Notes: generated from the letters alone by a model not told the origin. Shown: positions 1-64,000, counted from the first letter of the stretch. The stretch: DNA of 64,000 nucleotides from an uncultured Candidatus Rokubacteria bacterium (GCA_963708025.1 CAVPSB010000016.1:320001-384000), one strand, 5' to 3'. Numbers and translations: made by a program.

Positions 1-240
1 GTTCGACGTGAACGTCCCGTCCTCCTTGACCGTGACCCGCCCCGAGACGCCTGGTCCGCCGTACGCCCCGGCGCCCCGGGCGCCCGTCGCGGAGCCCTCC
101 CACTCGCCGGCGAGGCTCTTGAGGTCCCCGGCCTGGAGCGTCCTCGCGGGAGGCAGGGGTATGGGCGTCGCGCACCCGGCCAGGAACGCCACCGCGACCA
201 CCATCACCAGCAACCACATTCGCGTGCTTCCTCGGTTCAT
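1..240 (-). CDS. Putative lipoprotein, 3' part outside window
   Basis: Read manually: MNRGSTRMWLLVMVVAVAFLAGCATPIP... with LAGC lipobox; GGAGG upstream of the ATG at 240. Confidence 0.7.
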   Translation of the reverse strand, partial: MNRGSTRMWLLVMVVAVAFLAGCATPIPLPPARTLQAGDLKSLAGEWEGSATGARGAGAYGGPGVSGRVTVKEDGTFTSN

Positions 241-349
241 TGCTTCCTCCTGTCTTCCAGCACCAGCCTGGCGGTGCCGACGAACGTTGTGCGGTGCCGC
301 GCCTGCGACCGCGTGTCGCGCTCCTGCATCGTCTCGTCCTTGGACCTGG

Positions 350-958
350 CTACTGCCGCCAGATCGCCTCGAGCGCCGTCGCGAGGTCACGGCCGAGCGC
401 CGCGACGAGCCGGCTCTGGGCCGAGACCAGCGTGGCGTAGCCCCCTCCGGCCGGCTCGCTATGGCTCGACTTCCCCGTGGTGGCCGGGACCTTTCCACCT
501 CGTCTGGAGATGGTCCAGGCCGCGACGAGCCAGCAGTCGCCGCCCAGGGTCCCCTCGAACCGGGTGATGTCCACGGCCACCTCGTAGTCGATGGGGACAG
601 CCCCCGCCCAGGGGAAGACCGCCACGCGCTCCGTCGGGATGAGCAGGGCGAGATTCTCGGCCAGGACCCGGGTGACGTTGTCCCCGAGGGGGGCCGCCCA
701 CTGGTCGAACTCCGCCAGGCGGAGCGCGTTGCCGCCGACGCGGGTCACGATCTGCGGTCGATCCAGCTGGGCCGGGAGCTCCACCGGGCGGAGGCCGACG
801 GTGGGTCGAGAGCCGGCGGAGCCGTCACTCGGCCGCTCGGCGACCGCGAGCGCGGTCAAGACGTAGAATCTCGTTTCCGGGACGGTCGAACACCCACTCC
901 CGCCGAGAGCGGCCGCGCACGCCGCGACCGAGACCCAGCGGAGGAGAGGGCCCATCAT
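350..958 (-). CDS. pqiC: PqiC-family ABC transport auxiliary lipoprotein
   Basis: Lipobox GSGC, TRFYVL, VELPAQLDRPQIV, WAAPL motifs; last gene of MCE operon; start overlaps the upstream stop. Confidence 0.85.
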   Translation of the reverse strand: MMGPLLRWVSVAACAAALGGSGCSTVPETRFYVLTALAVAERPSDGSAGSRPTVGLRPVELPAQLDRPQIVTRVGGNALRLAEFDQWAAPLGDNVTRVLAENLALLIPTERVAVFPWAGAVPIDYEVAVDITRFEGTLGGDCWLVAAWTISRRGGKVPATTGKSSHSEPAGGGYATLVSAQSRLVAALGRDLATALEAIWRQ

Positions 959-2399
959 TCGACTCCCCTCCGGCCCTTGCCGAACAGCACGGACTCGGGA
1001 CGTCGCTCCAGGTAGCTGGACAGGGTGCGGAACGCCCGGGCGGCCGCCGCCAGCTCCTGGAGCGTCACCCTGAGCTGGTAGCGGAGGGGCGACTGCTCTT
1101 CGAGCACGCCGTCCACGCTGGCCAGCGTGGTCTCGGCCTTCTCCAGGGCGCCGCGGGCCGCGCCGGCGGTCCGCTCGATCTCCTGCACCAGCGGGCCGAG
1201 GTCCGCCAGCACCTGGCTCACCGCCGGCACCGTCTCCGCGTCCACCCGCCGCACCAGCTCGCGGGTCGCGCCGGCCGTCTTCCCGACCTCCTCCACCAGC
1301 GGCCGGAGCTCCGCCAGGAGCCGGTTCACCGCCGGCACCGTCTCCGCGTCCACTCGCCGCACCAGCTCGCGCGCGGCGCCAGCGGCCTTTCCAGTGTCGT
1401 CCACCAGCGGCCGGAGGTCCGCCAGGAGCCGGTTCACTGCCGGCACCGTCTCCGCGTCCACCCGCCGCACCAGCTCGCGCGCGGCGCCGGCGGCCTTCCC
1501 GGTGTCGTCCACCAGCGGCCGGAGCTCCGTCAGGACCTGGCTCACCGCCGGCACGGTCTCGGCATCCACCCGCCGCACCAGCCGTTGAGCGTCCCTCACG
1601 GTCTCGTTCACCGCCGTGACGGTCTGGCCCTCGACGCGGCGCGCGAGCGCCTCGATCGCGGCCAGGGTGTCGTTGGCGCTCGCCGACGTCCGGTCGAGGA
1701 CGGAGCCGAGTGTGGTGACGCGGGCGTCCGCGTTCGCGACCAGGCGGTCGAGACCCTTCAGCGCGGCCGCTGCCGGAGACGACGGCTGCCTCGAGCTCCG
1801 GCCGGTTCACCAGCCGCGCCATCCCCTGCAGGATGTCCTGGACGTTCTTCGCCAGCTCGGCCGTGTTCAGCTCCTCCAGGCCCCGGCCGATCGCGCTCAT
1901 GCGCGACGGGATCGTGGGAAACTCGGGATACTTCTCGGGCCGCCCGACCAGCCTGATGGAACGTGCCAGGATGGAAGTCGAGGTTGATGGCCAGCTGGCC
2001 GGTCACGAAGCTCTGCGTCTCCAGCTGCGCGCGCAGACCGCGCTGCGATGAGGGCTCGTATGCCCGCGGCTCCCGGCCGGAATTGCAGTGATCCCGCCTG
2101 TCGACACTGCGTGATGCGGTCGGCCTCGAGCTCGAGGAAGACCGGGACGCGAACCTGCTCCGACTTCGAGTCGATCACCACCTTGATGTCGGTGACGGAT
2201 CCCACCTTGACGCCCCGGAACAGGTCACCGGGGCGCCCATGTCGCGAGGCCCTTGATGGACTCGTCGAAGTACGCCACCCACGGCTGGGTGGACCGGAAG
2301 AACTTCCCGCCGCCAAAGACCACCAGGCCGGCGACGGCCAGGACCACCGCACCCAGCACGAACGCCTCCGAGCAGGGCCGGATTCGGCTTGCGAGCCAT
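955..2399 (-). CDS. mlaD: MlaD/PqiB-family MCE protein with long helical C-terminus, frameshifted in several places
   Basis: Fragments AFVLGAVVLAV..YFDESIKGL, FRGVKVGSVTDI, TGQLAINLDFHP and C-terminal YLERRPESVLFGK lie in different frames. Confidence 0.8.
1150..1582 (-). repeat. Four tandem ~108-bp (36-aa) coding repeats inside mlaD
   Basis: Unit like LVRRVDAETVPAVNRLLADLRPLVDDTGKAAGAARE occurs four times. Confidence 0.85.
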
Positions 2400-2402
2400 G
2401 CC

Positions 2403-3170
2403 TCATGCTCCCTTTCGATTCGCCCCGCGTGAGGAATCGCCGGACCGTCGGGTGCGGCGACTCCTCCAGCAGGGTCTTCGGATTTCCGGTGGCGAGCATC
2501 GTTTTCGTCTCCGCGTCCAGGAAGACCGAGTTGGTGCCGATGGCGAAGATGCTGGCCAGCTCGTGCGTGACCACCACGACCGTGGCGCCGAGGCTGTCCC
2601 GCAGCTCGAGGATCAGGTCGTCCAGGAGGCGGGCGCTGATCGGGTCCAGGCCGGCGGACGGCTCGTCGAAGAACAGGATGTCCGGATCCAGCGCCATCGC
2701 GCGCGCCAGCCCCGCCCGCTTCCGCATGCCCCCGCTGATCTCGGAGGGGTAGAAGTCCTCGAAGCCCGCCAGCCCGACCAGCGCCAGCTTGAGCGAGACG
2801 AGATCGCGGATCTCCGCCGGGCGGCAGGTCGGTGTACTGCTCGAGCGGCAGCGCCACGTTCTCGGCCAGCGTCATGGAGCTCCACAGGGCGCCGCTCTGG
2901 TAGAGGACGCCGAAGCGCCGCATCATGCGCTCGCGCGCGTCCGGCTCGGCCTCCCAGAAGCTCTCGCCGTCGTAGAGCACCTCGCCCCGGGCGGGCTCGG
3001 ATCAGCCCGATCAGGTGCCGGAGGAGGGTGCTCTTGCCGCACCCGCTGCCGCCCATGATGATGAAGATGTCCTCGCGCCGGACCGTGAAGGTGAGGTCCC
3101 GCTGGATCACGCGCTCGCCATACGCCATGTCGAGGTTGCGCACCTCGATGCGGGCCTCCCGTTCGGGCAT
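2403..3170 (-). CDS. mlaF: MlaF-type ABC ATP-binding protein, frameshifted
   Basis: Walker A GGSGCGKS, YQSGAL, GMRKRAGLARAMALDP, FFDEPSAGLDP and VVTHEL across three frames. Confidence 0.85.
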
Positions 3171-3195
3171 CGTCCCGTCGGTCGCGCATCACTCC

Positions 3196-4387
3196 TCAGA
3201 ATCCGATGAGGTCGAAGATCACGGTCATGACCGCGTCCGACACGATGATGCTGACGATCCCCGTCACCACCGCCGAGGTCGCCGCCGCACCCGACGGCGG
3301 CGGAGCTGCGCCCGCACTCCATGCCGCGGAGACATCCGGCGATGGCCACCAGCACGCCGAAGACGGTGCCCTTGATGAGCCCCGCCAGCACGTCGTTGAG
3401 GCCGATGGCGGCGGCTCGTCCGCAGGTAGTACTGGACGCCGCCCGAGTCGAGCAGGCCGAGCCCCACCGCTCGCGCCGCCCGAGGATGCCCATGAGGTCC
3501 GCGTAGAGGCAGAGGAGCGGCATCATCAGCGGCCAGGGCCAGCATCCGCGGCAGCACCAGGAACTCCATGGGCGAGATGCCGAGGGTCGTCAGCGCGTCG
3601 ATCTCCTCGTTGACCTGCATGGTGCCGAGCTGGGCGGCGAAGGCCGCGCCCGTCCGCCCGGCCATGATGATGCCCGTCATCATCGCCCCCATCTCCCGCG
3701 TCATGGCGATCCCGACGAGGTCCGCGACGTAGATCTGGGCCCCGAACTGCCGGAGCTGGATGGCGCCGACGAAGGCCAGGATGACGCCGACCAGGAAGCT
3801 GATGAGGGTGACGATCGGGAGCGCCTGGGCGCCGCACTCCTGCAGGAGCAGGAGGAAGTCGACCCGCCGGAACCGGGCGGTGCCGCGCAGCAGCCTCGGG
3901 AGGCAGAGGATCGCCTCGCCGAGGAAGGTCAGGATGGCCGTCGTGGCCTCGCGGCCGTCAGCGCGCCGATGCCGAGGCGCGCCAGCCAGGAGGGGGCACC
4001 CCGGACCGGCTCGGTGTCCGTTCGCCTCGGCACCTTCGCCGCCAGGGTCAGCAGCCGCTGGACGCCGCCGGGCAGCCCGCTCCGGTCGGTCTCGATGTGG
4101 CGCCGATCGTTCTCGGCGATGACGTCGTCCAGGAACGTCAGGAGGCCGGTGTCCCAGCCGGTGAGCCCCGCGGTGTCGAACGACATCCGACTGGGGCGAC
4201 TGGGGGCCGGGGTGGACTCCACGTGCCGGCGGACCTCAGCCGGGCCCGGCAGCTTCAGCCCGAGCTGCCAGCTCCCGGACAGCCGGACCAGGAGCGTGTC
4301 GCTCGTCGGCCGCTCGAAGCCCAGGCTGCACGCCCCGGGCGAGGCCTCCTCCGCCTCCACGGCGCGTCTCCCCTCGCTCATAGCCAC
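3196..4387 (-). CDS. mlaE: MlaE-type ABC permease with N-terminal STAS-like domain, frameshifted
   Basis: REMGAMMTGIIMAGRTGAAFAAQLGTMQVNEEIDAL and LVLPR MlaE signatures. Confidence 0.85.
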
Positions 4388-4428
4388 CCTCGCCTGTCTC
4401 GCCCGATCACAGCGGGGACCGCTCGTGG

Positions 4429-4767
4429 CTACTCATCGCCTCCCCTCGCCCGCCGGCGGCGGCGCGGGACCGGAGGCTGGCGTCGCCGATCTGGCGGGGC
4501 CGCGGGTGACCCCGGTGTGGCACACGCCAGCAGCAGCGCGACATACGGGGAGGCCCCCAGCAGGTGCACGCCCTCGCCAGCCAGCCGCCGAAGCAGCGCC
4601 ACGCCGGCGTCACTGCCACCCGTCAGGTGAGTCAGATCGAGTACCAGCGGGCGCCGCGCCCTCCGGCAGACGCCGTCGAGCTCGGCGACCCCGTCGTTGG
4701 CGAGCCGTCCGTCGACACGGATCGCGGTGAGATCCGCAGCCTCGGCGACGGTCACGCGCAACGCCAA
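4429..4767 (-). CDS. Small STAS-like domain protein
   Basis: LRVTV..IRVDGRL..LVLDLTHLTGGSDAGVALLRRL resembles STAS fold; start uncertain (TTG at 4767). Confidence 0.55.
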   Translation of the reverse strand: MALRVTVAEAADLTAIRVDGRLANDGVAELDGVCRRARRPLVLDLTHLTGGSDAGVALLRRLAGEGVHLLGASPYVALLLACATPGSPAAPPDRRRQPPVPRRRRRARGGDE

Positions 4768-4909
4768 CGCGCTACCGCCGGCCTCGCGTCGTGGCCCGAG
4801 GCATCCAGAGCAGCGAGCGGCGAAGCCCCAGACGGTGTGAATCGTCTCGACGTCGCCCCACATCCGAGCTCAACTCGTACTCCCCTGACCCCGTCGGTCG
4901 CTCGAGGAC

Positions 4910-6208
4910 CTACCGTGTCCCCGAAGCGACGGGCACTTCGTGGAAGGTCCAGCCCAGCGCCGCGAAGCCGTGCTGCGCCGGCGCCGACATTCGCCCGGTC
5001 AGCCAGAGACCCCGCCGGGCGGCCATGATGTCCGGCCACGCGGCGAAGCGGGCGATCCGCTCCGTCCACGAGACGTAGTCCACGGGAGCGGGGACGACCA
5101 CGGCGTCGTCGGGCGTCACCCCGATCACGCTCCCCCGCGCCGCCACCCTTCGGATAGGCATCCCGCTCACGCTGAGCCGGGTCAGCACGTGAACGGCGTC
5201 GGCCAGGAACCGGGCCTCCTCTTCGCTGGTGGCGGTCGCGGCCAGGGCGATCACCTCGGGACGCCCCGGGATGCCCCCCAGGCGCTCGAGACCGGTGACC
5301 AGCGCGGTCAGGACCGACAGCGAGAACCACCGCGTGCCGAGCAGCGCCTGCGCCTGCGCCTCGCTCGCGCCCATGGTGATCATCTTCTGCTTGTTGAGGA
5401 CGATCAGATCGGCCTCCGGCGTGTCATACACGAGGTCGTGCGTGAAGGACATGCCGGAGATCGCGATCGAGCCCGGGACGAACGCGCTCACCAGGAGGTT
5501 CACCCCCAGCCGTCCCGAGAAGGCGACCCAGGCCGTGTCCGTGAGCTTCTGGGCCAGCACCGGATTGGTCGTGTAGGGGTCGACCCCCAGGCCCCTCGCG
5601 AGTTGCCGCCGGACCTGCTCGAAGCCGAGGGCGGTGATGGTCGCGCTCCCGACCCGCTGGGCGGTGTCCTGCACCTTCTGCTGCTCGCTCTTGGTGGGGT
5701 CAGAAGCCCCCTGCACGATGTGCTCGGCGCCCAGCTCCACCCGGTCGAAGAACCGCGAGACACCCGAGGGAATCCCTTGCAACGTCGCCACGGGATTCAT
5801 GACGAGGTCGGCGACCGCTTCCACGGGCTTGGCAGCCGCGTTGCCCGCCGCGCTCAGGAACACGTCGGTCTGGCTCGTGGACTCCAGATGCCGGATGGCC
5901 GGCAGCTCGGCGATGCGAATCCGGAGCAGCTCGCGTCCGGGCGCGACGAAGGTCCCCACGTCCGAGCGGAGCGTGAAGCGGCCGAGAAGCCCGTCGGTGG
6001 GGACCTGATCCTCCACCCGGAACAGGGGGCCCGCGAGCATGTCCGGGGCCAGGAGCTCGCTCGCCCGGCGGACCGGCGGCGCCTGGAAGGGTGGCTGAGC
6101 ATCGGCCTCGCCGGCGGCGAGCCAGATACACGCCGCCGACAAACCGACCGCGGCGAGGGAGGCCCGGGCGACCCGTCCCGGCGCCGTGGCGACACTGATG
6201 TGATTCAT
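4910..6208 (-). CDS. Exported hypothetical protein
   Basis: Long ORF with signal peptide ending ADA-Q and an upstream GGAGG. Confidence 0.75.
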   Translation of the reverse strand: MNHISVATAPGRVARASLAAVGLSAACIWLAAGEADAQPPFQAPPVRRASELLAPDMLAGPLFRVEDQVPTDGLLGRFTLRSDVGTFVAPGRELLRIRIAELPAIRHLESTSQTDVFLSAAGNAAAKPVEAVADLVMNPVATLQGIPSGVSRFFDRVELGAEHIVQGASDPTKSEQQKVQDTAQRVGSATITALGFEQVRRQLARGLGVDPYTTNPVLAQKLTDTAWVAFSGRLGVNLLVSAFVPGSIAISGMSFTHDLVYDTPEADLIVLNKQKMITMGASEAQAQALLGTRWFSLSVLTALVTGLERLGGIPGRPEVIALAATATSEEEARFLADAVHVLTRLSVSGMPIRRVAARGSVIGVTPDDAVVVPAPVDYVSWTERIARFAAWPDIMAARRGLWLTGRMSAPAQHGFAALGWTFHEVPVASGTR

Positions 6209-6265
6209 CGAGCAACCTCCTGTGGACCCTACGCGCCGGGTGCTCCCAGCTCGGGTGACTAGATC

Positions 6266-6322
6266 AACCCTCCCTTTTCCCTCTCCCCCGCTGGGGGGGA
6301 GAGGTCGGGGGGAGGGGGTGAG
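6266..6322. repeat. REP-like palindrome (CCCTCTCCCCC...GGGGGAGAGG type)
   Basis: Intergenic inverted repeat; similar units at 63270-63362. Confidence 0.6.
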
Positions 6323-6387
6323 ACCATGCGCGGCGAGAAAACGGGCGCCCGGGCGGGCGCCCGCCGGAGCCCTGGTCCCACGACCGG

Positions 6388-6834
6388 CTACTTCTCGAGA
6401 GCGAGCTTGAGCCCCTCCACCGCCACCTTGATGTTGGCGCCCTTGGTCGTGCTCTTCAGCTGGATCACCACGCCTTCCGTGTTGCGCAGCGCGGTGAGAC
6501 CGGCCCCCTTGTAGGCCGTGCCCTCGAGGCCCGCGGTCCCGTAGACTCCGCTGAAGTCCTCGACCTTCTTCAGGTTGAACACGTCGCCGGTCGCCTCCGC
6601 CTTGGTGATGCCCACCTCGCCCACGGTGAGCCCGTCCACCTTGAACGGATAGGTCTTTCCCTTGTAGGTCAGCACACCCTTGCCCCAGCTCCACCCGATC
6701 CCGACTGCGACCGTGCCTTCCGACAGCTTCACGGTGGCATCGGGCTTCTTGGCGTCCTGGGCGACGGCCGACCCGATGAGCAGCGCCAGCAGCCCTCCGA
6801 CGGCGATCCACGCAGACAGTCGACGAACCATCAT
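6388..6834 (-). CDS. Exported DUF1134/EipA-like protein
   Basis: Signal peptide AVA-Q; VAVGIGWSWGKGVLTYKGKTYPFKVDGL pattern. Confidence 0.65.
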   Translation of the reverse strand: MMVRRLSAWIAVGGLLALLIGSAVAQDAKKPDATVKLSEGTVAVGIGWSWGKGVLTYKGKTYPFKVDGLTVGEVGITKAEATGDVFNLKKVEDFSGVYGTAGLEGTAYKGAGLTALRNTEGVVIQLKSTTKGANIKVAVEGLKLALEK

Positions 6835-7284
6835 TCCGCCTCCTTGGCTTGGGCATCCCGGCCTGCCTGCCCGCAATGTCGCGCCGCAGCCCTCCGGGTT
6901 CCGCCCCATGAGGGGCAAGATCGATACCAATGACCGGGCCAAGGGACCGACTGTCCCGAACCCCGCGTCATCTCGGTGGAGTTGGATGAAGCCCGGCCCT
7001 CGGCCGCCACGACCGCGAGCCGGGCCCCCCACCACCGGAGGTGGTCGGTCACCGCATGTGGTGGGTGGCGGAAGGCGAGCTCCGGAATCTCCCTGGACGG
7101 GAGAGGCAGCGGAATCAGTTAGGAGCTGTCGGAGCGCGGAGGCAGTGGAACGGTTAGTCGTTGCACGGCGGCGCGTCAATCCCGCAAGGAGATCCCCCTG
7201 GGCGGGAGCGGCGTCCGGTATAATCCGCTCATCGTCCCCCGACGCCGTGGCGACCGCGGCGGGACCGGGACCAAGGAGGCGCAC

Positions 7285-8331
7285 ATGGTGGCGTGGCTCT
7301 CGGCGCTCCTCGCCCTCGTCCTCGTTCTGGCGGGCCCGGCCTGGGCGCAGCTCACGCTGCCGCCCGGGTTCACCGCCCAGGTGTACGTGACCGGCCAGGG
7401 GTTCGACACGAGCTCCGATCGCGGCGTCTTCGGGATGCCCGCGGTCGCCAGCCTGGCGTTCGACGGCCTCGGCAACCTCTACCTGTCCAAGACCGGGGCC
7501 CGGTTCCGTCAGGGCGAGGTCGAGGACCTCTTCTCCATCTACCGCATCCCCCTCGGCGGGGCACGGCTGAACCCCGACATCGAGCCGCGCTATCTCTACG
7601 GCCCGCCCCTCCGCAATCCCGTCATCGCCGCGGTGCGCGGTCGCGGCGAGGTCTACGTGACCACCTACGACCGCGATCGTCGAACCGGCGCCCTGTACCG
7701 GATGACCGACGGGCGCCCGCAGCTCCTGGCGGGCGGCACGCCGCCCAGTGGCGGTTCCCCGCTCTTCCGCCAGCCGGAAGGCGTGGCGGTGGACGGCGCC
7801 GGCCGCATCTACGTGGCGGACCGGGAGCAGGGGTTCGTGGCGCGACTGGACCGCGCGGGCAAGGTCCTCGACGAGCGGTACCTCACGGTCACCCGGCCGC
7901 GGATGCTCGCCATGGACGAGCAGGGGCAGCTCTGGGTCGGAACCGACGGGACGGCCGAGACCCCGTTCCAGGACGGCAAGGGCGAGCTCTGGAAGGCGAG
8001 CCCCGACGGCACGCCCACGCTGGTCCTCACCGGCCCCCTGCCGGCCGGCCTCAGCGTGAGCCCGAGCGGCGCGCTCTTCTTCGCCCAGCGGCGGACCGCG
8101 AAGCTCTTCGTCGTCACCGCGGACGGGAAGCGGATCGACTTTGCCAGCGGCGCGGATGGGACCTACGTCCGCGGCCTGGCCTTCGCGCCCGTCACGCCGG
8201 AAACCCGCCGCGCGGGCATCGCGGGCGACCTCTTCGTGGTCGCGGTCGCCCGCCAGGTCTGGGCGATCAACGAGATCATCCGGATCTCGGGCCCGTTCGA
8301 CGAGTTCGTCCGCCAGCAGTCATCCCCCTGA
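7285..8331 (+). CDS. Secreted NHL/beta-propeller protein
   Basis: Signal peptide AWA-Q; repeats such as PEGVAVDGAGRIYVAD; AAGGAGG RBS; TATAAT upstream. Confidence 0.8.
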   Translation: MVAWLSALLALVLVLAGPAWAQLTLPPGFTAQVYVTGQGFDTSSDRGVFGMPAVASLAFDGLGNLYLSKTGARFRQGEVEDLFSIYRIPLGGARLNPDIEPRYLYGPPLRNPVIAAVRGRGEVYVTTYDRDRRTGALYRMTDGRPQLLAGGTPPSGGSPLFRQPEGVAVDGAGRIYVADREQGFVARLDRAGKVLDERYLTVTRPRMLAMDEQGQLWVGTDGTAETPFQDGKGELWKASPDGTPTLVLTGPLPAGLSVSPSGALFFAQRRTAKLFVVTADGKRIDFASGADGTYVRGLAFAPVTPETRRAGIAGDLFVVAVARQVWAINEIIRISGPFDEFVRQQSSP

Positions 8332-8370
8332 GCTTCTACGCCGGCCGCGGCCAAGGTCGTAGCGGACGAA

Positions 8371-8550
8371 TCACGCTCGGGGCGGGGCCGAGAAGCGAGC
8401 AGCGCCCAAAGGCCGAAGGCCGTCAGATCGACGCAGGGAGTCGCTGACCGCAGGCGTACTCCTAGTACGCCGAGGATCGGCGACGACCCCAAAGGCCGAA
8501 GGCCGTCCGAACGACGACGCGATGCGAAGCTTATCGGCCCCGCCCGCTAG
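8371..8550. repeat. Intergenic element family A, copy 1
   Basis: Ends GGGCGGGGCCGA / TCGGCCCCGCCC; homologous to 24992-25090 and 27991-28186. Confidence 0.85.
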
Positions 8551-8615
8551 AGGCGGCCGTCTCGTCGCGCGTGGCGTGACCGGGCGGGCGCCCGGTCGCG
8601 ACCGCACTCATCGCG

Positions 8616-9482
8616 TCAGGCCCACGAGCCGACGAACGGGCTGTGGTAGCGCGCCGCGCCTGCGAGAAGCGCCGCCTGGGCGCCGGCGTCCAGCGGCCGG
8701 TACCGCTCGGCGGCGACCAGAACCCTGGGGAGCACGGTCACGTCGCCCACGCTGCAGAGCGTCGTCACCGGCTGGGAGAGCACGAAGGCCACGGCCTGAT
8801 CGATGGTCTCCTGGTCCGCGAACGGCTCGTACCAGGTCGCGTGGGTCTTCGGCCGGTCATCCCACGGGTCCTTGGCCACCGTCTTGATGATGTGGACCCC
8901 GACGTCGCGCTGGCGGCAGGCGGCGAGCAGGGCCTCGGCGTCCCGACGGTACTCGGGGATCGACCAGAGCACGAAGTTCAGCGGGAACATCACGGTGTCG
9001 AAGTCGAATCGCCGGAGCGCCTCGAGGTGGGTGCGCGGCGCGTCGTGGGTGTGGCCGGTGATGCCGAGCCAGCGGACCAGCCCCGCCTCGCGCGCCGCCA
9101 CCAGCGCCTCGAGCGCGCCGCCGGCTACCGTGCAGGCATCCAGGTCGGCGAGCTTGCCGACCGAGTGGAGCTGGTAGAGGTCGAGGCGGTCGGTCCCCAG
9201 CCGCTCGAGGGAGCGATGGAGCTCGGCGGTGGCCGCCTCCCGGGTCCGCTCCCGCGTCTTGCAGCCGAGGAAGACCCCGCCCCGGATCCGCGCCATCCAG
9301 GGCTGGAGCCGCAACTCGGCCTCCCCGTAGCTGGGCGCCACGTCGACGTGGTTGACGCCGGCGTCGAGCGCCGCCTGGATGGCGCCGTCGGCCGTCGCCT
9401 GGTCGACCCGTCCGAGCGCCGCCGTTCCCAGCGCCACCACGCTACTCCGGTGTCCCGTCCGTCCGAGTCGACGCCGCTCCAT
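8616..9482 (-). CDS. Aldo/keto reductase
   Basis: LGRTG, GVNHVDVAPSYG, SLERLGTDRLDLYQLH. Confidence 0.92.
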   Translation of the reverse strand: MERRRLGRTGHRSSVVALGTAALGRVDQATADGAIQAALDAGVNHVDVAPSYGEAELRLQPWMARIRGGVFLGCKTRERTREAATAELHRSLERLGTDRLDLYQLHSVGKLADLDACTVAGGALEALVAAREAGLVRWLGITGHTHDAPRTHLEALRRFDFDTVMFPLNFVLWSIPEYRRDAEALLAACRQRDVGVHIIKTVAKDPWDDRPKTHATWYEPFADQETIDQAVAFVLSQPVTTLCSVGDVTVLPRVLVAAERYRPLDAGAQAALLAGAARYHSPFVGSWA

Positions 9483-9583
9483 GCCGCACCTCCTCCGCTC
9501 CAGCCTACACCGAGTCCCCTCCTCGCGGGTCCCCGTCCGCCGAATCTTGACACCGGCGATTTCCCTCCGTACCGTGGATGGGC

Positions 9584-10000
9584 ATGTCGCGCGCCCCGAT
9601 TCCCAAATGGATCCTCGTCGCGGATGACGACGACCTCGTTCGCCAGCTGTGGACGGAGGCGCTCAGGGAGGCGGGGTACCGGACGGTCGAGGCCCGCACC
9701 GGCCGGGAAGCGATCGACCTGATGCGGACGGTGGCGCCGGATCTGATGATCCTCGACCTGCGGATGCCCGACCTCACGGGTGGGGCCGTCCTCCAGTCGA
9801 TCCAGGCGCGGCCGGTCCTCCACCGCATCCCCGTGCTCATCATCTCCGGCTTCCTGGAGGACGAGCCCGTGGTCGATCTCAAGCTGAACATCGTCGCGCG
9901 GCTGGCGAAGCCGATCTCGCTCGCCCGGCTCCGGGAAGTGGTCGCCTCCGCTCTCGCCCATCCACCGACCGACGACAAGCGCCGCTCCACCTACTCCTGA
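9584..10000 (+). CDS. Single-domain response regulator receiver
   Basis: ILVADDD, PDLMILDLRMPDLTG, IISG, KP. Confidence 0.88.
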   Translation: MSRAPIPKWILVADDDDLVRQLWTEALREAGYRTVEARTGREAIDLMRTVAPDLMILDLRMPDLTGGAVLQSIQARPVLHRIPVLIISGFLEDEPVVDLKLNIVARLAKPISLARLREVVASALAHPPTDDKRRSTYS

Positions 10001-10413
10001 TCGGTCGAGCGGCCGGAGGCCCGGCACCGGCGCCGGCAGCCGGAGAACAGCCGGCGGCCCCATCCGGCGTCGTCCACCGGCGCCAGGCCGTCCAGCCAAA
10101 CGGTGGCCTCCCGCAATCGCGCCTCCCGGCGGGCCCGAGGCGCGATCCAGCAGGGGACGCGACACTCCAGGGGACGCACTGGACGGTAACGCCGCAAGTC
10201 TCAACGAGATCCCGCATCTCGGCACCTCGGACCCGGCCGGAGCACTGGAGCCGCCGCGACGATGCGCCATGCCCGGTCCTCGACGCCGCCGGAGGCCGCG
10301 GGGGGCCTCCACATCCGGCAGAACCCGTGAGAGGATCAGAAGACCTAAGGCCTATAGCGCGCCGAACCCGGTGAGCCGAGAATGAATGCCTGACTGGCTC
10401 ACCGGAGGGGTCG

Positions 10414-12545
<2,132 letters not shown>

Positions 12546-12568
12546 CCCGGACGGGCGGGGCGCACGGT

Positions 12569-12721
12569 TCAGTTCGGGACCTCCCGCCCACCCCCCCAGC
12601 CCCCCTCCATCTGACCGGATCGCCGGGACGGCTCGGGCCTACGGCCCTCGCGACGTCCCGCCCTCCGGCGGCCACCGGGGGGAGGGGGGAGTCGGAGGCC
12701 CCATTGCTTCACACGCTCTCA
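12569..12721 (-). mobile_element. Intergenic element family B, TGA-flanked, inserted at the stop codon of the MBL gene
   Basis: TCA at both ends on +; matches 15404-15540 and 63098-63247. Confidence 0.75.
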
Positions 12722-13558
12722 GCCCAGATCGAAGCGCGCCCCCTCGGCCGCGGGCGTCACCGGGAACCCGGGCCGCAGGTCCCCGACGGCCGCGCTCACC
12801 GCCGCCTCGAGCCCGGCGTCGCCGCGGCTGGGATCGTGATGGAAGGGTAGGAGGTGCTTGACCCCGGCCAGCCGGGCGAAGGCCAGGGCATCGTGGATCG
12901 AGCTGTGCCCCCAGCCGACGTGACCCGGGTACTCCTCGCGGGTGTACTGAGCGTCGTGAATCAGCAAGTCCGCTCCCCCCGCGAGCTCGAAGCCGGAGGT
13001 CCACTCCGGCTCGAGGGGAAAGCGCCGCGCGCCGAGCGCGGGCTCGTGGTCGGGGAGGTAGGCGAGCGAGGCCCGTCCCGTCTCGATCCGGTAGCCCACG
13101 GTGGGGCCGGGATGGCACACACGCGCTACGGTGACGCCGAACGGGCCGATCGCCACCCGCCCGCGCAGCACCGGGTGCAGCTCGAGCCGGCAGGGCAGGT
13201 CACCGAGCGGCACCGGGAACAGCGGTGAGGACAGGTAGCGCCGGAGCCGGGCCTCCAGGTCGAGCGTGGCGCTGGCGGGTCCCCATATGTGAACCTCCAT
13301 TCGGGGGTCGTAGAGCGGACCGAAGAACCCCAGTCCGACGATGTGGTCCAGGTGCAGGTGGGTCAGGAGCACGTCCACCCGGCGCAGCGCCCGGGGGAGC
13401 TCCAGCCCCAGCGTCCGGACACCCGTCCCCGCATCGAGCACGAGGACGCTCCCGTCCGGCCCGGTCACGCGCACACACGACGTGTTGCCTCCGTAGCGGG
13501 TCGTCGACGGGCCCGGCGTCGCCAGCGAGCCCCGCACCCCGTAGAAGGTGACGATCAT
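12719..13558 (-). CDS. MBL-fold metallo-hydrolase
   Basis: [34 protein letters not shown]. Confidence 0.92.
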
Positions 13559-13953
13559 GTCCCGCGCCGCTCCCAGAACATCACGACCGCCCCGAGGAGG
13601 GCGTCGTCCTGGCCGATCAGCGGGAACGCCGTGATCTCGACCTGGAGCCGCACCCGGTCGCCCCGGCGCCGTAGCCAGCGCCGGGTGTGGGCGGGGCGCC
13701 GCTCCCGAAGCGCGACCAGCACCGGCAGGACCACGCCCTCGGCCGTCGCCGCCGGATCGTCGCTCATCTCGACCAGCCGGTCCGCCTCCTCCGGGCTGAT
13801 GCGCCCCGTCTCCTCGAAGCGGATCCCGAGGATCCGCTCCGCGGGCTCGTTGTAGAAGATCACGGTCTCCGTGGGGTTGACGAGGAGCACCGGCACGGAC
13901 AGGTAGCCGGCCAGCTGGCGAACCAGGATCGTCTCCACCGGCTGCTGGGCCAT
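13555..13953 (-). CDS. Stand-alone PAS domain protein
   Basis: MAQQPVETIL..VIFYNEPAERILG..GAVVMFWE; stop overlaps the MBL start. Confidence 0.8.
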   Translation of the reverse strand: MAQQPVETILVRQLAGYLSVPVLLVNPTETVIFYNEPAERILGIRFEETGRISPEEADRLVEMSDDPAATAEGVVLPVLVALRERRPAHTRRWLRRRGDRVRLQVEITAFPLIGQDDALLGAVVMFWERRGT

Positions 13954-14180
13954 CGCTCTCTCCTCGGCCGGACGATCGGCGTCGCGCTCTCGCCGACCGG
14001 CGGCCTGCTTCCGTGAGGCCTCCATCAACGACCCACCCGAGCGCGACGCGCGCGCTAGAGCGTCTCTCCAGGGTCTTCTACGCCGAGCCGGGAGCAGAAT
14101 CAAGCGGGCCACATCATCGGAGGGGACCCACTGTTCGGTCCCCGATTGGGTTACACTCATTCTCCGGTAGCAACCGAGCC

Positions 14181-14630
14181 ATGCTCTCCGCGGTCGTCTC
14201 GGCGCTGCACCTGCTGGCCCTGGCCATCGGCCTGCCCGCCGTCTTCTTCCGCGCCCGTGCCCTGAAGGGGTCGCTGGACGACCGGAACCTGGCCCGCCTC
14301 TTCGCCGCCGACAACCTCTGGGGCCTCGCCGCGCTGCTGTGGATCGCGACCGGCCTGCTGCGCGCGTTCGGTGGCCTGGAGAAGGGAACCCCCTTCTATC
14401 TCGCCTCGGCGTTGTTCTGGACGAAGATGGGCTTGTTCCTGGCGGTCGCAGCCCTCGAGATCTGGCCCATGACGACATTCATCCGCTGGCGCGGCCAGCG
14501 ACGCCGAGCCGAGCGGCTCGACACCGCGCCGGCCCGCGCCCTGTTCGTCGTCAACCACGTCCAGATGGCGCTGGTGGTGGCGATCGTGTTCGTGGCCAGC
14601 TTCATGGCCCGGGGCTTCGGGCTCCGGTAG
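14181..14630 (+). CDS. DUF2214-family membrane protein
   Basis: DNLWGLAA..GLLR..EKG..FY..FWTKMGLF..E.WP pattern. Confidence 0.8.
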   Translation: MLSAVVSALHLLALAIGLPAVFFRARALKGSLDDRNLARLFAADNLWGLAALLWIATGLLRAFGGLEKGTPFYLASALFWTKMGLFLAVAALEIWPMTTFIRWRGQRRRAERLDTAPARALFVVNHVQMALVVAIVFVASFMARGFGLR

Positions 14631-14698
14631 CGAGGGGTGCCAGGTCAAAGCAATCATCGCGGGGCCGGGACCGAGCGATGATAGTCTCTGGCGGACAC

Positions 14699-15304
14699 AT
14701 GCCCGCACTGCGGCTCTCCCTCGGCGTCATTCTCACCTCCCTGGGGGCCGCCATCCTCGTCGCGACGCCGGCGGTCGCCTTCGACGGCGACGAGGCATTC
14801 CGGAAGGGCGTCCTCGTGCTTTCGGTGGAAGCCGGGGGCGGCCATCAGGACAACCTGGTGGGCGCCGCGCTCAGCGACCTCGAGCTCACCAACGGGGGCA
14901 TGCGGCTCGGCCTGATCCCTTTCGGCCCCTGGCTCAGCGGTCCCGCCCGCGCGGCGCTCGAGGTCGGTCTCGAGCCCTTCTTCCAGCAGTACCGGAACCC
15001 GGACGCCCGCTTCGGCGGCCTCGGGCTCTTGCTCCGGTACCACTTCCTGGCTCTCGGCCGGGTGGTGCCCTACGTGGAGCTGTTCGGGGCCGCCGGCGCC
15101 TCCGACCTGAACATCCCGGAGATCGACTCGACGTTCACCCTGATGGCCCAGGGCGGGGTCGGCGCCTCCCTGTTCCTGACGGACCGGATCGCGCTCTACG
15201 CCGGCTACCGGCTCCAGCACGTGTCGAACGCTCACACGAGCCGGGCGAACCGCGGCTTCGAGGCGCACCTCGGCATCGCCGGCGTTTCCATCTTCTTCCC
15301 GTGA
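14699..15304 (+). CDS. Acyloxyacyl hydrolase / PagL-like outer-membrane beta-barrel
   Basis: Signal peptide; YRLQHVSNA H-x-S-N catalytic motif; aromatic C-terminus. Confidence 0.8.
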   Translation: MPALRLSLGVILTSLGAAILVATPAVAFDGDEAFRKGVLVLSVEAGGGHQDNLVGAALSDLELTNGGMRLGLIPFGPWLSGPARAALEVGLEPFFQQYRNPDARFGGLGLLLRYHFLALGRVVPYVELFGAAGASDLNIPEIDSTFTLMAQGGVGASLFLTDRIALYAGYRLQHVSNAHTSRANRGFEAHLGIAGVSIFFP

Positions 15305-15403
15305 GCCGTCGGCCGTAGCGCGACCACGGCGGGATCCGGGCACGGGACGGCCGGCGATCCCGATCGCCGCCGGCGTCGCCGCGAGGCCCGGAGACTCATC
15401 AGG

Positions 15404-15540
15404 TGAGAGCCCGTAAAGGAATGGGTCCTCCGACTCCCCCCTCCCCCCGGCCAAGGGCCGGAGGCCGTCCATGGGTGGGGGAGGAGGGTCAAAGGCCGAA
15501 GGCCGTCGACGAATCGGGTGGGCGGGAGGTCCCGAACTGA
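15404..15540 (+). mobile_element. Intergenic element family B, inserted in the apparent original lnt start codon
   Basis: TGA at 15404-06 and 15538-40; left end GAGCCCGTAAAGGAATGGG, right end GGGAGGTCCCGAAC. Confidence 0.78.
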
Positions 15541-17174
15541 GGCGCCTGCTGGGCCAGGTGCTCGAGGAGGCGCGGGCGCGCCCGCGGGCCTTCGCGGCCG
15601 CGGCGGTCTCCGGCGCGCTGCTCGCGACGCCCACCCTCTTCCCCTGGTGCTGGCCGCTCGCGTTCGTCGCCCTCGTCCCCTACCTCGACGCCTTCCGTCC
15701 GTTCACCCGCGACGGCCGGAGGCGGACCGGCGTGCTGCTCACGCTGACCATGGCGGTGGTCTGGTACACGAGCAGCGGTTACTGGCTGTTCTCGCTGGTG
15801 CGCTACCACTGGACGGCGTGGCTAGCGGCGCTCGTCATCATCGGCCTGGGGCTGAGCGAGGTCGTCCTGCTCCCGCTCTCGGTCCGCTTCGTCCACCGCC
15901 GCCTGGGCGTGGCGCCGGCGCTCTCGATCCCGTTCGCCTGGATCACCATGGAACGCCTGCGCTGGCTCGGCGACCTCTACTTCCCCTGGTTCGACCTCGG
16001 CTACGACCTGGCCTCGGTCCCGCTCCTGGTCCAGTTCGCCGACGTTCTCGGCGTGTCCGGAGTCGGCTTCTGGATCGTGACGGTGAACGTGTGCATCGCC
16101 GAGCTCTGGGCGCATCCATCAGACCCGCGGCGGAGGCTCGTCCGGGCGGCCGCGCTCGCCGTTGCGGTGGGGCTTCCCCTGCCCTACGACTTCGTCGCCT
16201 GGGCCCGCCACGACCCGGCCCGGGGGGAGGCCGCTCGCACGCGGGTCGCCCTCGTCCAGCCGAACATCCCGCAGCAGCTCAAGTGGGACACCGCCACGCG
16301 ACAGGAGGTGGTCACGAAGGTGCGCGCGGTGACCGAGGCGGCGGCTGCCTCCCGCCCCGATCTGCTGGTTCTCCCCGAGTCGGCGGTCCCGCTCCTTCTC
16401 CGCACCGACGGGACCCAGCTGTACACGACGGACATGACCTCGGTGGCGCGGGTCGTCGGCGACCCGGGGGTGCCGCTCCTGGCGGGCGCCTTGACCGTCG
16501 AAGGGCGGTGGCCGGCGTTCCAGTTCACCAACTCGGCCTTCCTCTACGATTCCGGCGGGACGCAGGTCGGCCGCTACGACAAGACCCGCCTGGTGCCGAT
16601 CGTGGAGGCGCTGCCCCACCCGCGCCTCCTGGGCTGGGTGACCTGGCTCGCCAGCACGGCCGTCGTCTCGCGCTGGCTGTCCGCCTACGTCGGCCTCGGG
16701 TTCGCGAGCCTGCGCCCCGGCCAGGAGCCGGCCGTGATCCGGCTCGACGGGCTCCCGCCCCTCGGCGTCCTCATCTGCTACGAGTCCATCTTCCCCGACA
16801 TCGCGCGAGAGGAGCGGCGGCAAGGGGCGCGTCTCCTCGTGAGCATCTCCGACGACGCCTGGTTCGGCGAGACCGCCGCCCCCTACCAGCACGCCGCCTT
16901 CCTCGCGTTGCGCGCGGTCGAGAACCGGATCTGGGTCGTCCGCGCCGCCAACACCGGGATCTCCGCCGTCTACGACCCGCGCGGCACGGTGGTCGCCCGC
17001 ACTCGCCTCGGGACCCGGGACGTCCTCAGGTCCGAGGCGGCCCCCGCCGGCCCGCCGCCGCCGTTCACGCGCATGCGCTGGGACCCGACGGTGACGCTCT
17101 GCTTGGTCGTCACCGCCGGACTCGTCGGCACGGCGTGGCTCGCCGGCGCGCGGCGCCGCCGCCCTGATGGCTGA
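15537..17174 (+). CDS. lnt: Apolipoprotein N-acyltransferase; start uncertain (CTG 15537 or GTG 15558)
   Basis: TM N-half, VQPNIPQ, LPESA, YDKTRLVP, LICYESIFP, RAVENR, RAANTGIS. Confidence 0.92.
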   Translation: MRRLLGQVLEEARARPRAFAAAAVSGALLATPTLFPWCWPLAFVALVPYLDAFRPFTRDGRRRTGVLLTLTMAVVWYTSSGYWLFSLVRYHWTAWLAALVIIGLGLSEVVLLPLSVRFVHRRLGVAPALSIPFAWITMERLRWLGDLYFPWFDLGYDLASVPLLVQFADVLGVSGVGFWIVTVNVCIAELWAHPSDPRRRLVRAAALAVAVGLPLPYDFVAWARHDPARGEAARTRVALVQPNIPQQLKWDTATRQEVVTKVRAVTEAAAASRPDLLVLPESAVPLLLRTDGTQLYTTDMTSVARVVGDPGVPLLAGALTVEGRWPAFQFTNSAFLYDSGGTQVGRYDKTRLVPIVEALPHPRLLGWVTWLASTAVVSRWLSAYVGLGFASLRPGQEPAVIRLDGLPPLGVLICYESIFPDIAREERRQGARLLVSISDDAWFGETAAPYQHAAFLALRAVENRIWVVRAANTGISAVYDPRGTVVARTRLGTRDVLRSEAAPAGPPPPFTRMRWDPTVTLCLVVTAGLVGTAWLAGARRRRPDG

Positions 17175-17259
17175 GTTGCCAACGGCCCCCGCTCCCTCCG
17201 CCCGTCGGCTTCTCGCAGCCCACTGACTCCGGCGCGCGGCCGTGGCGTTCCGCTTCGAG

Positions 17260-17345
17260 CCGCGGCCCAAAGGCCGAAGGCCGTCCCACAGGCGCGGCCT
17301 CCGAGGGGGGGCATCGGGGGGCTCTTCCGAGACCCCCCCGAAGAC
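17260..17345. repeat. Intergenic hairpin cluster between convergent genes
   Basis: AAAGGCCGAAGGCCGTC module plus TCGGGGGGCTC-TTCC-GAGACCCCCCCGA stem-loop. Confidence 0.55.
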
Positions 17346-17347
17346 CT

Positions 17348-18904
17348 TCAGGTGGCCGCCGCGACCGGGGCGGTGGGAGCCGGCGCCACCCGGTGCGGCG
17401 GTCGGCTCCGCTCCAGCACGGGAGATCGGTCGGCCCGCGGGACGAGGGCGGCGTACCGGCCGAGCAGCCGCTCGTACTCCCGGTGGTAGAACTCGGGCAG
17501 CACCGCCGTGTCGCCGTCGTGGAAGGCCCGGAATTGCGGGTCCTCGACGAGCATCGCGAGGATCCGGCGGAAGGCCCGCATCTCGTGACGCCTGGCGCCG
17601 GTCCGGACCGCGTGGACCAGCCGCGGCAGCAGGTGGCGGGTGGTCCTCAGGCGCCGGAAGAGCAGCCGGGCCGACGCGAGATGCTCGAACAGCTCGAGGA
17701 GCTTCCGGTAGTAGGTCTCGGCGCTGTAGTGCTTGAGCCGGGTCACCAGGTACGGCGCGTAGTAGAAGCTGAACGGCATCGAGGTCAGGATCCGCTCCTC
17801 GTCGAGGTACTGGTCGTAGAGCGGGGTGCCGCCGAACGGATGCGGGATGTTGATCGCCGGCCAGACGAACGGGGTGCGGGTCATGAACTCCTTGGTCAGC
17901 GTGACCGGCTCCTCGCCCGCGTCGACGTCGAGCCCGAACATGAAGTTCGCCTGGAGGTACGGCACGTGCTCGTGTAGGAGCTCGAACTGCTCCACCACCC
18001 GAGCGACCTTCTCGATCCCCGTCGCCTTGCCCACCCCGGCCTTGTTGGAATAGGCGCCCCAGGCCTCCACCCCCGGGACGACCGCGACGCACCCCGTCCG
18101 GCCCAGCCGCCGGACCCGCGGCTCGCGCAGCACGGTCAGTGACGTCTCGACGATGTAGGGGTTCCGCGGCCGCCCGGGCACCGCTTCGATCACGTCCAGC
18201 GTCTCGTCGAACTTCACCGCGAAGTTGGGATCGTGGTAGGCGACCAGGGAGCCGGGCAGGTGCCGGGCCACGTAGGCGAGGTCAGTCGCCAGCTGTTCGG
18301 TGGACAGGAGCCGGTACGGAGCGTTCCAGTCGATGCAGAAGTCGCAGTCGTACGGGCAGCCGATGCTGGCGAGGAGCGGGACCGTGGTGGCGAAGTACCG
18401 GCGTCCCGCCAGGAACGCGGAGGCGCGGATCTCGGGCATCCGCTCCTCGACCGTGGGCAGCTTCTCGAACGGCCGCGCGCTGGAGACCATCGAGCCGGGG
18501 TCGTGGGTCCCCTTCAGGATGTCGGCGATCAGCGATTCGTCGCACTCCTTCACCACGACGTCGAAGAAGCGCAGACAGTCCCGCGGGAACGACTTCGCGT
18601 GCGGTCCGCCGATGACGGTCCGTGTCCCCCGCTGCCGGTAGAGACGGGCGAGCGCGTACGCCAGCGCGCTGGCCTGCGTGTACGACGACAGGAAGACCAC
18701 GTCGAGGTCGTCGGGAAGCAGCTTCTCGGGCGCGCCGAGCCCGTAGTAGATGGCATAGAAGACGCGATGGCCCAGCCGTCGGGCCCAGGTCGCGATGGCC
18801 TGCGGCGTGACCGAGGCGTACTGCCGGACCATGAGGAGGTCGTACTCCGTCTCGAGCCAGCCCTGTGAGGGTGTGGCCAGCAGCTCGAGGATGCCGATGC
18901 GCAC
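17348..18904 (-). CDS. Cobalamin-binding radical SAM protein
   Basis: N-terminal B12-binding-like domain (VIGGPHA) and GCPYDCDFC motif. Confidence 0.88.
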   Translation of the reverse strand: MRIGILELLATPSQGWLETEYDLLMVRQYASVTPQAIATWARRLGHRVFYAIYYGLGAPEKLLPDDLDVVFLSSYTQASALAYALARLYRQRGTRTVIGGPHAKSFPRDCLRFFDVVVKECDESLIADILKGTHDPGSMVSSARPFEKLPTVEERMPEIRASAFLAGRRYFATTVPLLASIGCPYDCDFCIDWNAPYRLLSTEQLATDLAYVARHLPGSLVAYHDPNFAVKFDETLDVIEAVPGRPRNPYIVETSLTVLREPRVRRLGRTGCVAVVPGVEAWGAYSNKAGVGKATGIEKVARVVEQFELLHEHVPYLQANFMFGLDVDAGEEPVTLTKEFMTRTPFVWPAINIPHPFGGTPLYDQYLDEERILTSMPFSFYYAPYLVTRLKHYSAETYYRKLLELFEHLASARLLFRRLRTTRHLLPRLVHAVRTGARRHEMRAFRRILAMLVEDPQFRAFHDGDTAVLPEFYHREYERLLGRYAALVPRADRSPVLERSRPPHRVAPAPTAPVAAAT

Positions 18905-18928
18905 CTGGACCTCGCCCGGGAGGCCGCG

Positions 18929-19035
18929 CTAGTGCCGTTCCAACTTGTTCCAGCTACTGCTTTCGAGGAATGCGGCAAGTCCGTGCTTCAAGAATCGCTT
19001 GCCCATTTGGGCCCAGGTAGTTGGAACGGCACTAG
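18929..19035. mobile_element. MITE family C, copy 1
   Basis: Perfect terminal inverted repeat CTAGTGCCGTTCCAACT / AGTTGGAACGGCACTAG; second copy at 53268-53359. Confidence 0.85.
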
Positions 19036-21245
19036 CGGGCGAGCGCGATCTCGACGAAGCAGGTGTTGAACGAAGCGGCGCCGGCCGGGGAGGCGCGATC
19101 CTCGGTGAGCACGTTCGCGCACCCGCGCGTATCCTGGCCACTCTCGTCCAGCGTGAACCACGCGCCCTCCTTGATGGAGACCACGCCGGGCGCGATGCGG
19201 TCGGTCACGCGGGCCGGGAGGACGGTCCGGCCCCGGTCGTTGAAGACGCACACCCGCTCGCCGTCGACGATGCCACGGGTGGCGGCGTCGTCCGGGTGGA
19301 TCCAGACGTCGTCGCGGTCGGCGCGGGCCAGGATCGGCTGGTTGTCGTGGATCGAGTGGGTCCGCGCCCGGGACTTCGGCGTGACGAGCCGCAGGGGATG
19401 GCGCGCGTCCGGCTCGTCCGGGATCCAGGTCGGAATGGGCGGGATCGGCCCCAGCCCGTAGGGATCCGGCTCGGCGGCCAGGCGCATCGAGTAGATCTCG
19501 ATCTTGCCCGACGGCGTCGAGAACGGGTGCCGCTCGGGGTCGCGGATCTGCCGGGCGAAGGCCACCGCGTCCTCGGGCGCCGGCAGCCGGGCCAGGCCCC
19601 GGGTCCGGAACGTCTCGAAGTCGTCGATCACGTCGCCGGTCAGCTCGCGCAGCCACGCCTCCTCGGTCTTGTCGTTGTAGCCCTCGAGGCCGAGCCGGCG
19701 CGCCAGCTCGCCGCAGATGTCGAGGTCGTTCCGGCATTCGCCCATGGGCTCGATGGCCTGCTGCATGAAGATGACGTAGTGCCCGGCGCCGGCCCACGGG
19801 GTGTGGACGTCGTTGCGCTCCCAGAACGTGGTGGCCGGCAGCAGGATGTCGGCGTACCGCGCCGTCGGCGTCACGAAGTGGTCGTGCGCCACCATGAATT
19901 CGAGGTGCTGGGCGGCGGCGATGGTCTTGTTGACGTTGGGGAGCTGGTTGAAGAGATCGCCGGCGGCCGAGTAGATCATCTTGATGTCGGCCGGGTAACC
20001 GCCCGCCTTCCCGCGCGTCAAGAGGTCGGCCAGGAGCGGGGAGGCCACCCGCGCGCCGGCCGGGTTCGGTCCCGCCGGCAGGCTCTTGATCCCGCAGCGG
20101 CCCGTCGCGCCGTTGCTGACGCCCGTGTTGCCGCCGGGGAGGCCGACGCTGCCCGTGATCGCGGTCAGCGCGTAGGCCGCCCGATGGAACTGCTCCCCGT
20201 GCAGGGTGCGCCCCGGCGCGTAGCCGCACTGCAGGGCGGCCGGCCTGGTGGTGGCGAGCTCGATCGCCAGGCGCCGGAGGGTGGCCGCGGGGAGGCCGGT
20301 GATCGCGGCCGCCCACGCCGGCGTCTTCGCCACGCCATCCGAGAGCCCGAGAAGATAGGAGCGGTACGACGCGCCCGCCGGCGCCCCCGGTGGCAGGTGC
20401 GCCTCGTCGAAGCCGAGGACGTGACGGTCCAGGAAAGCCTGGTCGTGGAGCCCCTCGGTCACGATGACGTGGGCCATCGCGATGAGGGCGGCGGCGTCCG
20501 TCGAGGGCCGGATGAAGACGTGCTCGTCGGCCAGCTCCCAGCTCGACCGCGTCCGGCGGGGATCCACGCAGACGATCCGCGCGCCGTGCTTCCTGGCCCA
20601 CTTCAGGTACTGGACCGTCCCGGTGCCGAAGGTCCCGTCGCCCGGGCTCCAGCCCCACATGACGATGAGCCGCGAGTTGACGTAGTCGGTCGGCTCCCGC
20701 CCCGCGCACTTGTAGTCCGCGGTGACACCGTAGGTCTGGCGCACGGCGAACACCTCGGCCTCGGCCGAGATGTTCGTCCACAGCTCCGTGCAGCCCCCGA
20801 ACATGTGGAGCAGCCGCTGAACGGTTGCCCGGCCGCCGTGGAGCATGGAGAGGCTGCCCGTCCGCGAGCAGTCGAGGATGGCGGCGGGCCCGTGGGCCTC
20901 GCGGATGCGCCGCATCTGGCGCGCCACCTCGTCCAGGGCCTCGTCCCAGCCGATCCGCTCAAACTGCCCGGAGCCGCGCGGTCCCGTCCGGCGCAGCGGA
21001 TGGAGGAGCCGGTCCGGATGGTTGACCCGCTCGAGCTGGCCGAAGCCCCGCACGCAGGCGTGGAGCGGGGGCATCTCGGGCGTCCACCGGCGGGGATCCG
21101 TGCTGATCTTGACGATGCGCCCGTCGGACACGTGCGCGTTGACCACGCACCGGCCTCCACAGTTGTGGCCGCACGTGCTCGTGACGACGGTCTCACCCGG
21201 CTTCGCCGCGACGCGCGGCGCCTCGTACAGGATGGACCTGAGCAT
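19032..21245 (-). CDS. Molybdopterin oxidoreductase, DmsA-like catalytic subunit
   Basis: CGHNCGGRC..C Fe-S motif, RLLHPLRR, WDEALD, ADILLPATT, RTHS, C-terminal dinucleotide-binding domain. Confidence 0.92.
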   Translation of the reverse strand: MLRSILYEAPRVAAKPGETVVTSTCGHNCGGRCVVNAHVSDGRIVKISTDPRRWTPEMPPLHACVRGFGQLERVNHPDRLLHPLRRTGPRGSGQFERIGWDEALDEVARQMRRIREAHGPAAILDCSRTGSLSMLHGGRATVQRLLHMFGGCTELWTNISAEAEVFAVRQTYGVTADYKCAGREPTDYVNSRLIVMWGWSPGDGTFGTGTVQYLKWARKHGARIVCVDPRRTRSSWELADEHVFIRPSTDAAALIAMAHVIVTEGLHDQAFLDRHVLGFDEAHLPPGAPAGASYRSYLLGLSDGVAKTPAWAAAITGLPAATLRRLAIELATTRPAALQCGYAPGRTLHGEQFHRAAYALTAITGSVGLPGGNTGVSNGATGRCGIKSLPAGPNPAGARVASPLLADLLTRGKAGGYPADIKMIYSAAGDLFNQLPNVNKTIAAAQHLEFMVAHDHFVTPTARYADILLPATTFWERNDVHTPWAGAGHYVIFMQQAIEPMGECRNDLDICGELARRLGLEGYNDKTEEAWLRELTGDVIDDFETFRTRGLARLPAPEDAVAFARQIRDPERHPFSTPSGKIEIYSMRLAAEPDPYGLGPIPPIPTWIPDEPDARHPLRLVTPKSRARTHSIHDNQPILARADRDDVWIHPDDAATRGIVDGERVCVFNDRGRTVLPARVTDRIAPGVVSIKEGAWFTLDESGQDTRGCANVLTEDRASPAGAASFNTCFVEIALAR

Positions 21246-21366
21246 GAGCGGCGTCAGGATAGCATAGCCGCGGCCCCCGGCAGGGAGATGGGCTGCCCCG
21301 CCGGCTTCTCGAACGGAGCGCGCTCGGGAGGCACGGGAACGCGACGGCCGTCGGGCGTGGGCCCCC

Positions 21367-21837
21367 TCAACGGCCCGGCGTGATCGCTCGCTCGAGGGCG
21401 ACGCTCGCCTCGTCGGCGAATTGCCCGAGCCGGCGGAGATCCTCTTCGTCGTAGCGGCGGCCGGCGCCGTCGAGGAGCCCCAGGGCTCCCTGGACGACGC
21501 CGCCCACCCGGAGCGGCGCGGCCGCCACGACGCGAAGCCCCTCACGCTCCAATCGGTCCCGCAGCCACGTGGCGATCGGGACCCGGGGGTCGGCCGGGAG
21601 ATCGGCCGACCACACCGGCCGGCCCTCGGCCACCGCGCGCCCGGCCATCCCGACCCCGGCGGGGAGCGTGCGGCCCAGCCAGCCTTCGGCGCCACCCTCG
21701 CCCGCCGACGCGATGCAGGTCAGGCCGTCCGCGCCCGCCTCCCGCCAGAAGAGGGCGGCTCGCCGCACCCCGAACCGCTCGCGCGCGGCGCTGGCGGCTC
21801 GCGCGGCCGCCGTCGCGAGATGAGGTGACGGACCCAT
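21367..21837 (-). CDS. Stand-alone GAF domain protein
   Basis: GVGMAGRAVAEGRPVWSADL, AAPLRVGGVVQGAL, FADEASVALE. Confidence 0.8.
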   Translation of the reverse strand: MGPSPHLATAAARAASAARERFGVRRAALFWREAGADGLTCIASAGEGGAEGWLGRTLPAGVGMAGRAVAEGRPVWSADLPADPRVPIATWLRDRLEREGLRVVAAAPLRVGGVVQGALGLLDGAGRRYDEEDLRRLGQFADEASVALERAITPGR

Positions 21838-21840
21838 CGG

Positions 21841-22067
21841 TTACGGGCTCGCGGCGCCGGCGTCGGGGCAGTGGCAGCCGTCCGGCACCGCGAAGCCGCG
21901 GGCCTCGCGCTGGGGCACGGCGCTGCGCGAGGGCCGGCCGTCGTGGACGATCCGTCCCCCGACCATGGTCAGGAGCATCTTCGCGTCCTTCACCTCGGTC
22001 GGCGAGGCGTCACCATCGCCCCGGCCGCCTTCAACAGCTCCCGCCGCGACCCGCTCGTCCGGCTCAT
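21841..22067 (-). pseudogene. Internally deleted amidohydrolase remnant
   Basis: AAGGAGG RBS + MSRTSGSRRELLKAAGA joined out of frame to EVKDAKMLLTMVGGRIVHD..stop. Confidence 0.55.
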
Positions 22068-22240
22068 GGCCCCTCCTTCTCCGCCCGCATCACCGCGCTG
22101 ACTGTCTTCTACGCCCGGGCCGGCGCCCCCGTCAATCACCCCGAGAGAAAGTAGCAGGCCGGGCGGACCGGTGAGACACTGAGATACCGTGCGGACGCGC
22201 CCGGAGGAGCGGGCGGCGGCCGACGAGTCAAGGAGGCCCG

Positions 22241-24994
22241 ATGCGCATCGACGACATCCACGGGGCCGGCCGCGGCCGGGTCCATTCCCGACTGCTCCTC
22301 CTGGTCACCCTGCTCCTGGTCGCCGCAGTGGCGACGGCCACCGCCCAGGCCCCGGCTCCGGCACCTCCCCGCCCGGGTCCGGCGCTGACCGCCGGGATCA
22401 GCGAGACCGTCCTGCCCAACGGGCTCCGGGTGCTGACCAAGGAGGTGCGCAGCGCGCCCGTCGTGAGCTTCAGCGTGTGGTACAAGGTGGGCTCCCGCAA
22501 CGAGCACACCGGGATCACCGGGGTGTCGCACCTCCTCGAGCACATGCTGTTCAAGGGCACCCAGCGGTACCGGGTCGGGGAGATCCCCCGGACCCTGTTC
22601 CTCAACGGCGCCGCCTTCAACGCCAGCACCTACTACGACTGGACCAACTACTACGCGACGGTCGCCTCCGACCGCCTCGAGCTGGCCATGCAGATCGAGG
22701 CCGATCGGATGGTGAACAGCCGGATCGACAAGGCCGACCTCGACTCGGAGATGACGGTCGTCCGCAGCGAGCTGGAGGGCGGGGAGAACAGCCCGGGCCG
22801 GCTCCTGTGGCAGGCGGTGACCGCCACCGCGTTCATGGCCCATCCCTACCAGTGGCCCGTGATCGGCTGGCGGAGCGACGTGGAGAACGTGCCCCGTGAA
22901 CTGCTCTACCGCTACTACAAGACCCACTACGGCCCCAACAACGCCACGGCGGTGATCGTCGGCGACTTCGACACCCGGAAGGCGCTCGAGCTGGTCCGCA
23001 AGCACTTCGGCGCGCTCAAGCCCATCCCGGCGCCGGCGCCCGTGTACACGGTCGAGCCGCCCCAGCGCGGCGATCGGCGGGTGACCGTGGAACGGTCCGG
23101 CTCGCTCCCGATGGTGATGGTGGCCTACAAGGCGCCGGCGGCCAACCACCCGGACGCCTACGGGCTCGACGTGCTGGCCATGGTGCTCGGCGAGGGTCGC
23201 ACCAGCCGGCTCTACCAGGGGCTGGTCGAGAAGCAGATCGCCTCCAGCGCGGACGCCGGCATCCCGAGCCTCCGCGACCCCTTCCTCTTCTACGTGAGCG
23301 CCACCGCCCGGCCCGGGGTCACCCCCGACAAGGTGGAGGCGGCGCTGCTGGACGAGGTGGAGCGGGTCAAGACGACGCCGATCACCGCCGACGAGCTCGG
23401 CCGGGCCAAGAGCCGGGTCGAGGCGGAGTTCGTGTTCCAGGCCGACAGCGTGACGTCCCAGGCCCGCCAGATCGGGTACTGGGCGATGGTGGACGACTGG
23501 CGCTACCTGACGACCTACGTGGACCGCATCCGGGCGCTCACGCCGGACGACGTCCAGCGGATGGCCCAGAAATACCTGGTGGCGGACGGGCGGACCGTCG
23601 GCCACTTCATCCCGACCGCCGGCGGCGCGCCGGCCGGGGCGCCGCCCAAAGAGGGCTCGGCGCGGGTCGAGAAGGCCAAGCGGGGCGAGCGGCAGATCCC
23701 GCTCCCGAGCCCCTCGAAGACCCGCCCGGCCAGCCGGCACGTCACCCGGTTCAGGCTGGCGAACGGCCTCTCGGTCGTGGTCCAGGAGAACCCGGCGAAC
23801 GCGACCTTCGCCCTCCGCAGCACCATCCCGGCCGGCGGCATCGTCGAGCCGCGGGACAAGCCCGGGGTCGCGTCCCTCACCGCGTCGATGCTGAGCCGGG
23901 GCACCGAGAAGCGGAACGCCCTCGAGTTCGCCACCGCCCTCGAGAACGTGGGGGCCAGCCTCGGCGCCAGCGCCAACGCGCTGGCCACGATGGTCACGGC
24001 CCGGGCCCAGAGCAAGGACTTCGACCTCGTGATGGACCTGCTGGCCGAGATGCTGCGGCAGCCGACGTTCCCGGCCGACGACCTGGAGCGGCTGAAGGGC
24101 CGGGTGCTGGCCGGCCTGGCCCAGGAGAAGACCGACCCGGACCGCCTCGCCGGCCGCGCGTTCGAGCGCGCCGTGTACCCGCCCGGCCACCCGCTCCGGC
24201 CGGAGACGCTGGAGCAGGCGCAGCAGGCGATCACGGCCACGACCCGCGACGACATCGAGCGCTTCTATCGCCAGCAGTACGGGCCGGACCGGATGATCCT
24301 CGTGATCGCCGGCGACGTGAAGGCCGACCGCGTCCGGCAGGCGCTCGAGGCGCGACTCGGGGTCTGGCCCCGCAACCCCGATTCCACGCCCCTCTCGACC
24401 CCGGACGTCCCCCTCCAGGACAAGGCCGAGCGGATCGCGATCCAGGTCCCCGACCGGAGCCAGACGGCGATCGTCTGGGGCCACGCGGGCGGCCTCCGGC
24501 GGAGCGACCCGGACTTCTACGCGACCCAGATCTTCAACCTGGTCCTCGGGGGAGCGGGCGCGCTCAACAGCCGGCTCGGCAACGTCATCCGGGACGACAT
24601 GGGCCTCGCCTACACCGTGTACAGCTTCTACGACGCCAACCTCTACCCCGGGCCGTTCGAGATCGTGCTGGGCACGAACCCCGCCAACGCCCAGAAGGCG
24701 ATCGACGCCATGCTGGCGGAGGCCAAGCGGATCCGGGACAAGGGCATCACCGAGCGCGAGCGTGCCGAGGCAGTGGCGTATCTGACCGGACGGTTCCCGC
24801 TCCGGCTCGAGACCAACGCCGGCGTGGCCGACATCCTGTGGACGATGGAGTTCTACACCCTCGGCCCCGACTACATCGACCGGTACGCCGACTACTACCG
24901 CGCCGTCACCGTCGCCCAGGTCAACGAGGCGGTCCGCCGGCACCTCCATCCCGATCGCGCCACCCTGGTGCTCGCCGGGACGCTGCCCGAGTAG
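22241..24994 (+). CDS. M16 (pitrilysin-family) zinc protease, fused two-half form, exported
   Basis: VGSRNE..GVSHLLEHMLFKGT inverted HxxEH motif; second half lacks it; signal peptide. Confidence 0.93.
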   Translation: MRIDDIHGAGRGRVHSRLLLLVTLLLVAAVATATAQAPAPAPPRPGPALTAGISETVLPNGLRVLTKEVRSAPVVSFSVWYKVGSRNEHTGITGVSHLLEHMLFKGTQRYRVGEIPRTLFLNGAAFNASTYYDWTNYYATVASDRLELAMQIEADRMVNSRIDKADLDSEMTVVRSELEGGENSPGRLLWQAVTATAFMAHPYQWPVIGWRSDVENVPRELLYRYYKTHYGPNNATAVIVGDFDTRKALELVRKHFGALKPIPAPAPVYTVEPPQRGDRRVTVERSGSLPMVMVAYKAPAANHPDAYGLDVLAMVLGEGRTSRLYQGLVEKQIASSADAGIPSLRDPFLFYVSATARPGVTPDKVEAALLDEVERVKTTPITADELGRAKSRVEAEFVFQADSVTSQARQIGYWAMVDDWRYLTTYVDRIRALTPDDVQRMAQKYLVADGRTVGHFIPTAGGAPAGAPPKEGSARVEKAKRGERQIPLPSPSKTRPASRHVTRFRLANGLSVVVQENPANATFALRSTIPAGGIVEPRDKPGVASLTASMLSRGTEKRNALEFATALENVGASLGASANALATMVTARAQSKDFDLVMDLLAEMLRQPTFPADDLERLKGRVLAGLAQEKTDPDRLAGRAFERAVYPPGHPLRPETLEQAQQAITATTRDDIERFYRQQYGPDRMILVIAGDVKADRVRQALEARLGVWPRNPDSTPLSTPDVPLQDKAERIAIQVPDRSQTAIVWGHAGGLRRSDPDFYATQIFNLVLGGAGALNSRLGNVIRDDMGLAYTVYSFYDANLYPGPFEIVLGTNPANAQKAIDAMLAEAKRIRDKGITERERAEAVAYLTGRFPLRLETNAGVADILWTMEFYTLGPDYIDRYADYYRAVTVAQVNEAVRRHLHPDRATLVLAGTLPE

Positions 24995-25090
24995 CGGGCA
25001 GGGCCGATGAGCGTCGCATCGCGTCGTCTGCGGTCGGCGACTCCCTGCGTCCTAGCGCTGCTCGCTCCTCGGCCCTGCCCGACAGCGTGA
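24992..25090. repeat. Intergenic element family A, copy 2 (short form)
   Basis: Ends GGGCAGGGCCGA / TCGGCCCTGCCC; starts at the TAG stop of the M16 gene. Confidence 0.85.
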
Positions 25091-25123
25091 CTCACTATCA
25101 GGGTTTTGAGCGGCCCAAGCAGG

Positions 25124-25603
25124 CTAAGGGGTGACCGGGAAGAAGCGCCCGCGCCCGGTCGCCAGGAGCCGCTCCGATCCGAGCTCGACGAGCCGCGCCT
25201 CCACGTCGACGTAGCGGCCGTGATCGGCGACCAGCCGGCCGAGCCCGAGGAGCGGGGTGGCGATGGGCACCGGCTGGACGAAGCGGACCGTCAGCTCGCC
25301 GGTCACCGCGACGCGGCCCGTGGCCCGGACGACGGCGCCGGCCAAGACCTCGTCGAGGTAGGCGGCCACGATGCCGCCGTGGGCCACGCCGGGGGGTCCC
25401 GCGTATTCGGGCGCGATCACGATCGGCGCCGCCACCCCCTCCGCCGTCCGGAAGCACCGGACGCGGAGGCCGGCCGGATGCCCCGGTCCGCAGCCGAAAC
25501 AGCGGTGGAAGAGGTCCCCTGCCACCGGCTGCTCCTCGAGCGCCGCGAAGTAGGCGCCGAAGGCTTCGGGAATCCGGGCGGGCTCGGGCATTCCCCCTGC
25601 CAT
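25124..25603 (-). CDS. PaaI-family hot-dog thioesterase
   Basis: CFGCG..GL, GPPGVAHGGIVAAYLDE. Confidence 0.88.
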   Translation of the reverse strand: MAGGMPEPARIPEAFGAYFAALEEQPVAGDLFHRCFGCGPGHPAGLRVRCFRTAEGVAAPIVIAPEYAGPPGVAHGGIVAAYLDEVLAGAVVRATGRVAVTGELTVRFVQPVPIATPLLGLGRLVADHGRYVDVEARLVELGSERLLATGRGRFFPVTP

Positions 25604-26070
25604 ACGCCGGTCAGGGACGGCTCGTCAAGGGCCGTCGCTCCGCCGGCCACCGGGGCCCACGATCGGCAGTCGGTCGTCGGGAAGGCTCGCCCCGCCGACA
25701 TGCTACGCTGCCGTCATGACACAGCGGTTCGCCATCGTACGTCCTCGGCACCGAGCCTGGTGGTCTTCCCGGGGCGGGTAGCCGGCGAAGGGCGGCCAGT
25801 ACGATGGAGAGCACTCGTACGAGGGCTCGCAATGTCTGGCGTCGATCACGCCCGACCTGGTCTCGGCCGGCGATCCGGAGCTCGCCCGGGAGGTGGCTCT
25901 GTCGATCACCAACCCGAGGATCCGGCGGAAGGCGCTGATCAGGATGGAGCGGGCCACCGGGGGGCGAGGACCGGCGGGAGGCGGCTCCCCCTCCTGACCC
26001 CCGGCCGGCAGGCGTCAGAGGGGGCTGCACGGCAAACTGGCCGATCGCGAACGTTGCGTCCCGGTCCTCA

Positions 26071-27993
26071 GTGGTCTACCCTTCCCCTTTGAGTATGTGG
26101 CGACGTAGCCGGATCGGCCTCCTCCTGATCCTCGCGGCCGTCCTGCCCCGGCCGGGTGTCGCGGCCGACGCGCCTCCCGAGGTCCCTTCGCTGGCCGCCC
26201 GGGTGGCCGCCGGCGAGCTGCCCCCCCTGGCCCGCCGTCTCCCCGAGCGGCCGCTCGTCGTCCAGACGGAGACGGAGGCGACTTACGGGGGCGAACTGCG
26301 GACGCTGATCGGCACCCCCAAGGACTGGAAGCTGGCCTTCGTCTACGGATACGCGCGCCTGGTTCGATTCGACACGGACTATCAGATCGTTCCCGACATC
26401 GCCGAGCGCTTCGAGGTCAAGGACGGGGGCCGGAGCTTCACGTTCTACCTGCGAAAGGGCCACCGCTGGTCGGACGGCGCCCCGTTCACGAGTGCCGACT
26501 TCGCCTACTGGTGGAAGCACGTGGCCCACGAAGAGGAGTTGTCGCCGGGAGGCCCCCCGACCCTCCTTCTCGTCGACGGCGAGGAGCCGACCGTCGAGTT
26601 TCCCGATGCGTGGACGGTGCGGTTCCGCTGGTCGAAGCCCAACAACCTCTTCCTGCTCGATCAGGCGGGCGCCTACCCGACCCTGCTCTACCGGCCGGCC
26701 CACTACCTCAAGCAGTTCCACAAGGCCTTCACCGATCCGGAGAAGCTCAAGAAGATGGCGAAGGCCGAGCGGCGTCGGAACTGGGCGGCACTCCACAACA
26801 AGCGCGACGCGCTGTACGTGATGGACAACCCGGAGATGCCGACGCTCCAGCCGTGGCGGCCGTCGGTGGCGCCGCCCGCCGACGTCGCCCCCGCCCAGCG
26901 GAATCCCTACTTCCACCGGGTGGACCAGCGTGGCCGCCAGCTCCCCTACATCGACCGTCTGGTGCTGGTGCTGGCCGACCGGGCCGTGATCTCGGTCAAG
27001 GCGTCAACCGGCGAGGCCGACCTCCAGGCGCGCTATCTCTCCTTCGACCAGGTCTCGTTCCTCAAGCGGAACGAAAAGAGCGCCGGCTACCGGGTCCACC
27101 TGTGGTCCACCGCCTCGAGCTGCTCGGTCTGTCTCTACCCCAACCTCACGACGGCCGACCCGGTGATGCGGGAGCTCCTCCTGGACCGGCGCTTCCGGCG
27201 CGCGCTGTCGCTGGCCATCGACCGCGACGAGATCAACAAGATCCTCTTCTTCGGGCTGGGTGTCATCGGGCAGAACTCGGTCCTCCGGAGTCCCGCCACC
27301 CAGGAGGACCCGCGGATGGCCTTCGCGAGGTTCGACCCGGCCCAGGCCAATCGGCTGCTCGACGAGATGGGGCTGAGAAGTCGCGACTCGAGAGGCTTCC
27401 GGCTCCGCCCCGACGGCAAGCGCCTGGACATCATCGTCGAGACCAGCGGCGAGTCCACCGAGGAAGTCGACGTGCTGGAGCTGATCGCCGACACCTGGAA
27501 GCAGATCGGCATCGAGCTCCTGATCCGCCCGAGCCAGCGCGAGGTCTTTCGCCGCCGGGTGTCATCGGGCGAGGCGGTCATGAGCGTGAGCCACAGTGAC
27601 CTCTTCGGGCTGCCCACCCCCGACATGAGCCCCATCGAGCTGGCCCCGGTGAACTCCATCCACCTCCAGTGGTCCCAGTGGGGGCTCTGGTACGAGACGA
27701 AGGGCAAGAGCGGGGAGGAGCCGCCGCCGGCCGCGCGCCGGCTGGTCACCCTCTACGACCGCTGGCTCCACTCGACGGATCGGGACGAGCGGGCCCGGGT
27801 GTGGGGGGAGATGCTCGACATCAGCGCCGAGGAGCTCTTCACCATCGGCATCCTCGGCGGGACGCTCCAGCCCGTGGTCGTGAAGACCGGTCTCCGGGGC
27901 GTGCCCGAGAACGGGGTCTACGCCTGGGACCCCGGCGCCCACTTCGGGGTCTACAGCCCGGACACGTTCTACTGGCAGGGCGGCCGCCGCTAA
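26071..27993 (+). CDS. ABC transporter substrate-binding protein, family 5; start uncertain (26071 or 26095)
   Basis: GELPPLARRLPERP, LRKGHRWSDGAPFTSAD, RNPYFHRVD..QLPYID. Confidence 0.9.
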   Translation: MVYPSPLSMWRRSRIGLLLILAAVLPRPGVAADAPPEVPSLAARVAAGELPPLARRLPERPLVVQTETEATYGGELRTLIGTPKDWKLAFVYGYARLVRFDTDYQIVPDIAERFEVKDGGRSFTFYLRKGHRWSDGAPFTSADFAYWWKHVAHEEELSPGGPPTLLLVDGEEPTVEFPDAWTVRFRWSKPNNLFLLDQAGAYPTLLYRPAHYLKQFHKAFTDPEKLKKMAKAERRRNWAALHNKRDALYVMDNPEMPTLQPWRPSVAPPADVAPAQRNPYFHRVDQRGRQLPYIDRLVLVLADRAVISVKASTGEADLQARYLSFDQVSFLKRNEKSAGYRVHLWSTASSCSVCLYPNLTTADPVMRELLLDRRFRRALSLAIDRDEINKILFFGLGVIGQNSVLRSPATQEDPRMAFARFDPAQANRLLDEMGLRSRDSRGFRLRPDGKRLDIIVETSGESTEEVDVLELIADTWKQIGIELLIRPSQREVFRRRVSSGEAVMSVSHSDLFGLPTPDMSPIELAPVNSIHLQWSQWGLWYETKGKSGEEPPPAARRLVTLYDRWLHSTDRDERARVWGEMLDISAEELFTIGILGGTLQPVVVKTGLRGVPENGVYAWDPGAHFGVYSPDTFYWQGGRR

Positions 27994-28186
27994 CGGGCGG
28001 GGCCGATGAGCGTCGCAACGTTCATCTCGGCCCTCCGCCTACGGCCTCGCGTCCGTCCCGACCTATGGTCGTCCTCGGTCGTCGCCGATCCTCGGCGTAC
28101 TCGGAGTACGCCTCCGGTCGGCGACTCCCTGCGTCCTTCGGACGGCCTTCGGCCTCTGGGCGCTGCTCGCTCCTCGGCCCCGCCCC
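27991..28186. repeat. Intergenic element family A, copy 3
   Basis: TAACGGGCGGGGCCGA...TCGGCCCCGCCC; starts at the TAA stop; internal GGCGTACT-CGG-AGTACGCC hairpin. Confidence 0.85.
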
Positions 28187-28226
28187 CAAGAACAAACCGA
28201 CGCTGGATAGGGGCCGCTGCCGGGGG

Positions 28227-28817
28227 TCAGTTCTTGCGGTGCCCCAGGACCTTGGGCGGGAGGGGGGCCAGCTTGCCGGTCTCGCCCGGTCCGATCCAGC
28301 GGACCACGAGCGTGGCGGTGTAGCGCTTCTGGAAGTACATGATCGTGATGGGGTACCAGCCCGGCTTGTCGATCTTCAGGTCGATGCGGTCCGACGTCGT
28401 GTCGGAATGCACGCCGGGATCCTCGTGGACGAGCTGGCCGCCGATCTCCACCCGCACGCCGTCGTTCGAGGTGACGTCGAGGCCGTAGGTCCCCGCCTTC
28501 TCGAAGAGGACGAAGCCGGTGATGAGGGCGCCCACGCCTTCCCGGGTCTTGCTGGTCAGGACGGTGCCGTTCCCCATGCGCCAGTCGAGGTGGGTCAGCG
28601 GCGGCCCGCTCTCGAACTTACGGCCCTTCATCTGGTTGACGTAGTTCATGATGGCGTAGGTGTACTGCACGGTCAGGCCGGGCGTGAGCTGCTGAGCCGT
28701 GGGCTGCGGCTCGGCCGGCTTCAGGCCGGTGATCGTCTCGGCCCGGGCCGCCGGCCCAAGCCCCACCGTGACGGCGACGACGGTCCCGACGACACCGTGC
28801 AACAGACTCGTCCTCAT
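28227..28817 (-). CDS. Exported PA14-domain protein
   Basis: Signal peptide ARA-E; ITGFV..GTY..SNDGVRVEIGG..GWYPI..YFQ. Confidence 0.8.
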   Translation of the reverse strand: MRTSLLHGVVGTVVAVTVGLGPAARAETITGLKPAEPQPTAQQLTPGLTVQYTYAIMNYVNQMKGRKFESGPPLTHLDWRMGNGTVLTSKTREGVGALITGFVLFEKAGTYGLDVTSNDGVRVEIGGQLVHEDPGVHSDTTSDRIDLKIDKPGWYPITIMYFQKRYTATLVVRWIGPGETGKLAPLPPKVLGHRKN

Positions 28818-29034
28818 GGGCTGTCTCCCTCCTCCAAGAGTGTCGAACGCCCCGCCCGAATGGTAGGACAGGGTGCCCCGCCCGCGCAACCCGGTCGTCG
28901 ACCCCCCGCGGCGACCGCCGACCTCCTCGTGCCAGGAGCTCTACCGCGCGGGTCCCATCGCCGACGCGTTCTCTCGAGGCCTGTGACGGATGGTCGGTGG
29001 CTGCCATTCCACGAGCGGGTGAGGGACGGGAAGG

Positions 29035-30279
29035 TCAGGCCCGCTTGCCGTCCAGCTCCTCGATGGTCGCCGTCGAGGGGGGCCGGCGGGCCCGGAGACG
29101 GCGCGCCACCCCCTCCGCCCGACGGAAGGCCCGCAGGAGGTTGCCGCCCGCCAGCCTGGCCAGGTCGGCCTCGCGCCAGCCGCGGCGGATCAGCTCGGCG
29201 AAGAGGTACGGGTAGCGGGAGACGTCTTCCAGACCGACCGGCCACTCCTCGTTGCCGTCGTAGTCGCCGCCGATCCCGATGTGCTCCACGCCGGCCACCT
29301 GGCGCGCGTGCTCGACGTGATCCGCCACCTGGGCGACCGTGGCCCTCGGCAGGGGGTGGGCGGCGAAGAACTCCCGCTCGCGGCGCCGCCGCTCCGCGCG
29401 GTCGGTGACCCCCGCGATGAGCGGGTTGACCTCCTTCTTGGCGGCGGTATAGGCGGTGGCCACCTCCTGGGAGACGAAGGGGCCCACGAAGGTGATCATC
29501 ACGACCCCGCCGTTGTCGCGGAGCCGCTCCAGGATGGAGTCGGGGACGTCCCGCGGCACGTCGGTGAGCGCCCGGCAGGACGAGTGGGAGAAGATCACCG
29601 GGGCCTCGGACACCCGGAGGGCGTGCGCCATGACGGCCGGCGAGACGTGGGCGAGGTCGACCAGCATCCCGAGCCGGTTCATCTCCCGGACGACCTCTTC
29701 CCCGAACCGCGTGAGGCCGCCGTGGCGGGGCGCGTCGTTGGCGGCGTCGGCCCAGTCGTGGGTGACGTTGTGGGTGAGCGTCATGTAACGCGCCCCGAGG
29801 TCGTAGTAGGCGCGCAGCGCCCCGAGCGAGTTCTCGATCGCGTGCCCGCCCTCCAGCCCCAGGAGCGAGGCGATCCGCCGGCGCCGGATCGCCCGGACCA
29901 CGTCGCCCGCGGTCAGGCACAGCACCAGCTCCGGGTAGCGGGCGATCACCCGGCGGGCGATGTCGATCTGCTCGAGCTGGAGGCGGGCGAAGCCCTCGGC
30001 CTTCGCGTCCCCCGGGATGTAGACCGACCAGAACTGTCCCCCGACCCCGCCCTCCCGCAGCCGGGCCAGGTCGGTATCCCCCGGCGTCCGGGAGCGCAGA
30101 TCGTAGGCCCCGACGTCCCGCGGGCTCTTCGGGTCGTTCCGGATGGTCCAGGCCAGGTCGTTGTGGCCGTCGATCACCGGGTGCTTCGCCAGCAGCCGGC
30201 GCGCGCGGCGGAGCGCCCGGTCCCCGTCCAGGGTCTTCGTCCGCGGCGCGCCGCGTGATGCCGTTCGGCCTCGCTTCAT
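29035..30279 (-). CDS. Membrane dipeptidase (M19)
   Basis: IDGHNDL, EGGHAIENS, YMTLTHN, DLAHVS, FSHS, GIGGDYDG. Confidence 0.93.
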   Translation of the reverse strand: MKRGRTASRGAPRTKTLDGDRALRRARRLLAKHPVIDGHNDLAWTIRNDPKSPRDVGAYDLRSRTPGDTDLARLREGGVGGQFWSVYIPGDAKAEGFARLQLEQIDIARRVIARYPELVLCLTAGDVVRAIRRRRIASLLGLEGGHAIENSLGALRAYYDLGARYMTLTHNVTHDWADAANDAPRHGGLTRFGEEVVREMNRLGMLVDLAHVSPAVMAHALRVSEAPVIFSHSSCRALTDVPRDVPDSILERLRDNGGVVMITFVGPFVSQEVATAYTAAKKEVNPLIAGVTDRAERRRREREFFAAHPLPRATVAQVADHVEHARQVAGVEHIGIGGDYDGNEEWPVGLEDVSRYPYLFAELIRRGWREADLARLAGGNLLRAFRRAEGVARRLRARRPPSTATIEELDGKRA

Positions 30280-30636
30280 GGGATCCGCCTCTCGCTCCGG
30301 CCCGGTCGGGTGATCGCGTCGAGTGGCCGGCGGCGCCCGACCCGCCCGGCCTCACGGCCTCCGACTACACCACGTCCCGCCTCGGCGGCGCAAGCGGCCC
30401 CGCCGCCCGGCCACCCGGCCCGCCTCTCGACGCGGGCCGCGACCGGCGCGGCGCGGCTGTCGGTCGTGTGGGCCGTGCGTATAATCGCCGGACAGCCCCA
30501 GGCGCCTTCCACCGGACCGGCGGGCCGCGTTCCAGCGAGGGCGGCGCCACCCCGGGGCCGGCCCCGCCGCCGGACGCCAAAGAACGGGATGCCGCCCGGC
30601 CCAGTCCGGGTGAGCCGGAGGCCCAGCGTGTCCACG

Positions 30637-31077
30637 ATGCGGATGCTGGCCTGTCTGATCGCGGCGTTCCTGATTCCAGCCCTGCTCTTCTCGTCGTGCG
30701 GCCCCGGGGGCGGCTGCGACGAGGGCGCGGACGTGTCCGCCCAGGCCACGGTGGAATCGTCTCGACTCGTGAGTGACTCGCAGGGGCTCTGCCGGATCGA
30801 GGGCACCGTCTTCAACGACGCCGGAATCGATGCCCATGTCGAGATCCAGTTCCGCGCCTTCGAGACCGGCGGCCGCCCGACCCGCGATCCGGTCGCCGGC
30901 ATCTTCGGAGGGCTGCTGGTTCCCACTCACTCGAGGGCCAGGTACTCGACCGGCGCCATCTCTCGGGCCGGAAGCGATCCCGCCACGTTCCTGAGCTGCT
31001 CGGAGATCGCCGGGTTCGAGCTCGTGAGGGTCAAGGCCACGGAGAACGCGTGCGGCCCTCGGACCGGCCTTCCCTGA
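30637..31077 (+). CDS. Hypothetical Cys-rich lipoprotein
   Basis: Hydrophobic leader ending LFSSC; four further Cys; GC3-rich codons. Confidence 0.55.
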   Translation: MRMLACLIAAFLIPALLFSSCGPGGGCDEGADVSAQATVESSRLVSDSQGLCRIEGTVFNDAGIDAHVEIQFRAFETGGRPTRDPVAGIFGGLLVPTHSRARYSTGAISRAGSDPATFLSCSEIAGFELVRVKATENACGPRTGLP

Positions 31078-31259
31078 GGTCGGCCCGACGGGAGCCATCG
31101 CCGGGCGGGTGCCCGCGTGAGACGCGCGCGCGCCGCTCCCCGCGGCATCGCGGCGCTGCGGGCCGCTTCTGGCGCGTTCCGTCACCCGTGTCCCGAGGGA
31201 ACCCCACCCCCGAGGGAGTGCTTGACCTCGGCGCAGCCGCCGGGCTAGCCTGTCCCGTC

Positions 31260-32934
31260 ATGGCTCGACCCCGGATCGACGACGGCGCCTGGAGCCTGGC
31301 CGCCACCGGCCAGTGGCGGCCCGAGCGGAAGCCCGAGGCCTTCGGGCTCCGCGGCATGGTCGCCTCGGCCCACCCGGTGGCCGCCCTCGTGGGGGCGACC
31401 GTCCTCGAGGCGGGAGGCAACGCCTTCGACGCCGCCATCGCGGTGGCGGCCGCCGAGGGCGTGGTGCTCCCGATGATGTGCGGCCTCGGGGGCGACGCCT
31501 TCGTCGTCCTCCACGACGCGCGGCGCCGCGAGCTGGTCGCCTTCAACGGGAGCGGCGTCGCCGCCGCCGGCGCCACCGCGGAGTACTACACGAGCCGGGG
31601 CTTCCGCACGATGCCGCTGGACGGGGTCCACGCCGTCGGCGTGCCGGGGGCGGTCTCGGTCTACGAGGCGATCTGGAAGCGGTACGGCACGCGTCCCTGG
31701 GCCGAGCTGTGGGCCCCGGCGATCCGGCTCGCCGAGGACGGGGTGGTGATCACCGAGCACGTCAGCCGCCGGTTCGCCGAACGGGCCGAGCTGCTGGCCC
31801 GCCACCCGCTGGCGGCGCGGCAGTTCCTGCCGAACGGCGGGCCGCCCGCGGCGGGCCAGCGGTGGGCGGCGCCCAACCTGGGCAAGAGCCTGCGGATCGT
31901 CGCCCAGGGCGGCGCCGACGCCTTCTACCGGGGCGAGCTCGCCGAGCGCGTGGTCACGTTCCTGCGCGGGGAGGGCGCGCTGTTTGCCCCCGAGGACTTC
32001 GCCGGCCAGGAGGCCCAGGTCGTCCCGCCGATCGCGACGGACTACCGCGGCGTCACCGTGTACGAGACGCCCCCCGTCTCGCAGGGCTTCCTGCTCCTCG
32101 CGCAGCTCAACCTCCTCGAAGGCTTCGACCTCGCGGCCCTCCCGCCCCTGGGGCCCGATCGGATCCACCTCACCGTCGAGGCCAAGAAGCTCGCCTTCGC
32201 CGACCGCAACCGCCACGCCGGTGATCCCGCGTTCGTGCGCTGGCCGCTGGCCGAGCTGATCTCGAAGCCGCACGCCGCCCGCCGTCGCGCCGCGATCGAC
32301 CTCCACCAGGCCCGGCTGCCCGACGGGGCGGCCGTCGGCGGAGCACGGCGGCGACACCAGCTACTTCGCGGTGGCCGACGGCGAGGGCAACGCCGTGTCC
32401 TTCATCCACAGCCTGTCCGCCTCGTTCGGCTCGGGGGTCGTCGCCGGCGAGACCGGCATCACCCTGAACAACCGCGCCGGGCGGGGCTTCCGGCTGGACC
32501 CCGGCCACCCGAACGTCATCGCGCCCGGCAAGCGGACGATGCACACCCTCAATGCCTACCTCGTCTGCCGGGACGGCCGGCCCTGGCTCGTGGGCGGGAC
32601 CCCCGGCGGCGACCAGCAGACGCAGTGGAACGTCCAGACGCTCACGAACATCCTGGACCACGCGATGTCCCTGCAGGACGCCATCGAGGCGCCCCGCTGG
32701 CACAGCTTCCCCGGCAGCGACCCCGCCAACCTGGCCCAGCCCATGACGCTCCGGCTCGAGGGCCGCGTCCCCGAGGCGACCCGGCAGGCGCTGGCCGAGC
32801 GGGGGCACGCGGTGGAGGTGCTGGGGCCCTGGAGCGGCGGGGGCACGGTCCAGCTCGTCCAGCTCGACCCGGCGACCGGCGTCCTCCGGGGTGCCAGCGA
32901 CCCCCGCGCCGGCGGTCTCGCCCTCGGGCTGTAG
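31260..32934 (+). CDS. ggt: Gamma-glutamyltransferase family, frameshift near 32340
   Basis: GGNAFDAAIA, GLGGDAF, VGVPG; after the shift GDTSYF nucleophile, LNNR, PGKRTMHTL, GTPGGD, GASDPR. Confidence 0.9.
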
Positions 32935-33061
32935 GCGCCCCGCGCGCCTCGCCCCGCCCTCGCTCCCCCGCGCCACGATGTTCGGCGGGAATCGACCGGC
33001 CCGTGCCGTACAATGATCGGGCGAGCCGACTCACACTCCGAACTCGAAAGGACGCTCACGG

Positions 33062-33737
33062 ATGCGCAAACCCTTGCTGGCTTCGATCGTCCTGATCCTG
33101 GCCGGCGCCAGCCTCTGCTCCGGCGCCGCGCCCGAGCTCAAGACCGAGGAGCAGAAGACCCTCTACGCCATCGGCCTGGCGCTTCTCGAACGGCCTGGCC
33201 GGCTTCGGCCTCAGCGAGGCCGAGCTGGAGATCGTCAAGGCTGGCCTCACCGACGGCGTCATGAACCGGGAGAAGAAGGTCGACCTCCAGGCCTACGGGC
33301 CCAAGATCCAGGAGATGCAGCGGACGCGGTCCGCCGCGCTGGCCGTGGCCGAGAAGAAGACGGGGCAGGCGTTCCTCGACAAGGCGGCGGCGGAGAAGGG
33401 GGCGACCAAGACGGCGTCGGGGCTGGTCGTCACCACGCTCAAGGCCGGGACCGGACCGGCGCCCAAGGCCACCGACACGGTCAAGGTCCACTACCACGGC
33501 ACCCTCATCGACGGCACCGTCTTCGACAGCTCCGTCCAGCGGGGCCAGCCGGCGACGTTCCCGCTGAACCAGGTGATCAAGTGCTGGACGGAGGGCGTCC
33601 AGCTCATGAAGGTCGGCGGCAAGAGCCGGCTGGTCTGCCCGGCCGACATCGCGTACGGCGAGCGCGGGTCACCGCCCAAGATCAAGCCCGGGGCGACTCT
33701 CGTCTTCGAGGTGGAGCTGCTCGAGATCGCGAAGTGA
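33062..33737 (+). CDS. FKBP-type peptidyl-prolyl isomerase (FkpA/Mip-like), frameshift near 33185
   Basis: Signal peptide, YAIG, VKVHYHGTLIDGTVFDSS, FEVELL. Confidence 0.9.
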
Positions 33738-34943
33738 ATGGGTGAAGGCCCGGCGCCGGCCGCGGCCGGCGAGAGCCGGTCCGCGGTCGCGGCCGGCTTC
33801 ACCGTCCTGTTCGTCAGCACCGGCGTCAACTTCGCCTTCGGCATCCTCTTCAAGCCGATCCTCCTCGACCTGGGGTCCGACCGCTCGACGCTCGCCTTGG
33901 CCGCGACCGCCGGCCTGACCGTGAACGCGCTCGGCCAGCCGGTCTTCGGCGCGCTGATCGATCGGCTGGGCCCGCGCCGGGTCATCCTGTCCTCCATGGC
34001 GCTGATGGCCGCGGGCACCGCGCTGGTCGCCCTCGCCGAGCGGCCCTGGCAGCTCATCCTGCTCTACGGCGTGGTCGCCGCCGTGGGGTACACGGGCTCC
34101 GGCATCCTCCCCGTCTCGGTCCACATCGGGCGATGGTTCCCCGCCGAGCGCGGCTTCGTCATGGCCGTCGCCGCCTGCGGCTTCTCGCTCGGGCAGCTCG
34201 TCTTCACCCAGGTCGCCGCCCACCTCGAGGCCGCCGTCGGCTGGCGGCGGACCTACGGATGGCTGGCCACGATCCTGGCCGTCTTCGTGGCCGTCATCGC
34301 CGTCTGGCTCCGCGACGCGCCGCGACCACCGGGCGCGGCACCCGACCGGTCGCCCGCCGGGGCCGGCGGGCTCGCCCGGCGAGCCGCTCTCGGCACGCCG
34401 GCGTTCTGGGCGCTGACCGCCGGCCTCATGGGGTGCGGCTTCACGGACTTCCTGATGACCACGCACCTGGCGTCCTTCGCCACGGACCTCGGGCTCTCGC
34501 CGCTGGCGGCGGCCAACGCGCTGAGCCTGTGGGCGGCGGCCAACGTGGCCGGCATCCTGGCGGCCGGGACGGTCGCCCACCGCCTGGGCGCCCGGGGCGC
34601 GATGGTGCTCACCTATGGCGTCCGGGCCCTCGCGCTGTTCTGGCTGCTGCTCGTCCGCGACACCTGGCAGCTTTATCTCTTCGCGATCCTCTTCGGCGCG
34701 ACCTTCTTCACGACCGCGCCGCTCTCCTCGACGATGGTCGGACAGCTCTTCGGCGCCGCCCATCACGGCGCGATCTTCGGGATGGCCAACCTGTTCCACC
34801 ACCTGGCCGGCGGGCTCGGCTCGTACGCCGGCGGCCTCGTCTTCGACCTCACCCGGAGTTACCGGGGCATCTTCCTCGCCGGCGGCGTCATCGTGCTGGG
34901 CTCGGCGGCCGTCACCTCCTTCGCCCGGCGGCAGGCCGCATGA
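33738..34943 (+). CDS. MFS transporter
   Basis: About 12 TM segments, GALIDRLGPRR motif A, WFPAERG. Confidence 0.9.
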   Translation: MGEGPAPAAAGESRSAVAAGFTVLFVSTGVNFAFGILFKPILLDLGSDRSTLALAATAGLTVNALGQPVFGALIDRLGPRRVILSSMALMAAGTALVALAERPWQLILLYGVVAAVGYTGSGILPVSVHIGRWFPAERGFVMAVAACGFSLGQLVFTQVAAHLEAAVGWRRTYGWLATILAVFVAVIAVWLRDAPRPPGAAPDRSPAGAGGLARRAALGTPAFWALTAGLMGCGFTDFLMTTHLASFATDLGLSPLAAANALSLWAAANVAGILAAGTVAHRLGARGAMVLTYGVRALALFWLLLVRDTWQLYLFAILFGATFFTTAPLSSTMVGQLFGAAHHGAIFGMANLFHHLAGGLGSYAGGLVFDLTRSYRGIFLAGGVIVLGSAAVTSFARRQAA

Positions 34944-35046
34944 CGGATCGCGCCCTTCTCCCTCGAGATCGGTCTCGCCGTCGAGGTCGCGGCCGGGTAT
35001 GCTCGGGACTCGTGGGATCCGGCCCGAGCGTCACCCGTGTCGCACC

Positions 35047-35763
35047 ATGCGGCTCGCCGACACCGTCGCCATCGTGACCGGCGCCGGCCGCGGCATCGGC
35101 CGCGGGATCGCGCTGGCCTTCGCGCGCGAAGGCGCGACGCTGGCCGTCGCCGACCGGGCGCCGGCGGGGCTGGACGAGGTGGCCGCCGAGGCCCGCGCGC
35201 TCGGCCGGCGCGTCCTGGTCGACCCGGCCGACGTGGGCCGCGAGGACGACGTCGGGCGCCTGGTCGAGCGGACACTGGCCGAGTACGGCCGGATCGACGT
35301 CCTGGTCAACAACGCCGGGACGATCGTGCTGCCGGGGGCGATCCTGGAGACGACCGCCGAGGCCTGGGACACGATGATGGCCACCAACGCCCGCAGCGTG
35401 TTCCTCTGCTCCCGCGCCGTGCTGCCGGCCATGCTGAGCCGGCGCGCCGGGCGGATCATCAACATCGGCTCGACGGCGGGCATCAAGCCGCTGCCGGACC
35501 GCGCCGCTTACTGCGCCTCGAAGCACGCGGTCGTCGGCTTCAGCCGAGCCCTGGCCCTCGACCTCCGGGGTCGCGGGATCGCGGTCAACGTGATCTGCCC
35601 GGGAGCGGTGGACACCCCGCTGACCGCGTACTCCCGCCCCGACGCCGACCGCTCGCACTGGCTCCAGCCGGCGGACATCGCCGAGGTGGCGGTCTTCCTG
35701 GCCTCGGACGCCGCACGCGGGATGACGGGGGCGGTCGTCGAGGTCCCCGGCTGGTCGGACTGA
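35047..35763 (+). CDS. SDR-family oxidoreductase
   Basis: TGAGRGIG, NNAG, YCASK. Confidence 0.92.
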   Translation: MRLADTVAIVTGAGRGIGRGIALAFAREGATLAVADRAPAGLDEVAAEARALGRRVLVDPADVGREDDVGRLVERTLAEYGRIDVLVNNAGTIVLPGAILETTAEAWDTMMATNARSVFLCSRAVLPAMLSRRAGRIINIGSTAGIKPLPDRAAYCASKHAVVGFSRALALDLRGRGIAVNVICPGAVDTPLTAYSRPDADRSHWLQPADIAEVAVFLASDAARGMTGAVVEVPGWSD

Positions 35764-35777
35764 AAGGAAACACTGGC

Positions 35778-36668
35778 ATGCCAAAGGCGAGCGTTGACGG
35801 GGTGAACCTGTACTACGAGGAGGTGGGCGAGGGCGTTCCTCTCGTCTTCGTCCACGAGTTCGCGGGGGATCACGCGAGCTGGGCGCCCCAGGTGCGGTTC
35901 TTCGCGCGACGCTATCGCACCATCGCCTTCGATGCCCGTGGCTACCCGCCCTCCGACGTGCCTGACGACCCGGCGGCGTACTCCCAGCAGCGAGCGGTCG
36001 AGGACATCCGGGGTCTGCTCGACCACCTCGGGGTCGGGAAGGCGCACGTGTGCGGCCTGTCGATGGGCGGCTACGCGACGCTTCACTTCGGGCTCACCCA
36101 CCCCGATCGCGCGCTCTCGCTCGTCGTCGCCGGCTGTGGCTACGGCACCGGGCGTGACCGCGAGGCCTTCCGCCGGGACACCGCGGTCGTGGTCCGGAAG
36201 TTCGAGGAGGAGGGGATGGCGGCCGTCGCCAAGTTCTACAGCCAGGGGCCGGCGCGGGTCCAGTTCCGGGACAAGGACCCGATGGGCTGGCAGGAGTTCC
36301 ACGATCGGCTGGCCGCCGGCTCCGCCCGAGGGCACGCGCTGACGCTGCGCGGAGTCCAGATGACCCGGCCCTCGGTCTTCGATCTCGCCGACGGGCTGGC
36401 GGCGCTCCGGGTGCCGACGCTCGTCGTGATCGGCGACGAGGACGAGCCGTGCCTGGAGCCGGCCCTTTTCATGAAGCGCAAGATCCCGTCCGCCGGCCTC
36501 GCCGTCATCCCGAAGTCCGGCCACACGATCAACCTCGAGGAGCCCGACGCGTTCAACCGGATGGTGCTCGACTTCCTCACCGCCGTCGACGCCGGCCGGT
36601 GGCCGCTCCGCAATCCGGCCTCGATCGCCCCCTCGGCGATCCTGCCGCCCACCCGGCCCGGAGCTTGA
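35778..36668 (+). CDS. Alpha/beta hydrolase
   Basis: GLSMGG nucleophile elbow, GDED, GHTINLEEP. Confidence 0.9.
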   Translation: MPKASVDGVNLYYEEVGEGVPLVFVHEFAGDHASWAPQVRFFARRYRTIAFDARGYPPSDVPDDPAAYSQQRAVEDIRGLLDHLGVGKAHVCGLSMGGYATLHFGLTHPDRALSLVVAGCGYGTGRDREAFRRDTAVVVRKFEEEGMAAVAKFYSQGPARVQFRDKDPMGWQEFHDRLAAGSARGHALTLRGVQMTRPSVFDLADGLAALRVPTLVVIGDEDEPCLEPALFMKRKIPSAGLAVIPKSGHTINLEEPDAFNRMVLDFLTAVDAGRWPLRNPASIAPSAILPPTRPGA

Positions 36669-36740
36669 CTTGGATGGACGGTCTGGCGCTTCATTGACTG
36701 GAGCGCTCGCCAGGCGCCGACCAGCCGGGAGGAGGCGAGG

Positions 36741-38300
36741 ATGAGGGCGACCGACGTTCTGCCCGCGGAGTTCAACGCCGCGGCCCATTTCGTGGATCGG
36801 AACGTGACCGAGGGCCGCGCGGGCGCGCCCGCCTTCGTGCTGGCCGACCGCGACCGCGTGCTGAGCTACGGCGAGGTCCAGGAACTGGCGAACCGAACCG
36901 GCAACGCGCTCCTCGAGCTAGGCGTCGAGCCGGAGAGCCGCGTGCTCGTGGCCTGCCTCGACGCGCCGGAGTTCCTCGGGGCCTTCTGGGGCGCCATCAA
37001 GATCGGGGCGATCCCCATCCCGGTCAACACGCTCCTCCGCGCGGCCGACTACCGGTATTTCCTGCGGGACAGCCGGGCCCGGGTGGCGGTCGTCTCGGCG
37101 CCGCTCCTCGCCGAGGTCGGGCCGGCCCTCGAGGCCGAGACGCGGCACCTCCGGCACGTCCTGGTCGCCGGGGGCCCGCCGGGCCGCTACCTGGCCTACG
37201 AGGACCGCGTGGCCAAGGCGTCGGCCACGCTGGCGGCGGCGCCCACACACCGGGACGAGCCGGCGTTCTGGCTGTACTCCTCCGGCTCCACCGGCTTCCC
37301 CAAGGGCGCGGTCCACCTCCATCACGACATGGTGGTGTGCGCCGAGACGTACGCGCGCCAGGTCATCGGGTTCGCCGCGAGCGACCGGGTCTACTCGGCG
37401 GCCAAGCTCTTCTTCGCCTACGGCCTCGGCAACGCCGGGTACTTCCCGATGGACGTGGGCGCCCAGAGCGTGCTCTTTCCCGGCCGGCCGACGCCGGAGG
37501 GCGTGTTCGAGCTGCTGACCCGCCACCGGCCGACCCTCTTCTTCGGCGTCCCCACGCTCTACGCCGCGATGCTGGCCGTCAAGGACGCGGCGGAGCGCTA
37601 CGACCTCTCCTCGCTGCGCCTCTGCGTGTCGGCGGGCGAGGCGCTGCCGCCCGAGCTCTACCACCGGTGGCGGGAGCGCTTCGGGGTGGAGCTGCTGGAC
37701 GGGATCGGAACCACCGAGATCCTGCACGTCTTCCTCTCGAACCGCCCCGGCGCCGTCCGGCCCGGCTCCACCGGGCTCGCCGTTCCCGGCTACGAGGCGA
37801 CCATCGTGGACGACGAGGGGCGGCCGGTCCCGCCGGGGGAGATCGGGAACCTCCGCGTGCGGGGCGACTCCACGATGGCCTACTACTGGAACCAGCACGA
37901 GAAGACCAAGGGCACGCTGCTCGGCGAATGGATCCAGACCGGGGACAAGTACTACCAGGACCCGGACGGCTACTTCTGGTTCTGCGGCCGGGCCGACGAC
38001 ATGCTGAAGGTCGGCGGCATCTGGGTCTCGCCGGTCGAGGTGGAGGCGACCTTGATCGCCCACGCCGCGGTGCTGGAGGTGGCGGTTGTCGGCAAGGAAG
38101 ACGCCGACCGGCTGGTCAAGCCCCAGGCGTTCGTGGTCCTCAAGGACGCGGCCCAGGCCTCGCCCCGTCTCGCCGAGGAGCTACGCGGCTTCGTGAAGGA
38201 CAAGATCGCGCCCTACAAGTACCCGCGCTGGATCGAGTTCGTGGCCGAGCTGCCGAAGACGGCGACCGGCAAGATCCAGCGCTTCAAGCTCCGCGGCTGA
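36741..38300 (+). CDS. Benzoate-CoA ligase family protein
   Basis: FWLYSSGSTGFPKG, AKLFFAYGLGN, DGIGTTE, KTATGKIQRFKLR. Confidence 0.92.
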   Translation: MRATDVLPAEFNAAAHFVDRNVTEGRAGAPAFVLADRDRVLSYGEVQELANRTGNALLELGVEPESRVLVACLDAPEFLGAFWGAIKIGAIPIPVNTLLRAADYRYFLRDSRARVAVVSAPLLAEVGPALEAETRHLRHVLVAGGPPGRYLAYEDRVAKASATLAAAPTHRDEPAFWLYSSGSTGFPKGAVHLHHDMVVCAETYARQVIGFAASDRVYSAAKLFFAYGLGNAGYFPMDVGAQSVLFPGRPTPEGVFELLTRHRPTLFFGVPTLYAAMLAVKDAAERYDLSSLRLCVSAGEALPPELYHRWRERFGVELLDGIGTTEILHVFLSNRPGAVRPGSTGLAVPGYEATIVDDEGRPVPPGEIGNLRVRGDSTMAYYWNQHEKTKGTLLGEWIQTGDKYYQDPDGYFWFCGRADDMLKVGGIWVSPVEVEATLIAHAAVLEVAVVGKEDADRLVKPQAFVVLKDAAQASPRLAEELRGFVKDKIAPYKYPRWIEFVAELPKTATGKIQRFKLRG

Positions 38301-38324
38301 GATCATCGGATAAAGGAGATCCAC

Positions 38325-39077
38325 GTGCGGAACAACACGGCCAAGGCGAAGCTGAAGGCTGGCCAGGCGGTGAGCGTGATCGCCCCGACCTACACCTCGG
38401 CGGGGCTCGTCGAGCTGCTGGGTCGGGTCGGCTTCGACGTCATCTTCATCGACTGCGAGCACGGACCGGCCGGCTGGGACGACGTCGAGAACATGGTGCG
38501 GGCCGCCGAGCTGGTCAACGTGACCCCGATCATCCGGGTCCAGGCCAACGACCCCTCGACGATCACGCGAGCGCTGGATCGCGGCGCGGGCGGCGTCCAG
38601 GTCCCCCACGTCAACACGCGGGCCGAGGCCGAGGCGGCCGTCCGCCACGCGAAGTTCGCGCCGAGCGGCCACCGCGGGTTCGCCGGTGGCCGCTCGGCCT
38701 TCGGCGAGAAGATGACCGAGTACACGCGCCGGGCCAACGCGGAGACGATGGTCGTCGTCATGCTGGAGGAGGTCGAGGCGCTCGAGAACCTCGACGACAT
38801 CCTGAAGGTCGACGAGATCGACGTCTTCTTCGTCGCCCCCGGTGACCTGGCCCAATCGATGGGCCTCCCCGGCCAGATGGATCACCCGAAGGTGCAGGCG
38901 GCGATCGACGACGCGGTGGCCCGCATCAAGGCCGCCGGCCGCGTCCCCGGCGGCCTCGTCACCCCCGCCACCGTCCAGCGGTACCGCGAGCGGGGCGTCC
39001 GGTTCCTCTACGTCTCGCTGGCCGCGGTGCTCGACCCGGGGGCCAAGGGCTTCCTCGCCGCGGTCAGCGGGACCTGA
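38325..39077 (+). CDS. HpcH/HpaI aldolase family
   Basis: GFDVIFIDCEHG, ALDRGAGGVQVPHV, FVAPGDLAQSMG. Confidence 0.9.
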   Translation: MRNNTAKAKLKAGQAVSVIAPTYTSAGLVELLGRVGFDVIFIDCEHGPAGWDDVENMVRAAELVNVTPIIRVQANDPSTITRALDRGAGGVQVPHVNTRAEAEAAVRHAKFAPSGHRGFAGGRSAFGEKMTEYTRRANAETMVVVMLEEVEALENLDDILKVDEIDVFFVAPGDLAQSMGLPGQMDHPKVQAAIDDAVARIKAAGRVPGGLVTPATVQRYRERGVRFLYVSLAAVLDPGAKGFLAAVSGT

Positions 39078-39081
39078 GCCG

Positions 39082-39852
39082 GTGCACCCCTTCTGCGACC
39101 TGGACGGCCGGGTCGCGCTGGTGACCGGGGGCGGTGGCGCCATCGGGGGCGCCACCGCCCGGGCGCTCGCCGGGGCCGGCGCCGACGTGGTCGTCGTGGA
39201 CCTCCGGGCGGACGCGGCGGAGGCGGTCGCCGGCCAGGTGCGGGGGACCGGCCGCCGCGCCCTGTCGCTGGTCGGCGACGCGATCGACTACGACCACGCC
39301 GGCACGCTGGCCCGGCAGGCGCTGGCGACCCTCGGCCGGGTGGACATCCTCGTCAACGTCGCCGGCGGCGGGCAGCCCAAGGGCTTCCTCGAGCTGACCG
39401 CGGCCGAGTTCGACCGCGTCGTCGCCCACAACCTGAAGTCGGCCTGGAACTGGGCCCATCACCTCGCCCCCCAGATGCTGACCCGGGACCAGCAGCGGAT
39501 CGTCAACACCGCGTCGATCTCGGCCAAGCACGGGGGCGGCCCGCCGGCCACCGTCAGCAAGTCGGCCTACGCGGCGGCCAAGGCGGCGGTGATCGGGCTG
39601 ACGAAGGGGCTCGCCAAGGAGCTAGCGCCGCGCGTCACGGTGAACGCCGTCTGCCCGGGGCTCATCGACACGCCGGCCACCGTCTCCATCACGCGGGGGC
39701 CGCAGATCGACGCCATCCTGAAGACCATCCCGATGGCCCGGGCGGGCACGCCCGACGACGTGGCGGCGGCCGTCCTCTTCTTCGCCTCGCCGGGCGCCGG
39801 CTGGATCACCGGCGAGAGCATGGACGTGAACGGCGGCCAGTACATCGACTAG
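39082..39852 (+). CDS. SDR-family oxidoreductase
   Basis: TGGGGAIG, YAAAK, ITGESMDVNGG. Confidence 0.9.
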   Translation: MHPFCDLDGRVALVTGGGGAIGGATARALAGAGADVVVVDLRADAAEAVAGQVRGTGRRALSLVGDAIDYDHAGTLARQALATLGRVDILVNVAGGGQPKGFLELTAAEFDRVVAHNLKSAWNWAHHLAPQMLTRDQQRIVNTASISAKHGGGPPATVSKSAYAAAKAAVIGLTKGLAKELAPRVTVNAVCPGLIDTPATVSITRGPQIDAILKTIPMARAGTPDDVAAAVLFFASPGAGWITGESMDVNGGQYID

Positions 39853-39978
39853 CTCCTTCGAGAAGCAGCGGAGTGGCCTGCGCCGCGGTCGCCTTGCGCC
39901 CCGGCCGGGCTCGGATCTATCCTGGCGGCGTTGGCCGGCCGACGGTGATCCCCGTCCACCCTTGCCAAGGAGGACGCC

Positions 39979-41481
39979 ATGAACCTGCTCGACCCCGAGG
40001 AACTGAGCCGACTGCTGCCCGCCGAGACTCACTCCTATCCCGGGCCGATCCCGACCCAGCACGTCTCCAGCGACGAGTTCATGCCCGTGCCCCAGACGCG
40101 GGCCCAGCGCCGGGTCGAGGCGCGCCTCAAGGAGCTCGGCGACGGGCTGGCCCGGAAGCACGGCATGAGCCGGCGCCGGTTCTTCCAGACCGCCGCCGGC
40201 ATGGCGGCCGCGTTCGTCGCCATGAACGAGGTCTACGGCCGCCTCTTCGAGACGAGCCAGGCCGAGGCGCAGACGCCCGGAGGTGGCGACGGACCGAGCG
40301 AAGGCGCTCTCTAATCAGTTCGTCATGGACTGCCACACCCACTTCCTCCGGGACGACACCCGCATCATGAGCTTCGTGCGCCAGCGGGAGGCGGTCGGGA
40401 AGGCCGGCTGGAACCCGGCGCTGGCCGGCAAGCCGCAGACCATCGAGGAGTCTGAAGTTCGCCAACTACTACAAGGAGATCTTCCTCGACAGCGACACCA
40501 AGGTGGCGCTGATCTCCGGCGCGCCGTCGGACATCGTCCAGGACTGGTTCCTGACGAACGAGATGAAGGCCGAGGCCCGCGCCCGGGTGAACCGCGAGGC
40601 CGGGCTCACGCCGGATGCTGAGCCACGCCATCTTCACGCCGGGCCAGCCGGGGTGGCTGGAGGACATCGACCGCGTCATCCAGGATCTGAAGCCCGACTC
40701 GTTCAAGGGCTACACCATCGGCGACAACACGAACAAGCAGCTCAGCAAGTACCCGTGGCGGATGGACGACGAGAAGGTGACGTACAAGGCGTACGAGAAG
40801 TTCGTCAAGGCGGGCCTCGTCAACGTCTGCGTCCACAAGGGACTCTTCCCGCCGTCGGTCGAGCAGCAGTTCCCGCACCTCCTCGCCTACTCGGACGTGC
40901 GGGACGTGGGCAAGGCGGCCAAGGACTGGCCGCAGCTCAACTTCGTCATCTACCACTCGGCCTACCGCTTCGCCGGCGGCGGCAAGGTGGAGGACGCCTG
41001 GGCCCAGTTCGAGAAGACCGGGCGCATCGAGTGGGTCACCGACCTCGCCGAGATCCCGTCGAAGTTCGGCGTCACCAACGTCTACGGCGACCTCGGGCAG
41101 ATCTTCGCCCAGAGCACGGTGGCCGATCCGCGGGTGTGCGCGGCGATGATGGGCCAGCTCGTCCGGGGGCTGGGCGCCGATCACGTCGTCTGGGGCACCG
41201 ACGCCATCTGGACCGGCTCGCCCCAGTGGCAGATCGAGGCGCTGCGCCGGCTGGAGATCCCCGACGAGATGCAGCAGAAGTACGGGTTCAAGCCGCTCGG
41301 GCCCGCCGACGGCCCGGTCAAGAACGCGATCCTCGGCGAGAACAACGCGCGCCTCTACAAGTACGAGCGGCGCGGCGCGCTGACCACCGACGGCATCGCG
41401 GTGGCCAAAGCCCAGTACGAGCGGAGCGGCCCCACCCGCAGTAATCTGCGCTACGGCTACGTCATCAAGGCGCGGGCCTGA
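39979..41481 (+). CDS. Amidohydrolase-2 family protein, frameshifted near 40275, 40450 and 40610
   Basis: DCHTH, VCVHKG, VIYHS, VWGTDAIWTGSPQWQIEA, ILGENNARLY. Confidence 0.85.
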
Positions 41482-41503
41482 GCCCGCGCCGGGTACCGGA
41501 AAC

Positions 41504-41540
41504 ACGCAGAGCCCGGATCCGATCGGATCCGGGCTCTGCG
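41504..41540 (-). terminator. Strong hairpin downstream of 5S rRNA, possibly bidirectional
   Basis: CGCAGAGCCCGGATCCGATCGGATCCGGGCTCTGCG near-perfect palindrome followed on - by TGTTT. Confidence 0.75.
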
Positions 41541-41546
41541 ACAGAG

Positions 41547-41664
41547 CCCCGGCGGCGACCTACTCTCCCACGCCGTTACCAGCGCAGTACCATCGGCCCT
41601 GGAGGGCTTAACGACCGTGTTCGGGATGGGAACGGGTGTGGCCCCTCCGGTCTGGCCGCCGGGA
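41547..41664 (-). rRNA. rrf: 5S rRNA
   Basis: Reverse complement contains CCCATCCCGAACACGG and GATGGTACTG..TGGGAGAGTAGGTC. Confidence 0.95.
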
Positions 41665-41743
41665 AGCACCAGCCGTCTACGAGTCCCTCGAGTCGCCGTC
41701 CTGTCCACCCGTCGGATCGCCATCCGGCGGCGGAATCATCCGT

Positions 41744-44728
<2,985 letters not shown>

Positions 44729-44800
44729 ACGGATCCCTCCGTGGTCCGCCGAATGACTTCCGTCTCGTGTAGACGCTCTGGCTACTCGAGGTTCTCGTAT

Positions 44801-44817
44801 GCGGTTGTCAAAGAGCA
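44801..44817 (-). promoter_or_regulatory. BoxA antitermination site in the spacer
   Basis: TGCTCTTTGACAAC on -; a second copy GCTCTTTGACAGC lies in the leader. Confidence 0.7.
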
Positions 44818-44863
44818 ACTCGGAGCCCGCAGGCTCCCGAGCTTCTTCCATCCTCTCGGCACC

Positions 44864-44939
44864 TGGTGGAGATGACCGGATTCGAACCGGCGACCCCCTG
44901 CTTGCAAAGCAGGCGCTCTCCCAACTGAGCTACATCCCC
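44864..44939 (-). tRNA. tRNA-Ala (TGC)
   Basis: GGGGATGTAGCTCAGTTGGGAGAGCGCCTGCTTTGCAAGCAGG...CCACCA. Confidence 0.97.
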
Positions 44940-44946
44940 ACGTGGG

Positions 44947-45023
44947 TGGTGGGCCTAGGTAGAGTTGAACTACCGACCTCGCGCTTATCAGGCGCGCGCT
45001 CTAACCACCTGAGCTATAGGCCC
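44947..45023 (-). tRNA. tRNA-Ile (GAT)
   Basis: GGGCCTATAGCTCAGGTGGTTAGAGCGCGCGCCTGATAAGCGCG...CCACCA. Confidence 0.97.
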
Positions 45024-45109
45024 CCAAAGGTGGGAAGATTAATGCTACTGGCTCGCGCGAGTGGTGATCGACCCAGTCGATCGGGCAGTGGGTCACCCCA
45101 CCCCCCCGA

Positions 45110-46677
<1,568 letters not shown>

Positions 46678-46716
46678 ACCTCTCTCGGACCTCAAGGGCA
46701 TGCACACCGTCTCGGT

Positions 46717-46747
46717 GAGCCAGTAGCATATTCAGCTGTCAAAGAGC
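46717..46747 (-). promoter_or_regulatory. rrn leader: boxA and 16S processing-stem arm
   Basis: GAGCCAGTAGCAT is complementary to ATGCTACTGGCTC at 45042-45054. Confidence 0.7.
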
Positions 46748-46784
46748 CCCGGCCGGCGGACCAGCCGCCAGCCGATACTAAACA

Positions 46785-46980
46785 CATACATAGCAGTCGC
46801 GCAGAGCGCCGTCAAGGCCAGGGCCAACCAGGTTTGCGGCGGCGGTCAGCAACAGGACAACGAGGCCTGCAGCGACTACCGGAACTCCTGGCCGGCCGCG
46901 CCCCCGAGACTCCGAAGGGCGCGCCGACCGCGACACAATAAAGTGCCACCGCCCACGTGGACTCGTCAAGTGATTTTTCA
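46785..46980 (-). promoter_or_regulatory. Two candidate tandem rrn promoters
   Basis: TTGACG-N17-TATGTA near 46815-46787 and A-rich element + TTGACG-N18-CACTTT near 46969-46940; both -10 boxes imperfect. Confidence 0.5.
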
Positions 46981-47114
46981 CTCTCACGCTTCACCGCGGA
47001 GGATCGCCGACCGAGGCCGCCGACCGAGGCCGGCGAGTTGACCCCGCCGGTGTCCCGGTCTAAGCTGAGCCGCACGTTCGGCGGCGGACACGGCCGCGCG
47101 ACTCGGAGCGCGCC

Positions 47115-47564
47115 ATGAGCATTGAGTCGATCGATGCCCGGATCGGACGGGTGGAGCGAACGCTCGACCTCGTCGCCATCGCCGCCGGCGTCGCGCTGAT
47201 TGTCCTCGTCCCGGCCCGACTTTCGCTGTCCGCGTCCACGTGGGTCGTCGCGGCCGGACTCACGCTGCTGGGCTCCGGCCTCGTTCGGGACCTGGCCTGG
47301 CTCGCGCTTCACGGACCGCCGGCGGCGGCCCGGACCGCGGGGCCGCCCGAGGCGCGACTCTGCCTGGAGTCCACCCTGGGCGGCGTGGCGGTGGCTGGCG
47401 GGCTGGCCTGGCGCCTCCTGGCGCCGGGACCGCCGCGCACGATCGGGGTGGGCGCCTTCGTCCTCGCGCTCGCCCTCGTCGCGTCGTTCGGGCACCTGAC
47501 CCGCAACGTCATCGTCGCGCTGCGAGTCGAGCCCGGCCACCGCAACATGACCTTTTGGTCCTGA
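47115..47564 (+). CDS. Hypothetical membrane protein
   Basis: Four hydrophobic segments; first of a co-oriented gene run. Confidence 0.7.
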   Translation: MSIESIDARIGRVERTLDLVAIAAGVALIVLVPARLSLSASTWVVAAGLTLLGSGLVRDLAWLALHGPPAAARTAGPPEARLCLESTLGGVAVAGGLAWRLLAPGPPRTIGVGAFVLALALVASFGHLTRNVIVALRVEPGHRNMTFWS

Positions 47565-47581
47565 GCCGGGAGGCCCCCACG

Positions 47582-48331
47582 ATGGTGCTCCAGGAAGAGT
47601 CGATCGACCTCGCCACCGCCACCGGACCCATGCGCACCTACGTCTACCGGCCGGTCGCGCCGGGTCGCCATCCGGGCCTGATCTTCTACTCGGAGATCTT
47701 CCAGCGAACCGGTCCGATCAAGCGGGCGGCGGCCATGATGGCGGGCCACGGCTTCGTCGTCGCGGTGCCCGAGATCTACCACGAGCTGGAGCCGGCCGGC
47801 ACCGAGCTGCCGTACGACCCCGCCGGGACCGAGGCGGGCAACCGTCACAAGGTGGCACGGCCGACCTCGGTCTACGACGACGACGCGCGCGCCGTGATCC
47901 GTCACCTGGCTTCCCTCCCCGCCTGCACCGGCCGGCTCGGCGCGATGGGGATCTGCATCGGCGGGCACCTCGCCTTCCGGGCGGCGCTCAACCCCGAGAT
48001 CCGGGCTGGCGCCTGCTTCTACGCGACCGACCTCCACAGCCGGAGCCTGGGCCAGGGCGGCGACGACACGCTGGAGCGGGCGGGGGACATCCGCGGCGAG
48101 ATGCTGATGGTCTGGGGCCGGCAGGACCCGCACATCCCGGTGGAGGGCCGACTCCTCATCTACCAGCGCCTGACCGCCGCCGGCGTCAACTTCACGTGGC
48201 ACGAGTTCAACGGGGCCCACGCCTTCATGCGGGACGAGGGCGCCCGCTACGACCCGGCGCTGGCCCTGATCGGGTACCGGCTGGCCATCGACCTGTTCGC
48301 CCGCACGCTGGCGATGGGAGGAACATCGTGA
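47582..48331 (+). CDS. Dienelactone hydrolase family
   Basis: SEIFQ, GICIGG, QDPHIP, HAFMRDEG. Confidence 0.92.
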   Translation: MVLQEESIDLATATGPMRTYVYRPVAPGRHPGLIFYSEIFQRTGPIKRAAAMMAGHGFVVAVPEIYHELEPAGTELPYDPAGTEAGNRHKVARPTSVYDDDARAVIRHLASLPACTGRLGAMGICIGGHLAFRAALNPEIRAGACFYATDLHSRSLGQGGDDTLERAGDIRGEMLMVWGRQDPHIPVEGRLLIYQRLTAAGVNFTWHEFNGAHAFMRDEGARYDPALALIGYRLAIDLFARTLAMGGTS

Positions 48332-49237
48332 AGCTCGGCATCTGCATCCCGCACTACGGGCGACCGATCGAGGTCGGGCGCCTCTTCGGGGTCGTGCGCC
48401 GCGCCGAGGAGCAAGGGCTGGACTCGGTGTGGGTGACCGACCACGTCATCGTGCCGCTCGACGCCAACGTGATCTACCGGGAGCACATGCTCGATCCCCT
48501 CGCCGTCCTCCCGTGGCTCGCCGGCGTGACGGAGCGGATCGCGCTCGGCACCAGCGTGGTGATCCTGCCCTATCGCTCGCCGATCCCCGTGGCCAAGCTG
48601 CTTGCCAGCGTGGACGTGCTGTCGGGCGGACGCCTGATCGTCGGCGCGGCGATCGGCTGGCTGGAGGGCGAGTTCGACGCGCTGGGAGTGCCGTTCAAGG
48701 AGCGCGCCAGCCGCTCGGACGAAGCCCTCGAGCTGTTCCGGACCCTCTGGACCCAGGACCGACCGGCGATCGAGACCCGACGCTACCGCGTCCACGACGT
48801 GCAGGTCTCCCCGATGCCGCTCCAGAAGCCGCGCCCGCCGCTCTACATCGGCGGCAGCAGCGAGGGCGCCTTCCGGCGGGTCGCCCGGCTGGGCGACGGG
48901 TGGCACGCCACCGCCTCGACACCCGAGGCGCTTCCGCCAGGGGGCCGACGCCGTGCGGCGCTTCTGGAAGGAGGCGGGGCGTGAAGGAGAGCCGGTCTGG
49001 TCGCTCCGCATCCCCGTCCTCATCGACGGCATCCATCGCCCGGCCGTCGACATGACGCTGATGCGTGGCCGCCACGCGATCGCGGGCCCGGTGACGAAGG
49101 TGACCGAGGAGCTGCGAGCCTTCCAGGCGCTCGGCGTGAGCCACGTCGCGCTGGAAGTCTCCTATTCCACCTACCCGGCGATCCTGGAGACGATCGACAT
49201 CCTGGCTGACAAGGTGAAGCCGCAGCTCGGGAGCTGA
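48328..49237 (+). CDS. LLM-class (luciferase-like, F420/flavin) oxidoreductase, frameshift near 48935
   Basis: DSVWVTDHV, LGTSVVILPYR, DVLSGGRL, RVARLGDGW. Confidence 0.9.
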
Positions 49238-49254
49238 TAAGAAATCGGTTGTCC

Positions 49255-49336
49255 GGCACCCCCTCCCCCCGCCAAAGGCCGAAGGCCGTCGAACGGTGGG
49301 GGAGGGGGGCCGCGGTGGGGGCGGGAGGTCCCGAAC
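49255..49336 (+). repeat. Partial family B element
   Basis: CCCCCTCCCCCC..GGTGGGGGAGGGGGG..GGCGGGAGGTCCCGAAC; left end missing; contains the nested hairpin module. Confidence 0.65.
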
Positions 49337-49338
49337 AG

Positions 49339-49900
49339 TCAGCCGGTGGCCCGGCCGATCTCCTCCCGCAGCCAGACCATGATCTTGTCGCGCCAGGCCA
49401 CCGCCTCGGCCCGCGCGGCCTCCGAAGCCCCGGGCGGGGCGAACGTCTCGACGTAGGGCCGCACCACCGGCTCGGTCCCGGACGCGCGGACGCCGACCCA
49501 CCAGCCGTTCTCGAAGACGACCTTGACGCCGTCGAGCCTGATCACCTGCGCGACGGCAAAGCTCCGGCCGTCGATCGACATCCGGTCGCCGGGTCGGGGC
49601 CGACCGAAGTGCGCCCTGAGGGCGGCGACCAGCGGCTCGCCCTGCAGCCGGCCGGTCACCTTCTGGCGCTCGAAGTAGAACGAGCCCAGCTCCGCCTCGG
49701 CCTCGGCACGGATCGCCTCGGCGGGGCGATCATAGTGGAGCACCATGGCGGTCAGGATGAGCGCGGCCAGGAGACCGTCCTTGTCGCGGCTCCACCCCTT
49801 CGGCGACATGCCGTCGCTCTCCTCCCACGAGTTGACCGAGACCGGGACGACCTCCTTGAGGAACTGGAAGCCGACCGCGGTCTCGTGGAACTCGCGAGCC
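49339..49900 (-). pseudogene. C-terminal fragment of a phosphoglucomutase/phosphomannomutase
   Basis: FHETAVGFQFL, WEESDG, DKDGL, DGVKV, VRASGTEPVVRPYVE present; N-terminal catalytic domains absent. Confidence 0.7.
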
Positions 49901-50022
49901 AGGGACTGCGACGATTCAATGACGGGGACCGGGCGGCTCTCGAGGCCAGGATGGTACGCCCGGCCGGGGCTGTCAAGCTTGCCGGCGACCGTGGGTTCCC
50001 CGCCGCGTTAGAATGACGGGGT

Positions 50023-50496
50023 ATGCGCGAGTATCACTACCGGGTGGACGGGGACGGCCGCATCTTCCACGACGGCACCGAGATCCTGGACCCGCTCGTG
50101 CTGCGCTTCTTCCTGCGCGCCATGACGCAGACGCCCGAGGGCCGCTACCTGGTCGTCTGCCAGGGCGAGCACAACTGGTTCGACGCCGGCGGCCCCGACG
50201 GGACGCCGTTCGTGGTCCTCCGCGCGCGGCCCGTCGTCGAGGCGGAGCGTCTCGCCGCGGTGGAGCTGTCCCTCGCGGGCGACTATCGGGAGCCGCTGGA
50301 TCCCGCCAGCCTGGAGGTCGAGGAGGGCCGTCTCTACTGCCGCGTGCGGCGCGGCGCCTTCCGGGCGCGCTTCGGCCGGGTCGCCGTCCAGCAGCTCGCG
50401 CCGTTCCTGACGGACGACGGCGGCGGGCCGGGCCTGACCGTCGGCGGCACGCGCTACCCGATCCGCGAGGCGGTCCCGGCCGCCCGCGCCACATGA
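50023..50496 (+). CDS. Hypothetical protein, DUF1285-like
   Basis: YRVDGDGRIFHDGTEI..RLYCRVRRG..ARFGR. Confidence 0.7.
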   Translation: MREYHYRVDGDGRIFHDGTEILDPLVLRFFLRAMTQTPEGRYLVVCQGEHNWFDAGGPDGTPFVVLRARPVVEAERLAAVELSLAGDYREPLDPASLEVEEGRLYCRVRRGAFRARFGRVAVQQLAPFLTDDGGGPGLTVGGTRYPIREAVPAARAT

Positions 50497-51287
50497 CGGC
50501 CCGACGGTCGGGCGCCGACCGGACGCCGGGAATCCCCGAGCGGGGCGCGAGACGGGCGAGCCGGCCGCCGGAGCCGGCGGCCCCCGCCCGGGCCCTCAGC
50601 ATCCACGCTCACCCCGACGACCAGGAGTTCACCGTGGGCGGAACCCTGGCCAAGTGGGCGCGCGCCGGCAGCGAGATCGTGACCGTGTGCATCACCAGCG
50701 GCGGCGCCGGCTCCAACCAGTACACGCCGCCGCACATGACGCGCGAGGCGCTGGTCCCCGTCCGGGAGGCGGAGCAGCGCCAGGCCTGCCGCGTCCTGGG
50801 CGTCAAGGAGGTCGTGTTCCTCGGCTACGAGGACGGCCTGCTGGAGCCGTCCCTCGCCCTCCGCCGGGAGCTGACCCGCGTGATCCGCCGGTACCGTCCG
50901 GACGCGGTTCTCTGCGGCGATCCCACCGTTCGCTTCTACGGCCAGAGCTACATGAACCACCCCGACCACCGGGCGGCGGCCGACGCCGCGCTGGACGCCG
51001 TCTTCCCGTCGGCCGAGACCCGTCTCGTCTTCCCGGAGCTGCTCGAGGAGGGGCTGGCGCCCCACCACGTCCAGACGGTGTTCATCCACGGCGCGAGCCG
51101 ACCGGACACCTTCGTCAACATCGCCGACGTGCTGGACGTCAAGCTGGCCGCGCTCCGGGAGCACAAGAGCCAGATGGGGGAATGGGACCCGACTGAGATG
51201 ATCACGCTGTGGGCCCGCGAGCAGGGTCGGCGCCGCGGGCTGGCCGCCGCCGAGGCGTATCGCCGGATGGTCCTCGGCGGCCCGTAG
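50493..51287 (+). CDS. PIG-L/LmbE-family deacetylase
   Basis: HAHPDDQE, GGTLA, NHPDH, HKSQ. Confidence 0.9.
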   Translation: MTARRSGADRTPGIPERGARRASRPPEPAAPARALSIHAHPDDQEFTVGGTLAKWARAGSEIVTVCITSGGAGSNQYTPPHMTREALVPVREAEQRQACRVLGVKEVVFLGYEDGLLEPSLALRRELTRVIRRYRPDAVLCGDPTVRFYGQSYMNHPDHRAAADAALDAVFPSAETRLVFPELLEEGLAPHHVQTVFIHGASRPDTFVNIADVLDVKLAALREHKSQMGEWDPTEMITLWAREQGRRRGLAAAEAYRRMVLGGP

Positions 51288-51291
51288 CCTC

Positions 51292-52464
51292 TCAGACGCG
51301 GCGGAAATAGACGCGCGGATCCCCGTAGAAGAGATACGACGCCCAGGAGAAGTCCGTCGGCCCGGTCGCGTTCCGGCACGCCACCCGGGCGTCCCTGACC
51401 GCCCGCCCCAGCGGCTTCCCCTCGACCAGCGCCGAGTAGAACGCCTTCGCGAATGCCGCCGCCGCGGCGTCTCCCACCTGCCAGCGGTTGCCGATCAGGT
51501 AGGCGCCGGTCTCCAGGAAGGCGCGGGCCAACCCGAAGATGTCGAAGCGGTTCTTCCACTCGCCCTCGGTCTTGGCCGCCGCGGTCTCGCAGGCGTTCAT
51601 GAAGAAGAAGACCGGAGGCTTGCTTCCGAAGAACCCCATGATGGGTCCCGTGCTCATGTCGCGGTCGAAGAGCACGAGGCTGCTGAGGTGCGGCTTGTCG
51701 TTCCGGAAGTACGCGTGTCCGCTGAAGTGCACGATGTGGTAGCGGCCGCTCTTGATCGCCTTGTAGACGTCGTCGTACTTGGCCTTCGGGCCCTGCAGCA
51801 ACGACACCTTGGCGGCATCCCCCAGCGGCGCCAGCGTCTCCAGGATCGCCTGGGTCTCCGCCGCCGCCGCCGGCAAGGGGTCGTACTTCACGTTCCCGCG
51901 CGGCTGCGGCTGGGGCACGCTGATCAGCAGCACCGACAGCTGGGTCGCCCCCACCGTGGCCGCCGCCCGCTGGAGCGACGGGATCGCCGGCTTCGAGGAG
52001 TTCACGAAGCGCCCGACGAGGTGCTTGAAGCACAGGAAGTCGTCGTCGTCGTGCATCAGCTCCCACGGGTACTCGAGCAGCGCCTCGTCCATCCCGATTT
52101 CGAGGAACAGGTCGGGAGTCCGCAGCTCCCCCTGGACGTACCCCGGCATGATGAGGTTCAGGAGCTGGCCGCCGATCAGCTTGGTCTCGTCGAGGAGCGT
52201 CTCGTCCGGCGCGGCCCCGCCGGCGGCGCCGCCGCCTCGCGCATCGACCGCCACCGCCAGCTGATTCAGGCGGTCACGGATCGGCGTGAGCTCCTCGGAC
52301 CCCAGCCGCAGCTCCTCCAGCGGTGGACGGATCGTCGAGCGAAAGGGCGGGGTGTACTTCAGTCGATAGGTGTCTCCCCCCGCCCCCGGGCCCGGGCTGA
52401 ACAGCTCGACCTGGGCAGTGGCCCCCGCGAACCAGTCGATGCAGAAGCCGGTAGCCGGACTCAC
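51292..52464 (-). CDS. Stand-alone CHAT-domain (caspase-like) protease
   Basis: YPWELM, IVHFSGHA and FFMNACET His/Cys dyad, GLARAFL, FYSAL, WASYLFYGDP. Confidence 0.92.
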   Translation of the reverse strand: MSPATGFCIDWFAGATAQVELFSPGPGAGGDTYRLKYTPPFRSTIRPPLEELRLGSEELTPIRDRLNQLAVAVDARGGGAAGGAAPDETLLDETKLIGGQLLNLIMPGYVQGELRTPDLFLEIGMDEALLEYPWELMHDDDDFLCFKHLVGRFVNSSKPAIPSLQRAAATVGATQLSVLLISVPQPQPRGNVKYDPLPAAAAETQAILETLAPLGDAAKVSLLQGPKAKYDDVYKAIKSGRYHIVHFSGHAYFRNDKPHLSSLVLFDRDMSTGPIMGFFGSKPPVFFFMNACETAAAKTEGEWKNRFDIFGLARAFLETGAYLIGNRWQVGDAAAAAFAKAFYSALVEGKPLGRAVRDARVACRNATGPTDFSWASYLFYGDPRVYFRRV

Positions 52465-53249
52465 GATGCAACACCCCCTTCCATCGGCCGACTCTCCACG
52501 ACGGTCTGGACGACCGCCGGGTCGGCCACGGCCAGCTGGAAGCCTCGGCCGGCGAGCTTCGGCAGCTCGTGCTCATCCCCCAGGTGGGTCATCAGGTCCA
52601 GGTTCGTCACCGAGCCGACGTCCGAATAGAGGAAGCAGCTGGAGTTCTCGCACCGCTCCAGCCCGAGGAACTGCCCGGTGATCGACAGCCCGGCCGCTCT
52701 GACGCGATGCTTGATCGTCGAGATCCGCCCGGGATCCGGGCTTCGCCAGTACTTCGGATCGGTCGGCACCATCGAGATGACCGCGCCGCCCTCGAAGTCG
52801 TCCCAGATGATGTAGCGCCATTCGGGGGGCGGGGTGATCTCGCGGTCGGTCACGATGAAGAGCAGCCCGGAGTCCGGACCGATCCCGATCAGGTCGCGAA
52901 CCACCTGGCCCAGCTTCCGCTGGTCACACGTCCGCCGGAACCGCCCGGTCGAGTCCTTGGACGACACCGGCTTCTCCACCCGCTGCGCCGGGCTCAGCTG
53001 TGCGAGCGCGTCATCGACCGCCTTCCCGCCCCTCAGCAGCCGATCCAGGTTTCGCCGCGCCGCGTCCAGCAGGTTGATCTTGGGCACCTGGGGGGAGATG
53101 TAGAATCGCTGGAAGCTGATCCGTGGCTGGTCCATGTTGTAGAACCGCTCGATCTCGAGCAGCATTGCCCACAGCGCCGGACCGACCTCGAGGGAGGTCT
53201 CGCCATCGACCAGCAGCAGCACCTGCACGATCCGAACGGGGTCGCTCAT
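52461..53249 (-). CDS. Hypothetical protein with degenerate archaemetzincin-like C-terminus
   Basis: SITGQFLGLERCENSSCFL aligns by eye to HExxHxxGxxHCx4CxM; stop overlaps the CHAT start. Confidence 0.7.
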   Translation of the reverse strand: MSDPVRIVQVLLLVDGETSLEVGPALWAMLLEIERFYNMDQPRISFQRFYISPQVPKINLLDAARRNLDRLLRGGKAVDDALAQLSPAQRVEKPVSSKDSTGRFRRTCDQRKLGQVVRDLIGIGPDSGLLFIVTDREITPPPEWRYIIWDDFEGGAVISMVPTDPKYWRSPDPGRISTIKHRVRAAGLSITGQFLGLERCENSSCFLYSDVGSVTNLDLMTHLGDEHELPKLAGRGFQLAVADPAVVQTVVESRPMEGGVAS

Positions 53250-53267
53250 CGTCCGCTGACCTGGCGG

Positions 53268-53359
53268 CTAGTGCCGTTCCAACTTGTTCCAGCTAGTGCT
53301 TTCGAGGAACACAGTGCGCGCATCGTCTATCTTGGCTCATGTAGTTGGAACGGCACTAG
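53268..53359. mobile_element. MITE family C, copy 2
   Basis: Same 17-bp terminal inverted repeat; right CTAG overlaps the TAG stop of the M4 gene. Confidence 0.85.
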
Positions 53360-55071
53360 GAGATTCCCACCTTCGCGTACGCATCGGTGAGGGCATCGAG
53401 CTTCGGCTGGCGCTGCGCATCGCCGGCATAGTACGTGCTGGCGACGTTCCGCAGCGTCTGGAGCGTCTGCGAGAACGTGGCCAGCTTGTCGAGCCGGGTG
53501 AGGCACAGGTAGTAGAGCACGGCCGCCTCGCGCGGCGTGAAGACCGGTTGCCCCTGAGCGTCCTTCGCGCTGAGCACATTGTACGCCGCCTTGTTGTGGA
53601 TGTTGCTGTTGGTGTGCACCCCGCCGTTGTCCTGCGGCGTGTTGACGTACTGGTCCATGTGCGCGGGATCGCCGGTCCGGGTAGGGTCCCGCATGTCGCG
53701 CAGGGGAAGTCCGCCGGCCCGGAACCCGGAGCCGATCTCCCAGCTCCAGCCGTCCACCGTCCCGCCGGTGGTCGGGTTGGCCACGTCCCAGTTCTTGATG
53801 ATGATCCCGAAGATGTCGCTGAACGATTCGTTCAGCGCGCCCGATTGCCGGAGGTACACGAGGTCGGCGGTGAACTCGGTCACCCCGTGCGTCAGCTCGT
53901 GGGCGATGGCGTCGAGGTGGCGGGCGTAGCTCCGGAGGGCGCCGGTGGCGTCCCGGGCCTGGCCGTACCACATCCGCCGCCTCCACCACACGGCGTTGTG
54001 CCACTCGGGTGGCGCTTCCTCAGCCGGCACCGTGCAGTTCACGTAGGAGACGAGCTCCATGCCCTTGTCGTCGACCCCGTCCCGCAGCAGCACCGACTTG
54101 TAGAAGTCGAAGACGCGCATCGCATTGACATGGGCCGAGACCGCCGGCGCATTCTTGAACTCGCTCGACGGCCCGCCGATCGGCTCGGCCGGCGGCGGGG
54201 TGGTGTCCACGTCGTTCAATCCGAAGTCGAACGTCCGGATTCCCCGGATCGGGTCGCTCATCTCGAACGCGGCGCCGTTCTTGCGGCCCCAGAACACCTG
54301 GGTCGCTCCGTCCTCGTCGGCGCCCCGGCACTGACTGGGGATCTCCAGGGTCGGCGCCGCGCTCCAGTAGAGGAGCACCGCGCCGTCGTGGGCGTCCACG
54401 AGATAGTTGACCTCGGGATGCCGCTGGGCCAGCGAGCGACCGAGCCCGTGACTCCGCGTCGCTTCGAGAAAGCCGGGCGGCGCCGCCGGCACGTTCCGGA
54501 AGAAGTAGACGAGGTGCCACTGGTCCGACCCGTCGTCGTGGTAGTAGGTGAGCTCCGGAGGCTCCACGCCCTCCAGCGTCGCCTCGGCGACCTTCGCCAG
54601 CGTCGCGATGCGGCTCCGGGCATGGGCGGCGCCCAGCGCGGCGATGGGTGACGCGTTCTTGACCTCGGCGAGCTCGGCGTCGACCGAGAGGAGCTCACGG
54701 TTTCGGTCCAGCTCGACCACGGCCCGGGAGCCGAAGACGGGGATCGTCGCCTTGGTCTGGACGAAGCGCACCGTCCAGGTGCCGGTCAACGGTGAGCGCT
54801 GGCTGTCGCGCAGCCGCATGTCGGGAACCACCTCGGGACGCTCGGGCGCGGTCAGTCCCCGCAGCGACGGCCGAGTGTCCCGCCCGAACAGCTGGCTCAG
54901 ATAGAAGCGCGCGGCCGCCTCTTCGCTGTTGAAGCCGGGCGCCGCCTCGGCGGCCCCGGCCCGGGCCGGCCCCCCGCCGCGGAGCGCGAGAGGTCGCGCG
55001 CCCACCGCCTGCAGATCGTGGTCTTCCCGGTCGGCGACGTTGAAGTGGATGCTGTGGAAGCCGGTGGCCAT
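53356..55071 (-). CDS. M4 (thermolysin-family) metalloprotease with propeptide, no signal peptide
   Basis: NAVW, AHELTHGV, SGALNESFSD, DNGGVHTNS..NKAAY; hydrophilic N-terminus. Confidence 0.93.
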   Translation of the reverse strand: MATGFHSIHFNVADREDHDLQAVGARPLALRGGGPARAGAAEAAPGFNSEEAAARFYLSQLFGRDTRPSLRGLTAPERPEVVPDMRLRDSQRSPLTGTWTVRFVQTKATIPVFGSRAVVELDRNRELLSVDAELAEVKNASPIAALGAAHARSRIATLAKVAEATLEGVEPPELTYYHDDGSDQWHLVYFFRNVPAAPPGFLEATRSHGLGRSLAQRHPEVNYLVDAHDGAVLLYWSAAPTLEIPSQCRGADEDGATQVFWGRKNGAAFEMSDPIRGIRTFDFGLNDVDTTPPPAEPIGGPSSEFKNAPAVSAHVNAMRVFDFYKSVLLRDGVDDKGMELVSYVNCTVPAEEAPPEWHNAVWWRRRMWYGQARDATGALRSYARHLDAIAHELTHGVTEFTADLVYLRQSGALNESFSDIFGIIIKNWDVANPTTGGTVDGWSWEIGSGFRAGGLPLRDMRDPTRTGDPAHMDQYVNTPQDNGGVHTNSNIHNKAAYNVLSAKDAQGQPVFTPREAAVLYYLCLTRLDKLATFSQTLQTLRNVASTYYAGDAQRQPKLDALTDAYAKVGIS

Positions 55072-55132
55072 CACTGTCTCTCCCTCGGGTCGCCACGCAT
55101 CGGCGCGCCGCCCCGCGGCTCGCACCCCGACG

Positions 55133-55711
55133 TTATCGCGTGCTCCGGACCGGCCGGCCCAGGATCGGTCCCACCGCCCTCGGCGTCGTCGCGGCCACAC
55201 CCCTCGGGCCGTGTGGGGTCCGACAGCCCGTCATGGGGGCCACCAGCACCTGGAGGAACATGTCGGCCGAATCCGTGACCAGACCGGTGCTGACGAGGAG
55301 GGCCACGTCGCCGCCGGCCGCCGCCCGGGTGATGGCGAACCGCAAGCGACGATCGAGGCCGCTGCTCGCCGGTGTCCAGGGAATCTGGCTGCCGTCCCCC
55401 ACCAGGTAGCTGGCCTGGACCGGCACGCCCTCCGGATCGGCATTGAACCGGTCGAGCTGCGCGAGCAGCTCGTCGAGCGTCTGGGGGAGAATCTCGCGTC
55501 TCAGGACGAGCGTGGCCAGGGGATCGTTCAGCCACTGGGCCGTCTCGGCGGGCGTCATCGGGCACGGCGCGTCGTCGAGCCCGAGCACGAACCGGTAGAG
55601 CCGGCCCGCCTCCAGGACGTATCCGTCACGGGCCGCCGCGAGCCCCGCGTAACGGGTCGGGAACGACCGGGACGCCCGGGGCGGAGGCGTCGCGAAGCTC
55701 GATCGGGTCAT
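55133..55711 (-). CDS. Hypothetical protein, probably 3'-truncated
   Basis: Protein-like, GC3-rich to ..MFLQVL (~55240), then low-complexity tail; first gene after the promoter. Confidence 0.6.
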   Translation of the reverse strand: MTRSSFATPPPRASRSFPTRYAGLAAARDGYVLEAGRLYRFVLGLDDAPCPMTPAETAQWLNDPLATLVLRREILPQTLDELLAQLDRFNADPEGVPVQASYLVGDGSQIPWTPASSGLDRRLRFAITRAAAGGDVALLVSTGLVTDSADMFLQVLVAPMTGCRTPHGPRGVAATTPRAVGPILGRPVRSTR

Positions 55712-55844
55712 CGGCCCGCCCGAGCGGCCCGACCGTCGACCGGGTCGAGGCCATTCGGCCCGACTCTACCGTCTTCGACCGTGCGACCGCTCACCGCGAC
55801 CCGCCATCCGACCGGAACGAGACGGCAGTCCCGGCCACGTCCGC

Positions 55845-55892
55845 ACACTAGAGCGAGGCCGAGAGGCCGTCAAGTGTATCCAAATGGATACA
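55845..55892 (-). promoter_or_regulatory. Sigma70-type promoter with adjacent palindromic site
   Basis: TTGACG (55873-68)-N17-TAGTGT (55850-45); TGTATCCA-N2-TGGATACA at 55875-55892. Confidence 0.7.
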
Positions 55893-55959
55893 GGTGGACA
55901 CCGCGGGCCACGACCGAAGCCTGGGATTCCCACCCGGGATCACCTGGGCCGTCCGCAAC

Positions 55960-56040
55960 CTACTCCTCCCAGGCGGCCAGGAGGACCACGTGGAGCAGGG
56001 CAACGATCAGGACCAGCAAGAGCGCCGGTGGCATGTTCAT
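55960..56040 (-). CDS. 26-aa single-TM small protein
   Basis: AAGGAGG upstream; MNMPPALLLVLIVALLHVVLLAAWEE. Confidence 0.5.
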   Translation of the reverse strand: MNMPPALLLVLIVALLHVVLLAAWEE

Positions 56041-56196
56041 CGCCTCCTTCACCGGAGGAGAATGGCAACGCGGGTGCCAGGCCCCAGGCGCATCACGACG
56101 CGTAGTTACGCGTGGCGAGGGGTGAAGTGGCGGTGGTGGTGACCGGCCTTTCGCCACCGCTCGCGGCAGCCACGACCGGCCATCCGGCGGCCCGGG

Positions 56197-57393
56197 CTAC
56201 CGGCCCAGCAGCACCCTGGCGTAGCGGTGGCGGGGCTGGTGGGGGCGCCCGGCCGCGAAGCGTCCGAGCGCGAAGAAGCCGAGGTCGAGGTGGGGGTCCG
56301 CGGGAGTCGTCCCCAGGACCAGGTCGGCCACGAGGTCCCCGATGATCGGCGAGTGCTTGAAGCCGTGTCCGCTGAAGCCGACCGCGACGACCAGCCCCTC
56401 GATCCCCGGTGCCCGGTCCAGGATGAACTGGAAGTCCGGGGTGGTGTCGTAGAAGCCGGTCCAGCCGCCCCGGCTCCGCGCCGCCTCCATCCGCGGAAAG
56501 CGGGCCACGCTCCCCTCGGCGAACTCCTGGATCCACTCGGCCTCCGCGCGCTCCGGGTAGCCGTCGGGATCCACCACGTCGTCGGCGGTGTGCTTGGTGC
56601 TGCCGATCAGCGTCAGGCCTCCCTGCTCCGGCCGGAAGTACACTTGGTTGACGAAATCGCCGCACACCGGATGCGGCGGGCCGAAGTCGGCCGGGCGCTC
56701 GAAGACGCCGATCCGGTGGAGCGTGTTCACGATGGGGACCTCCACGCCGAGCGGCCCGAGGAGCCGGGGGGTCCAGCCGCCGGCCGCGGTGACCACGACC
56801 GGCGCCGCCATCGGGCCTCGGTCGGTCTCGACGCCGGCCGCTCGCCCACGCTCGACCAGGATCCGCCGCACCGTCACGCCCTCGAGGACCCGCGCGCCCA
56901 GCTCCCGGGCGCGGTGAGCCAGCGCGGCCGTGGTCCCCGCCGGGTCGGCGAAGCCCGCGTCGGGCTCGTAGGCGGCGGCGGCCAGGTCGTCGGTCGCCAT
57001 CCGGGGAACGAGCGCGCGGATCTCGTCCGGCTCGACCACGCGGGTCTCGACCCCCACACCCCGCTGCATCGCCACGTTCGCGGCCAGGGCCTCCCGGTCG
57101 CCAGGCCCGACCAGCGCCAGGTAGCCGGTCCGCGTGAAGCCCGAGTTGCCGCCGATCACCTCGTCGAACCGGGAGAAGGCATCCAGGGCCAGCCGGGCCA
57201 GCCGCGCCGTCACCGGGTAGGCGTAGTGCTGCCGGACGATGGCGCTGGAGCGGCCGGTGGCGCCCGAGGCGAGGAACCCCTGCTCCAGGAGCACGACGTC
57301 GCGCACGCCCCGGCGAGCCAGGTGGTAGGCGACGCTGGCCCCGGTGGAGCCCCCGCCGATCACGACCGCCTCCGCCGTCCGCGGGAGGGTCAC
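56197..57393 (-). CDS. FAD-dependent oxidoreductase (sarcosine oxidase beta / DAO family)
   Basis: VIGGGSTG, SGATGRSS, YDTTPD, GFSGHGFK. Confidence 0.9.
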   Translation of the reverse strand: MTLPRTAEAVVIGGGSTGASVAYHLARRGVRDVVLLEQGFLASGATGRSSAIVRQHYAYPVTARLARLALDAFSRFDEVIGGNSGFTRTGYLALVGPGDREALAANVAMQRGVGVETRVVEPDEIRALVPRMATDDLAAAAYEPDAGFADPAGTTAALAHRARELGARVLEGVTVRRILVERGRAAGVETDRGPMAAPVVVTAAGGWTPRLLGPLGVEVPIVNTLHRIGVFERPADFGPPHPVCGDFVNQVYFRPEQGGLTLIGSTKHTADDVVDPDGYPERAEAEWIQEFAEGSVARFPRMEAARSRGGWTGFYDTTPDFQFILDRAPGIEGLVVAVGFSGHGFKHSPIIGDLVADLVLGTTPADPHLDLGFFALGRFAAGRPHQPRHRYARVLLGR

Positions 57394-59537
57394 CGGACCG
57401 CCACGCGCCGGATGAGGAGGTTGCCGAACCTGTCGACCGCCACCGCGAAGCCCGGCTCGACCACCGTGGTGGAATCGATCTGCTCGACGAGGGCCGGGCC
57501 GCGGAAGCGGTTCCCGGCCCGGAGCCGGTAGCGGTCGAAGACGGGGCAGCGCCGGGCGGAGGCGGCCGACCCGGTGCCGAAGACCACCGGGCGCGACGCC
57601 TTGAGCGCCGTCCCCGGGTCGCGCCCGCCGGCGGGCACCCGACGGAGGCGCGGCCGCGCGACCACGCCGATCCCGGTGAGCCGGACGTTCACCACCTCGA
57701 CGGGCTCGCCCCGGGCGGCGAAGCCGTAGGCCCGGTCGTGGGCCCGGAAGAACGCCGCCTCCAGGCCGGCCAGGCGCGAGCGCGTGAGGGGCCCGGCCGG
57801 CAACGGGATCGCCAGCTCGAAGGACTGACCGACGTAGCGGAGGTCGAGGGCCCGCACCCACCGGATGCGCGCCCCGGCCACGCCCTCGCGTCGCAGGACC
57901 CGCGTCGCCTCCGCCTCGAACTCGGCGAGGATGCGGCGGATCGCCTCGGCGTCGGCCTGGCCCAGCGGCCGGAGGTAGCTCCGGACGTAGTCGTGCTTCA
58001 GGTCGCAGGTCAGGAGCCCCAGCGCGGAGGAGACGCCCGGGGCGGGCGGCACCAGGATCCTTCGGATCCCGAGCGCGCGCGCCACCGCGGTGACGTGGAG
58101 CGGGCCGGCGCCGCCGAACGCGACCAGCAGGAAGGCGCGCGGGTCGAAGCCTCGCTGGACCGAGATCATCCGGATCGCCTCCACCATCTTGGCGTTGGCG
58201 ATCTCCAGCATCCCGAGCGCCGCCTCCCGCGGCCGGAGGCCGAGCGGCCGCGCCAGCTCGTCGGCGATGGCCCGCTCGGCCCCCGCCACGCTGACCGGCA
58301 TCTCCCCCCCGAGGAAGTAGTCGGGGTTCAGGCGGCCGAGGATCAGGTTGGCGTCGGTCAGCGTCGGTCGGGTGCCGCCGCGGCCGTAGCAGGCCGGCCC
58401 GGGGTCGGCCCCGGCGCTCTGCGGGCCCACCCGGAAGGCGCCGCCCGGGTCGACCCAGCCCAGGCTGCCGCCGCCGGCGCCGATCTCGACCAGCTCGATG
58501 GCGGGCACCTTGATCGGGTAGCCGGTGCCGCGGCGGCCCCCGGCGCCCCGGACCGCATCGGCGCCGTCACCGGCCAGGCCACCTACCTCGAACTCGGAGA
58601 CCAGCCGGGGCACCCCGTCCACCACGAGCCCGGCCTTCGCGGTCGTGCCGCCCATGTCGAAGGCGATCAGGCTCCGCGCCCCGATCGCCTGCCCCAGGTA
58701 CATGGCCGCGATGACGCCGGCCGCCGGACCCGACTCCAGCAGGTGGACGGGGCGGACGCGGGCGGTCCCGGTCGCGATGATCCCGCCGCTCGAGGTCATC
58801 AGGTGGAGCGGCGCCCCGATCCGGCCCTGGACGAGCCCCTGCTCGATCCCCTCCAGGTACCGCGACACCACCGGGGCCACCAGCCCATTGACGGCGGCCG
58901 TGCAGAAGCGCGGGTACTCGCGGAACTCGGGGCAGATGTCCGACGAGGCGGCCACGAAGACGTCGGGCAGGGCCTCGGCCAGGATCGCCGCCGCCCGGCG
59001 CTCGGGTCCGGGATTCCGGTAGGAGTGGAGGAACCCGACGACGATCGCCCGGACCCGGCACCGCCGCAGCGCGGGCGCCAGCGCCCGGACGGCGGCCTCG
59101 TCGAGGGGGACCAGCTCCTGGCCCTCGGCGTCGGTCCGCTGGGGGACCTCGAAGGTCAGCTCGCGCGGGATCAGCGCGGGCGGCTTGTCCGCCCGGAGAT
59201 CGTAGAGGTCGGGACGGATCTGCCGGCCGATCTCGAACAGATCGCGGAAGCCGACGCCGGTCACGAAGGCCGTCGGCGCCCCCTTGCCCTCGATGACGGT
59301 GTTGGTCGCGACCGTCGTCCCGTGGACGAGGAAGCGGAGCCGTCCCGGCTCGGCGCCCGCCACGGCGAGGATCCGGCTCAGCGCCTCCATGAAGGCCTTC
59401 GACGGGTCGTGGGGCGTCGACGGGACCTTGGCCACGCCGGTGACGCCGGTCGCCTCGTCGATGTAGACGGCGTCGGTGAACGTGCCGCCGATGTCGATGC
59501 CGACCCGGATGCCGGCGGCCGCCCGGCGAGGCGTCAC
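57390..59537 (-). CDS. hyuA: Hydantoinase/oxoprolinase subunit A
   Basis: DIGGTFTD, HGTTVATN, ESGPAAG, DMGGTT, GAGGGS, GPQSAGADPGPACY. Confidence 0.93.
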   Translation of the reverse strand: MTPRRAAAGIRVGIDIGGTFTDAVYIDEATGVTGVAKVPSTPHDPSKAFMEALSRILAVAGAEPGRLRFLVHGTTVATNTVIEGKGAPTAFVTGVGFRDLFEIGRQIRPDLYDLRADKPPALIPRELTFEVPQRTDAEGQELVPLDEAAVRALAPALRRCRVRAIVVGFLHSYRNPGPERRAAAILAEALPDVFVAASSDICPEFREYPRFCTAAVNGLVAPVVSRYLEGIEQGLVQGRIGAPLHLMTSSGGIIATGTARVRPVHLLESGPAAGVIAAMYLGQAIGARSLIAFDMGGTTAKAGLVVDGVPRLVSEFEVGGLAGDGADAVRGAGGRRGTGYPIKVPAIELVEIGAGGGSLGWVDPGGAFRVGPQSAGADPGPACYGRGGTRPTLTDANLILGRLNPDYFLGGEMPVSVAGAERAIADELARPLGLRPREAALGMLEIANAKMVEAIRMISVQRGFDPRAFLLVAFGGAGPLHVTAVARALGIRRILVPPAPGVSSALGLLTCDLKHDYVRSYLRPLGQADAEAIRRILAEFEAEATRVLRREGVAGARIRWVRALDLRYVGQSFELAIPLPAGPLTRSRLAGLEAAFFRAHDRAYGFAARGEPVEVVNVRLTGIGVVARPRLRRVPAGGRDPGTALKASRPVVFGTGSAASARRCPVFDRYRLRAGNRFRGPALVEQIDSTTVVEPGFAVAVDRFGNLLIRRVAVR

Positions 59538-61300
59538 GTCCCCGCCTCCCGGCACTCTCGCGTCGCCTCGGCGTCGATCGTCAGGGTGGCCGGGTCCACG
59601 ACCACCCGGTAGAGCTCCCGCGCGCGGGCGGGGCTCACCTTGCCGCCGCGCACGTCGTGGAGCACCGCCTCGGGGTCGCGCTCCCGCGCGGGGCCGTAGC
59701 CGCCCCCGCCGGGCGTCCGGACGCTCAGCACCGTCCCGGGCGCCAGCGTGGTGGTGACCTTCGAGGGCAGCACCTGCTCGGCGGCCCCCGGGTTCAGGAT
59801 GTACCCGGCCGGCCGCGCCGACTCCCCGCCGAAGAGGCCCCACGGGGGAAACTTCGTCCGGTCCGAGAGGAGCGTCAGCTCCACGCGGTGGTCTGGGAAG
59901 ACGTAGTCCCGCCGGACGCCGAGGCCGCCGCGGGACCGGCCGGCGCCCTCGCTGTCCGGGATCAGCTCGTAGCGCAGCACGCGGAACGGGAAGGCCAGCT
60001 CGGCCTCCTCGATCGGCGTGTTCTCCGTGTTCTGGATGTGGGCCTGCACGGCGTCCATGCCGTCGCGGTCGAGGCGGGCGCCCCCGCCGCCGGCGACCGT
60101 CTCCACGAAGCAGTAGTAGCGCCCGGTCCGGGGGTGGGTGCCGCCGAAGCCGATATAGCAGATGATGCCCTTGCTGGAGGCCACCACGCGCTCCGGGACC
60201 AGCCCGGCGAAGGCAAGGAACAGGAGGTCGCAGAGCCGGATCCCCACCTCGGCGGCGCCGACCACCGGCGCCGGGTGCCGGGCGTGGAAGATCGTCCCCT
60301 CGGTCGTCAGCACCTTGATCGGGCGATAGAGCCCGTCGTTGATCGGGATGTCGGGGTCGATGAGCGCCTTCACGACGTACGCGAACGAGGCGTACGTTGA
60401 CACGAACGTGGCGTTCATCGAGCTGAGCCGCTGGGGCGGCGCCTCCCGGCAGTCCATCGTCGCCTCGCCGCCGCCCACGGTGACCGTGACCCGCAGGGGG
60501 ATCGGCTCGCCGGTCACCCCGTCGTCGTCGAGGCTGGTCTCGGCCTGCACCGTGCCAGGGGGAATTCGCTTCAGCGCCGCCCGGGTCCGGTCCTCCGTGT
60601 AGTCCTGGAGCGCCCGGATGTACCGCGCGAGCCGGGCCGCCCCGTACCGCCGGAGCAGCTCGGTGAGCCGCCGCACGCCGATGACGTTGGCCGCGATCTG
60701 GGCGCGCACGTCACCCGCGTTCTGGCTCGGGGTGCGCACGTTGGCCAGGAAGAAGTCGAGCTTCTCCGTGTCCACCCGACCGCCGGCGACCAGCCGGATG
60801 GGCGGGATGATGACGCCCTCCTGGAAGATCTCGGTGGCGATGCAGATGCTGGCCGGGGCCCGCCCGCCCACGTCGGTGTGGTGGGCGATGTTGGCGACGA
60901 AGCCGAACAGCCGGCCCCCCCGGCCCGGCTCGAAGACCGGCGCCACGAAGAGCAGCTCGTTCAGGTGGATCGAGCCCCGGTGGGGGTCGTTCATCGCGAC
61001 CTGGTCCCCCAGGTGGAGGCGCTCGACACCGTACTCCCGGAGCACCGTGGGCACCATGAACGCGAGGGCCGGGAGATGGTTCCCCTGGCCGAACGACTGG
61101 GCGGCGATGCGGAGGTCCCGGTCGAAGAGGGCGCAGGACATGTCCTCGCGCGCCTTGATGTTCGTGGAGTACGCGGACTTCTTCAGGGCCAGCCCCATCT
61201 CGGTGGTGATGCAGGCCAGGGCGTTGCGGATCACCTCGAAGAGGATCGGGTCGAGCCCGCGCCGCCACGCCGGCGCGCTTCGTGTCTGGCCGCGCTTCAT
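59534..61300 (-). CDS. hyuB: Hydantoinase/oxoprolinase subunit B
   Basis: SAYSTNIK, NDPHRG..HLNE, HHTDVGG, FQEG, NTPIEEAE, TPGGGGYG. Confidence 0.93.
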   Translation of the reverse strand: MKRGQTRSAPAWRRGLDPILFEVIRNALACITTEMGLALKKSAYSTNIKAREDMSCALFDRDLRIAAQSFGQGNHLPALAFMVPTVLREYGVERLHLGDQVAMNDPHRGSIHLNELLFVAPVFEPGRGGRLFGFVANIAHHTDVGGRAPASICIATEIFQEGVIIPPIRLVAGGRVDTEKLDFFLANVRTPSQNAGDVRAQIAANVIGVRRLTELLRRYGAARLARYIRALQDYTEDRTRAALKRIPPGTVQAETSLDDDGVTGEPIPLRVTVTVGGGEATMDCREAPPQRLSSMNATFVSTYASFAYVVKALIDPDIPINDGLYRPIKVLTTEGTIFHARHPAPVVGAAEVGIRLCDLLFLAFAGLVPERVVASSKGIICYIGFGGTHPRTGRYYCFVETVAGGGGARLDRDGMDAVQAHIQNTENTPIEEAELAFPFRVLRYELIPDSEGAGRSRGGLGVRRDYVFPDHRVELTLLSDRTKFPPWGLFGGESARPAGYILNPGAAEQVLPSKVTTTLAPGTVLSVRTPGGGGYGPARERDPEAVLHDVRGGKVSPARARELYRVVVDPATLTIDAEATRECREAGT

Positions 61301-62574
61301 CGCAGGAGCAGGCGTGGCAGGAACAGGGTGAGGCTCGGCACGTAGGTGATGAGCAGGAGCAGCAGCACGAGGGCGGTGATGAATGGCAGCACCTCCCGGG
61401 TGAACGTCGCCACCGAACAGTTGGCGATGCTGCAGGTGATGAACATGTTGGTGCCGACCGGCGGGGTGATGACCCCGAGGACGACGTTCAGCACGAACAC
61501 GACGCCGAAGTGGACCGGGTCGATGCCGTACTTCGCGATGACCGGGACCAGCATGGGGCCGAGGATCACCATCAGCGGCACCGGCTCGATCGGGATCCCG
61601 AGCAGGAACAGCACGACGTTGATGACCAGGAGGACCACCCATGGCTGGTCGGTCAGCGACAGGAACGCGGTCGTGATCCCCTGCGGGATCTGCTCCACCG
61701 CCAGGATCCAGCCGACCAGGTTGAAGACCCCGAGGAGCAGGTAGACGACCGACGTGGTGACCACGACCTCGGTGAGGATCCCGGGCAGCGCCCGCCACCG
61801 GAGCTCGCGGTAGGCCAGGCCGAGAAGGAGGCTGTAGAGGACGGCCAGGGCCGCCGCCTCGGTCGGCGTGACCACGCCGGCCACCATGCCGCCGAGCACG
61901 ACCACCGGCGTCAGCATGGCCGGTCCGGCCCGCCGGAACGTCCGCCACACCTCGAGCGCCGTCGGGCGCTGGGCGGCGGCCCCGTAGCCGCGCCGCCGCG
62001 CGACCAGGTAGCAGGCCACCATCAGGTAGACGCCCATCAGGAGACCGGGCACGACGCCGGCCAGGAAGAGCTGGCCGATGGAGACGCCGGTCAGGCTGCC
62101 GAAGATGACGAAGGCGATGCTGGGCGGGATGATCGGGCCGATGGTTGCCGCCGCGGCGCTGATCGCCGCCGCGAAGCCGGGGGAGTAGCCCTGGCGGACC
62201 ATGCTCGGGATGAGCACCGTCCCGGTGGCGGCGGCGTCGGCGGCGGCGCTCCCCGACATGCCGGACATGATGACGTTGGCCAGCACCGTCACGTGGCCGA
62301 GCCCGCCGTGGATGTGGCCGACCAGCGCCGTCGAGAAGTCGACCAGCCGGCTCGTGATGCCGCCGGCGTTCATCAGCCCGCCGGCCAGCAGGAAGAACGG
62401 GATCGCCAGCAGGAGGAAGGAGTCCATCCCGGTGACCATCTTCTGCGGGATGGTCATGAGCGAGAAGTCGCCGGCCACCAGCAGGTACCCGAGCCCCAGG
62501 ACTCCCATGCCGAAGGCGACGGGCAGCCCGAGCAGGAGCACGGCGACGAAGGCCGCGGCCAGGAGGAGAGCCAT
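61297..62574 (-). CDS. dctM: TRAP transporter large permease
   Basis: LLAIPFFLLAG, SGSAAAD, IIPPSI, TPTEAA, ITPPVG. Confidence 0.93.
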   Translation of the reverse strand: MALLLAAAFVAVLLLGLPVAFGMGVLGLGYLLVAGDFSLMTIPQKMVTGMDSFLLLAIPFFLLAGGLMNAGGITSRLVDFSTALVGHIHGGLGHVTVLANVIMSGMSGSAAADAAATGTVLIPSMVRQGYSPGFAAAISAAAATIGPIIPPSIAFVIFGSLTGVSIGQLFLAGVVPGLLMGVYLMVACYLVARRRGYGAAAQRPTALEVWRTFRRAGPAMLTPVVVLGGMVAGVVTPTEAAALAVLYSLLLGLAYRELRWRALPGILTEVVVTTSVVYLLLGVFNLVGWILAVEQIPQGITTAFLSLTDQPWVVLLVINVVLFLLGIPIEPVPLMVILGPMLVPVIAKYGIDPVHFGVVFVLNVVLGVITPPVGTNMFITCSIANCSVATFTREVLPFITALVLLLLLITYVPSLTLFLPRLLLR

Positions 62575-62588
62575 GGGAGCGGGCAGCC

Positions 62589-63101
62589 TCAGCCCGGGCG
62601 GCGGGCCCGACCGACCGCGAAGGCGAGGGCCTGAAGGGCCATGAGCGCCGCGCCCACGGGCACCGCCAGGTAGACGAGCCCCATCGGGAGACCGAGTGCC
62701 GGCGAGACCTGGCGCATGGTGCGCAGCGTCAGTGCCACCCCCTGCCAGGCGAGCACGGCGAGGAACAGGGCGCTCAGGAGGTACGCGACGAGCCGGACGA
62801 GCCGCCCGGCGGCCGGCGGCAAGAGGTCGGGCAGCACGTCGACGGCCGCGTGGGCCCCCCGCTCGAAGGCCACCGCGCTCCCGAGCATGACCAGCCAGAT
62901 GGTGGTGAAGCGGGCCAGCTCGTCGGTCCAGTGGAGCGACCCGCCGAGCACGCCGAAGTACCGCACCGCGACCGCCAGCAGGACGGCCGTGACGAGCACA
63001 ACCAGCGCCGCGTTGGTCAGATAGCGCACCGCCGCCAGGACCCCGGCGTAGGCGCGCTCGAGCCCGGCTGGTGCCCCCGAGGCCCCGTTGGATGATGTCA
63101 G
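62589..63101 (-). CDS. dctQ: TRAP transporter small permease; start displaced by insertion (CTG 63101, or GTG 63029)
   Basis: WTDELARF..W..MLG, H.AVD, SPALGLPM..YLAVPVG; frame open to 63101. Confidence 0.88.
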   Translation of the reverse strand: MTSSNGASGAPAGLERAYAGVLAAVRYLTNAALVVLVTAVLLAVAVRYFGVLGGSLHWTDELARFTTIWLVMLGSAVAFERGAHAAVDVLPDLLPPAAGRLVRLVAYLLSALFLAVLAWQGVALTLRTMRQVSPALGLPMGLVYLAVPVGAALMALQALAFAVGRARRPG

Positions 63102-63247
63102 TTTGGGACCTCCCTCCTACCCCCCCAACCCCCCTCCCCCACCCACCGGGGGGAGGCGGGAGTCGGAAGACCCATTGCTTCCACACGTTCTCAGTTCCGA
63201 ACCTCCCTCCTACCCCCCGGAGCACGCCATTCCTTCACATGCTCTCA
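63098..63247 (-). mobile_element. Two tandem family B elements in the apparent original dctQ ATG
   Basis: TCA on + at 63098, 63191 and 63245 delimits two related units. Confidence 0.75.
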
Positions 63248-63269
63248 TCCCGACTCGACAGTCCTAGCC

Positions 63270-63362
63270 GCTCCCTCTCCCTCCCTCTGGAGGGAGAGGG
63301 CCAGGGTGAGGGTGGTGCCGATGCATCTCCCCCTACCCTCTCCCCCGAGGGGGAGAGGGTAG
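63270..63362. repeat. Two REP-like palindromes
   Basis: CTCCCTCTGGAGGGAG-centred unit and TACCCTCTCCCCCGAGGGGGAGAGGGTA. Confidence 0.65.
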
Positions 63363-63370
63363 AAAGGGTG

Positions 63371-64000
63371 TCATTGCTTCTGGATGGCGTCGACGACGCC
63401 GGCCATCCCCGTCTTCTTGGCCCACTCGTCCCAGAACGGCCGGACGGCGGCCTGGAACGGCTTGATGTCCACCGCCACCAGCTGGAGCCCCTTCGTCGCC
63501 AGCTCGGCCTCGGCTTTCTCGTTGCCGGCCTGGGCGGCCGCCCGCTGAGCCTGCCAGACCTCGAGCCCCGTCTCGTCGATGACTTTCCGGACGTCCGGGG
63601 GCAGCCCCTGGTAGGTCTTCTCGCTCACCAGGAGCTGGAGCGTGGCCATGATGTGACCGGTCTTGGCGATGTACTTGCCCACCTCGAACATCTTCTGGTT
63701 GAGGATGACGTCGGGCACCCCTTCGAGGCCGTCGACGACCCCGTTCTGGACGGCCAGGTAGGTCTCGCCCCAGGGCACGCCCACCGGGTTGGCGCCGAGC
63801 AGCCGGAAGGTTCTCAGGAACGTCTCGGCTTCCGGCACCCGGATCTTCAGCCCCTTGAGGTCGTCGATCGCCTTGACCGGGCGAGTGCGCGTCAGCACGT
63901 ACCGGAAGCCCTGGGCGCCCGAGCCCAGCACCCGGATGCCGGCCTTCCCGCGCAGGCTGTCCCAGACCTGCTGGCCGATCGGGCCGTCCATCACCCGGTT
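63371..64000 (-). CDS. dctP: TRAP substrate-binding protein, 5' part outside window
   Basis: DLKGLKIRVP, LGANP, YLAVQNGVVDGLE. Confidence 0.92.
   Translation of the reverse strand, partial: NRVMDGPIGQQVWDSLRGKAGIRVLGSGAQGFRYVLTRTRPVKAIDDLKGLKIRVPEAETFLRTFRLLGANPVGVPWGETYLAVQNGVVDGLEGVPDVILNQKMFEVGKYIAKTGHIMATLQLLVSEKTYQGLPPDVRKVIDETGLEVWQAQRAAAQAGNEKAEAELATKGLQLVAVDIKPFQAAVRPFWDEWAKKTGMAGVVDAIQKQ

Follow-up and report, generated by a model that had tools for sequence, protein, structure and literature searches.

A TGA-flanked miniature element at the start codons of lnt and dctQ in an uncultured Candidatus Rokubacteria bacterium

The lnt locus

In the window (the whole 64,000-nucleotide stretch of DNA that was analyzed, with a G+C content of 71%), a gene for a PagL-like protein (Pfam; 14339-15304) is followed by lnt, which encodes apolipoprotein N-acyltransferase and is identified by matches of its product to the Pfam families LNT_N (E 9.4e-21) and CN_hydrolase (E 9.4e-31). 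The start of this gene is occupied by a short repeat element, copy A of a family that recurs elsewhere in the window (Table 1). Two TGA trinucleotides, spaced 134 bases apart (15404-15406 and 15538-15540), flank the copy, as stated in a preliminary description of this DNA. Deletion of 15407-15540, that is, of the element together with one TGA, restores GTG AGG CGC CTG in the lnt frame, which confirms a second claim of that description; the spacer between the old Shine-Dalgarno (SD)-like GGAG and the GTG, given there as eight nucleotides, is in fact nine. Also as described, the frame of the old GTG crosses the element and ends, after 45 codons, at the TGA at 15538, and this TGA overlaps an in-frame CTG that is formed by the last C of the element and the TGA and is preceded, seven nucleotides upstream, by GGAGG (15525-15539 in all). 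At lnt, the old SD and GTG have been cut off from the reading frame by the insertion.

Orthologous proteins provide a view of the start before insertion. Only four close homologs of Lnt (at least 77% identity) are found among the 120 matches listed, one of these being a partial sequence of 332 aa, P0005 (77%). Of the other three, which are full-length, two start at the restored GTG or one residue before it: P0003 (83% identity) begins VRRLAGFVLEE at the GTG position, and P0004 (78% identity) begins MSRPGLGRVLDE, one residue earlier. The annotated start of P0002, the nearest Lnt ortholog listed (95%), is at the position of GTG 15558, and in the distant homologs P0007-P0010 an invariant Gly is preceded by only 16-19 residues, as a start at GTG 15558 would give. 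The proposition that orthologs begin at GTG 15558, named in the preliminary description as the outcome that would count against its reading, thus agrees with the annotation of P0002 and disagrees with P0003 and P0004, which begin upstream. The restored starts of lnt and of dctQ (below) depend on ortholog N termini picked by gene callers. With P0003 and P0004 beginning where they do, the original claim that the element entered a TGA overlapping the lnt start has been strengthened, and we regard a start-codon insertion as well supported.

Table 1. Positions of the element copies and of translation signals at lnt and dctQ, with duplex energies against the 16S rRNA tail
Feature	Position	Strand	Anti-SD energy (kcal/mol)	Remarks
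Copy A	15404-15540	+		on lnt start
Old lnt SD-like GGAG	15390-15393	+	-6.6	9 nt 5' of old GTG
Old lnt start GTG	15403-15405	+		now first codon of 45-codon upstream ORF through element
Left TGA of copy A	15404-15406	+		target-site copy; sequence inspection
Copy A body	15407-15537	+		131 bp; repeat scans
Copy A left end	15407-15424	+		GAGCCCGTAAAGGAATGG; starts GAGC; like 18-bp TIR of MITEs from other phyla
Subterminal arm	15423-15431	+		GGGTCCTCC; predicted partner of right-end GGAGGTCCC; RNA folds of copies A, B, and C2
Variant of 18-nt module	15452-15469	+		variant of CAAAGGCCGAAGGCCGTC; A-to-G change makes GGAGG at 15460-15464
In-frame ATG within copy A	15471-15473	+	-9.5	6 nt 3' of GGAGG
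Copy A right end	15520-15537	+	-12.8	GGGCGGGAGGTCCCGAAC; SD-like GGAGG at 15525-15529
Junction CTG	15537-15539	+		lnt frame; 7 nt 3' of GGAGG; overlaps second TGA
lnt, as read from junction CTG	15537-17174	+		Pfam LNT_N and CN_hydrolase; homologs
Right TGA of copy A	15538-15540	+		second target-site copy; stop of 45-codon upstream ORF
In-frame GTG	15558-15560	+	-5.6 (region upstream)	alternative lnt start; annotated start of nearest ortholog listed
Copy B	12569-12721	-		body 12572-12718; on stop codon of MBL-fold hydrolase gene
Copy D	49238-49336	+		right end intact; left end decayed and truncated; right flank AGT
Tandem C1 and C2	63098-63247	-		splits ATGA start of dctQ (A at 63248)
Copy C2	63098-63193	-		body 63101-63190; tandem with C1
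Copy C1	63191-63247	-		body 63194-63244; tandem with C2; TGA 63191-63193 common to both
GTG 63029 of dctQ			-6.2 (region upstream)
Old dctQ SD			-5.1
Right ends of canonical relatives			-0.3 to -4.3

The repeat family in the window

Hamming and nhmmer scans of the window, in which TGA was part of neither search motif, yielded four copies that are complete, one that is decayed, and no further matches. TGA is present on both sides of all four complete copies, their orientation relative to the TGA strand is the same throughout, and 30-mers from each end gave no chance matches in 100 shuffles. The element is a genuine repeat family, not a product of chance. With bodies of 51-147 bp, it is small, non-coding, and multicopy (five in the window), as MITEs are. 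The interiors, made up of G-rich and C-rich arms and a separate module of 18 nt, vary among copies. Three of the five copies (A, B, and D) have the same right-end 18-mer, and the left ends of A and B are mismatched at four of 18 positions. Rfam models matched nothing but rRNA and tRNA in the whole window, the best score within 15300-15650, for a miRNA model with a hairpin shape, being 24.1 bits and thus below the cut-off of 55, and a promoter and terminator scan of 15150-15700 returned no sites.

Start codons of the type NTGA are the sites of complete copies at two of three loci, and a stop codon is the site at the third. At the latter, the left TGA of copy B (12719-12721) serves as the native stop of a gene for an MBL-fold hydrolase: the window record and the eight closest non-self orthologs listed (85-97% identity) are all 279 aa in length and end alike, and the same length is found in 68 of the 120 matches listed. 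The MBL-fold protein shares 78% identity with a protein from a Methylomirabilota MAG. Copy D sits between two convergent gene ends. By a rough count, the window contains 604 TGA and 649 TCA, and TGA is the stop codon in 25 of 42 crude gene calls; these calls leave 14.6 kb uncovered, and the count of sites is therefore used qualitatively only.

A second start-codon insertion at dctQ

The preliminary description made no mention of a second start-codon insertion, which is that of the tandem C1 and C2, located between the genes dctP and dctQ for a TRAP transporter (Pfam). Deletion of both copies with two of the three TGAs leads to gggATGACATCATCC, with ATG ACA TCA in the dctQ frame, and the DctQ ortholog P0122 (89%, 170 aa) begins, with MRSSDG, in the same column as the restored ATG. 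The junction CTG (63099-63101) is in the dctQ frame. The frame of the old ATG ends after 12 codons, and there is no run-through ORF of the kind seen at lnt.

That the element is present at unrelated genes with identical flanks, and that its removal restores start codons at ortholog positions in two genes, makes it very improbable that there was no insertion and that copy A is an old structured leader of lnt since lost in relatives.

The record of DctQ from the window (P0123, 146 aa) begins at GTG 63029 and would be 24 residues short if the junction CTG is the start. All 17 aligned DctQ orthologs reach at least 10 residues upstream of this annotated GTG, and in an AlphaFold2 model of DctQ read from the junction CTG (mean pLDDT 73.7) helix 1 comprises residues 12-49, such that a start at GTG 63029 (residue 25) would lie within the helix and cut it. 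The Pfam DctQ domain begins downstream of GTG 63029, and a DctQ truncated to this start might still work. No canonical start codons were found in the dctQ frame between TAG 63117-63119 and GTG 63029, and the one near-cognate codon that precedes the conserved segment is CTG 63101. As there is no canonical alternative upstream of the conserved N-terminal segment, we take the junction CTG as the main candidate start of dctQ.

Translation signals and the start of lnt

The 16S rRNA tail ends GAUCACCUCCUUUCU and carries CCUCC. SD strength was taken as the energy of the duplex with this tail, for which sampled positions of the window have a mean of -5.19 kcal/mol. By this measure, the right ends of all five copies are SD-like (-12.8 to -16.8 kcal/mol); the value of copy A is matched or beaten by 1.7% of sampled window positions and that of C2 by only 0.14%. 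The sequence GGAGG-N7-CTG is found at the right junction of each of the four complete copies.

According to the preliminary description, the element rescues or retunes translation through its own SD and CTG. The strong anti-SD pairing of the right end in five of five copies bears out the first part of this claim. The second part has fared less well at lnt, where a better candidate is an in-frame ATG at 15471, overlooked in that description and located 66 nt upstream of the junction CTG in the same frame. Initiation at this codon would give an Lnt of 567 aa with 22 additional N-terminal residues. The GGAGG that precedes it lies in the 18-nt module, of which there are seven copies in the window, five of them exact; six carry GAAGG, and GGAGG is found in that of copy A alone, from which we infer that it is a derived change. 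Copy D is without an ATG at the matching place. The appearance of a canonical start within copy A fits compensation following insertion, and the combination could also be due to chance, since it involves one in-frame ATG in a G-rich element.

In predicted RNA folds, the right-end SD is paired within a stem; for copies A, B, and C2, GGAGGTCCC of the right end is base-paired to a subterminal 9-bp arm, GGGNCCTCC. Only the fold of copy B was better than those of shuffled sequences (z -2.96; copy A, z -0.65). In E. coli, initiation at CUG amounts to 1-2% of that at AUG, according to the sections available of one report (10.1101/063800). CTG 15537 is disfavored at lnt because of this weakness of CUG and the predicted pairing of the right-end SD. 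Its proposed role as the working start of lnt found no support, and the nearest ortholog is annotated from GTG 15558. Of the candidate starts, ATG 15471 would be our tentative choice, at a little under an even chance; GTG 15558 is possible, if unlikely, and CTG 15537 is somewhat more doubtful again.

A different weighting of the same features would take the right end of the element to be a portable ribosome-binding site and CTG 15537 to be the working start of lnt, where initiation might be coupled to the stop of the 45-codon ORF at the TGA that overlaps it; the element would then mitigate its own insertion at NTGA starts. The SD-CTG arrangement and its pairing energies at every complete-copy junction are what this predicts, as are the identity of the right-end 18-mer in three copies beside the divergence of the A and B left ends, the location of start codons at two of three complete-copy loci, and the status of CTG 63101 as the sole near-cognate codon upstream of the conserved DctQ segment; coupling through overlapping stop and start codons is, moreover, a known mechanism in the part of the literature consulted (PMC6728339). 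Set against these points are a canonical SD-ATG that is in the lnt frame and precedes the CTG by 66 nt, the low efficiency of CUG in E. coli given in the available text of 10.1101/063800, the predicted hairpin around the right-end SD, a run-through ORF that is not general (12 codons only at dctQ), and a base of evidence that consists of sequence at two loci. We consider it rather improbable. A more elaborate form of the idea is that a MITE lineage swapped one of its terminal repeats for a portable ribosome-binding site, whereby insertion into NTGA rebuilds an SD-CTG start, and this we doubt; that the old start thereby becomes a short leader ORF, with the element selected as "start-codon-safe," is to be doubted to the same degree. 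The "self-mitigating" insertion of the preliminary description gains from the recurrence of the same geometry at dctQ and suffers from its dependence on two loci; as a design of the element, it is a speculative hypothesis that we would not favor.

At the other extreme, the element might simply be tolerated, with lnt starting at GTG 15558 and dctQ at GTG 63029 and the SD-like end a by-product of a G-rich hairpin. The annotations of P0002 and P0123, the N-terminal length of distant Lnt homologs, and the intact Pfam domain of a DctQ begun at GTG 63029 are all consistent with this. However, pairing upstream of the two GTGs is weak and near the window mean, the upstream segment retained in all 17 DctQ orthologs is part of the predicted helix 1, and CTG is not considered by gene callers, so that the annotations are not independent evidence. 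We rate this account, too, as rather improbable.

The account that we prefer, with somewhat better than even confidence, is insertion of a TGA-duplicating miniature transposon followed by reading of lnt from signals of the element, mainly ATG 15471. A non-autonomous element would have inserted at a TGA, leaving one copy of this trinucleotide on either side; in the case of lnt, the target TGA overlapped the start codon (GTGA). The gene would now be read from signals inside the element, the likeliest being GGAGG-N6-ATG at 15471, with the right-end GGAGG-N7-C and the duplicated TGA (CTG) acting as a weaker second start. This CTG may be helped by the old upstream ORF, since reading of that frame as far as the overlapping TGA could unwind the hairpin around the right-end SD. 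For dctQ, the junction CTG would be the main candidate start, and use of CTG is more plausible there than at lnt. Initiation at signals supplied by the element is likely at the genes hit, to judge from these sequence features.

Ends of the element and the mobilizing enzyme

A scan of genome contigs with the left-end pattern gave 67 single matches, which is about the chance expectation. Eight of them are canonical MITEs (loci L001, L017, L019, L026, L040, L041, L062, and L066), and the remainder were treated as chance and dropped. These eight relatives come from Planctomycetota, Chloroflexota, Proteobacteria, and unclassified MAGs, are 98-239 bp in length, and have at their far end the inverted 18-mer with 1-4 mismatches. 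The pattern fixed GA before GAGC, which biases left flanks to NGA and leaves right flanks free; the flanks are TGA/TGA in four cases, GGA/GGA in two, TGA/TAA in one, and TGA/TGC in one, the right 3-bp flank thus being equal to the left in six of eight. In three of the eight, the left TGA closes an ORF of 319-605 codons. Because the flanks of the relatives change together, they are better understood as a 3-bp target duplication than as an end carried by the element. The window copies behave likewise, with TGA flanks in four of four complete copies and two start codons restored on excision with one TGA.

The preliminary description held that the ends are not inverted repeats, and indeed inversion of the left end GAGCNNGTRAAGSAATGG does not give the right end GGGAGGTCCCGAAC, to which it is unrelated. 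Elements of the IS1031 group have ends that begin with GAG and duplicate TNA. The likening of the left end to the IS5/IS1031 type has gained support, in that the pattern drew TIR-bearing MITEs with matching 3-bp flanks from other phyla; the resemblance to the TIR of these canonical relatives is confined to the left end. On sequence grounds, this left end is of the same type as the 18-bp TIR of 3-bp-duplicating MITEs, which points to mobilization in trans by a putative IS5/IS1031-type DDE transposase. Asymmetric ends raise the question of the mobilizing enzyme, and the lack of an inverted repeat at the right end counts against a DDE transposase.

Among 40 window ORFs scanned against Pfam, there was no transposase, TnpA/TnpB, or autonomous partner and no RAYT gene. 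In loci L044 and L050, a weak inverted match lay at a distance of 772 and 1345 bp, respectively; neither had a transposase-like ORF in translations judged by eye, and both were rejected as candidates. BLAST of plasmids with a canonical relative as query gave no match, and with the window element a single 35-nt match judged to be chance.

The mover could instead be a strand- and orientation-specific enzyme, such as an HUH enzyme of the IS200/IS605 type, that inserts 3' of TGA an element with its own terminal TGA. The asymmetry of the ends, the common orientation of all four complete copies relative to the TGA strand, and the hairpins predicted for the element body would suit such an enzyme, and the window copies by themselves are compatible both with it and with duplication. 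It is the relatives that favor duplication, through flanks that co-vary (TGA/TGA or GGA/GGA) and a true TIR in symmetric elements that the left end resembles; with no TnpA/TnpB among the ORFs scanned, we consider an HUH-type mover improbable. The family also differs from REP/REPIN sequences, which are short palindromes that make no target duplication and go with a RAYT gene, in its defined 3-bp flanks and asymmetric left end. Of the mechanisms of IS91, IS110/IS1111, and IS607, we know of none that fits a 3-bp flank together with a TIR-type left end.

Implications

Small mobile repeats are usually thought to be confined between genes. Here, they lie on the starts of lnt and of a transporter gene, with both frames intact. 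Lnt is essential in many Gram-negative bacteria. If the element does supply the new start, then the two loci show that a transposon can be tolerated at, and can re-tune, a translation start; they would also explain misplaced automatic start annotation, as in the DctQ record, and would provide a case of repeat sequence turning into a coding N terminus. Were a MITE with a portable ribosome-binding site to prove real, such an element could colonize gene starts and re-tune the translation of the genes that it hits.

Comparison with known systems

That repeats can supply stop and start codons, and that MITEs can alter the expression of neighboring genes, is already known. The literature searched contained no description of a TGA-duplicating element with one TIR-type and one SD-like end, no account of such an element on the start codons of conserved genes, and none of the TIR sequence. 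The eight canonical MITEs resemble the window family in the 18-bp left-end type GAGCNNGTRAAGSAATGG, in 3-bp flanks that are mostly TGA, and in being small and non-coding, but they end in the inverted left end without SD-like sequence, whereas the right end of the window family is unrelated, G-rich, and SD-like. A three-nucleotide insertion site is described for the IS1031 group of the IS5 family in the available part of PMC2516522, and the window family is alike in this respect; its right end, however, is not an inverted repeat, and its membership is only putative.

BOX repeats, as far as they are described in the sections available of PMC3049150, are interspersed, overlap gene ends, and give the stop codon of 36 pneumococcal genes, and their boxC module can provide the start codon of expressed ORFs. 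Unlike the window element, they are modular and without a defined target duplication, and the starts that they provide make new ORFs without a good SD, leaving those of conserved genes in place. The upstream ORF at lnt, which ends on the TGA overlapping the CTG, has the geometry of the ATGA gene pairs treated in the portion of PMC6728339 consulted, although the restart codon there is ATG rather than CTG, and the arrangement is missing at dctQ.

The Correia elements of Neisseria and other MITEs that affect nearby genes are non-autonomous, generate short duplications, and bring regulatory signals to their neighbors. Their ends are TIRs, their target is TA, and their effects come mainly from promoters and RNA processing, whereas in the window family the signal would be one for translation, placed directly at the start codon.

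Repeated sequences in the window

A hairpin module of 18 nt, CAAAGGCCGAAGGCCGTC, occurs seven times in the window, compared with 0.13 occurrences expected. It is found within the miniature elements flanked by TGA and also within a second family of miniature elements that is present in the window in both long and short versions, two copies of which are complementary at 93% across 110 nt. One of the seven is solitary, lying approximately 90 nt 3' of the lnt stop codon, and the module appears to be a small unit that moves or recombines independently.

A third family, of low G+C content, is MITE-like and has near-perfect terminal inverted repeats; both of its copies lie on the 5' side of minus-strand genes. 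Elsewhere, four overlapping 215-nt copies of a direct repeat, spaced at 108 bp, occupy 1044-1582 within a minus-strand ORF whose DUF948 match is weak.

Repeated elements, hairpin modules and rRNA genes located in the window
Feature	Position	Strand	Ends or content
Second-family copy	8379-8549	+	GGGGCGGGGCCGAGRAGCGAGCAGCG ... CTYATCGGCCCCGCCC
Second-family copy	27993-28186	-	GGGGCGGGGCCGAGRAGCGAGCAGCG ... CTYATCGGCCCCGCCC
Second-family copy	24993-25080	-	GGGGCGGGGCCGAGRAGCGAGCAGCG ... CTYATCGGCCCCGCCC
Third-family copy	18928-19035		CTAGTGCCGTTCCAACT...AGTTGGAACGGCACTAG
Third-family copy	53267-53355		CTAGTGCCGTTCCAACT...AGTTGGAACGGCACTAG
18-nt module	8407, 8490, 15452, 15490, 17268, 28141(-), 49273		CAAAGGCCGAAGGCCGTC
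Complete rRNA operon	41547-46678	-	16S, two tRNAs, 23S, 5S

Genes adjoining the elements

The database record for the DctQ encoded in the window itself, P0123, describes a protein of 146 aa (62589-63029, minus strand) that starts at GTG 63029. This start is 24 residues short, and all 17 of the aligned DctQ orthologs extend at least 10 residues further upstream; it is probably a mis-call brought about by the inserted element. The dctP-dctQ spacer (63250-63370, minus strand), immediately upstream of the split dctQ start, contains two CT/GA-rich hairpins, CCCTCTCCCCCTCGGGGGAGAGGG and CCCTCTCCCTCC..GGAGGGAGAGGG.

Beside copy D, a decayed member of the first miniature-element family with AGT as its right flank, the plus-strand ORF at 48196-48984 matches a luciferase-like monooxygenase profile over positions 21-197 of 314 only. 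A second ORF (48953-49237, plus strand) in a different frame ends at the TGA that adjoins the element, and the pair (48196-49237) may represent a frameshift or a split gene.

Relatives that probably lack the element

P0003, an ortholog of Lnt (83%), and P0250, an ortholog of the MBL-fold protein encoded beside copy B (85%), both have a longest listed contig of 13,090 bp. Their genes may lie on one contig, in which case the presumed element-free sites at lnt and at the MBL-fold gene would be found together on that DNA.

Follow-up and report, generated by a model that had tools for sequence, protein, structure and literature searches.

Three genes in a row that encode protease folds, lying among metabolic genes of an uncultured Candidatus Rokubacteria bacterium, raise the question of whether their products work together and, if so, to what end. 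The window, that is, the whole 64,000-nucleotide stretch of DNA analysed (GCA_963708025.1, CAVPSB010000016.1:320001-384000), had been read in a preliminary description as holding a four-gene operon behind one promoter. Three of these genes do form a unit: co-oriented on the minus strand and 3.8 kb in total, they encode, in order, an M4 zymogen, a pseudo-archaemetzincin (pseudo-M54) and a CHAT protease, and all three protease folds had been identified correctly. The flanks are, as had also been noticed, metabolic and unrelated, with a DAO oxidoreductase and hydantoinase A/B on one side and PIG-L, a luciferase-like monooxygenase and a dienelactone hydrolase on the other (Pfam searches of the neighbours). 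The features of the locus are as follows.

51292..52464, minus strand: stand-alone CHAT (clan CD, caspase-like) protease, 390 aa (Pfam CHAT, AF2 fold matches)
52461..53249, minus strand: pseudo-archaemetzincin, M54 fold, catalytically dead as a metzincin, 262 aa (fold and profile matches)
53268..53359, no strand assigned: 92-nt dispersed repeat, MITE/REP-like (inverted repeat, genome copies)
53356..55071, minus strand: M4 (thermolysin-family) zymogen, 571 aa (Pfam, pro-thermolysin alignment, relatives)
55133..55711, minus strand: gene-1 ORF, 192 aa, 5' fragment of a 540-aa family (paralog alignment)
55845..55873, minus strand: promoter-like TTGACG-17 nt-TAGTGT, upstream of the gene-1 fragment (by-eye reading)

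The supposed fourth gene lies outside the unit. Over residues 6-156 its product shares 40% identity with the N-terminus (residues 2-155) of a 540-aa paralog in the same genome (L024:1495-3117), after which the match stops abruptly, and the contigs of three sequencing runs (X1, X2 and X19) cease matching the locus within the ORF at exactly 55243/55244, where the run X2 contig carries about 2.19 kb. A single-sequence PDB search with the gene-1 product gave nothing meaningful, and no counterpart was found in the 21 cassette loci described below or in 40 relatives. We therefore rejected gene 1 as an operon member, as a truncated copy of an unrelated 540-aa family that is absent from 21/21 loci. 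The single promoter went with it: TTGACG-17-TAGTGT belongs to the gene-1 fragment, and a consensus promoter scan, which gave 0 sites, does not report it. A terminator scan gave one weak site, inside the CHAT gene, no more than shuffled sequences give, and the only Rfam match over the locus, to sRNA P5 at 55387-55473, was sub-threshold (27.9 bits, where the gathering score is 60) and is taken as chance.

The spacer between the M4 and pseudo-M54 genes holds a 92-nt repeat with 17-nt perfect terminal inverted repeats, which has 31 matches in the window's own genome, a predicted RNA fold of -42.4 kcal/mol (z -2.6) and no family in Rfam. It is absent from the approximately 96-97% identical run X2 contig, in which 11 nt replace 99, and does not belong to what the cassette conserves. 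Among the runs, X20 alone is clearly labelled as RNA; its single contig, of 297 nt, matches 51255-51551 at 100% identity and spans the 3' end of the CHAT gene and the end of the convergent gene. Such contigs neither show strand nor exclude DNA carry-over, so this one does not bear on co-transcription. Run X19 is guessed, rather than labelled, to be RNA, and the uncovered parts of the locus in these two runs carry no meaning.

Three proteins with protease folds

The first product consists of a conserved N-terminal extension of about 45 aa, an FTP-containing propeptide and a catalytic domain, without a leader. Scores of 81.3 bits for Peptidase_M4 (E = 1.3e-22) and 119 bits for Peptidase_M4_C (2.5e-34), against Pfam cut-offs of 22.4 and 24.4, place it in family M4, with FTP at 2.7e-05; it has 24 PDB relatives (best E 4.6e-35), and residues 101-558 align to pro-thermolysin (5a3y), propeptide included. 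It lies nearer to thermolysin and neutral protease (4.6e-35) than to 2vqx (1.4e-24), which we take to be protealysin. The active site follows the M4 pattern of HExxH, a downstream Glu within NExxSD and a later His: HELTH 391-395 (H391, E392, H395), N414, E415, S416, D419 and H486 are invariant in 12/12 complete relatives, H486 presumably being the equivalent of thermolysin His231.

The M4 start, an ATG at 55071, has GAGGGAGAG immediately before it. A secretion signal before the propeptide is usual for the M4 family, without being a defining feature. Here the N-terminus M-x3-F-x-S-I-H-F is common to all 12 complete relatives, each of which begins 3-6 residues ahead of the conserved F-x-S-I-H-F strand, and hydropathy over any 12 residues of the first 60 does not exceed 0.92. 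A crude hydropathy scan of 12 M4, 14 pseudo-M54 and 15 CHAT proteins likewise gave no signal-peptide-like or membrane stretch, in agreement with the lack of signal peptides first reported, and on their sequences all three products appear cytoplasmic. Lost thermolysin calcium-site ligands were considered as a further sign of cytosolic life and dropped, the replacing residues being unconserved.

The second protein, described beforehand as a dead archaemetzincin, proved to be just that. It has no match in Pfam (none at E ≤ 0.1), NCBIfam or PADLOC, and the sole match of a single-sequence PDB search, a designed repeat protein (E 0.049), is attributed to chance. A profile search of the PDB gave just three matches, all of them archaemetzincins aligned on the active-site helix, and the AF2 model (pLDDT 88.9) has archaemetzincins at fold ranks 1-5 (E 1.7e-6 to 4.1e-4; 3lmc 1.7e-6, 2x7m 3.2e-6, then 3zvs and 4axq), with TM 0.63-0.67 on target; M54 clusters also occur among its Atlas look-alikes, at 0.90-0.92. 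Where an archaemetzincin has HExxHxxGxxH, the window protein reads S-I-x-x-Q...R, and across the family the H/E/H/H positions, which in archaemetzincins supply the three His ligands and the catalytic Glu, carry S/C/A, V/I/A, E/S/A and R; H/E/H/H was never found at the aligned positions among 143 near-full-length relatives. Nor does HExxH occur at the site in any of the 164 stored family proteins, its only occurrences elsewhere in them being at residue 2 of P0074 and within the M4 portion of the fusion P0103. The second zinc site of M54, partly visible in the alignment, is a four-Cys site, C-x4-C ... C-x-x-C. In its place C200 and C205 are kept in 143/143 relatives, and the CxxC has become G224-x-E226-H227 (H227 in 142/143, E226 in 136/143). 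The family thus shares with archaemetzincins (M54: AmzA, human AMZ1/2) the fold, the GL.(H/R)C.N..C segment and the first two second-site cysteines, and differs from them in the conserved G-x-E-H that replaces the CxxC knuckle, in the lack of a Pfam match, in about 70-100 extra residues and in its constant pairing with M4 and CHAT. A word-indexed search found 17 homologs and an exhaustive profile search 218 representatives; with about 218 representative clusters and no Pfam or NCBIfam model, it is an undescribed family.

The third protein has a family-specific N-terminal domain of about 75 aa, a disordered Gly/Ala-rich linker (residues 78-83 below pLDDT 50 in an AF2 model of pLDDT 81.4 overall) and a CHAT domain (PF12770, 1.8e-35, 123.3 bits against a cut-off of 24). 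The N-terminal domain is confined to 14 proteins, all of 386-402 aa and all CHAT. H246, H250 and C292 are invariant in 15/15 relatives, H250 and C292 being the His/Cys dyad; the motifs of both the M4 and the CHAT enzymes are therefore as intact as had been claimed. The best fold match is Csx29 (5.7e-13), followed by separase, SAVED-CHAT (8tl0) and gingipain R. Pfam shows CHAT as the only domain of this protein, and no SAVED, TPR, NACHT or TIR domain was found in the cassette; NCBIfam gave a single match, far below threshold, to HetF. The PADLOC check suggested at the outset yielded a partial match of CHAT to BovA (2.1e-08, 31.7 bits; residues 203-365 against 510-668, that is, 159 of 711 profile positions), with no model for M4 or pseudo-M54.

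Recurrence and spread of the cassette

The order M4, pseudo-M54, CHAT recurs across 21 loci of other organisms, damaged ones included, with GC contents of 42-71% and hosts that include at least Alphaproteobacteria and Planctomycetota, so that the recurrence in unrelated taxa that had been asked for is strongly borne out for three genes, although not for the fourth. M4 adjoins pseudo-M54 in 19/19 loci in which the contig reaches upstream and is co-oriented with it in 18; the exception is L005, in which M4 is divergent and pseudo-M54 keeps its position. CHAT lies directly 3' of pseudo-M54 in 16/17 loci in which the contig continues past the latter. The GTGA overlap of the last two genes of the window was rightly noted: the GTG start of CHAT overlaps the TGA of pseudo-M54 at 52461-52464, with a Shine-Dalgarno-like run, GGAAGGGGG, upstream, and in 15/17 cases (starts by our own heuristic) this stop and start overlap by 1-8 nt. 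Complex prediction for CHAT and pseudo-M54 gave an ipSAE of 0.00 in two runs made without controls, a figure that carries no weight in either direction.

The three proteins diverge together, their pairwise identities being correlated (Spearman 0.80, 0.56 and 0.49), and pseudo-M54 evolves fastest. One fusion each of CHAT with pseudo-M54 (P0144) and of M4 with pseudo-M54 (P0103) was found, and a weak search for longer fused forms of pseudo-M54 returned P0103 only. Two loci look decayed: in L019 the M4 gene is 5'-truncated, and in L021 pseudo-M54 is broken and CHAT missing. No fourth ORF family shared across the cassette loci was found. The earlier statement that no substrate or effector gene is evident thus holds, since there is no conserved fourth gene, and by comparative evidence the cassette is self-contained, with no other required partner.

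The cassette is also rare. It was found in 0/60 relatives, and pseudo-M54 in 0/250 other genomes of the phylum (1/251 counting the window genome); a pattern scan of a 185,579-species genome collection gave 3 loci, with a pattern estimated from column counts to catch well under half of the family members. Because pseudo-M54 was not found in those 250 genomes, the cassette looks horizontally acquired, or mobile. With a GC content of 0.66-0.69 it is poorer in GC than its flanks (0.72-0.76), and in L004 a fragment of an rve integrase lies beside it.

Proximity to defence islands, also proposed as a check, was seen in one of the eight loci with annotated flanks: in L020 an LmuA/Avs1a-like MBL protein (4.4e-58) and a patatin lie directly upstream and co-oriented, whereas the remaining loci have metabolic or housekeeping surroundings (alkyl sulfatase, GST, UvrB, LodA, histidine kinase/EAL, M28 peptidase, ABC transporter, hydantoinase). 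Pfam found no gasdermin domain, as a gasdermin-protease operon would carry, among 38 neighbour proteins, and 12 pattern matches in viral contigs included no relative. Our literature search found no description of the trio, which the supplementary tables of large defence screens may nevertheless already include as a candidate.

A possible latent cascade and its alternatives

The cassette is probably a self-contained, tightly controlled protein-cutting switch. Our best reading, which we hold tentatively and at somewhat short of an even chance, is that the proteases form a latent cascade inside the cell, regulated by the pseudo-enzyme, which serves in conflict or cell death. The M4 enzyme, made as a latent zymogen, would be the destructive output and the caspase-like CHAT protease the switch, the direction of the cascade being a guess. 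R31, in the N-terminal extension of M4, and R76 of CHAT show no variation, and both stand ahead of a Gly/Ala/Pro-rich stretch that is not itself conserved, in sets of 12 M4 and 15 CHAT sequences only; CHAT may cut after these arginines, which precede disordered Gly-rich linkers. The low pLDDT of CHAT residues 78-83 and the presence of gingipain R among the fold matches speak for such sites. Pseudo-M54, apparently made in step with CHAT through the overlapping stop and start codons, might be a regulatory subunit (inhibitor, adaptor or sensor) that silences both proteases until a trigger arrives, the likeliest role being conflict or abortive infection, or some other regulated self-destruction. 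All of this is inferred: the order in which the proteases act, cleavage at these arginines, what the pseudo-enzyme does and what the trigger is. A sharper version is doubtful: a new class of self-contained anti-phage or cell-death switch, composed of protease folds alone, in which a compact Arg-directed CHAT licenses a cytosolic thermolysin-type executioner, with the dead archaemetzincin and its remodelled Cys2-His-Glu site as sensor or safety catch. Were it true, the M54 fold would for the first time have a role assigned to it in bacteria, and a thermolysin zymogen would for the first time be seen to serve as an intracellular executioner. To our knowledge, multi-protease cascades were long held to be a eukaryotic speciality, with few bacterial examples; a true cascade here would add one that mixes zinc M4, cysteine CHAT and a dedicated pseudo-enzyme. 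The pseudo-M54 family offers a way into what the poorly understood archaemetzincin fold does, and the idea is directly testable in a laboratory host because the cassette is small, partner-free by comparison and clear in its catalytic residues.

The best reading draws support from the invariant M4 and CHAT residues, the missing leader, the constancy of the trio, its fused forms and correlated divergence, the signs of mobility, the neighbours in L020, and the precedents of RhpP (below) and SAVED-CHAT; it is weakened by the single defence-like locus in eight, by the decayed look of some loci, and by the lack of a PADLOC model for M4 or pseudo-M54, of a relative in viral contigs and of a known sensor domain. 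In the type III-B CRISPR/CBASS hybrid reported by Steens et al. (bioRxiv 10.1101/2023.06.23.546230), SAVED-CHAT activates a second protease, PCaspase, by cleaving it; the phenotype is abortive, and the set includes an inhibitor protein. The cassette resembles it in encoding CHAT beside a second protease and in the fold match to 8tl0, but has no SAVED or nucleotide sensor and no CRISPR context; its second protease is a zinc M4 zymogen where the hybrid has a caspase-like enzyme, and its third member is a dead M54-fold protein. Type III-E Craspase supplies, in TPR-CHAT (Csx29), the best structural match; the cassette, however, has no TPR domain and no Cas7-11, its CHAT protein shows no sensor domain in Pfam, and no Cas or CBASS partner is conserved next to the three genes. 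Borvo (BovA) is its sole PADLOC match, with partial cover of the profile. From both Csx29 and BovA the cassette CHAT differs in being half the size and in having an N-terminal domain restricted to its own family.

The main rival, which we consider rather unlikely but the one most to be reckoned with, is that M4 has a dedicated cytoplasmic inhibitor or escort, CHAT being a maturase or inhibitor remover, and that the role is physiological (nutrition, regulation or interaction with other organisms): the leaderless M4 would act outside the cytoplasm or on few targets, with pseudo-M54 keeping it inactive, escorting it, or both. FTP-type propeptides themselves act as inhibitors or chaperones in secreted M4 enzymes. 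Protealysin is described as an intracellular M4 enzyme (PMC9505478). RhpP is a leaderless M4 enzyme whose active site makes it toxic in E. coli and which has no long FTP-type propeptide; RhpC, encoded directly downstream, binds it, blocks its activity and relieves the toxicity, and the signal-peptide-independent passage of RhpP into the periplasm depends on RhpC (PMC6490944). The cassette likewise has a signal-less M4 followed directly by the gene of a non-enzymatic partner (18/19 loci, and one M4-pseudo-M54 fusion), and its flanks are mostly unrelated to defence. Against this, its M4 already has a long FTP-type propeptide, aligned to that of thermolysin; the partner is a 262-aa metzincin-fold pseudo-enzyme rather than an inhibitor of about 11 kDa; pseudo-M54 is coupled more tightly to CHAT than to M4, which is divergent in L005; CHAT is an obligatory third member; and the constant presence of a caspase-like protease with a special N-terminal domain is left unexplained.

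Regulated proteolysis of a housekeeping or developmental kind (starvation, differentiation, turnover) in soil bacteria, with no part in conflict, seems to us quite unlikely. CHAT proteases do include developmental factors, HetF, the sole and far-sub-cut-off NCBIfam match, among them, the neighbours are metabolic and the runs containing the locus sequence are mostly labelled soil metagenomes; yet the distribution is extremely patchy, and the spread across phyla together with the GC shift favours an accessory mobile function over core physiology. Chance adjacency, or a decaying remnant without joint function, is hardly credible. Damage is apparent in two or three of the 21 loci (L019 and L021 have been described), and the window copy has its spacer repeat and a broken upstream neighbour, but its reading frames are intact, order and orientation are kept in loci of widely differing GC content, and not only the catalytic but many other residues are invariant. 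With the correlated divergence of the three proteins, this conservation of order and residues effectively refutes chance adjacency.

Gene content of the locus and its conservation

The region has a G+C content of ~70% and contains four minus-strand ORFs, with a convergent gene for a PIG-L deacetylase on one side and a DAO oxidoreductase/hydantoinase cluster on the other. The features of interest are as follows.

51292-52464, minus: CHAT gene (Pfam CHAT, 1.8e-35)
52461-53249, minus: 262-aa ORF, pseudo-M54 (M54 fold; no library match)
53268-53359, M4/pseudo-M54 spacer: 92-nt dispersed repeat, its ends forming perfect inverted repeats of 17 nt; further copy at ~18928-19033
53356-55200, minus: long ORF of the M4 gene, start ATG 55071 (Pfam Peptidase_M4, Peptidase_M4_C, FTP propeptide motif)
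55133-55711, minus: 192-aa ORF, gene 1 (no library match)
55873-55845: promoter-like TTGACG-17-TAGTGT, belonging to gene 1; not reported by the promoter scan

Neither the 262-aa nor the 192-aa ORF matched Pfam, NCBIfam or PADLOC. The true M4 start was placed at ATG 55071 because GAGGGAGAG stands just before it and the resulting N-terminus, M-x3-F-x-S-I-H-F, is common to all 12 complete relatives. The TGA stop of pseudo-M54 overlaps the GTG start of CHAT at GTGA, as the preliminary description had noted.

M4, pseudo-M54 and CHAT form a conserved cassette. Pattern scans built on the pseudo-M54 profile, covering a species-representative genome collection and metagenome contigs, gave 21 loci, and three of the four genes do recur together in other taxa: three loci lie in genomes (an Alphaproteobacteria, a Hyphomicrobiales and an Isosphaeraceae MAG), where Pfam confirmed M4 and CHAT, and 18 in metagenome contigs. 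In local tblastn searches with the window proteins, each of the 19 loci with upstream sequence on its contig had M4 as a neighbour of the pseudo-M54 gene; M4 immediately precedes it on the same strand in 18 and is divergent in one (L005). Of the 17 loci that continue for more than ~60 nt past pseudo-M54, 16 have CHAT as the next gene downstream. The pseudo-M54 stop and CHAT start overlap by 1-8 nt in 15/17 loci, with starts assigned by our own heuristic. Divergence of the three proteins, measured as pairwise identity, is correlated over 10 loci (Spearman 0.80, 0.56 and 0.49; the L002/L009 duplicate makes the Pearson values too high). With the L002/L009 pair excluded, identity is 43-68% for M4 and lowest, 31-59%, for pseudo-M54. 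All-against-all clustering of ORFs of at least 70 aa from the 21 loci and 24 kb of the window found no further shared family; the leftover clusters were shadow frames of the trio genes or genes common to the near-identical L002 and L009.

Two family members, each a single observation on one contig, are fusions: P0144 (449 aa) carries a short CHAT domain (Pfam 7.3e-08) and P0103 (571 aa) the M4 catalytic part, both N-terminal to pseudo-M54. If real, these fusions hint, in the Rosetta-stone sense, at physical cooperation of the pseudo-enzyme with both proteases. At L021, pseudo-M54 is split in two pieces and CHAT is absent from the remaining ~900 nt. What is left of M4 at another locus (L019:1-2200) is its last 137 residues, sharing a reading frame with an unrelated gene for a membrane protein; either the cassette has decayed there or the contig is chimeric.

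Gene 1 and the spacer repeat

Gene 1 lies outside the cassette. It had been counted as the first gene of a four-gene operon behind one promoter, a reading that fails on both points: no relative of it was found at the 21 loci, or in 40 relatives, it is a cut copy of another family, and the promoter-like site belongs to it. Over residues 6-156, gene 1 shares 40% identity with residues 2-155 of a 540-aa protein on another contig of the same genome (L024:1495-3117), whose family has no Pfam or PADLOC match. The similarity stops at FLQV, window position 55244, and the last 36 residues have no match. A 7.6-kb contig from sequencing run X2, ~96-97% identical over the cassette, has ~2.19 kb extra between 55244 and 55243, and contigs from runs X1 and X19 likewise cease matching there; the junction is therefore either a deletion in the window's strain or a collapsed assembly.

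The window contig is no contaminant: the repeat in the M4/pseudo-M54 spacer (~92-105 nt) has 31 matches at ~75% identity across the contigs of the window's genome. The repeat has no Rfam family, is missing from the same spacer in the X2 strain, and looks like a MITE/REP-like element; within an operon transcript it could form a hairpin with a predicted energy of -42 kcal/mol.

The pseudo-enzyme and the two proteases

A word-indexed search gave 17 pseudo-M54 homologs, whose alignment has 27 invariant positions. The only three PDB matches of the profile were all archaemetzincin-type, at weak E values (0.15 to 1.4). The AlphaFold2 model built from the alignment was confident (pLDDT 88.9, pTM 0.88), and its top five PDB fold matches were archaemetzincins (E 1.7e-6 to 4.1e-4, probability 1.00), bearing out the earlier assignment as a dead archaemetzincin. 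Look-alikes in the ESM Atlas include Peptidase_M54 clusters at 0.90-0.92, ranked below unnamed clusters that are probably the pseudo-M54 family itself.

When 1.84 billion representatives were searched exhaustively with a profile, 218 proteins reached E <= 0.001 and 163 of them E <= 1e-30. Where archaemetzincins have H-E-x-x-H-x-x-G-x-x-H-C in the active-site helix, the pseudo-M54 profile has S-I-x-G-x-x-x-G-x-x-R-C; in the 143 near-full-length members the three His positions carry S/C/A, E/S/A and R, and the Glu position V/I/A. Among 164 family proteins HExxH occurs in only two, at residue 2 of P0074 and within the M4 portion of the fusion P0103, and in none at the catalytic site. Judged from these replacements, the family is dead as a metzincin throughout. 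C200, C205 and W168 are kept in 143/143 near-full-length members, H227 in 142 and E226 in 136. Half of the putative second zinc site is kept, with a conserved E-H replacing the CxxC knuckle; the predicted likeness to archaemetzincins lies in the fold and part of this site, whereas the catalytic His/Glu residues and the knuckle are absent.

By sequence, M4 and CHAT look enzymatically competent and cytosolic. The M4 HELTH, NES..D and later His are invariant in 12/12 proteins, and H246, H250 and C292 in 15/15 CHAT proteins, which confirms the motifs earlier described as intact. Consistent with the reported lack of signal peptides, a simple Kyte-Doolittle scan, a crude stand-in for SignalP, found no leader-like or membrane-like hydrophobic stretch in the three families. 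M4 residues 101-558 align to pro-thermolysin, indicating that the full propeptide is present, and ~45 additional N-terminal residues are conserved within the family. The CHAT model (pLDDT 81.4) matches the folds of Csx29 (5.7e-13), separase, SAVED-CHAT, gingipain R and DdvA; searches for its N-terminal domain of ~75 residues turned up 14 proteins and no others, uniform in size and architecture. R31 of M4 (12/12) and R76 of CHAT (15/15) are invariant, each directly followed by an unconserved Gly/Ala/Pro-rich stretch, and CHAT residues 78-83 are disordered in the model. Two CHAT proteins (L016:2155-3819 and L018:730-2376) form a subclade that carries ~160 additional aa at the C-terminus, first an acidic stretch of low complexity and then a helical one, which are missing from other members.

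Probable acquisition, proposed mechanism and possible role

The cassette is accessory, and it was probably acquired. When 61 relatives (20 from the same family and 40 from the same order) and 251 genomes of the phylum were searched with the pseudo-M54 profile, only the window's own genome matched, although a copy can escape notice where a genome is incomplete. Cassette G+C is 3-8 points below the flanks in the window, the G+C of the loci spans 42% to 71%, and an integrase-core fragment lies just downstream in L004.

A thermolysin-type enzyme is dangerous inside the cytoplasm, and CHAT proteases are switches that cut specific partners. The leaderless M4 RhpP halts E. coli growth via its active site unless bound and blocked by RhpC, the product of the downstream gene (PMC6490944); SAVED-CHAT is reported to cut and activate a second protease, with an abortive phenotype (bioRxiv 10.1101/2023.06.23.546230). 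On these precedents, and on the invariant Arg residues before Gly/Ala/Pro-rich stretches, we propose that CHAT may be a licensing protease, perhaps cutting at R31 (M4) and R76 (CHAT), that M4 would be the executioner, and that pseudo-M54, fast-evolving and made in step with CHAT, would act as inhibitor, adaptor or sensor. The order of the two proteases could be reversed.

We place the cassette among multi-protease, CHAT-based modules, and pseudo-M54 as an undescribed pseudo-enzyme family; full-text searches of the literature found no description of the trio. Mobility, rarity and self-contained toxic potential count for a conflict or cell-death role, as does one locus (L020:716-5896) where a 951-aa protein with no family match, an MBL-fold protein matching PADLOC LmuA (4.4e-58) and Avs1a (1.4e-34), and a patatin-like phospholipase are encoded co-oriented directly upstream. 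These three may be a separate defence-type trio. Against it, the seven other annotated contexts are ordinary, PADLOC does not know the set, and no viral copy was found; defence-like neighbours occur at one of the eight annotated loci, L020. Two L-lysine epsilon-oxidase (LodA) domain genes (L003:3738-5378 and L003:10573-11553) flank the cassette of the Isosphaeraceae MAG.
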